Shown: in pieces, positions 1 to 64,000 of the stretch | How the letters are laid out: the number at the start of each line of letters is the position of its first letter | Numbering within the stretch: position 1 is the first letter of the stretch | DNA from: Xylographa opegraphella | Taxonomy: Eukaryota | Length of the DNA: 64,000 nucleotides | Assembly (NCBI GenBank): GCA_022813865.1 | Contig: JALDZX010000030.1 | Coordinates: 124,001 to 188,000 of the forward strand | Direction: 5' to 3' | Notes under the pieces: model-generated | What the model saw: the letters and a program-made list of their open reading frames with translations, nothing else | Told to the model about the DNA's origin: nothing | Databases searched by the model: none | Position numbers and translations under genes: made by a program

Positions 1-1572
1 TCTTTCTCGTCACCAACGGTGGTGTTACCATATGATGAAACTTCATAGTCAGCTTTAGTGATTGGAGCCGAAACTTGGTGAGAGTGTAGATTTCGTCCTG
101 TCTGAGCATGAATGAAGCGGAGAACATCTTTGTCGGCGACGAATTTTAACGGCGCATCTGGGCTGTATTCAGGAGAGCTTCGATTTGGATAAAAGAACCA
201 GTCATTGTTGGCGTCTTTATGGTGATAACATGTTACTTGCTGTTGCCCGGACCCTTCAGGATAGGTCTGGATGTGGGAATGTAAGAGACCACCTCCATAT
301 CCCATATTCTTGAGTGTTGCACGAGAACCGTATGCGATCTCCAGCGGGCTATCCTTGCCAACCTCTGTACCCCTAAGGTTGGCTTGGAAAAGTGAACTCA
401 TTTGAGCGTCTCCTGGGCCGCTGTTCTCCAAGATGAGGAAGTGAATATAGAAGGAGAACATGTATACCATCAATGGTACTATGATCAGACCGACAACTCG
501 AGCAGCAAAGTGCTCGGCTAATGTGATCTGAAGTTAATTAGCGTCGCCGTTGCTGCCAAGATGTATTGCGCATACCACAGGCATATCCAAGTCACCAAAT
601 TTGTTCCATAGATCCTCCACCGTGTATAGTCCAACTAGCGCCGTGCAGAAAAGTCCAACCCACTTGACGCTGCAAACGCAGCCGATACTTATCCCACTCA
701 AAAAGAGCCAGAGAAACCATTCAGGTGAGAAGCTCTCATCCCGAAGACGGTGGAATCTAGCCCAGCAGAGAACCGTAGTAAATGTAAAGAACAGGAGCAT
801 TGAGTCAAGCAGAATAAAACGAGATATAGTGGCGTACGAATTTTCGAAAAGGACCATCATTGTTACAAGCCATACTGCCGGCCTCCTAAGGTTCAGCTCT
901 CGCGCTGTGAAATAGGCAAGGGGCACACAGAGAGCGCCGAAAGTAGAGTTGAACAACCGCATGAAGGTGTAATTGACCTCCGCCGGGTATGTATCTCCAG
1001 ACTTAAACTCAAATGAGCCATTGTAGCTAGCCAAGTAGCCCGAAAGCCCAACAAGCATCTTTCCAAGTGGGGGGTGCACATCGAAATAAAACTCGCGTTT
1101 TAAGTAATGTGAGCCGAATTTACCGAAGCTATAGCATGAGTCTAGAATCAGCCTTCATTTTGCAGCATCGTCGCGCTGGAGCCATGCGTTCCCGAGGTCA
1201 AAACTTACTGGGCCTCATCCCATGTCACTATAGGCGACAGTCCTATCTTATACATCCGTGTGAAGAAAGCCATATAGGTGAATATGAGGGGCGCGATGAG
1301 GAATTCGTACTCGTCGAGAACAGAAAGGATAGACTGCTGTCGCTGGAAAGTTCAAGCGGGGTCAGCAAGATCCACCTCCACTATCAGGTCCAGAGTTGAT
1401 TTGACTCAGCTTGTTGCACTGGAAGTACCTTTTGTGATTTCTCTTGGTCAATCGTATCAGGTTCTTGCACGAGGCTCCGATTGCTCTTGTCGGAGGTTCG
1501 AATATTCCTTCGCCTCAAATCATGTCCACTTTGAGTAGTGCCAGTGGCATGACTAGCTCTAGTTGTCGCCAT
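1..1572 (-). CDS. PMT2: Dolichyl-phosphate-mannose:protein O-mannosyltransferase (PMT2 subfamily); multi-exon, 3' end runs off the window
   Basis: Motifs [30 protein letters not shown] and MIR-domain [31 protein letters not shown] at 1572. Confidence 0.92.
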
Positions 1573-2169
1573 ATCTCCGTCACTCCTCAATCCACAGGAA
1601 TATAAGAAGTAGCTCAGGCTGTGCAGGAGGAGAAATTCACCAAGGGGGAAATCAGGCGAAGTATAGCCCGGTCGTAAAGAGTGTAGAGAAAATAAAAGAC
1701 TACGATTAGGTAAATGTCGTTAAGGCGTCATGACACAGACGACAACACAGCGGGCATAGGAGTTTTGCGACTTGCGACCCGTGGATGCTCTGCAGTTCAA
1801 CTGTTCATCAACTGTTTGAGCTGAAAGCTGGCGTCTCCTTGACTTTCTCGCTGCCAAGGCCAGAATTTAAGCGAAAGACGCGCGAGCCTCACGACAGGGG
1901 TCCACAAAAGGGGTCAATGCGCTGTCGCTTCATAGCCTCAATCCAATCCAGAACTTTGCATCACTTTCTTTACCAAAAAGACAGCTTTTGACGAAAAAGT
2001 TGATAGATGATAGATTCGTAAATGACTTCCCGATCAAGGATAGCCTTGCCTTGACAAGACGCCCTCTAATTCGTATCCTCTATTTCCAAATGACTCGATG
2101 GAAGCCACAGCTCTGCACAATATGGTATGTATGCCGTATAAGCAAATAGGTATAAGACAAGGCACTCAT

Positions 2170-4110
2170 TCAATCATCGTCTTGATCTAGCCGCCTGTAC
2201 AATCCAGCTTCGCCTCCAGCCCCTTTGTCGTCGCTCTTCGATCTATTTACCATCCTTGAAATCCATCCTCCAATACCTTCACTCTGCCGCCGATCATCGT
2301 TCCCATCAGCAAGCTGAGACTTTCCATTCTCTCCATCGACAGGTGGGTTGATATCTAGGCCAGGGATCGCGTTATCTGCAGTGAAGTTTCCAGGCCTGCC
2401 CCTTCGGATATCCAAAGAAGGCACTGGAGATCGATTGCCACTCATCAAGGATTCGATCTCGGCATGTTGCGCCGGGGTTGGCATCGCGGTGGTAGCATCA
2501 CCGAATAACTGATCCATGTCTTCGAGTCGGAGATTTGCAGTTTCAGGGTATATAAAATAAACTACAAAGCGGTCAGTACAATTAGGATGACCAAATTGAT
2601 AAAAAGAGCTCACCAAGAACAAAACTGACAGCACAGAAGAACGCATGTATTAGATATAGTCGCCATTTAATCAAATCTTGGAGAATAGGCGTCAACTCTC
2701 CGACAAGCCAATTAAATGCCCAATTTGTTGCCGTGCTCAGGCTGGCACCCTTGGCTCGAATACTGAGCGGCAGAATCTCTGGAGGATATAGCCAAGGTAT
2801 TGGACCCCACGAGGCACCAAATGCCGCGTTATAAATCATAACGAAGATAACCACCAGGGTAGGTGTATTATGTATGTCGATAAAGAGGAAGTATGATATA
2901 AGTGACAAGGAAATGAGCATGGCGATAGCCCCAGACATTAGAATAATCCGGCGACCCCAGCGATCAACCACATACCAAGGCGGTACTGTTGATAAAAGAT
3001 AGGTGATTGCGTTTATGCCAGTCATGAGAATTGCCTTCCGTCCGTACCAACCAGCAGATTCGAAAACAAGCGGTGCGTAGTAGGATATCACGTTGATCCC
3101 ATTGAGCTGAGCAAGCGCTTGTGCTGACATGGCGATGAAGACGCGCTTATAGTATTTCCTGAACATGTCCCCGTAAGACTTCTCACCTTCCTGCCGCTGG
3201 AGCAGAACGTCCATCTTGATCTCCCGATACTCCTGTCGTGCTTTGTCGTTATGTATATCACCACCTCCGTACAGATTTGCGATTACTACAATTCCTTCCT
3301 CGTCGTGATCGTTGTCAAGCAACCATCTGAGATCTAATAAGTGATATTATCACAAGATTGTGACCCAACAGAATTGTAGCTCTTACCGTGGGGACTCGCA
3401 GATTATCAAACTACCCAGACCCAATAGAGCACCCATGAAGCACTGTAAAGCCAATGGCACCCGCCATGAATAGTCGCTCTCGATGAAAGTGCAGAAGTAG
3501 TCAACCCAGACGCTAGCGGCATAACCTGCTACATTGCCAGTAAACTCGATACAGGCCAACTTTCCTCTGTTGTGGGGAGGGGAGATCTCCGACTGATATA
3601 TGGGCACAATTGTTGACAGGGCACCCACACCAAGACCAGCAACAACCCGCCCAACAATCATCATTGGCATGCCATTGGCGAATGACTGTAAGGCACCTCC
3701 GGTGAAAAAGATTATGGAACCGTATAAGATAGTTCTTCGCCGGCCGATGATATCGCCAATTCGCCCGACCAATAGAGAGGAGATGAAAGCTCCAACCTCA
3801 AGGATGGCTACCATGGTACCAATCTCGGCAAATGTAGGCTGGTTGAAATAGTCCTTGAAATACGCTCCACTAGATCGGAGGAATCAGTCAGTATGGATCG
3901 AACGGACACCAGTGCCCACGTACGTTATTATCCCCGACATGACTCCCTGGTCATATCCAAAAAGAAAAACCCCCAACGAAACAAAAACACTTGTAAAGTA
4001 CCTGGTGGTCATTAGTGCGAGCTTTGAGAACAACATGTGAGGTTGATGGTATACAGCAACGGCTTCCCAGTCAAGCCATGCATCTGGCTTGACTCCCGGT
4101 CTCCCGTCAT
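2170..4110 (-). CDS. MFS sugar porter (high-affinity glucose transporter-like); true start may lie further upstream
   Basis: Motifs LFGYDQGVMSGII, GDIIGRR, PIYQSEISPPHNRG, ESPRWL, QLNGINVISYYAP, WGPIPWLYPPEI and YPET. First in-frame ATG at 4110. Introns have canonical ends. Confidence 0.93.
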
Positions 4111-4462
4111 AAGGACGGCAACGATCTTCTCCGCACGTGTGATGTACCTCGCCTTCGGTTGCGGGATCTGTATCGCCTCTTTATCGACTCCAGGATTGGT
4201 GGTCTTTCTTTCTAGATGGTCTTGCTCGACGTAGTGAACCTGCCTGGGGTGTCGGTCTCGATGCCTTGCGCCAGGCGTACCTGGACCTCCTTCCTCGGAA
4301 GACCTTCGGAACGGAACGTGCAAGGGATCCGCTTCAGCAGCAAGTTGCTCTGCAAGATCTCCGGTGTCGCTGAAAAAAGAATAGTCGGACCCAAGAGTGT
4401 CGGTAGAGTGTCGAGGACCCTGTTTCTCGTTGGCTGACTCGAGCAGTGAAGCTGAGTACTCG

Positions 4463-4648
4463 TCAGAGAACCGCGGCGGGGGGATTAGGTTCCGCAGTGG
4501 GATATTGGCGGGTCGGTGGGACGTTGAGGAAGGAATTGTGATTGTGAAGGGCCGGAAGCCCTTGGTCGAACGTGGGGACCGTGGTCGACGGTGAAAGGTA
4601 CGTCCGACTGGAATGTCCCGGGAAGGGTCCAGACGCTATCGTTGTCAT
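4463..4648 (-). promoter_or_regulatory. Candidate upstream ORF (61 aa, MTTIASGPF...), out of frame with the sugar porter
   Basis: ATG at 4648 and stop at 4463-4465. It overlaps the AUG-less in-frame extension of the transporter. Confidence 0.4.
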
Positions 4649-5258
4649 GTGCTTGAGGATGCAGGTGCTGGGCTCACGATGAAAGTCCTGCGTGTGGTCT
4701 GTCGTTGTTCTTGAGCAAGCGGAGAAATAGCACACGACCGGGGCGCCCTACATATGGTGAGCGGCTCTCTCGACGAATTGAACGATAGCTGGCATGGACG
4801 GATGGAGTGCGGCCAAATCCTGACAAACACGTCAAGCGTCAGCCCGACTCGTGCTTTTCTTTGTCTTGGCAGGGAGGCAAGGCCTAAGGCAGTCAGGGTC
4901 CACTCTATTGCGTTAGGCGAGGAAAACACGGCAGCCAATCATCTCGACTCCCGATGGTAATGATTCGTCGAAGAAATCTCGTAATCCTGCAGAGACACTG
5001 ACCAAGTGGCCTGGAAGTGGCTCGAACATAGGGATTGTACCTTACTTAAGGATATAATCTACCTCAGAACATTGCCACTTGCTTCAGAAGCTGAGTGTTT
5101 GCGCACTCATGTATGATAGGAGGCATCCCTGGCAACTTGCAACGACTGTCGTGATTCAGATCTACCATATCTCTCCACAATACGAAGCTAAATACAAGAA
5201 CATCTGCTGCGAATCCTGAAATGCTTGTCGAAGTGTGATGTAGTACCTGAAAATCCTC

Positions 5259-7053
5259 TTACATTACCGCCTCCATCACCCTCCTCCTCATCGCTTTCAG
5301 CTCTGCCTCTTTTTCCTTCAGCTTCCGCTTCAACAACATCGCTCGTCGCTTCCAGTTCACCGTCGCCGCTTCCTCCTCGCTTTCGTCTACCAGCTCGCTT
5401 GACTCCTCGTCGATCGAATTGAAGTAGTCTGCCGATGATCGCCGCTCGTCGATCTTAGGACTCGTGGGAACAGGGCCTCCGTCTTCACCGTTAACCAGAA
5501 CCTTCGGTGGTGGAGTGGCGAGGCGAACTGGGCCGCCCGCATGTTGTGGAACTTGTAATGAGAGCTTGCTCGGCTTCTTGATTGGAGTGTGGACGCCTGG
5601 CACTGATGCTGGTGGAGCAGCTGGGGGTTGGGTGGTGGACGGAGCAGTGTACAGGATCCAAGGGTGGGAGCGAGTGGGTGGTATGGGTGTTTCTGAGGGT
5701 GGTTGACTCGGGCTCTTGGTCTGGATGTTTACGGGAAATGTCGAGAAGGGACCATCTTGCACGGACCTGTTGCTGGGAGGTCTCCCTCTTGGGAGCTTCC
5801 CAGAGGTTGTGTTGCCGCCGCTAGGCCACACAGCCGATACAGCGGGCCCATGGCGTTTGCGTATGCGCTCCGAACTGAGCGGATGGGCCGACTGTGGTGT
5901 ATCCCGGGACGAGACGGCAGACTGAGAATGTCGAGGTGTGATCGCCGATTGTGGATATGGAATTGAAGGGTTGGCATCCGGAAGATCAACCCAGAAAGTT
6001 TGCTGCCCCATTGGTTGCTGTGGCTGGCTATTTACTGAATCAGACTTTGGCAGCAGGGCGCGCTGAGCTGCTCCCCATGGATCGTCAGATTGGGATTGCT
6101 CGGGCCGTGGCTGCTGACCCCAGCTCATCGCACTATGGAGAAGTGCCGACTGAGCTTCAAGAGGCGTTGCAATCTCTTCCGCGTTGAAGGAACCTTCTCT
6201 TCTTACTCGTTTGGAAGGAGTCCCGGGATGACCATCGTTGACTTCAATCTTTCGCCTGCCGCGCTTTGGCCGCCATTCTGGGAGTAGTGCCCGTAGTGCA
6301 AGGTCTTCTTCAGGAGGTACGCCGTCGCGAACTCTCTCGTTCAGTGATTCTTCTGCAGGTGGTACTTCCCTTGAGTAGGGGGTTGGCTTGCCGAGGCAAT
6401 ACTGGAAAAATGCATCTATATGAAAGGCATGTAACCATCGCTTTGAAAATCATGTCAGCAGTGATCGCAAACGGGGCAACGCACGGCTTATAAGAGTAGG
6501 AATGAAAACTGGATACCTTTAATCTAACAGCAAACTGCTGCACCTTTTGTGAGCTTTGGTTTTTCGTTGTGTCTGGTGGTTCAACTCCAAGCTCAATTAC
6601 CAGCTGAGACCAAGTCTCGATCTCTTTCGCTTCCAGCTTCTTGATCAGTAGAAACAATGCAAACGTGTCAAAGCAATTGCCATCCGTCTTTGGCATGGTA
6701 CGAAAGCCTCTTTTAAGCTCTGTTGCATCGGTGCTTAAGGGAATCGAAGGGTTACAGTAAAAAATAAATTGCACATATGCTTCATCGACTGACTCATTGT
6801 CGATATCGGTAGATGGCAAAGAACGTGTCCGCCCACTATATGGTTGTAATGGTGTGAGTGCTTGAGTTGCCTCTGCAATATTCTTTTGCTGCGGATCAAT
6901 ATCTTGCGTCTGCGTGGAATCGAGGCCAGGCTCAATCATCAAAGCTGTCGGAGCATTTCTAGGCGCGTCTGGGGCCGACTGCTCAAACGACGAGAACATG
7001 CCTGTGTGGAAGCCATAACCATTTTTGGGGCCTCCACCGTTCATCTCGATCAT
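5259..7053 (-). CDS. ARS-binding protein 2 (Abp2)-like protein, 2 exons
   Basis: N-terminal domain DEAYVQFIFYCNPSIP...PKTDGNCF..F.LF.LI.KL...EI.TWSQL..ELGVEPP...QSSQKVQQFAVRLK, then an intron, low-complexity middle and C-terminal coiled coil NWKRRA..LKRKL.EKE..RRVMEAVM. Confidence 0.8.
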
Positions 7054-7533
7054 ACGGTACACGATGATTCCCGATCCTCAAAGTGGCCGCCGTAGCAAAC
7101 AAAAGTGTACTGACTTGATTCATTATGTCAGTGCTGGTGGCCACATCAACATAGTATGTGATCGGATAGCTTACATTTATTTCACATATGAATATATTTG
7201 TAGGATAAAGGCCAGTAATTTGGCAGGATTAATGGAGTTCATAATTGCCCGAAAGAGGAATGATATCGTGAGCCGAGGCCCCTCGTCTCCACCAACGTCA
7301 CAGCCCACGCGAGGACCGAAGACCTCGATGTAACTACCACATGTGACACTCCGCATTCAGTACTTGTCGCATCAAATACTGCGGCGAGTCTCAGACTGAC
7401 ATATTTACATCTTCTAAGGGGATTGATCACGAAATATATAGCCACAGCAGTAGTCTAATCAACAATACTCTCTCCTTTCGGCACGCGAGCTACAAACACT
7501 TAGTTGTCTCATCTCAAACAATTGTCGCAGAGG

Positions 7534-8725
7534 ATGGCGGCGGTAGATACTACTGGCAAGTCTGCCGCTTCAGCTACTTCTGTCGTTCAGCAGGGCGACA
7601 ACATCGCGCACGCCCTTTCCGGAGCGGGCGGTGGGCTACTCGCAATGACCTTGACGTAGGCTGGGTCGAGTGATAGCTTCGCAGAGCTCGTACTGATCTA
7701 TCTCCAGCTACCCTCTCATCACTCTCTCCACCCGGGCTCAAGTTGAGTCGAAAAGAGCCCACTCGTCAACCTATGATGCTGTGCGGCGCATTGTTCAGCG
7801 GGAGGGTGTCTCCGGACTGTACGCGGGGCTCGATTCTGCTCTCTTCGGCATCAGCGTGACGAACTTTGTATACTACTACTGTAGGTCTTTCACTCTTTTC
7901 ATTCATACTGGCACTCCAGAAACGCTGTCCTCATCATATCGCAGAGGTGTCTGGCTACAGTTCAATCACTGATATATTTAGGGTACGAATGGACTAGAGC
8001 ATTCTTTGAGCGTGCCGCTATCAAATCCAGTCGCGCCTCATCGAGACTCACCACAATCGAGTCGATGATCGCAGGCGCAATCGCCGGTAGTGCCACTGTG
8101 CTCATCACAAATCCTATCTGGGTGGTGAACACCCGAATGACGGCCAGGAAATCGTCGTCTGATCTTCCAAGTAATTCAAAGTCTACCCGAGCACCGTCGA
8201 CCTTGGCCACTCTGAGGTCTCTTTTCAAGGACGAGGGTCCCACGGCCCTTTTCGCAGGGGTTCTGCCTGCTCTGGTGCTCGTCATCAATCCGATTTTGCA
8301 ATATACTATATTCGAGCAGCTGAAGAATGCTCTCGAGAAGCGGCGGAAGGTATTGCCGCGTGACGTCTTCCTCCTGGGCGCGATAGGAAAGCTACTGGCG
8401 ACGAGCATAACTTACCCCTATATTACCGTGAAGAGCAGGATGCATGTGGCCAGTAAAGATGGGCCACAGGACGGGATGTTGGAGAGCGTGAGGCGGATAG
8501 TGAGGGAGGAGGGATATGCAGGGTTATACAAGGGTATGACCACAATGCGCCATTCTTTCCCAGCTGGAAACCGTTGCGTTACTGACAAAAGACCATGTAG
8601 GCATTGGTCCCAAGGTTACGCAGAGTGTCATCACTGCCGCATTCTTGTTCGCCTTTAAGGATGCGCTCTACGACCTCAGCGTACAGCTGCGACGGAAGGT
8701 CCCGGCCAAACTCCCATTGAAGTGA
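7534..8725 (+). CDS. Peroxisomal carrier PMP47-like (mitochondrial carrier family)
   Basis: GDNIAHALSGAGGGLLAMTLTYPL, REGVSGLYAGL, TNPIWVVNTRM, TYPYITVKSRM, GLYKGIGPKVTQSV. Spliced ORF ends with TGA at 8723-8725. Confidence 0.9.
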
Positions 8726-10128
8726 TTAGGCTCAAGGACAGCTGTACAAGGTATGCATGTGCAACTATATGCAAGATAGGTTTCCAAGCGGTGTGAGACT
8801 CGGAACGGAGATTTGGTTGACAGTACGATTGTATGACTATTTTTGAGATAGTAAATCCCAAGGACGACGGATTTTGAACTTATCATACCAAGCATACCAA
8901 TACGTACATTCGAGGGCCGAGGACGAAGTGACGGCAGCGCCATAACAGCATGTGACTATGCAGGCCGCTGTTATGTTCTTCCGGTACGACCTAGAATAAA
9001 TTAAGGTATGACGCCGGCAAGAAAGCTGCACTCGACCCTGTCAGGTCATATTTTATTAGCTACCTTACAAACTCACGAGCAACGACGCTTTGACGGTGCT
9101 GCAAAATACAATGACGTGCGGTCAATGATAGCAGGGACCGTAGAGTACATACCACTGGCAGTAATTGGGAGAATTCTTCGGCGTGTGTTTCGGTGTTCGT
9201 GGGCTACCTTATTCCTTGGGATGCGCCACAGGAATTAAGGTGCAGCGGGGATATCCTGAAACGAGCTTACTCTAGGTGGGTAGGACGAGGTAGGATGGCA
9301 AGAGATTCGAGAGATCAGGATTCGGTTGATGCAGATCACGACTGTGGAACTGCCGTGATGTATTATTGTATTCTTGCTGTCGAAACGGTCGATCATTATT
9401 GCAGTTTCGTCCTTGGCAATCATTACGTCGAGTGTAGTTGATCGTCACTGCTGATGATATCTAAAAATACGCATCGTCGATCAGTGACCAAGAAATGGGG
9501 GCTTGAGTCCAAAGTGGCTGGTGAGCCTAAGATTGCGCTATCCCTGCTCAAGGGAAACGCCACACGCCAAGCCTGGAGATGGAACCAAGCTCGGTCGCAT
9601 GCAATTTCCCGTAACTTTCTGAGAACACTCGGAAAGCGCGCCGTCGACTTGCGCCTGCTGCATTGATCGTGCTCTTCCTTATTCATCATTCCCCCCCATA
9701 TTCCCTATTCACCATAACTTCCTGAACAAACAGCCAAAGCCCGCATTCTGTCAGCACGACGATCGTATTCAAGGATCCCGCTTGTGGTCGCTGCCGCAAC
9801 ATAGCCCGGAAGTTAAAAAGCGTGAGCTTTGTCGATCGCTCGCTTGTGCACGTCTTTCACGTCCACCCTGCCATCTCCGGCCTTGCCAGCGAAGACCTTC
9901 TGCGCAGCCAAAGGCATCCGGCCGCCACGGAGCTTTCAACTCTCGACGCTGCCATACTCTTCCACGGCTGATAGCAAGCTTTCTGCTCTCCATTGGCCGG
10001 TGATTTGAACGGCGTGCTCAGAGATCGAGCTTTGTTGATACACAAACAACTGTCGTACACCACACGAGTATAGCAGCTGGCCGCAGCGGGGCTTCTTGCT
10101 GCGATTGCAAAGGTCTACCTTGATCGCT

Positions 10129-11363
10129 ATGGGCTCGACGCAGTTCGGCAACTTTGGTGTAAGGTTACTGTGTTCTGGGGTACGAGAAGCGTACTAACGA
10201 TCCGTGTGTTCGCAGAACTTCTGCCGTGATTCAACCCTCCCAATCTGCAATGTATGTGTCTCGTTCAGCAATCGGCCTCTCACATTGGCTGTTGTTTGAT
10301 CCTTCGACCTGCTGACGAACTCGCCAACAGATCTTCACAGGTTCTCTCGCGAGAGGTGGACCGGGTTTTGGCAGCTGTCAACTCACTGGGATCCCACTGG
10401 CCAATGGTCAACATCTGAGAAATTTAGGTGTGCCACACATTGTTTCCGAGGGGTGGAACAGGGCTCACGTATGCAGGGTCGATACTTCTCTGCGGAGTCG
10501 CGATATTAATCACCATTTTCTTGCTATGGAGATCAGAAAGAAAGAAAGCCGCTGTTGGTCGAAGGTAAGCATTGATTCATTGAGCTACCCGTAGAACTAA
10601 TTGGTATTGATGCAACGCAGGGAAATGCAGCTTTTCTTGATAGGCTATATAATTATTGAGATATGTGAAATATTTACCGTGGGCGGATTTCCATTATCGA
10701 CCAATGTTAGACTGGTACGATAATTGAGCTCTTGTGAACTAGCACACGTCTGTTGACGATATTTAGGGCTTTACTGCGGTACACCTTGGCGCCATTACCG
10801 CAACGCTATGGGTTCTGCTTTTAAATGGGGTGGTTGGCTACCAAATAATGGACGACGGGACACCCTTCTCACTTGGCTTGATTCTCCTTTCCGCGATAGC
10901 AATGTTCATTGGCACCGGTTATATTACGCTGGATACAGCCTTGAGCTGGACACATCATTTTGATCTCAGCTTGACATACCCGAATCGAAACATCGGTCTT
11001 TATGTCCTCTACCAGCTTGCGCCGCTGGTCTTTTTGGTCCTATTCTTTCTTCTAGAGGCATATCTAGTTCTACGTGTTCTGGGAGAGCGGAAACCAATGC
11101 GTATGCTTTTATTCAGCACCGGCAGAAGCAAGCTAACATGTTCTATAGTCTACCTCATAGCTGCCGTCATCTTGTTTGCAATCGGGCAGATCTTCGAGTA
11201 TGTTATCAGCAAATACATTTGCAGCGGCACGAGCGGCAAGATCAACGGGACTCTTTTCGAAACACTCTTCACACTCCTCTCAGTCGTGATGGTCTGGGTA
11301 TTCTGGTCGAGTATCACGGAGGATGACTGGCCAATGCCGGTCACGGGCGGCGCCTATACATAA
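10129..11363 (+). CDS. Chs7-like chitin synthase export chaperone (multi-TM), many short exons
   Basis: MGSTQFGNF/NFCRDSTLPICN start, RSERKKAAVGRREM, GYQIMDDGT, and C-terminal LSVVMVWVFWSSITEDDWP typical of the Chs7 family. Confidence 0.85.
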
Positions 11364-23740: not shown

Positions 23741-25231
23741 ATGTCTTCAGACTCTGAGTCGCTTCCAATCAGCCCTCTTCCAGAGGCTGGCAAGGATCCT
23801 AGCGATCCCAACGAACTGCCTTATCAAGACCACGATCCACCTTCAGCACCGATTGGGAATCCTACCGCAGACATGGACGCTCTATCTGATAACGAGTCTG
23901 TACTATCGGATATCGATGAAGCGCAATTCGAAGACTTCGACCCGGCTAATGTTGCTATTGATGAGCGACCAGCAATCGCGGTTGATGAGGATACTGTGAA
24001 ACTACTAGGCCGACACAAAAGGAAGAGGGATCTAGGTGATGGTGTAGCTGATGGAGAAGGCGGTAAGAGGAAGAGAAAGGAAGGCAAGCGGGAGAAGCCC
24101 AAGAAATCGAGGAAGAAGCGAGATGAGGATGACAACTTCAGTGGAGGTGAAGAGCTGGAGGGTAAGAGAGCAAGGAAGAAGAAGGCTATAGCTGAAGGGG
24201 GTGAAAAGAGGGAGAAGCCGAGAGCGAGGCAAGCGACACCTGAGAATGAAGAGGAATTGGATCCAGCAGAGCGTGAGTTGCCGGATATGGCTTGCGCTAT
24301 TACCATAATGCTGTCTAATTCCTGCTAGGTCGAAGAAGAGCTCTTGATCGAGCGATGGATAAGGCGCTGAAGAATCCGAACAAGCGGCGTCGCCGTGCGG
24401 ATGGCATTGTAAGTATACTTGGAAGACCACGCTCGAAACAGCCTACTTATATACACGCCACAGGATGTCAATAGCATGGCTGATGAGGAGATTGCTTCAC
24501 TACGTCAACGAATGGCCGATGCTGCAGAACGCGATGTTCAAGCTCGATCGGCTGACCCACCTCGCCCTGCGATGCACAAGCTGCGTCTTTTGCCAGAAGT
24601 GGTTGCTCTGCTAAATCGCAATGGTCGAGAAATAGAAAATGCTATCGTCGACCCTGAGAACAACCTACTGGAATCTGTCCGCTTCTTTCTGGAACCTTTA
24701 AATGATGGCTCTCTACCCGCCTACAACATTCAGCGCGAGCTATTCGCCTGCTTAGCCAAGCTCCCTATCGGTAAAGACAGTCTCGTCTCCAGCGGCATAG
24801 GCAAAGTCGTTTTATTCTACACGAAAAGCAAGAAACCTGAAGTGGGCATCAAGCGACAAGCCGAGCGCCTCCTCGGTGAATGGACACGGCCCATCCTCAA
24901 ACGCAGCGACGACTATCGCAAGCGCGTTCTCGAGGAAGTGGACTATGATCCAACGAAGCTCCCTCTCCGTCCTAGTAGCCAGGCACACGGGTCTCGCATT
25001 GGCATTACCGAGACGGCAGCACAGATCCGGGAGCGAGCTCTGGCACCACCAGTCAAAACAAGCAATAGGGCAAGAATTGAGACTAACTTGACGAGCTACA
25101 GCATTGTGCCGAAGAGCTCTTCTGTAGCTGCAGGGCTCAATTCTAGACCTATGGGCGCGAGTGGAGAGGATGCGTTCAGAAAGATGAAGGCGAGGCAGTT
25201 GGTGGCGATGGGCAAGGGACCGAAAAGGTAA
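23741..25231 (+). CDS. IWS1: Transcription elongation factor Iws1/Spn1
   Basis: Acidic/basic N-terminus, then TFIIS-N-like domain FFLEPLNDGSLPAYNIQRELF..L.KLPI....L..SGIGKVVLFY...EWTRPILKRSDDY. Confidence 0.93.
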
Positions 25232-25664
25232 AAGACTAACAGTCTTGGGAAGAGCCTTTGAGACTGGGAGGGGATGAAGTGAGGTTCGCAAGTGAAAGAT
25301 CAATGATCGGTGTCCTTTAATTGAGTACTTTCGCGCATTCTATGTGTGCTCTGTCTTCCAGCACGATGAGTCAGGGCCATAAAACTGCTCCGGCTCGATA
25401 TCTACATAGAATAAGCCCTTGATATGCAATACATCTGCGCTACTTCTCCATGATCCCAATAGCAAAATTTCATCAAAAAAAACACACATCTACGGGTGCA
25501 TCCCTCGAGCCAAGCAAAAATCCCTGACTAGGTATCCTAGCCCCATCTCACCGGCCCGACCCACTCCGAGAAACCTCCAAACTCCAATGCCAAACCATCC
25601 CATCTTCCCACCAACCTTACCCGCAACCCATCAAAGCACCCCACACGATCCTCAACCCACAACC

Positions 25665-26170
25665 ATGTTCGGAGGCCGTACGCTCCCTCTCCTTCCCTCT
25701 CCCTCCTTACACATCTACGGTAGCTAACCCCTCCCCTCCTCGCAGCCCAACAACCCCCCAGCAAAGCCGAGCTCAAGGTACACTCCCCCCCCATCTCCCT
25801 CCCGGCCCCGACGCCCATTTCCCCCAACCCCGAGCGTCTCAAAGCACACACTTCGAAGCGTGCTCTGCATCCCCCAGTATTGCAATCCAGACCAGCGGGC
25901 CCGTTACGGAGACTATGGAGGTGGTTTCGCTGACGGGGCGTGACATGCAGGCGCAAGAAGAAGATGCCGCGACGACGGTGACGCGTGTGTTGGTCGGGAG
26001 CGTGTTGCTGTATCTGTGTACGTGCATCCTGGGACGGCGGCTTTGGAGGCTGTTTGTGGGAGGACTGGGGGGGGGGGACTGGGGGTGCGTGGTGTATGGT
26101 GTGGTGTGGCTAATGCGTGGGTCTTGCTGCAGCTCCGTTTGCGATTGATTATGTGAAGAGGTTGGTGTAG
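25665..26170 (+). CDS. TOM5: Mitochondrial import receptor subunit Tom5 (49 aa); exons 25665-25677, 25746-25777, 25951-26017, 26133-26170
   Basis: Spliced product MFGGPQQPPSKAELKAQEEDAATTVTRVLVGSVLLYLSPFAIDYVKRLV has the Tom5 pattern MFGG...LYLSPF.ID. All three introns are canonical. Confidence 0.9.
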
Positions 26171-26406
26171 ATGGGGTAAGGGAGGGGGTCTTGAGTGATT
26201 GGGAGGAGTGTGCGGTGTGCGAAGGGCGGGCTCAGTCAGGGAGAAGCGCTGAGAGGGTGTACGATACGTGGGGGCATAGATGTGGCTGGGAAGGTTATAG
26301 AGGGAGGTATTGCACATACGGAGTGGCACAAGCGCTGAACCGGGGACATGACATGGACGTCCGAGCTTCTCCCGTTGTTCAGGTACCCAAAAACCCGCTG
26401 TAATAT

Positions 26407-28206
26407 TTACCAAATCCGTCTAATCTGGCTGCTTGAAAGTCCCGACGATCCTCCAGTATGACCAATTGCACTTCTATCGACTGAGGCGTTGCTATTACCG
26501 TTCCCACCGTTCCCACTGGCCTTTGGTTTGCCTGATTCCCACTCAGTCCATTCCGTGCGTAACTGCTCCAACTCCTTCGCCAGGTGCTCGAGCTGTTTGT
26601 GGTAATCGGCGAGGATCTAGGACCCCCTGTCAGCAGTGATCCTAACTCTTATCGGGAAGGAATTTATTCGGACCTTCCTCGCCTTCTCCAAAGTCTCCTC
26701 ATCAAGGCTCTGCTCATTGGCATTCGGCCCACCGAGTCCTCGTTTCTCCATCTCGGATTGCAGCAACCGTCCTCTGTCCCGCACACTGACCATTCGCGCC
26801 CAGATTTCCTCGCTCCGCCCCTCAAGCACAGGATCAAAGACTTGCTTCTCTAGCGTCAACAGCTTGTGCCGTAACTCCTCCTCCGCCCCATCCATGGCGT
26901 AGCCTCTGTTCCTCAGAAGTTGCGTCTTCGTGGCGAGTGCCAAGCATTTCTGACTCAAAGCTTGGTGTTTTCGACGGCACTGGGCTGTCCGAGTAGAGAT
27001 ATCCACGTCATGTTTATTCAACAGGGCTGTCAGACCGGCGTTGATCTCGAAGAGACGCCCGTGCAGCACGCGCAGACATTCTTCTTGGATGAGGATGCGC
27101 TGCCCAAGTTGGTAGAAGCCACGTAATTTGAACGGAACAGCTCCGAGGTTGGGACGCTTGCGGAGAGCGGCTTCCCACTGATCTTCGTTATCATTAGGGC
27201 CGGGCCGGTAAAATGGTGCTGCATCTGGGGGAACGGTGTTGTAAAGGTAGGTATGGAAGCCGACACTGTCAGCGGAGTCGGGGTTCCATTTGCGGAAGAT
27301 GAGGTCGATTTGTTCGGAAACAGATTTATAGTCTTGAAGTTGATCCCATCGTCAGCAATGGTTCAGATCAGAAGGGGCGGTTAGCTCACCCGGTACCAGA
27401 GCCTGCTCCAACCATATTCTATTCTGTCGCGAAGGACCAATCAGATCGGCATTCGATTGTGGTCGCTGTCGCTGCTGTTGTGAAGGTTGCTCTTGCTGCT
27501 GTGGATTGCCAAAGATACTTGATGCTCGCCCTGGACCTGATGCAGGGAACAAGGTGCCGGCTTGCTGAGGCTGCGATCCACCAAATGACAAGCCCCCTTG
27601 GGCTGGCTGTGCTTGCTGTGCTGGCTGTCCAAATATACTTCCTCCCTGCGCTTGCTGTGCTAGTTGTCCGAATATACTACCTCCCTGTGATTGCTGTGCT
27701 GGTTGTCCAAATACACTACCTCCCTGCGCTTGCTGTGCTGGTTGTCCGAATGTACTGCCTCCCTGTGCAGGCTGCGGTGCAAATAGACCACCACTTTGCG
27801 AGGCTTGTGACTGCTGACCTAGGTTCCCAAAGATACTAGCTCCCTGCTGTGGTTTTGATGTACCACCGAACAGGCTCCCACTTTGTTGCGGTTGGGAACT
27901 TTGCCCAAATATGCTTCCCGTCGATTGTGGTTGGGAGCTCTGCCCGAAGATGTTGCTCGTCGGCTGCGGCTGTGTGCTTTGCCCAAAGACGTTTCCCGTT
28001 GATTGTGGCTGCGAGCTTTGTCCAAATACACTGCTGGTCTGCTGCGGCTGCGAGCTTTGCCCAAAGATATTGCTCGTCGACTGCGGCTGGGAGGTTCGTC
28101 CAAAGATATTTCCTCCGCCGCCGAAAAGGCTGGTAGACGCAGGCGCGCTCGTCGTGTTGGAGGAACCAAAGCCGCCCCCCGACGGATTGCCAAAGATGCT
28201 GGACAT
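26407..28206 (-). CDS. NUP57: FG nucleoporin Nup57/Nup54
   Basis: N-terminal SIFGQ repeats, then W..A...RP.....P....GF..L..R and LRNRGYAM..AEEEL...L..LE..V.DP...GR.EEIWARM coiled coils. Confidence 0.9.
27590..28110 (-). repeat. Coding tandem repeats of 36-39 nt (FG repeats GGSIFGQPAQQAQ / TSNIFGQSSQPQ)
   Basis: Repeated units such as ccctgcgcttgctgtgctggttgtcc and tgcggctgcgagctttgccc. Confidence 0.85.
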
Positions 28207-28480
28207 GGGGAGGGGATGTCGAGGATGGGTCAGACTTAAGGAGTATCCGAAGGATAGTCGGTTGAGTAGCGCTGGCGAGCGATCGCAGCGTGTGGTTCTA
28301 GAAACTGCGAAGATCAAGACGGCGACATTGTGTCAATCAAAGAGCGATTAGGAGATACACTGCAGAAAAATTAGCTGCTCAGGGTCGCATGAGCTGAAAC
28401 TGTGATCCGTAAATGGCGAACTGTTTTTCTTTCATGATGCCCCAAGCGGCATCGAACGCGTTAAAAGACTTAACGCGCTA

Positions 28481-28487
28481 GCCAATC
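28481..28487 (+). promoter_or_regulatory. CCAAT box in the short NUP57/NDUFA8 divergent promoter
   Basis: GCCAATCA about 110 bp upstream of a respiratory-chain gene. An ACGCGT element lies nearby (about 28456). Confidence 0.4.
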
Positions 28488-28592
28488 AAGAACCGGCCCA
28501 CGATCAAGCTCTCACTTCAGCCTTACGAAGCTTCAGCCCTAGAGATTCCCTCCTCAATGTCCGACAATCATCCGGCTTCTTGACCCACCACC

Positions 28593-29283
28593 ATGTCGAC
28601 CCGCCATCCAGTGTACGTTCTCTGTTCGAACTTTTACCTCTCAGATCATACTGACTTGATTGACTCTATAGCTTCAATCAGCAAGTCCTCATCGACACTA
28701 CCCCTCTCCCGGACCACATCCCCAAAATCCGGGAGATCGGTGCCAGTTCTGCCCCTCTGCTGAGCGCCTCCTACTTCATTGGCGCAAGGTGTAAGGCTTA
28801 CAACGATGACTACATGCTTTGTAAGACGCAGGCGCATGGAAAGGGCGAGCTGGAGTGCATGAAAGAGGGTCGGAAGGTGACGAGGTGTGCCGCAAGTGTG
28901 TAAGTTATATATCTGGTCTCCGGAGAAGGAACGACGAGTGTACGAGACGAGGGTAGATGTGTGTGGAGGGAAGCTTATGACGAGCAACTGACAAGGGCAA
29001 CATAGACTGGAAGACATGAACAAAGCGTGCTTGGAAGAGTTCCGGCGGCATTGGGGTTGCCTTGAACAGAACAATCAGCAGTTGTGGCATTGCAGGAGGG
29101 CGGAAACGTTGCTGAATGCTTGCGTTTTTGATAAGCTGGTATATCACCATTCATTAGTCTCAATTGTGTCCACAGCGGGTACTGATCGGACTCTAGAAAC
29201 TAGAGAAGACGATTCCAGGCACACCGGAGGGAGAAACTCCAGTCCACCTTAGAAAACGGCAAATTTACTCGCAGAACCATTAG
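28593..29283 (+). CDS. NDUFA8: NADH:ubiquinone oxidoreductase 20.8 kDa subunit (NDUFA8)
   Basis: EIGASSAPLLSASYFIGARCKAYNDDYMLCK...CMKEGRKVTRCA, C.EEF..HW.CLE.NNQQLW.CR..E..LN.CVFDKL (twin CX9C motifs). Four exons. Confidence 0.93.
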
Positions 29284-29780
29284 GCTGTTTGCAAGCGTGT
29301 CACTATACAAATTATGATAATTTCCAGAAGTATCGTTCTGGCTCACATGCCTTGTAGCACTCACTCAGGTTTTATGATTGCTCGTGGTTTGTACGAGTGG
29401 GCTTTCCAGTTGGTCTTCTCAGATAATTATGCATATGATTCTGTATTAAGTAAAGATACTCCAGGACACAAGAACAATCGCCGAATCTCATGCCAGATCG
29501 TATCCCTCGTGCATCTACGACAGATCATGTACGCAAGAACGCAAGGAGGAATGAAGACACCGTAATGTATGTTACATTACTGAGCGACAAATCCCAAACC
29601 CGACACAGAAATCGTCGGGACATATCGGCGACCGCCCAGATCCAATGAACAGGGGTATCTCATAATGTCTCCAATGTTGTGCCGCCGTTGCAAATGCTTC
29701 AAAGACATAGAAACCAGGTTCCTCAAGCCGAATCCACCATTACAACTCGTACTCCGTCGTGTAGTATTCCCGATCCTATA

Positions 29781-32700
29781 TTACTCAATGAACGCGGCGA
29801 TCTCGCGGGCTCGTCTCGCCAAGGGTGGAATCTTCTGAAGTACTGGGTTGCGATGGTCCAGTTCAGCGAGCCGCATATACTGGCTTTCGAGACGCTGGCT
29901 CAGAACATTCATAATCCTCGGCGCTACCTCGCGTACATCAGGATCCTAGATTCAGATCAGTCAAAGATCTACACAAGGTTTTGATTCAGCCACTACCTGG
30001 GTATTTAGGATTGACAAAACAATATCAAGCCAATCCAGGCGCTCAGAGAGATTGTTCTCAAGGGCTGAAGTAACAGCTGCGCCTACTGAGAGAGTCACTA
30101 AGGATTGGCATTGGCGAAGGTAAGCTGGATTGCAGTTGACAAAGAAGGTATCAAAAAGAACGCCTTGTTGCTTGGATTGAAGCCACTAATGAAAGTCAGT
30201 CACTTGTTTCAGCCTGAGACTCTGTTCTGTTACCATGATCGTGCCCTCTTCGAACCTTCCTTCATTCATCAGTGTCGTAATATCATCCAGCTCTTGCTGT
30301 TCAGGAGTAAGAACAGGTCCCGGTGAATCGGTTGGAGCAATCGAATTTTCGTTGAGCTGTACTGAGCCAGTCTTAGCTGAAGAGCTTGCCTGACGATTTT
30401 GTGCGTTTTGTTGCTGCGATCTCAATATCTCTGACTGAAATCCTGATTGAGCGGCTGCCATTGCGGAAACAGTCTCTGACAGCCCACGAACAAGCGTGGT
30501 AAGCTGATCAATCTTTGCGCTATCTTCACGATGTTGAACATCCACCTGCTTGAGCTGCTCGCTCATTCGTCGCTCTGTCTCAGCAGCCATCCTCTGCGCC
30601 GCACCAATAGCAACGTTTTGGAACGAGGGTAAAACAGTCTGGTTCAATAACACCGCGAATTGTCTCTCGACCTGATTTGCTACTTTCGTGGTGACTTGAT
30701 CGGACAAAACGCGTAGAACATCAGGGTGCTGAAGTGACTTGAAGACTGCTTCTGGTAAGGCAAGCTTCAACTGAGCTGGAAGGGTGTGTAGAAGTTGTTG
30801 TGTTAGATGCGTGGGAACATTCTTATCCAGTGTTGATGCAGTAACCTCCGAAATTGAAGGTACAACTATCTTCTCAATATTGCTTTTGATAATGCGCGAC
30901 AACGCTTTGTCGACATTGTCAGTCAGGGTACTTGACACTAAGCGGAGAATTGCGTCCTGTTTAGCGGCTCCAGCGGCATCTTGTATACGCTTGTCTTCGT
31001 CGAACCGTCGATATAGAGCAGAGAGTTCCCTATTCAAGACATTTGAGAACTCGCCGGAGACGATTTTCTCAATCTTCTTGAATTCCTTATCAAGAAAATC
31101 GTTCGAGATTCCGGAAGCAATTGATTCCGCTTCAGCGAGCTTACGTTCCGAACCATTCTGGGCCTTCGTGCTGGTCATTTCAGGAATATCTGCAGATGCC
31201 AGTTTCGAAGACTTGGAACGATTACTGTCTTTGATTGACAAAGTAGAGCTGTCTTTGGTTGACAAAGTAGTTGGCTGTTCATTTGTCAAGTGAGCCCGTG
31301 TTGCGGCAGCAGCATAAGTGTCAGGTGCAACAGGCGCTTGCGGAATAACGGCAGACGACAAATCTGGGTTAGCGGCGTTCCGCTTTTTCTTCTTCTTATC
31401 CAACTTCTCTGTACCATTGGTCGTCGAGCCGTTGGTAATAGCAGTGATATTTGGGGTTATTAGAGTGTCTACAATCCCGAAGTCCGTACCAGTTTTGATG
31501 TGGTCAAATCTTGGTGATGCTTTCGACGGAGCCTTTATTACCTCCTTGGAATTCCCTTTGTGCGCCAGATCGGATGGCATGGATAGTTTCATTTGAGTGT
31601 CCCCATTAACAGAAGATTTTTCACTGACAGCAGCTGCTTGAGGATCGCGCAAATCTCGCACTTCAATTTGTCCCAGCTGTTCTGCATCCATAGGGTTCAT
31701 AACTTTGTGATCTTGACTCCATCCAAGATCTTCCTTCTTGATATTCAAGCAAGTAGCGCCTTTCGAATGCATCACGTATAACTCAAAGAGAGAAGGATCG
31801 ACATCGCTGTTGAGATTCCTTAAAGATTCACTAGATATTGGTAGCAGATCAATGCTTCGAAGATGGCCCTTGGATGAGAAAGAGTACTCCCTCATGCCAC
31901 TCATGATCGCCGTGGCTTCTGGTTTGGGCAATGCCGAATCCTTGTTCGCAAGGCGTTGCGCAAATTTGGCCTGTGACATTGGAGGTAGATTGTATTTGGG
32001 AGCTGATAGATGAACAAAGTATATAGAGTTCCGCGCAGGATGACCGACAACAATCATGCCCGAAGCCGGATGATAGGACACGCTGCAAATCGCATCGGAT
32101 TCATTCTCATGGGGGAAGTTCAACTCCTGAACTGCCTTCCCAAGGCCAAGATCCCATAATTGCAAGGTATGATTCTGCTTCATTCCCACTATTATGTAGC
32201 GGAGCGCAATGCATTTAGTGTATGGCCTTAGCTTGTCAACATATAGCACAGAAGTCGGCCAGCACTTCTCATTAGCAACAGCCGTAGAAAATGTGAGCAG
32301 CGGTGTTTTTATCTCATTGGTCGCAATCTTGGATGCAGTGCCATTGGATTCATGCATCAATTCACGAATGTCCCAAAATCGAAGCCTGCCGGCTTTGTCG
32401 AGGGTAGTGATGACGGTGTCATCTTCGCTGAAAGCGAAGTCTTTCCCTGCCTTGCCGGTGTTGATGCGAAGATTACGGTCCCTGAAGTAGTTTTCTGAGT
32501 CAACCACCGATGAGGACGTGAGGTGAGATTTCTGGGCATGAAATGGAAAAACGAGTTGGATTGACTTGCCACGCCCTATGGCAAAAACCTCCGGGTGCCG
32601 ACTGCTCTTCTTCGCTCTTGTCTTAAGCTGGCCACCAGAGGAGTTCTCATCGTGTGTTGGAACAGGTGGAAAGGAAAGACTACACTTCTCTATGCTCTCC

Positions 32701-34673
32701 TCTTGTATGCAGTCAACCCCTTCATGACTTATTGCAGTCCAATAAACCGTGCCACTTATGCCGGTGGAAATGGAAGTTTGGACACTGCTAAGTGGACTCC
32801 GTGATGGAGCCGTAGAAAGCGCCACATTGAATATTCGATCGTGAGTCTCTTTGAAAACTTGACGATCTGCGCCATCCTCTTGACGAATGATGCGAAGTCC
32901 GCCATTCTTGGGTATGGCATATATGATGAAGGTGTCGGAAGCTGTGGCCAACGTACGGTCAATTTGATCGAATTCCTTCTTCATACGAGCAATTTCGACG
33001 ATTGCTTCCTCGCGAAACCTTCTTGTACAAGGCTCATCCTGTGTTACGTCAATGGAGACGAAAGGCTTCATCGGAAAATTGTAAACAGGGACTGCAGTTG
33101 TGGTTGAGGCTCCACTGGGAGTCGTCTCGTGTTCTGCACTTCTCGCAGGACCGTCGACGTCGCCTGTAGCAGCATCGACAATTACTTTCTTGATGGCTTC
33201 CGCAACAGATTCTGGCATGATCTCTTCCAGAATGCCCTGATTTTCATCTTGGTCAAGTTCTTCTTTCACGTCGGCCGCGACTTCTTGCAATTCATCTCGC
33301 AATTCTTCAAGTACACATTCCTCGTCTGCCTCAAGCGCTTCATCCTTGATTTGCGCAATATAATCCGCCTCAACTGCTTGGGCCAGCGCATGCTCAACTT
33401 GCTTACTGACCTGCTCCCCAACTCCATTAAGCGCCTCAGCTACAGTCTCAGCATCAGTGGTCGGAGCGCCAATACCAATTAAGGCTTCTATGGGAGTACG
33501 CCCATCATCACGAGCAGTGGGCGGTGGACACTCGATACTCTGTATGATATCGCTTCCTGCTGGTATGAGTTTCCTCCTTGAAGCTGCAAATTTAGGTGCT
33601 AGCGAAGGCTCGTTGCTCTTGCGCTTAACGCCTTCACCATTTGTTCCAAGTTTGGAGGATTTGGCGAGTCCTCGTAGCGGTGTGGAGCTGCCAGGTCGAG
33701 ATTTAGCATTTCTAGGTGATGAAGCTGCAAGCTGGTCAAAGGGATTCACGTATGTGAATATAGATTCTTTCGGGGCCTCAACCTTGGGCATATCTTGTGG
33801 CTCAAAGGGTGTCGTTTCCTTGCTATTGGTGCCAAATATGCGGATGGGAGAGTCCTTGCGTAACATAGATCCACCTTCACTCTGACCAGGCTTACTCTGC
33901 TCCTTCTGCATGGATGTCTCCGCTGGAGCTCGAGATAGCTTGTTAACACTCGCCTCTGATTTGGAAGTCAGAGGTTTGGTATTGATCTGCGATCGTGACA
34001 CTTCAGTTGTACTGGACGTAGACTGAGCTTTCGAGCGGTTGAGCAGTTGCATTAGGTATTCCTGTGGGTTTGAGACCGAGGAGTCTGTTATGTCCGTTGG
34101 AAGTTTAGCAGCTGAAGGAAGGACAATGGTCTCGTGTTGCGCAGAACTGGTGGATCTACCCATGAAAGAGGCAACGAGATCAGACGCTGATGGTCCTCGT
34201 CCATGCATTGATTGTCGGTTGAGATTGGGTGTAGATTGATGACTCGTTGGTTCGATACGGGTAGTATAGCTTGGAGTGTTTTGCAGAGATGAGCCTTGAG
34301 AGGAGGTCGGTTGCGTGAATTTTAGCAAACTCAAAAGGTTGGCTGTCCGATCTGCGGCGGATTGATCTGACAGGTTTGGTGTTCCGCTGTTTGAAGGAAA
34401 AGCATTTTGGGGTACGATGCTTGGCGCTCGTGGCTGTAAGGTGTTTTGCGATTGAGACATTCCTGATGATTGAGAACTTGGCCGAAGATTGCTTGTAGTC
34501 TGGGAAGGAAGTGAAGGATTTGTGAGGTCAAGAGGATAAGATTGAGAGCTTCCAAGCCCCGTATTCTCGTCCGGTCGACTACTGGTGGCTGAATAGCTCC
34601 TACCACCATTCGCTCGTAGGCTGGCAAAAAGTTCTTGCATGCTTGACGACTGATCCTCACCGCTGCTGGCCAT
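29781..34673 (-). CDS. EDC4/Pdc1-like mRNA decapping scaffold (WD40 plus coiled coil)
   Basis: 1495-aa first exon: disordered N-terminus, beta-propeller VYNFPMKPFVSI...KKEFDQIDRTL...NHTLQLWDL, helical C-terminus. Two short 3' exons end RRAREIAAFIE*. Confidence 0.8.
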
Positions 34674-35368
34674 GGTTCAGTTTACGTTATACGAAGAGAT
34701 ATGTGAATGGAAGAAATGCGAAGTGATGTGAGACATAGTGGGAGAGCTTTGAGCCACTGCGTATTATTCCGCTAGCCGTAATCTGGCTAGTGGCTCCGCT
34801 TCAGCGAAGAAGCACTGACCTTCGGCCTCCCGCCTCTAACCTCAAACCGAAAAAAGGGCGAGCAGGAGCCTCTTCTGTGCTACGTACAGCAATTAGGACT
34901 CAGAGGGAAGCCACCCGGATCGAGTCGTACTTAACGTTGCAATGAGAGTCAAGATTGATTGAGGTAGATTTGCTAGGTTTTGATCGAACTGAGCAGCTCC
35001 CAGAATATGTCGATACCAGAATAATTCGAGACGACGAATCATTTTTACATCATGGCCAGGGAGCACGTTCAGTGATAACTTAGAATCCGAACATCGAACC
35101 AATGATCAAGCTTACGAGAGGTCTTTTGCTTCTTCACGTTTCAGTGCCCTTCACTGACGGAAATGGCAGGTTAGGTTTATTTCATCGTAAGCGCAAAAGC
35201 TGCCATTGCACCAGACACAGCTATCTAAGTTAGATATGTAACATCTCTGGTTGAGTGCTAGAGTGAGGTCTCTTAGGCTCCGTGGACGACAGCCCAGTGA
35301 CTTGAGTACGGACCACAGCAGGGCAAAACCGGAGCATATAACCATATGCCGCTTGTAACTCCAGTCCT

Positions 35369-38300
35369 TCACCCATCAAGAAGTCCCTCTGTAGAAGTAG
35401 AATCCTTTTCAGCACGAGCTAGCTCTTCCATCATCGGACCGTCCATTTTGATTTTAGCTTGCACCACAAATTCGTGCAGGTGATTTCGAAGCTCATCCCT
35501 CTTTAGATCGTGGACCTCCTGGACGCGAAATCTGAGGTCGAAGTCTTCAAGAATCTCATCAAAGATCGTTTCTAGCTTGGTGGTGAACGTTTTCCGATTT
35601 GTCTCGAGAAAATCCTCAAAGGCTTTTTCAACCTTGGAAGCGATGTCTTCGAATGGGACACCTCGAGATATGGCGTTCTCCATAAGAGCTCGTTGTACTT
35701 TCTTCTGCCCAGGACCTGGATCGTGTCAGCAGAAAGACGGAGTATCACATCAAGAGAATCCATACCAGCTGCAGCAACACAATCGCGGTACACAGGCTTC
35801 ATTGCGATGGGCACATACGCCTTAAACTCCGTAGTTGTTGCGTCAAGCTTAACGTTCCTATTTGGTCAGAAGAGGGACTTCTGGTCATAGAGTGGGGAAG
35901 TTTACCGACTCAGTTTCTCTACTGCTGTGCGAATTTCACTAACGCGGCTATGTACCACTGCTTTCTTTGCTTCCAGAGATTCTTTGAATGATTTGATGGA
36001 CGCAAGATCGGTGCCAGGAAAGTCTATGCGTTCCGTTTAAAAATACGGTTTCCAAATGAAAACAATTAGAGCGGCAAGCTCACCTTTAATATCCGTAACT
36101 ACTGTATCCAATAGATTGTTAGAGGACGACAAAAAATTTTCTGAAGCATCTTTAGATGTACTATCGAAGAGTGTCCAAGATTTGTAGAGATCCTTCACAA
36201 CGGGCTCAAGTAATGTGACATTCCACGGCGTTTCATCTTGAACGTCATTGCGGAAATCTCCATGATTACGGCAACGCGCTGCGTATGTCGCGTGATGACA
36301 CTTCATACTAGATCAGCATTGGTACAGGAGCCAGGCTTGGTAGAACAAGATAGGGAAGTGAGCTCACTTGCGCCCATCCTTGTGCTGCTTTTAATGCCCG
36401 ATCTGTCCAACGAGGTCGTGATTGAACTGCACAAGTTTAACATTAGTGTATTCTCTATCTCATACTGGGTCAATTGTACCTATACCGTCAATCACAATTG
36501 TTCTTAGATGTGCTTTGAGTTCCGAAAGATACGTTGCGATAACGGACGAGGTTTTCTGAACAAATATTAGCTGCAACTAACGCTAGCTAAAACCAGATTG
36601 ACCTACTTCGCGCGGTTTAGCCACCAGTGCGCGTAATTCAACCCGGCGTTCCATTGTAGATTGAAGACACCATCCTTCGAGAGAGCTGATGAGAGACTTG
36701 ACTGTGCCTTTTGCAATGTTCTTGAAGTGTCTTCATTTTATGAGCAGAGGGAAGCATCAATGCACAAAGGCGCACACTAGAAATGCCGACAACATCAATG
36801 GAATAAGGTATAAGATCTTCTGTGTAACCGATCTGATGTAACGCATAGTGTTCATCTGAGACACAGTATACTCGTAAGGGGATTTTCTCCTTTGTAGTAT
36901 TCTCGTACTTTTTCTGCATGGCAGCTATGACCTTTTTGTTCCTCATTTCAATCAATACGCCTAGTTTCCTAAGCCAGGACGGTCAATAAATGAGAGCTCG
37001 ACTATGCGCAATCACTATTCAAGACGACTCACATCACATGAAGCGCTTTCTTTTTGAGCCTGGGCCACGATTAGTATCTTAGACTGCATAAAAACTAACC
37101 AAACAACAAATTTAAGCAGCTGTATCTGTTCGAGAGCTTCTGCTCGAGCCTGACCATGCAATCCCACCATTAAAGCAGCGAAACGTGTGATTTCGTTATT
37201 CAGTGACGTCCATGATCTTAAAATGCGGTCGTATTGTTGCCTATCAACAGGTGATGCAGCTAGGTCTCTCGGCTTTGTAAATTCATCCATTTCCTTGGTC
37301 GTCAGCTCAAAACCCCAATTTCGAGTATGAGTCCCTACGTCTGCGCGTGTACAAATCACAGCTTTGCGAGGTCCAAGTGCTCGACACACACCGTAAAGCA
37401 AGCGATTATTAGGGTTACTATCTGTCTGAACCCGGCTAACCTTGGCAACGAGAAAGATAAAATCATAGTCACGGATGTACTCCTGAGTCAATTTAACCCG
37501 GGTTTGGTTAACGTCAGAAAGTCCTAGTCAGTATTCACATAAGCAGGGAACAGCACAGGAGGTACAAACCCTCACCTGGTAGGTCCGCAAGCACAACACC
37601 TCTACTAAGACAAGTCGAATGCAAGCCGATTCTGCCTAGCACGTAAGCGTTATCCACAAAGAAGATATCTTCCTCACCTAACCAGTTTGACAAGGGGCCA
37701 AGGAGAAGCCAAGACAAAGTCTCCATTCCAAGTTTGCACAAACCGCTCGATTTTGCCTGTCAGCTCTATCGCCGTATCTGCAGTTTTCTCCACGATGCTG
37801 TTATCCGCCTCACTACCTGCGATAACTTCCCTCGACCAGGTCAAGAGCTTATCCAGTATTAGGGGATCATGGTCTGAGGTTGCAGTCCGGAGGAATTCTT
37901 CAGCTGTTTCCTCCGAATAAAACTCAGGATATTCTGCATATAATGCTAGAAAGGCCTCCATTGCGGTGTCGCGCCGAAGTTCATAGTCTCGTCGCGTAGC
38001 CTCCTCCAATTCATCAATATTCTCGAGCGTAGAGCGACAGTAATCAGCAAAGTACTCTTTCAGTATAGTCTCTCGTTCAGCCGGTTCGAAGAACCGGATC
38101 TCTGCAGCAAAGCGCTTGTTTTGAGATGCCCAGGCTGCATAATATTCTGAAACAACGCATGTGCATGCCGCGCCACCGCTGCCCTAGCCCGTACATTTGG
38201 AACGTAAGTGCAGTTCCCAGAGCCCGCAAATACATACTATTATTCTCTTACCTGATGAGCCAATCCTGGTGTATCAAGGAGACTATTGATAAGTGTGCTT

Positions 38301-38812
38301 TTGCCTATATTTCGCCCGTCAAGCTGCATTATTCCTGGGGTATAGAGCAACTTACCAACGCCGGAGTAGCCCATTAGCCCAATTCTCTTTGCTTTAGGAT
38401 ACGCAATCACTTGATGTCGAAGCATGCTCTCTAAAAGCTTAGCCGTTTCTGCATGTTGGTATGCTGATTTCTGCAAAATCCAGGCCGCGCCGCCGAGAGT
38501 CTTGGCGCACATTCGTTCAACCATCTAGAAGGAAGGGTGGAATGCAGCAAGTCTGGGTGTCTCCTTCGCGGCGCTGTATGGTTGGCCAATACCAGCAATC
38601 ATGGTATCAACCTCAGCCTGCAGTGCTTTATCTATTACTCCATCATCATTGTCAGAAATGACTTCTTGTGTGATTATAGCTTCAGCCCTGTCACTTTCAG
38701 GCTGGCTCGGCACAGCGACAGACTCATTGTTGTTTTCACATATGTAACCCGCTTCAATGTGGAGCAAGGATTCCACTCCATGTTGTGTTTTCCGGCGCTT
38801 GTGGGCCGACAT
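35369..38812 (-). pseudogene. Disrupted dynamin-like/SLIP-GC-type GTPase
   Basis: P-loop GYSGVGKSTLINSLL, G2 ACTCV, G3 LADLPGLSD, downstream HHATYAARCRNHG. In-frame TAG at 38525-38527 and apparent +1 frameshift at 36709-36712. Confidence 0.75.
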
Positions 38813-40132
38813 ATTGGTGGATATGACTATGCGTTAGGTACAATCCAAGAGATAGGAATCGGCTGAAGCCACCCGAAGATATATGCGCACCCCCTAGGAC
38901 GGTCAACAATAAGAAAGCGCCAAAGTGGAAAATGAGTAATTGCTGAAATCAAAATGCTATGCAAAGTGATCATATGTCAAAACCAGAATATATCTTAGCA
39001 GAGTCACGAATGGGGAAAACATCAATTGAAAAGGTTAAGAGAGCGTTCGTAGGAATGCCGAGCAAACTGAGCGTGCAGCGATTCAAATTTCAGGTGTAGT
39101 CGACTGTTGCCAGTGATTAAGAAAAGCCTTAATGTCTGATGCTTGTATCTCTAGCACCCTATTTCCTGACGCAGATGATCTTAAAATGACTTCAGGCTTT
39201 GACAATAGGAACTGATAGTATCTGAAGTTACAGTGATGTTGTGGACGGATAGTTTCGGATATCGATCGACTGCAAAACTATACAAACAATCACAGAAGAC
39301 AGCCAGAAACAAAGTGAGAGAAGCCCACCAGGTTTCACGACTGACAGAAGTGGTTTCCTGAGTAGAAAGATGTCTCCTGAGATCTTGGGTGAAAACGAGC
39401 TAGGTCCCTCGTGGGAGTAGCCTCCGTATCATTGTATGAACTGTCAAAGATTGGATTGGATCAAATAAGTCGAGTGGATTCAAGTATATGCCATGTGGAA
39501 AGTGCGTTATCACTAGCCTCGTAGAAGACCTTGATTGCGAATGTACCATACCCAAAACCACCAGATGAACAGCGTGATGGACGATGGACGATGGACATAG
39601 TGCGGAGTACTCCGTAGCTGCCACCACCATAGACACATAAGGGACGAGTTTCGCAGGAGAGAGTATTCGACAATTTCTTGTACCACTCATCGTGTGGATA
39701 AATGGAAACAGGAATACTACAGTACACGATCTCGAGACCAGGTCACATCCAAGCAGCTGATGCTTCACGACCCTGGCCGAGCTTGGACAATCCCGATTTA
39801 TTTCTTGTACGGCACACAAGACGAAATAATGGTTGTTCATGTCTGCTACTTGAAGATCACCTTGAAAACACTCCGAAGCTATTTTAGGACTAGGCTCGAA
39901 TCTGCTCGATTTAGCCGGGGCCTTAGGACTTATGGGCGCTATCCTAAAGGAGAAGCGAAAGGCTGTCTGTATGCGGCCATTCGGTCCCAAAATAATCCAT
40001 CGTGCATATCCTGTGCTCGCTCGTAGTCCTTACGCACTACCGCCGTCCGAGGGCCATACCATTAGGCGATAACACTGTCAGATACTTCGTTCACTGTCAC
40101 TACGGTATCATTTGTTTGCTGCTCGGTGTACA

Positions 40133-40717
40133 ATGTTCTGCCTCCGCAGGTATTTGCCCTGTGCGTCGCTTGAACTGTTGGTTCGTTCTTACTAACCCAG
40201 TTGACAAGCTGGCTGCCGTTGCTCTTTATACCGACGAATGCATCACCGTTGTCAGTATTTCACCCTCCGTAACCATATTTCATACGTACTGACTGGGTGG
40301 GTCACTGCTCTCAGATTCGTGGTTTCATTCTTTGTCCTAACGTACTTTCTCAACCGGCCTTGTGTCTATTGTTCAATCCTGCTTCTCATCTTATTCATCT
40401 CCTCTTGCTACTGGTCCGACCACTGTTTCTTCGATATTCAAAGCAACTGGTTCGAGCCACGACACCTATCGTCAACGTTGCCAAACCCCTTACCACAAGT
40501 GGAGCAAACCCAATACCGAGATACGGATTCAGGGGCTTTCTTAGCAACAGCAATAGCAGAAACAGGACTTACCTTGGCCGGAGCGGCTGTGGAAGAGCTC
40601 AGACGACGACTCGTTCCCAAACCAGAATGGACAGGTATAGGAGTCGAATGGCTGAGGAGCTGGCTGGGAGCACGTGAATGGAGAATTCCATGTTTGGATG
40701 TCTACATTCGTTTGTAG
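40133..40717 (+). CDS. BC10/BLCAP-family small membrane protein, 3 exons
   Basis: Spliced MFCLRSWLPLLFIPTNASPLFVVSFFVLTYFLNRPCVYCSILLLILF matches the BC10 pattern (M.CL.W...L.P...RPC..CS). Confidence 0.8.
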
Positions 40718-41250
40718 ACAGTGTCTGATATGTGTATGAGTGGCGCCTAGGATTTTGAAAAATAATATACCCGTGGTGGACGATTGGCGTTAATCATCGT
40801 ATTTTGGCTATAATACATATCTCTGCTGCTTGAGCATATACAATCAGTTGAAAGACTTTCTTTATAGTGACTATTCCGTTAATTCAGAAGTTCTTGATAT
40901 CATAAGTACTATAGTGAGTTACTTTTTCGGGGATTTGAACCAAAAGCCTGCTGTTGATACTGTAGGAAATCGTCAAGTCTAGAGAACATATCGCAACATA
41001 CAACAACAAGTGATGCTTAGCAGTCGCACAAGAATACTAAATGTTGAGATTCGAACAATTTCAAAGCCTGGTCCTCAAACAGTTGTGCCGTAAGGCGGGG
41101 TATAACGTCCCCGCATTGTTTTGGCAACAAACTCTAGAACATCTAAAGATAAGGAAACCATTTAACTTACATCCTGGAGAGAGACATCGTTCAAAAACCA
41201 TTCTTCAGGTAGCACAACAATTATATAGGATACACGACACCTCAGCAGCT

Positions 41251-44200
41251 ATGGCTACAAAAGATAGAGATGTTCTGCCATCAAGGTCTGACGCTCCAAA
41301 GATCAACTATTCAAAGCTTTGACTCATGACAGCAATATAGTATAAAGCCTACCAACTATGATATCTCATTGTATGATCTCGAGCTTGGTGGGTCATACAG
41401 TTACCAAGGGACAGTGAAGATCGATCTTAGTTGTCATGAGGCCACAAGAGACATTATACTGAACACGATCGAGCTCAAACTTCACAGTGCCGGTATCACA
41501 GGGACGGGTGTTGCTAGTATGCTTGTATCAACTGTAAAGTCAATTTATTCGTGCTTACGTCTCTTCAGGTCAGAAAGCAGCAGGCTTTACCGAGGACGCT
41601 ACGGCGCAACGTACCACTATATCCTTTTCTGATGAGATACCTGCAGGCTCCAGATTTGTTCTGGAGATCAAGTATAGTGGAATTATGAATGATACAATGT
41701 CTGGTTTCTACCGATCAAAATACAAACCGACAGTTCCGGCTGCAGAGTCCACACCGAAAGATGATGAATATCATTATATGTTCAGCACTCAATTTGAGTC
41801 CTGCGATGCACGGAGAGCCGTTCCGTGTTTTGACGAACCTAACATCAAAGCCACCTTTGACTTTCAGATTGAGATCCCAGACGATCTTACGGCACTTAGT
41901 AATATGCCTGAAAAGAGGACCGAGCAAGGTAAGAACGGCCGAAAAACTGTGGTCTTCGAAAGAACACCTGTTATGAGTACATATCTCCTTGCTTGGGCAT
42001 TCGGGGATTTCGAGTACGTAGAAGACTTCACCAAACGCAAATACAACGGAAAACAGCTACCTGTTAGGGTCTATACGACTCGAGGATTAAAGGAGCAGGG
42101 TCGATTTGGGTTAGCCAATGCTCATCAGATCATAGACTACTTCTCAGAGGTACAGAGAGCCAGACTGTGGAATGATACCTTATGGGTACTAATGTTGCGT
42201 TCTCTATAGATATTCCAAATTGATTATCCCCTTCCAAAAGCCGATCTGTTGGCCGTTCACGAATTTGTAAGTCGAACTAGTCTGAGTGTATGATATATGT
42301 ATGCCCTGACTGTGCCGAATCATCTGTTAGATAATAAGTTCTACGTGTGGAAGTATATGCAGGAGTAATCGGCTGATCATTGATTCTTAGTCGTACGGAG
42401 CCATGGAGAACTGGGGACTGGTTACCTACCGCACAACTGCAATTTTGTTCGACGATGAGAAAAGCGACGCCAAATACAAAAACAGAGTGGCATATGTTGT
42501 TGCACACGGTACGACCCACACACGGCTCCTCGGATCTACAGTTGACTAACATGACCAGAACTTGCTCATCAATGGTTTGGTAATCTTGTTACGATGGATT
42601 GGTGGAGCGAGTTGTGGCTCAACGAGGGCTTTGCGACATGGGTCGGATGGCTTGCAATAGACCATATCTATCCTGAATGGGATACCTGGGCTCAGTTCAT
42701 TACGGAGTCGGTTCAGACAGCCTTTCAACTGGATGCTCTGAGAGCATCACACCCCATCGAGGTTCCGGTAAAAGATGCTCTTGAAATCAGTCAGATCTTC
42801 GATGCGATCAGCTATTTGAAAGGGAGTTCTGTAATTCGTATGCTCAGTGGTCATCTTGGAGTTGAAGTCTTTCTACGCGGCGTGTCTGACTATTTAAAAG
42901 CTCATGCGTATGGTATGTCTTGCCGCAAGCTTCCATGTTGCAATCAGGCTGAAAAATCGCAGGTAATGCAACTACCAATGACCTTTGGACAGCTCTAAGC
43001 AAAGCATCCGGGCAAAATGTCAATGCGTTCATGGTACGCCATTTCTTGTTGTATTCCGTGCTACGGCTTACACTTGGATAGGATCCCTGGATTCGTAAAA
43101 TCGGGTTTCCAGTCTTGACGGTAGCTGAAGAGCCAGGCCAAATTATTATCCGGCAGACTCGATTTCTGTCATCCGGTGATGTCGAGGCAGCCGAAGACGA
43201 TACCGTATGGTGGATCCCACTGGGACTGAAAACTGATTCAGAAAGCTCTGGGGCTTCCACTGGAGCATTGACAACGAGGGAAGAAACTCTTCGTAATATC
43301 GATGAGACATTCTACAAGCTGAACGCAGATGTGAACGGCTTTTATCGGACCAATTATCCACCCCAACGATTGGCGAAGCTTGGCAAGGCGCGTAGCAAAC
43401 TTTCCGTCGAAGACCGTATTGGATTGGTCGGAGACGCTGCGGCGTTGGCCATATCTGGCGAGGGCACGACTGCTGGGCTCCTGTCGTTGTGTGCAGAATT
43501 CAAGGAGGAGAAGAGCTTGATGTAAGCTACATTCGGGAGAAAACCTTGAAGTATGCTAATTAGCAAAGGGTATGGTCGCAAATTAGCAAATCGCTGAACA
43601 ACATTCAGTCAATATTTGCAGGTAACAAAGCTATTGATGACGGTCTACGGAAGTTCATTCTGGAATTGGTTACACCGGCAACGGAGAATATTGGATGGGA
43701 GTCTTCGCCGAAGGAAGACAATCTGACAACGAGACTACGTTCATTGCTGATTGCGACGGCGGGCAGCGCTGGTCATGAATCGTAAGCATTTCGGTGCAAT
43801 GGAAAGCTTCAAATCTCTAATAACAACGCAGAACCATTGCGGAAGCTGAAAAGCTCTTTGCTGCCTACACGTCCGGCAAGTCCGACGCTATACATCCCAG
43901 TCTTCGCATGCCCGTTTTTAGCATCGCCGTCAAATCTGGTGGTGCTACCGCATATGAGGCTGTAAAGCAAGATTACCTATCTTCTTTGTCCGTAGATGGA
44001 AAGGAGATTGGTCTTCAGGCAATGGGTTACGTTCAAAGCACGGATCTGGTTAAAGATTTCATGGATTTTCAACTTTCGGACAAAGTAGCAGTTCAGGACG
44101 CACACAGTGGAGCTATGTCATTGGCCGCAAATCCTAAGGCAAGAGATCCGCTATGGACCTACATCAAGGCGCACTGGGGTTCTATAGAGGCGAAGCTTTC

Positions 44201-44423
44201 AGCAAACAGTGTCGTTGTAGCTCGCTTCGTCAAAAGCGTTCTCGCTAAATATTCGACACTCGAGATGGAAGTGGAGATCAGCAAGTTCTTCGAAGGGAAA
44301 GACACGAAAGGATACGACCGGGGCTTGGTTGAAGTTATCGACACGATCAAGGGCAACGCGAAGTATAAGGAGAGAGATGAAAAATTGTTGCTGGATTGGC
44401 TTCAAGTTCACGGTTATGCTTGA
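41251..44423 (+). CDS. M1 family zinc aminopeptidase (Ape2/Aap1-like); possible upstream start at 41041
   Basis: [58 protein letters not shown] (HEXXH-X18-E), [16 protein letters not shown] and an ERAP1-C-like tail. Confidence 0.95.
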
Positions 44424-44847
44424 GTTAATGCAAAGGAAGACGTCGGTCGGTCTGGTTAGGTGACATATTTTGACACATGACAATGACACCGGCTAAGGGG
44501 CAGTACAGGAAGGAACCTAAGTCAGGCGGTAGACCAGCAGCCTAGAGTAGAATTTAGAAGAAAGACTTTTTGACGAATCACACTGTTCGTGACTTGTTTT
44601 AAGTCGAAAAGTAGCGTGAACTTCATGCGCATGTTGGAGACAGCGGATCGGATCTACTTTGTAGCGGCACTCTTACTTCTTCCGGATTAGTTGTGTTCTC
44701 ACTGTCGACTGACTTCTTCTCCGTGACACTGTTCTATCAGAATCACTTGTCACTCATACACTCTACGACTATTTAAGTATTCACGTCCTCCAGCTGTTAT
44801 CGCTGCTTCCTGTTTTTGACCCTCCACCGTGAGTGCTCATCGCAACC

Positions 44848-45826
44848 ATGAATCCTGAGTAGTAAGTCTTTCACTTTGCGTTCTAGCTACCAGACTCTAC
44901 AGTATAGATGGATATGGCCATGGTGCTGACTGAGCTATCTTTGTAGAGTCTTCAAATAGCTACCAGTCTTCGCGGATCTTCTACTGCAGGGCCGAGCACC
45001 CAGCAGCCACCTGCGGGCTCTCCCCAGTCTTTGAATCAGCTAATGCTCCACACTTAGATACGACTACCTCTTTAAGCTTCTTCTTATCGGTGACTCTGGA
45101 GTAGGGAAATCCTGCTTGCTTCTACGATTCGCCGACGACACATACACCGAGAGTTACATCTCAACGATCGGAGTGGACTTTGTAAGACCAGGCCATCCGG
45201 ACAGATTATAACGTTGGAGAGCACGAAACTAACAGTGGAATAGAAAATTCGGACAATCGAACTCGATGGCAAGACTGTGAAACTCCAAATTGTAAGAAAA
45301 ACAGCTCCATGATTACACTCTTGTACGCTGATATTTTGGTAGTGGGATACCGCTGGGCAAGAACGATTCCGAACCATCACATCCTCGTACTACCGCGGCG
45401 CGCACGGTATCTGCGTTGTCTACGATGTGACAGATATGGACTCTTTCAACAATGTCAAGCAGTGGCTGCAAGAAATCGACCGCTATGCTACAGAAGGCGT
45501 GAACAAACTGCTCGTTGGCAATAAGAGCGATATGTCGGACAAGAAAGTTGTGGAGTACACGGTAGCAAAGGTAAGTAACATCGGACCTAGGTATCATGAG
45601 GGCGTTTCTCTGACGCCGCTGCCTTCCTCAGGAATTTGCCGACAGTCTCGGTATTCCATTCCTCGAAACCTCAGCCAAGAACGCATCAAATGTCGAGCAA
45701 GCTTTTCTTACCATGGCGCGCCAGATTAAGGAGAGGATGGGGACTACAACTGTCAACAACAAGCCCACCGTGCAAGTTGGACAAGGACAAGGTGTACAAT
45801 CGGGTTCCGGAGGCGGTTGTTGTTGA
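44848..45826 (+). CDS. YPT1: Rab1/Ypt1 small GTPase
   Basis: [55 protein letters not shown] and C-terminal GGCC. Confidence 0.97.
44859..45057 (+). other. Spliceosomal twin intron ([D3,4] type): internal intron 44862-44946 interrupts the donor of the external intron
   Basis: GA|GTA[GTAAGT...GCTGAC...TTGTAG]AGT...GCTAAT...TTAG|ATAC. Confidence 0.8.
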
Positions 45827-46471
45827 ACATCTACGCACTTTGGGTTTCGAGAACCAGAATGCATCATGACCAAGATTGACAGCACGCGGATAGCTCTGAT
45901 CAGCTGGCGTCCAAATGTATCTTGCGAGTCCGATTATCTTTGTTTGCGCTAGAAGGACTCCCCCAGTCTGTTTCCTGGCACTACTGGTATGGTCGGTGTG
46001 TCCAGGTAATGGCAGTTGAGTAGAATGGCGATCCGTGGTCTGGCTGTCTTTGATGGCGAGTCTGGTTTCTGGGTTGCGCGACACGGTTTGGCATTATAGG
46101 AGTCAATATACAGCAATTTCGACTATCTCATATTACCAGTTGGTGGTTTGGTCTACTTCTTTCGCTTTGTTCTGTGCACATGCTTTCCGAGTCATTAATG
46201 CATATATATATTGGCACCATGAGCTCCAAGATATGAATTTCCAATTTGCTCTGCTTATCCAATCTGCTTCCCTTTTTAGGGTTGCTTTGTTTCCCCGCCA
46301 AGCTCCCCCCTGTTATCGGGGCGACTCGGCGGGACCGCTCAAGTCCCCCATGTCTCCTCTCCCCCGTGATCCATCTCCTTAATCTAGAGAAAGTCAGCGA
46401 TCATACCACTCGAATATTTATCTACAGTCACCGCGGATCCTCACCTCGGGCCTCCGCCCCTCTTGTATTTC

Positions 46472-47300
46472 TTATCTACCCACGGCCAAACCATCAGCCT
46501 TTCGTTTCGTAACCGCTGAAGCCCGCCCCCTTGCGGACGCGCCAGTGGAGTCACACTCACATATATGAAATACGGCCCAGCCCAGCACGGCGAAGACGAC
46601 GACCGCCGCTACCACCACCACTGCGATCCCGCCCGGCGTGTTGACCACCGCCTGCGGGGTCGTCGTCGGCGATGCACCCGGAGCGTGGGTTGTCTCTGGC
46701 CTATGCACGCTCTTCGGCTGCTCGGAGGATGGCTGGGGCACCGGCATGGTGGATGTTGAGGGGCTCGTCTTGGTGATTCCGGTTGTGGTGACGGTTTCCA
46801 TGGTGGTTGGAGTGGTGGCTGCTGCTGGCGAGGCGGGAGAGGAGGTCGTCGAAGAGGGTGTCGATATGGTGAGGCTCTTGCCGAGGGGGACGCTGGTCGG
46901 GGCCGTGGTAGTGGTGTCGTGGTTTCCGGGGGCATCTTGCGGTTGAGGGCCTGTCAGTGTCGGCGCTCGCTTGTGATGTGGGAGCTGGTGTTTGGGAAGA
47001 GTGGGGAGGGACGCGGAGCATTCACTCGGAGGAGCGGTCTGCGGATACGGCGTGACGCCTACTGGTTCCAGCGTGATCGGGACGTTCAACGTGACTGTGG
47101 GGGCTCAGCTTGTTTCTATGCTGGTGCTTTATTCTGCTGGATGCGAATGGAGAGGTGGGGTACGTACTCGTCGCTCCTGTCAGTTGACCTAGGCTCACGA
47201 TCGCTGCGGTGGAGAGGGTGGTGGTGCTGGTGCTGGTGCTGGTAGTGGTGAGGAAGGCGGTAATGGCTGTGCTGGAGAAGGGATCTGTATTGTCCGTGGT
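46472..47300 (-). CDS. Hypothetical Ser/Thr/Pro-rich single-pass membrane protein; 5' structure unresolved
   Basis: 205-codon ORF with mucin-like T/S/P tracts and a hydrophobic stretch GGIAVVVVAAVVVFAVLGWAVFHIC. An upstream Thr-rich frame ends at a GTACGT donor. Confidence 0.45.
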
Positions 47301-48840
47301 GTAGGAGTTGTATTCGCCAGGGAAGATGCCTCGTCGGATCGTCGGGAGGAGGCAGAGCGTATACGGGGCAAGAGACGCATGACGAGAAGGTCACGGGTGA
47401 CGAAGATGGGCAGGTATGGCTCTGGACAAGATGACAGGGTGAGCTGGGCGGAGCCGAATGAGTCGTAGACTGCAGAAGAGCGAAGACACGGAAGGGGTAA
47501 AGAGGGGGTGTCAGAAGGTGTGATCTGGACGCGTCCCATGTGGAGATGTGGAGGACCGGGCTGGCGAGGGGGGAAACGGGGCACCCATTCACATTGAGTA
47601 TTTACTGGGAGGACGGGGGTTGTTCGATAGCGGTGAGTAATAGAAGCGGCGGGCACGGCGGCGGGGATGGCGACGGTGGGCATGGTGGCAGCGGACATAG
47701 CAGCCCCGGATAGCCTCGCAGTGATTCGTGAGTCCAGGGACGTGCGTGGAAGTCGATGTACGGCACTGCACAAGCTGCCTTGTAGGAACGAGAAGCATTA
47801 TAGAGCATCGCGAGGATGTGAAGCTGAAGAATGCATAAATAATTCCGGGCACGAAGGAAACCCTTTGACCTTTACACCGGACAGTAAAATAACAATGACG
47901 ACTGCTGCGTCCTTCTGATCGATGCCGTTGATCACGGATCTGCTATAGGATATACAGGATGAAACATCATTTATAAACCATGACACCTTCGAATGTCGCT
48001 CGGGTAGCTGTGATCTGTGCAAATACTTTATCTGAATTCGGGAAACTCTGGTTTGCTTCAATTGCCTTGACTTTACCGCCCATTGCCGCAGGCGCCACCA
48101 ATAGTGACAAGACAGCTCTGTTCCCATATATAAGGCCGAGCTGGCTAGCCTATGCCACCCTCAATTCATATCTTGTCTGTCACATACCTCATATCAGAGC
48201 CATACTTCTTTTCGACACGTACCGTAACAAGCTGCTTTAAGTAGACAAACATGGTTTGTGGGCGAAGATCCTCCCGAGTTGGGTAAAATTGTGGTCGGCC
48301 TAGGTTACTCATACTCTTGATTTCCGCCGCCGCTTGCTTCGCCTCCACCTTTCATCCGCTTCCTCGGTTCTTTTAGACCGTCGGATTACCACTATAGCGG
48401 AAGCTCGGAATTCTTTTTGAAACCCTTGCACATATATTTTGCCATATTCTCGATCCGGAGTCTTCGTAGGCGCTTGGGTAGCGGATACCGAGATCTCAAA
48501 CCAACTTTACTGAAAATAATTTCCGACGCTGGGCCGGAGATCTTTCCAGGAAGCTAGGAGCGCAGCAGAGGGAGATCGATAGGCTTGAAAACATAGAAAG
48601 ACCTGAGCTAAACAGGATTGTATACTAGGGATCATATCTCAGATTTGGATGAATGGAACAAGACTAATGAAAAGCAGAACGAAGTCGATACTGTGTATGA
48701 GAGGGCCCACAGAAGAAAGAATTGCAGGCAGATATATTTTCTTATATCGGTAGCAGAGATAGTTCTTCAGTGTGACCCGACGGCGATGTAGCCGTCCGCA
48801 ACCACATTTATCCCATGTATTGCCATTGGATGTCTCCAAG

Positions 48841-49594
48841 TTTGTTATTTTTTAATTATTACAAAAGCTAACCGTCGTGATTTAAAAAAAAATAAAAGAG
48901 TAAAATAAAGCGTTGAGTAATTAAATTAAAACAGGTTTTGAATTAAACTCAGCAAGCCTTTGGCCGTAAAAAAACATCGATTTTTAAATATTAAAAACGA
49001 GGAACAAGAAATGTATTAGCGTAAAATATTTAACATCGAAGTCTTAGAAAATAATAAACGTTAAAAAACGAAAATTTTTACCAACGATTCCTTCGAGGTT
49101 TTCATTTTTTAATTTTTTTTAAAACTTTAAAAGCTTCTTTTTTCGAGATTTTAGCTCTGCTTAATAATACTATCAAAGAAGTTCCTGGTAATTTCCAAAG
49201 TTAATAAATAATTTTTAAATGTTGTCTCAACTCACCACGCAAGCACGCCTAGAACGTAAGCTTTAGGTGGACGATTTCAACCCAGATTAAGATGGAGAAG
49301 CGATGAGGCTGCTCCATNNNNNNNNNNNNNNACTCAAGGTGCTAGTCCTGATCCAGCCCGACCCCTATTACTTGTGACTGATGTCATAATCGTCACAATA
49401 TTTTAATGCGCTTAAACAGGTTTTATTTATACGTATAAAGATTATAATAAAGATTTATAAATTATAAAATATTTATTAATTTACTAAATTACGATTTTCT
49501 TCACTACTACACTTCGTTTAAGAAAGGGAGGATGTAGGAATTGGGCTTATATAAAGGGATTACGTGGTTAAATTAGCGGCCGCTATATAACGTA
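48841..49594. mobile_element. AT-rich, probably RIP-degenerated transposon relic spanning an assembly gap (N at 49318-49331)
   Basis: Abrupt AT-rich, TpA-rich blocks at 48841-49220 and about 49400-49510, with no long ORF, on both sides of a scaffold gap. Confidence 0.5.
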
Positions 49595-49947
49595 GCTTCG
49601 TAGTAGAATGGAAACTCAGCTTGGAATACTACACTGGCCATATAAGTAAAGCAAAGTAAATATGCAAGCATGCACGCGAATAAAGCCATCAGTCTCAGCA
49701 TGTTCGATAGCCATTTCCAAAGGATTCCGTATGTAAGACCTGATCATCAAGTTATCCGTATTGCATGGGACCCTATACTGCAAGAGTGCCTCAGAAAAAA
49801 TATAGCCTGTTGGTCTCGAGGCCTGTAAGGTACGAAACAACTTGTGGATCGCCATAAGGTCGTCTGGTAGTGCGGATTAATGACTTGCCGTTCTGCCATT
49901 ATCCTCACAACAAGGAGCATAACCGATAGAATACCTCACCTTGTACA

Positions 49948-51299
49948 ATGTCTCAGACGACTGATCCAGATCGGTTCTTCCAGACAACGTCAGTACTACA
50001 CTCGATACTACCGCCCACCACGATTTTAATGCCTTACACAGTGACTCCATTGCAGAAACCGCACGTAAGGCAAAGAAATCCACGAACAAGCATGGCTCCC
50101 CCATCAAATTGCCGTCCAAGATTCTGGCCATTATCCCCGATCCTACGGCCTCGAATCGGGTGTACGTCGCAGAGGCGGCAGGAACGGCACGTCGGGTAGA
50201 GCTGGATGTAGGTGCGAGACCCCATTACCATCCTCATACATCTTTCTTGCGCTTGCTCCTAAACGTACTTTATTATACATGACTGGACTAACTGTACTTT
50301 CAGACCGGTCATAAATCACATATATTCCGTGGGCCTACTACGCCCCTGACCTCGCTAGCCATTTCTCTCTTGCATCCGACGCTCTATGCTGGTAGCTGGG
50401 ATAAGACCATCTGGTCATGGGAAATCCCCACCCGTACTCCAGGCATTCGTTTCCGTGGGCACAGCGATTTTGTTAAATGTCTGCTCACCCTCTCACTCCC
50501 CGGGGTAGAGCTGCTTATATCCGGCTCCTCTGATGCTACGATAATACTCTGGGATGCTACGACGGGTGAAAAGTTACAGATCCTGAAGGGCCACTCGATG
50601 GGTGTGCTCGCACTGGCCATCGATCCCCTCGGCGAGCAGGGCAATGAAGACGATGGCACAGAGAAGGCTACAGGAGACACCCTGGTACTATTCAGCGCGT
50701 CGTCCGATCGTACCATTCTTCGATGGCGCATCGACCCTCTTTCCCCACGCTGCTCCCTCGCCACACTCTTGCCACCGCCCCTGACTCCGCATGAGACCTC
50801 TATCTATGCCTTGCACTTCTCCCCGGCTTCCGCTGATCTCTACACCGCTTCGGCCGACGGCACGGCGATGCGCCTCTCGCGCGAGCACGGCTGGATTTCT
50901 GACACTACGCTCCAGCACGGCGATTACGTGCGGGCGGTGGCGGTGTCCACAACTGAGAGATACGTCGTCACGGCAGGCAGGTGCGAGGATGTCAAGGTAT
51001 GGGATGCAGTCACCGGGGAACTCATGGGAGTGTGGTGGGGACATTGGGATGAGGTGATGGGGCTGGTGATTGTTCGGGATCGGGCTGGAAAGGGAGCGGA
51101 GCGAATCGTCAGTGCTGGGATCGATGCGACGATAAGAGTCTGGCTTCTGGACGAAATGGAGATGCAAAAGGCGCAAGTGGAGAGAGAGAGAGAAGAACAG
51201 GGCATCGAACAGGAAGAGGAAGAGGTAGTGGGGAAGGAGGTGGAAGGGGGCTTGACAGCGGAGGAGGAGGCGGAGCTCGCCGAATTGATGGACGACTGA
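49948..51299 (+). CDS. WD40-repeat protein with acidic C-terminus
   Basis: Repeats YAGSWDKTIWSW, GHSDFVKCL..SGSSDATIILWD, GHWDEV...SAGIDATIRVW. Two 5' introns. Confidence 0.88.
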
Positions 51300-52471
51300 A
51301 ACCCACCTGGCAGACTCTATCATTTTGTGGCAGAGAGAGGCTGCTTTCTACCTTAGTCGCGGAAAGCATCAGGTTTCTCCCACCATACCTAATGTTCTAC
51401 TGGGCAAAGTCGTCCATTGGCTCCCACATCGATGCAACAACATCGGACCAAGGCCGCCCGCGTGCGAATCCCTGCTCATCCAGCCCTATCACGCGCCCCG
51501 CACTTCTCCGCGTGGAGAAGCGGAACATGAACAGGAACATTCGGATGAGACACGAGACACGAGACATGAGACGCGGAACATCTGATCTAGAACGACGACT
51601 GCCACCATAGGTACTTAAAGCGGGCGGAGAACGGTGGGTTGGGAGCTGCCATCGTAGCATGTTTACAATATAAGAACTTCCTCGCCCTATGCTTCACTTG
51701 TAATCGCTCGCTCCGACAATTTTATGGAGATATCACAAACCTCGCTGCATTCTTGCGTACAGCATCAGGAAGCATTTCAGCTGCGGCTTGCGGCTGCGTA
51801 CAGCAAACTAAAACCAGGCCCAACGGCACCTGAATTCTTCCTCGAAGCTCATCTGCCCTCCGACCGGCTAGACTGACACCGAGGACCATTATGCTTATGT
51901 GACTGCAGTCCAAACGGAGGCCATTGGAAGCCTTCCGTTCGGCCGGACTTTGCTCAAGTCTGCATCATTCCTCGACAGAGCGGTTTAGTGGCTAGAGTGT
52001 GATCATCTCGCCTTCATAGCCTTCTCCTATTGGTCTGATAAGTCCGATGCTTCGTTGACAAGGTTGCCCCTCGACGTTCCGGCTCAAAGGGTATTCTACT
52101 CGTGGTACGTTCACCACAATCCCTGTATCCGTATCATATGGATCCACCCAAAGTTCCTGACCTGTCCAAACCAATTTACTCTGCTCAAATCCAGACTCTT
52201 ATGACAGCCTGTTCGACTTGAACGGCGAGCCATCTCCTATCTTCACGTGCTTGTCGTCATCTATCTCCGGCGACCTCGACATACAGAATTAGCTGCGTCC
52301 AGCTTGATGTCTGAGATCTTATTCTTATGAAGCTTTGCCGACATAATCTGTTCTTTCCCTATGCCTTCCTACTGCCTACACGACTGCCACTATTTCTACC
52401 GTAGTGCTCTGCGGCTCCTGTCCATCTCAACCCTCGTATCTTCCATGTACAGTTGACTAAACTAAATTACG

Positions 52472-55048
52472 ATGACAGCCCGCAAGTTTACCATGCCTTC
52501 CTCGTTGAACGGGTCTTTGGCTTCTTCTCAACATCCGGAAGGGGACACAGATCCCTCGTCCGCGCAGAAGGCAAAGCCTAAACCGGGAATCACCTATGCT
52601 GGTCAGGAGAAGCTACCCAAGTTACCAATTCCCGAGCTCGAGGATACCTGCAAGCGGTATTCGGACGCCTTAAGACCGCTGCAGTCCTACAGAGAGCATA
52701 GAGAAACCGAGACTGCTGTTCAAGAGTTTCTGAAGAGGGACGGACCGATTTTACAAGAGAAATTGAGGAAATACGCAACTGGCAAAAGCAGTTACATTGA
52801 ACAATTCTGTGAGTACAAACGCCGATGCTCAATATCAAAACGGGCCTGACAGATCGTTCTAGGGTATGATTCCTATCTAAATTTCGATAACCCTGTCGTT
52901 CTCAACCTAAATCCTTTCTTTCTATTGGAAGACGATCCAACGCCAGCTCGGAATAATCAAGTCACTCGGGCCGCCTCCCTCGTCACCTCGGCACTCTCGT
53001 TTGTACGGGCAGTCAGGAAGGAGGAACTTCCTCCGGATACCGTTCGAGGCAACCCTCTATGTATGTATCAGTATTCTCGGCTATTCGGTACCGCCCGGGT
53101 TCCAACCGAGCATGGTTGTCAGATTGGTCAGGATGAAGGTGGTAAACACCTTGTGGTGCTTTGCAGAGGACAATTCTATTGGTTTGACGTGCTGGACGAT
53201 AATTCTGATCTGATCATGACCGAGAAAGATATGGCGGTCAATCTACAGGTTATCGTAGATGACGCTGTGCAAACACCCATTCAAGAAGCTGCGAAAGGGG
53301 CATTGGGAGTGCTGAGCACAGAAAACCGCAAAATCTGGGCTGGTCTTCGAGACGTTCTGACACGCGAGGAGGACTCCAACAATGCGGAATGTCTCAGCAC
53401 GGTGGATTCAGCTATCTTTATCCTTTGTTTGGACTATACAGAACCTCAAACAGGCGCCCAACTCTGCGGCAATATGCTTTGTGGTTCCAGTGAAGTCGTG
53501 AAAGGTGTCCAGATCGGCACGTGCACGAATCGCTGGTATGATAAGCTGCAGATAATTGTATGCAAGAACGGTAGCGCCGGTATCAACTTCGAACACACCG
53601 GTGTAGATGGCCATACCGTGCTACGAATGGTGAGCGACGTCTACACAGACACCATTCTCCGATTTGCCAAGAGCATCAATGGCCAGTCACCCAGTCTGTG
53701 GACTTCCACAAGCCCGGATCCCTCGAAGCGAGATCCCAGCAGTTTCGGCGACGTGAGCACCACTCCACACAAACTAGAATGGGACATGGTTCCCGAACTC
53801 AGCACCGCCCTCCGCTTCGCCGAGACCCGTCTCGCGGACCTGATCCAGCAAAACGAATTCCAGACCCTTGACTTTGAAGCCTACGGCAAGAACTTCATAA
53901 CCTCCATGGGCTTTTCTCCAGACGCGTTCGTGCAGATGGCGTTCCAGGCCGCGTATTACGGCCTCTACGGCCGGGTGGAATGCACCTATGAGCCCGCGAT
54001 GACCAAGTTCTTCCTTCACGGTCGCACCGAAGCCATCCGCTCTGTGACCGCAGAGTCCGTGGCTTTCGTCCAGACCTTTTGGGCCGAGGTCCCTCCGGCA
54101 CAGAAGGTCGAAGCCCTGAGAAAGGCTTCTCAGAAACATACGAACATCACGCGGGAGTGCTCCAAAGCCCAGGGCCAAGACCGCCACCTGTACGCCCTCT
54201 TCTCCGTGTGGCAGCGCGCCCTCGACGAAGACGGCGCCGAAGCGGCCTCCTCGAACGGTTACTCGAGCCCCTCGGACGCTGGCTCCCCCCCTTCCTCCCC
54301 TATCGGCTCCCCAAAACGCGGCACCAACGTGCCGTCCGAGAACGGCGACTCGAACAGCTCCACCCCCAGCCGGCCCGTCTCGCAGCCCCAACCGCCCCCG
54401 CCGTCGCCGCCGCAGCAGATGCCGAGCCTGTTCGCGGACAGCGGGTGGGACCGCATCAACAACACGATCCTGTCGACGTCCAACTGCGGCAACCCGTCGC
54501 TGCGGCAGTTCGGGTTCGGGCCCACCTCCGGCGACGGCTTCGGCATCGGCTACATCATCAAGGACGACAGCATCGCCATCTGCGCCTCCAGCAAGCACCG
54601 CCAGACGCAGCGCTTCGTCGACGCCATCGAGGCCTACTTCCTCGAGATCCGCCGCCTGCTGCGCCTGGTGCGGAGCTCGGCCGCCAGCCCGCGCGCCAGC
54701 CGCGTCCGCGAGGCCGAGAGGCCCGATGTCGGGAGTCGGTTCAAGACAAAGGGCCGCGTTATTAAGGGCGAGAAGGACCCGTCACCTGGTGGGGAGGTTA
54801 AGCTTGAGGAGGAGGAGGATGATGGCTTGGGTGGCTGTGAGTTTTTTTCTTTCTTTCTTTTTTTCGCAAGTCCTGCCGGGGGGGTGGGAAGTGTTTGGCT
54901 GATAGTGTGTGCTTGGGCAGATGGCTTCTTCGACGCTGGTATGCTGCTGCAGGCTATCAAGGCGAATGAGGACGAGAAGGCGGCCGAGAAGGGCGTCGCG
55001 CAGGGGAGGCGCGCGGTGGGGAAGAAGTTGCGGCTGAGTGAGTATTAG
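52472..55048 (+). CDS. Carnitine O-acetyltransferase (FacC/Yat1 type)
   Basis: LPKLPIPELEDTC, NRWYDKLQIIV, catalytic FEHTGVDGH, SPDAFVQMAFQAAYY, TYEPAMT..F.HGRTE, LSTSNCG..FGP...GFGIGY. Confidence 0.95.
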
Positions 55049-55834
55049 TAGTTGAGGAGGAGGGGTGGGCGGGTTTAGGTGTGGGGGATGTGGGAGTGTG
55101 AGTTTGTGAGTGAGTGGTTGGGGATGCTGGGATGGGTGGCGTGTTTGCGTGCTTGTCGTTCATGTGCGTGTTCATATAGCGCTGTTTGGAGTGTATATAT
55201 TTACGTAGGTATTTATCCTTTTTTGAAGGGATTCCCGGAGGGAGCCGCTCCCCCCTGTTCTTCTGCTCGTGAAGTAGTGTAGGTCATGGGTGCTTGGTCG
55301 ACGCTGGGGATGTCTGCTGTGTGTCGTTCTTTCGGAGGGCTTGTGTATAAGTATGGCGGAGGGGTTGTGGTGTGAGTCTGTATGTCGGGGGGGTAAATTG
55401 TAAGGTACAGGCTCGTTAGGTTAGAGGCCACTTACTCGGTGAAGGGGGGTCGTGGGTGGTTTGGGTAAGAGCATAGGGGGTGTAAGTGGGTGGGTGCTGT
55501 GAGAAGTGGGGATGGTCTATAAAAGGGACGGTTGCGGCGAGCTTGTCTAGGATTCCACAAGTGGGGTATCAATCAAGTACCTATGCAGTGGGCTGAGAAG
55601 AAACTCCGACCGGTCTGTCGCGAAGCAAGCAGGGGCATGGTTGTCGGGAATCCAGCGTAAACAAATTGTATAAAATCGAGCACGCTGAACCATCCCATCC
55701 TTTGCAGCAGGGAACTCAAGCACCAACCAACCCAGCTGCATCCAACAGCAGCCACCCTCTCCTCCGAGCAGCGCAACCCCTTGGGCCAACGACCCAAGGC
55801 CGCCCATCACACCAACCGCCGAAAAGCGCGGCCC

Positions 55835-57358
55835 TCACGCCCCCGTGCTAATCTCACGGACAACATCCGCGTCAAGATTATGCAGCAGGCTGCTAAAACT
55901 GCAGCCCTTGCCACCGGTGCAACCCGGGCCGCGACAGGCGTGGCCGTAATAACAGTCGTGCGAGCGGCAGGCACTGCCTTTCTTGCACCGCTGCAGGCGT
56001 AGGCGCTCCTTCAGCACCAAGAGGAGCCCCGGGTCGACGTACTTGTGGTCGAACAGGCAGGCGCGGCCGGGCAGGGCGGGGCATTTGCCCAGCAGGTGGT
56101 ACTCATTGCACAGGTGCTGGTTGTTGGTGCGTTGCCGGAAGCGTGTCCGTTCGTGTTCGGTGATGCCGAGGAGCGGAGGGTCGATTCGCTGGTCGTGTTG
56201 GTTTAGGTATACCACTCGCCCAAAAGCGTTTCGAGGACCTTCGAGTAGGAAGTTGCCAGGGACTGGAGAACGGATAGTTCCGTTGTGGGTGTGAGACCCC
56301 TGAGCCGTTTGATTGGTGCTGGTGTTGCTGCCTTCGGGCAACGGGACCGATTTGAAGACGGTGGGGAATTCCACTGCCCTATAACCCAGGGCTAAGAACT
56401 TCTTGTGGCAGGTGGTGGCCTTCAACAACGTGATATGAGAATCAACCTTTTTGTGCGGTGTAAGTAGTGAGAGGTAACCTTGGTCATGACAGCCACCAAA
56501 TATGATGTGCCTGCACTGACTGCTTTCGATGAGCAACTCAAACAGTTCTTTTAGGCATGCGTGGAATCAGTGGAGCTGCTCTGCCATGTCGAACAAAGGA
56601 GGACTTCGGAGCTTACCTCTGATCTTGTGGTCGGCATCCTCCTTCTCAGCACCCGCATCAACAAAGTCAAACAGAGGCTGACCCCTTGTGAAGCCGCCAG
56701 CGAACTTGTTCAGATCGTTCCCCGATTTCTGAATTCCAGCCCGAACCAAAGCCGCAGAGAGTCCCGCAAAATTCGCATAAACACGAACCATAACCCGCCA
56801 CTCCGTTGCACCAGCATAACTAGTGCTAATACCGTCATCTTGGCTCTTTAATTCTGCCTTCACTGCATCACGCAGCAAGCCAGCCGCCTCAACCCCACCC
56901 TCTGTGCCGGCCTTCAAAAGCTTATCATTGAACTGGAGATCTGAATATCAGGATACCGACCATCTTGAGGCAAGCAGAAAATACGTACAACATAATTGTC
57001 ACCGTCAACCAAAACAAGGACAAACGGCTTGTGCTCCTGGAAATTAGAAAATGGTTAGCGGTTAGAGGGCTTATCCTTGGGGCCCGATGTCAACGAACTA
57101 GAGCGCGAGCCTTCATTTGCATTTCACGACGAGCGCTAGTTTGAACCTCTAGATCACTCTCGAGGTCCTTGAATTTCTTGCTGATCTCCTTGTATTTGTC
57201 GAGAAGTCGCTAGGTGGAGTAAGTATCAGGTCAGCGACATCACATCGCAAACTTGTGAAGTGAGCTGGTACATGTATAACGTCGAGCTTCTTATGGTCGC
57301 TTTGGCGAAACTCCTCCAGCTGCAGCTGGAGGCCATCAATTTCTTCCTGGTCCAGCAT
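55835..57358 (-). CDS. NYN/PIN-like domain plus tandem CCCH zinc-finger protein
   Basis: FVLVLVDGDNY, GGVEAA..L, FDFVDAGAEKEDADHKI, GGCHDQGY, then CNEYHLLGKC...C.FDH and C..G..CRSHDCYYGH.C. Confidence 0.8.
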
Positions 57359-58220
57359 GATGACCCCATGCGCATAGCAAAGGAAAACACTAAACCATGC
57401 CGTAGATACCAACGCTAGAAACCAATACCAACAGTCGAAACTCAGTTTAGGAAAAAGTAAAATGGTTGAGATGAAGAGAGAGAGAACAATCGAGGAAAAG
57501 AGAACATGACAACCGAGGCAGCGAGAGGTGGGTATATAAATGATTCACAAGTAGCACTTAGCCGCCCATCTCCAGTTGACTGCGGCACGCCTCATTGCTT
57601 AGCCACATGAGACAGTGCCCATGGTTACACAAAGACAGGGAAGTCTGCCGAGAGGGGACAGTAGTCAGCCATTCATGATAGGCCACGATAGCTACAAGTG
57701 CACCATGAGCTCCAGTGACATAGACAGTAGCTCTTGTTCTTGCTAGACTACCACACTCGGAATTACCTTACTTGACTTATCCGCCTAGCTTGCTGAAATG
57801 GTACTGCTTCGAATTCATCCAAATAATCCAGCACCTGTCAATGGAATATATCAGACTGGACGTGGAGTAGAGTGAGCTTTGAGCGTACCATTAGTAGGAA
57901 AAATCGCGTACTACAAAGTACGCCTACGTTACTTGGCGCTACACAGCGCCACTATCCTGGAGTAGTGTCGCTAATCAAAAGCCCGCCCGCGCTCTAGCCT
58001 TTGTGTACCTGTAGAGCTTCAAAGATTATTTTATTTTAATTCGAAAAGCATTTGAGGTTTACAGACATCCACCAAACATACGATCACAATAATTTCCTGA
58101 ATCTGTATCGAAGCTGTCAAGGATTTGTTTCATACTTCCGATTGCGTAAATCACAAGTTTGGAGCTCAAGCGGTATCAACATTATATTTCGAGATCCTCT
58201 TGTTCCCACGTCTAATAGTC

Positions 58221-59893
58221 ATGTCTACCATCTCCCCTCCAGCTACGGTGGCGCCCACCGAAACTAAGAGTTCGAGGAGAAGAAAAGGGAAAGGTGAAGG
58301 AGCGAAGAACGCGTCAGAAGAATCTGCGCAAAGCCCTGTAGCTGAAGCAGGGGCTGGGCCAATGGGTGTTGAGTCGACTACCAATGGGGTTGAAGGGAGC
58401 TACGAGAGTCCCTATATCAAAGAACTCTATAAGTAAGATGCAACGGCTGATGATACTTCTTTGGCGGTTCCATCACTAATCTTCACCAACTTAGAAACAT
58501 CCGCAATGTCAAGAAGAAGCTTGTAAGTCTCAGCTCCCAAGTCAAGCACTTCCTCTGCAGCCAGCGATTATAGTGCTTACGAATTACTATCCATAGAACG
58601 CGACTCAAAAGGTGGACTCTATTATCGCCGAGAATCCCGACAAGTCCTTCGACGAACTACTCGAAGCTCGAAAAATCAACGCTGACCAGAAAGCTCAAGC
58701 CCAGAAAAAACCTGCATTGCAAGCCTCTCTTGCTCAGCTTGAAGAACAGATTGCCCAATACAAGCAGTTTGATGAGGAGTATCAGAAGCGCCTTTCTGCC
58801 GAAAAGTCGGCATTGGCATCAGCACACGGGGACGAATTGGAAAAGGTGAAGGCAGCAGCTGCTGCAGAAGCTCAGGCAGAAGCTAAGAAAGAGCTCAAGG
58901 ACAGCTTACTAACCCTCAGCAAATTCTTTCGAGCTGCTGCGGCTAAGAGGCAAGACGGGGATCAGACTTCTGCGGAGAACAAAGCTTTTGAAGGCGCATT
59001 ATTGCTTGTCTACAATGGAGATGCCAGTGCTGTTATGGCTATGGAGAAGCTTGTCGAGGGTAGTGAAGACAAGGTCCCATGTGTGGATGGCACCATCTCG
59101 GAGTTTTCATGTGAGCCTCAATAGGATTATCCTCGCGTGTTGTAGCTGACTATCATCTTCAGACAAGTACGTCAGAGACACTGCTTTTGAGCATGCGCCG
59201 GCCATTTACGAAGCAGAGGAAGCATGGGCTGAAGAAGTCGCTCAAGCAGAACCTGCCGCTCCGACCATGGAAGAGGACGCACCACCCGTTGGTAGCGATC
59301 CCACTATTCTACACGCCGGGTTGACCGAGATTGAACAAGAAGCTGAACCCAAGATCAATGGTGTTGACAGTCACGTTGAAACGTCAACTGTACCCGAAGC
59401 ATCCAATATCGATGCTGGTGCTGCAAATGCAGCTGCTGAAACAAACTGGGAAGCGAAAATGTCAGCTTCTGGAGCTTCTGGGCCCGATGGGTGGGTTGAA
59501 GTTCCTCGTGATCCAGCGGAAACAGATACAGGCACCAGTGCCACTCCGGCAGCCGTGAACAGTACTCAAAGCTGGGCGGAGGATGTCCCTGTGGAGCCAA
59601 CCCCCGCTCCGGCACCACCTGCCACGAACGATGGTTTCCATGAGGTCCATCACAGCCGCGGTCGTGGACGCGGCAACTTCCAGGGCGAGCATCGGGGAGG
59701 CTTCCGAGGACGTGGTGGGTTCAGGGGTGATCGCGGCGGCGAAGGCGGAGGATATCGCGGCCGTGGTGGCTTCCGTGGCGATCGTGGGGGCGAAGGCGGT
59801 TATCGTGGCCGGGGCAGAGGCGGACCCCGAGGCGACCGTGGACGCGGGGATCGAGGGCGCGGTGACGCTGCCGCTGCCGCTGCCGCTCCATAG
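58221..59893 (+). CDS. Caprin-like stress-granule/RNA-binding protein with C-terminal RGG box
   Basis: KNIRNVKKKL...KINADQKAQ...L..LEEQ helical domain, acidic linker and repeated GGFRGRGG/RGDRGG tail. Confidence 0.7.

Positions 59894-64000: not shown

Follow-up and report, generated by a model that had tools for sequence, protein, structure and literature searches.

The first intron of YPT1 and its two donors

How is the first intron of a YPT1/Rab1 gene removed when the donor that the reading frame demands is the aberrant GTAGTA, and a full GTAAGT donor begins three nucleotides further in? The gene concerned occupies positions 44848-45826 on the forward strand of the window (the whole 64,000-nt stretch of DNA analysed here). 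The answer favoured here is that its intron 1 is likely to be a donor-disrupted [D3,4] spliceosomal twin intron (stwintron), which would be spliced in two steps.

The gene contains five exons (Table 1) that, when joined by script, give a 606-nt reading frame encoding 201 amino acids with no internal stops. The product begins with MNPEYDYLFK, contains a P-loop and the motif WDTAGQE, and terminates in the prenylation end GGCC. Exon 4 is 88-100% identical to its counterparts in loci L001-L008, and across residues 5-137 of the protein 130-132 of 130-133 residues match in five loci; the L035 protein matches that of the window at only 107 of 133 residues. The open frame, the motifs and the close orthologues are those expected of a YPT1/Rab1 gene and point to this identity, the family name being assigned from motifs. 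Tandem Repeats Finder detected no repeats in positions 44700-45200.

Table 1. Features of the YPT1 gene in the window, with the stretches of outgroup loci that carry a plain intron (locus coordinates) for comparison
Feature	Position	Strand	Description
Exon 1	44848-44858	+	ATGAATCCTGA; M N P and first two bases of Glu
ATG start codon	44848-44850	+	Sequence reading
Intron 1	44859-45057	+	199 nt; opens GTAGTAAGT (44859-44867)
Outer donor nt 1-3, GTA	44859-44861	+	Split donor, sequence reading
Inner intron	44862-44946	+	85 nt; GTAAGT donor, GCTGAC branch, TAG acceptor
Inner donor GTAAGT	44862-44867	+	Sequence reading
Inner branch GCTGAC	44925-44930	+	A (44929) 17 nt before acceptor end
Inner acceptor TAG	44944-44946	+	Followed by AGTCTT at 44947
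Outer donor nt 4-6, AGT	44947-44949	+	Joins GTA to give GTAAGT once the inner intron is out
Rest of outer intron	44950-45057	+	Outer total 114 nt including split donor
Outer branch GCTAAT	45039-45044	+	14 nt before TAG
Outer acceptor TAG	45055-45057	+	Sequence reading
Exon 2	45058-45181	+	Last Glu base, A-TAC-GAC onset, up to GVDF
Intron 2	45182-45243	+	62 nt, donor GTAAGA
Exon 3	45244-45291	+	Joined reading frame
Intron 3	45292-45342	+	51 nt, donor GTAAGA
Exon 4	45343-45570	+	Joined reading frame
Intron 4	45571-45631	+	61 nt, donor GTAAGT
Exon 5	45632-45826	+	TGA at end
Stretch with outgroup intron, L009	253-752		Plain, Tyr codon
Stretch with outgroup intron, L024	1636-2291		Plain, Tyr codon
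Stretch with outgroup intron, L025	1532-2067		Plain, Tyr codon
Stretch with outgroup intron, L031	1647-2177		Plain, Tyr codon
Stretch with outgroup intron, L043	1955-2177		Plain, Tyr codon

Intron 1 has the anatomy of a [D] stwintron. The inner piece possesses a donor, a branch motif and a YAG acceptor of its own, all three of consensus form; the donor of the outer intron is interrupted between nucleotides 3 and 4, and excision of the inner piece puts GTA beside AGT to rebuild a canonical GTAAGT; and the outer intron retains its own branch and acceptor, with both introns of workable size. The open 201-aa Rab1 frame is reached only via the junction 44858^45058 (^ marks a splice junction). Joining 44861 to 45058 yields ATG AAT CCT GAG TAA (MNPE-stop), as does removal of the inner piece alone, and in all loci with the arrangement ..GAGTR^GT...AG^ATAY the union of inner donor and outer acceptor likewise produces GAG-TAA, a stop at codon 5. 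The original prediction had claimed that both shortcuts end in MNPE-TAA, which was confirmed when the two joins were re-read, and each coordinate that it had given for intron 1 proved correct on direct reading of the sequence.

Proposed order of splicing

In fungi, a splice site pairs with its closest partner across the intron, and for this reason GUAAGU at 44862 is expected to pair with the inner 3' signals. In the first step, it would engage GCUGAC (branch A at 44929) and the UAG at 44944-44946, releasing 85 nt; ligation would bring GUA (44859-44861) beside AGU (44947-44949) and so create a new canonical GUAAGU. In the second step, this rebuilt donor would act with GCUAAU (45039-45044) and the UAG at 45055-45057 to remove the 114-nt outer intron, joining GA to AUAC and encoding MNPEYDYLFK. 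The predicted reaction order is hence inner intron first and outer intron second, with the uncut GUAGUA presumably not a working donor. If two-step splicing is obligate, it might act as a regulatory checkpoint, as the original prediction speculated.

Conservation of the layout in orthologous loci

Six orthologues separated by deep divergence keep the whole arrangement. When metagenomes were scanned with exon 4 as the query, 80 loci were kept, six of which (L001, L003, L004, L006, L007 and L035) have an entire intron located at GA^A-TAY; L002 and L005 are of the same type and end before the 5' end of the gene, making them uninformative on the layout of intron 1. The comparison loci are metagenome contigs and, by similarity, appear to belong to filamentous ascomycetes. 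The motif ATGAAYCCNGA lies upstream of intron 1 in L001, L003, L004, L006 and L007, 163-261 nt before exon 2, and L035 has a counterpart of this ATG exon.

The window and the six loci share GTR, a full donor, a branch motif, YAG and then AGT or TGT, in that order (Table 2). Outer nucleotides 1-3 are GTA in five of the seven sequences and GTG in two, a distribution that fits a purine at donor position +3 and not a Tyr codon. Outer nucleotides 4-6 are AGT in six and TGT in one, giving rebuilt donors of GTAAGT (four sequences), GTGAGT (two) and GTATGT (one). The inner branches of the six loci read RCTRAC or TTTAAC and lie 13-28 nt upstream of YAG, the outer branch conforms to NYTRAY in 5/7 sequences (CTCAC in L003 and L007), and YAG directly precedes A-TAY-GAY in 7/7 sequences and also in L005. 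Across the loci the inner intron ranges from 60 to 183 nt and the outer from 78 to 136 nt.

Table 2. Intron 1 signals in the window and in the six loci with a complete intron at the same position
Sequence	Outer nt 1-3	Inner donor	Inner branch	Inner acceptor	Outer nt 4-6	Rebuilt donor	Inner/outer length (nt)
Window	GTA	GTAAGT	GCTGAC	TAG	AGT	GTAAGT	85/114
L001	GTA	GTACGA	GCTAAC	CAG	TGT	GTATGT	99/136
L003	GTA	GTATGT	ACTGAC	CAG	AGT	GTAAGT	69/111
L004	GTG	GTATGT	ACTGAC	CAG	AGT	GTGAGT	183/78
L006	GTA	GTAAGT	ACTGAC	CAG	AGT	GTAAGT	60/132
L007	GTA	GTAAGT	ACTGAC	TAG	AGT	GTAAGT	81/111
L035	GTG	GTAAGT	TTTAAC	CAG	AGT	GTGAGT	63/100

These introns are neither recent copies nor near-copies of one another: a MAFFT alignment of all seven is conserved at both ends only and unalignable in between, and identity at third codon positions of exon 4 among the seven sequences is 24-63%. 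The original prediction had called for a survey of orthologous ypt1 introns, and its [D3,4] reading is borne out by the result, with the same layout in 6/6 complete, otherwise unalignable introns in addition to the signals of the window itself. Taken as an interpretation of genomic sequence, the [D3,4] reading is strongly supported by this comparison.

Two further observations concern the survey more broadly. In the close relative L002 (positions 1-200), YPT1 exons 2 and 3 are fused and the protein is continuous; given this fusion, intron 2 was either lost or never gained in that lineage. A scan of genome contigs with exon 4 yielded no further fungal intron 1, returning only archaeal and bacterial small GTPases together with L099, L100 and L112. 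These three are contigs of 223-393 nt in bacterial genome assemblies that carry eukaryote-like Rab1 fragments (92% identity over 36 residues in L100), and they look like eukaryotic contamination.

The uncut donor and possible direct cleavage

Fungal donors follow the consensus GURWGY in the stwintron literature, as given in the texts of PMC12403724 and PMC7138796, and the uninterrupted outer donor GTRGTA departs from it at positions +4 to +6. Position +5 is G in 22/22 other ypt1 introns (eight sequences: the window and seven loci), and also in 7/7 inner donors and 7/7 rebuilt donors; in the uncut outer donor it is T in 7/7. Judged by this comparison, the outer donor in its uncut form stands out as abnormal among those of ypt1. 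Intron 1 is also exceptional in size, at 163-261 nt versus 50-110 nt for the other ypt1 introns.

These data bear on the possibility that intron 1 is a single ordinary intron, cleaved directly at GA^GUAGUA and removed as 199 nt in one step, with the inner branch and acceptor idle; in the manner of a GYNGYN tandem donor, U1 may dock on the GUAAGU that overlaps it. The outer GT falls at the very point that the reading frame requires, tandem donors three nucleotides apart are a described class (PMC1779574), and ATGAAYCCNGAGTRWGT, the intermediate junction predicted by two-step splicing, had 0 matches when sought in all 159 fetched loci. However, direct cleavage leaves unexplained why a branch motif, YAG and AGT or TGT are kept in 7/7 unalignable introns, why this would be the sole ypt1 donor without G at +5 against 22/22 others, and why the length of the intron is two- to fourfold the usual. 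Under intron definition, moreover, the first pairing should be that of the perfect inner donor with the inner 3' site close by. Removal in one step thus seems unlikely as the account of this intron. A mixture of the two-step and direct routes is possible; the related [D6,7] complex intron of Lipomyces starkeyi is described in PMC7138796 as removable in either one or two steps.

Chance expectation for the inner signals

The frequency with which the inner signals of the [D3,4] layout would arise by chance was estimated in two ways. The inner signal was defined as a NYTRAY hexamer with its A 6-40 nt before the end of YAG, followed by AGT or TGT, with each resulting half at least 45 nt long. Dinucleotide shuffles of the interior of the window intron recreated this signal in 138/5000 cases, and across the seven introns the figure was 54-181 of 5000, with a product of 2.6e-12. 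On both strands of the window (128,000 nt), the signal occurs 24 times, corresponding to P = 0.020 over 110 eligible positions; this empirical rate gives P = 0.014-0.032 per intron and a product of 1.5e-12. Both approaches place the chance of inner signals at 1-4% per intron, and both products overstate independence because the seven sequences share ancestry. Even with this shared ancestry, the result points clearly one way.

When the full [D3,4] layout was written as a regular expression, it matched twice on both strands of the window, once at intron 1 and once at 60587-60971. Applied to the fetched loci (183,857 nt), the same complete motif model gave four matches, all in ypt1 intron 1; L003 and L007 were missed because their outer branch is CTCAC. 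The match at 60587-60971 (forward strand, GTG^GTACGC.., with halves measuring 190 and 195 nt) falls between two genes, where long reading frames are lacking, and is probably due to chance.

Could the gene model itself be at fault, the ATG exon not being the true first coding exon, or could the inner signals be coincidental? Exon 1 has only 11 nt of coding sequence, and the window holds the one further, non-coding-looking motif match just described. Nevertheless, ATGAAYCCNGA recurs at the spacing noted above in five loci, with the equivalent exon in L035; exon 2 contains no Met ahead of the P-loop; and a pattern with a chance of 1-4% per intron is found in 7/7. An error or coincidence of this kind is very unlikely.

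Repeats and pairing within intron 1

Several small repeats are visible within the intron. A perfect 10-nt inverted repeat pairs AGACTCTACA (44892-44901) with TGTAGAGTCT (44942-44951), and its 3' arm spans the inner acceptor together with the AGT needed to complete the outer donor. A conserved RNA stem over the inner acceptor was considered and rejected, with no comparable pairing conserved in the six loci. When 44862-44896 is compared with 44947-44969, the inner and rebuilt outer introns of the window also start alike past the donor hexamer (GTAAGTCTT), and TAGCTACCAGACT recurs as TAGCTACCAGTCT, 73 nt apart; in L006 (positions 2021-2030) the likeness of the two onsets beyond the hexamer is GTAAGTTCCT.

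Such matches hint, if weakly, at small duplications within the intron. When the inner and outer halves, which have short matches in common, were compared, the observed score was reached by 9/1000 shuffles in the window, 16/1000 in L001 and 25/1000 in L006, and by 91-533 of 1000 in L003, L004, L007 and L035. Origin of the stwintron by internal duplication was rejected, the support from shuffling being too weak to claim it.

An intron three nucleotides downstream in outgroups

In six more distant loci (L009, L024, L025, L031, L040 and L043), the acceptor lies three nucleotides further downstream (AG^Y-GAY). Exon 1 could be located in five of these (L009, L024, L025, L031 and L043), where it ends in ..GAR-TA (..GAC-TA in L043) and is followed directly by GTAAGT or GTGAGT. 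These eukaryotic, Rab1-like outgroups carry a plain canonical intron within the Tyr codon, ..TA^GTRAGT ... YAG^Y-GAY, and the five introns (2251 nt in total) contain 0 inner-signal sites. The ascomycete-type loci have the same 5' context, ..GAGTA^GTAAGT, whereas their final junction falls three nucleotides upstream on both sides relative to the outgroups, with an extra ATA on the 3' side.

This resemblance could be taken to mean that the ancestral splice has simply been retained at its original position, with donor GAGUA^GUAAGU, 3' cut ..AGAUA^CGAC, three bases past the AG, and GAG-UAC as the outcome; such a cut shares its 5' context with outgroups such as L024 and encodes an identical protein, but the intron would end in UA, not AG, and the GTG of L004 and L035 would join UG to C and give Cys instead of the invariant Tyr, and on these two grounds a non-AG 3' cut was rejected as scarcely credible.

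Under the [D3,4] reading, by comparison, the outgroup and window junctions suggest a codon-sized intron shift. The ancestral donor seems to have been kept as the inner donor, since the outgroups carry a plain intron three nucleotides downstream, and the effective intron position would have slid by 3 nt; the polarity of this shift is based on five outgroup loci. We lean slightly towards the fuller historical account, in which an ancient, lineage-wide [D3,4] stwintron would have evolved from the Tyr-codon intron of MNPEY that is widespread among eukaryotes, the ancestral donor becoming the inner donor and the intron position moving upstream by exactly 3 nt.

Relationship to known stwintrons and other stepwise or tandem splicing

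Most of the stwintrons described so far are of one kind: nearly all are [D1,2] and other types are rare, according to the text of PMC12403724 (2025). The introduction of PMC7138796 lists [D1,2], [D2,3], [D5,6] and [A2,3] as demonstrated types, and its results add [D4,5], [D6,7] and [D7,8]; for stwintrons with the inner intron at other donor positions, the splicing intermediate has been verified by RT-PCR in fungi (PMC7138796). The original prediction had named the three types [D1,2], [D2,3] and [D5,6] and no [D3,4] case in an essential Rab, which agrees with the introduction of PMC7138796; the three types added in the results of that article were not on its list.

Neither a [D3,4] case nor a ypt1 host was seen in the text consulted from the stwintron papers cited here. 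GTPase, Rab1 and ypt (ypt1 in the case of PMC9024468) are unmentioned in PMC7138796, PMC12403724, PMC5639578, PMC6616335, PMC5587772 and PMC9024468; for PMC8469720, this applies to GTPase only. A search for literature on ypt1 introns found nothing relevant.

The closest parallels are the [D2,3] stwintron of bioDA in Sordariomycetes and the [D4,5] stwintron of a reticulon-like gene in Lipomyces lipofer, in both of which a U2 intron likewise lies inside a 6-nt U2 donor (described in PMC5639578 and PMC7138796). Their inside-out excision rebuilds a canonical donor, as proposed here for YPT1. They differ in that their intermediates have been sequenced, whereas the YPT1 case is read from genomic sequence; conversely, the YPT1 intron is distinguished from both by its YPT1/Rab1 host and by a split between donor nucleotides 3 and 4.

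The [D5,6] stwintron of a reticulon-like gene, reported from nine classes of Pezizomycotina (PMC6616335), is similarly old and holds one position while its sequence drifts. However, its donor is split at another position, and it is described as occupying an N-terminal extension of low conservation and as taking part in exon skipping (PMC6616335). YPT1 intron 1, in contrast, interrupts the coding sequence of an invariant N-terminal motif, in which each shortcut produces a stop at codon 5.

A link between stwintrons and small displacements of introns between orthologues has also been drawn for an alternatively spliced [D1,2]/[A2,3] stwintron, which the text of PMC5587772 puts forward as a route to a single-nucleotide intron shift. 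The putative YPT1 displacement differs from that case in measuring 3 nt, in keeping the old donor as the inner donor and in offering no alternative pathway to the same mRNA.

Tandem GYNGYN donors resemble intron 1 in having two GT dinucleotides three nucleotides apart at the intron start, but in those donors, known from other eukaryotes, either GT can be used directly, giving products one codon apart (PMC1779574). In YPT1, by contrast, joining the downstream GT to the final acceptor creates a stop codon, and an inner 3' site is conserved.

In recursive splicing, a donor is regenerated after the upstream exon has been ligated to a ratchet point, a process that takes place in very long introns. 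Stepwise removal and regeneration of a donor at the junction are common to the YPT1 proposal and to recursive splicing of abutting introns, but in YPT1 the part to go first would be a small intron lying inside the donor. PMC6616335 mentions that abutting introns are spliced recursively in animals.

Implications

That filamentous fungi pair their splice sites across introns is shown most clearly by stwintrons, which also serve as models of intron origin, movement and disappearance. A stwintron of type [D3,4] would extend the range of donor-split positions beyond those in the stwintron literature surveyed, in a layout kept over so much divergence that synonymous sites are saturated. The ypt1 host is small, highly conserved, single-copy and easy to assay, and the outgroups with a plain intron three nucleotides away make intron sliding testable by natural comparison. 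The locus also carries a warning for annotation: gene finders that rely on consensus donors will choose the GTAAGT at 44862, truncating or mis-starting YPT1. If the proposed history is true, this intron would add a new type of stwintron, located in a housekeeping gene, and would also illustrate by example how the sliding of an intron can be linked to a stwintron.
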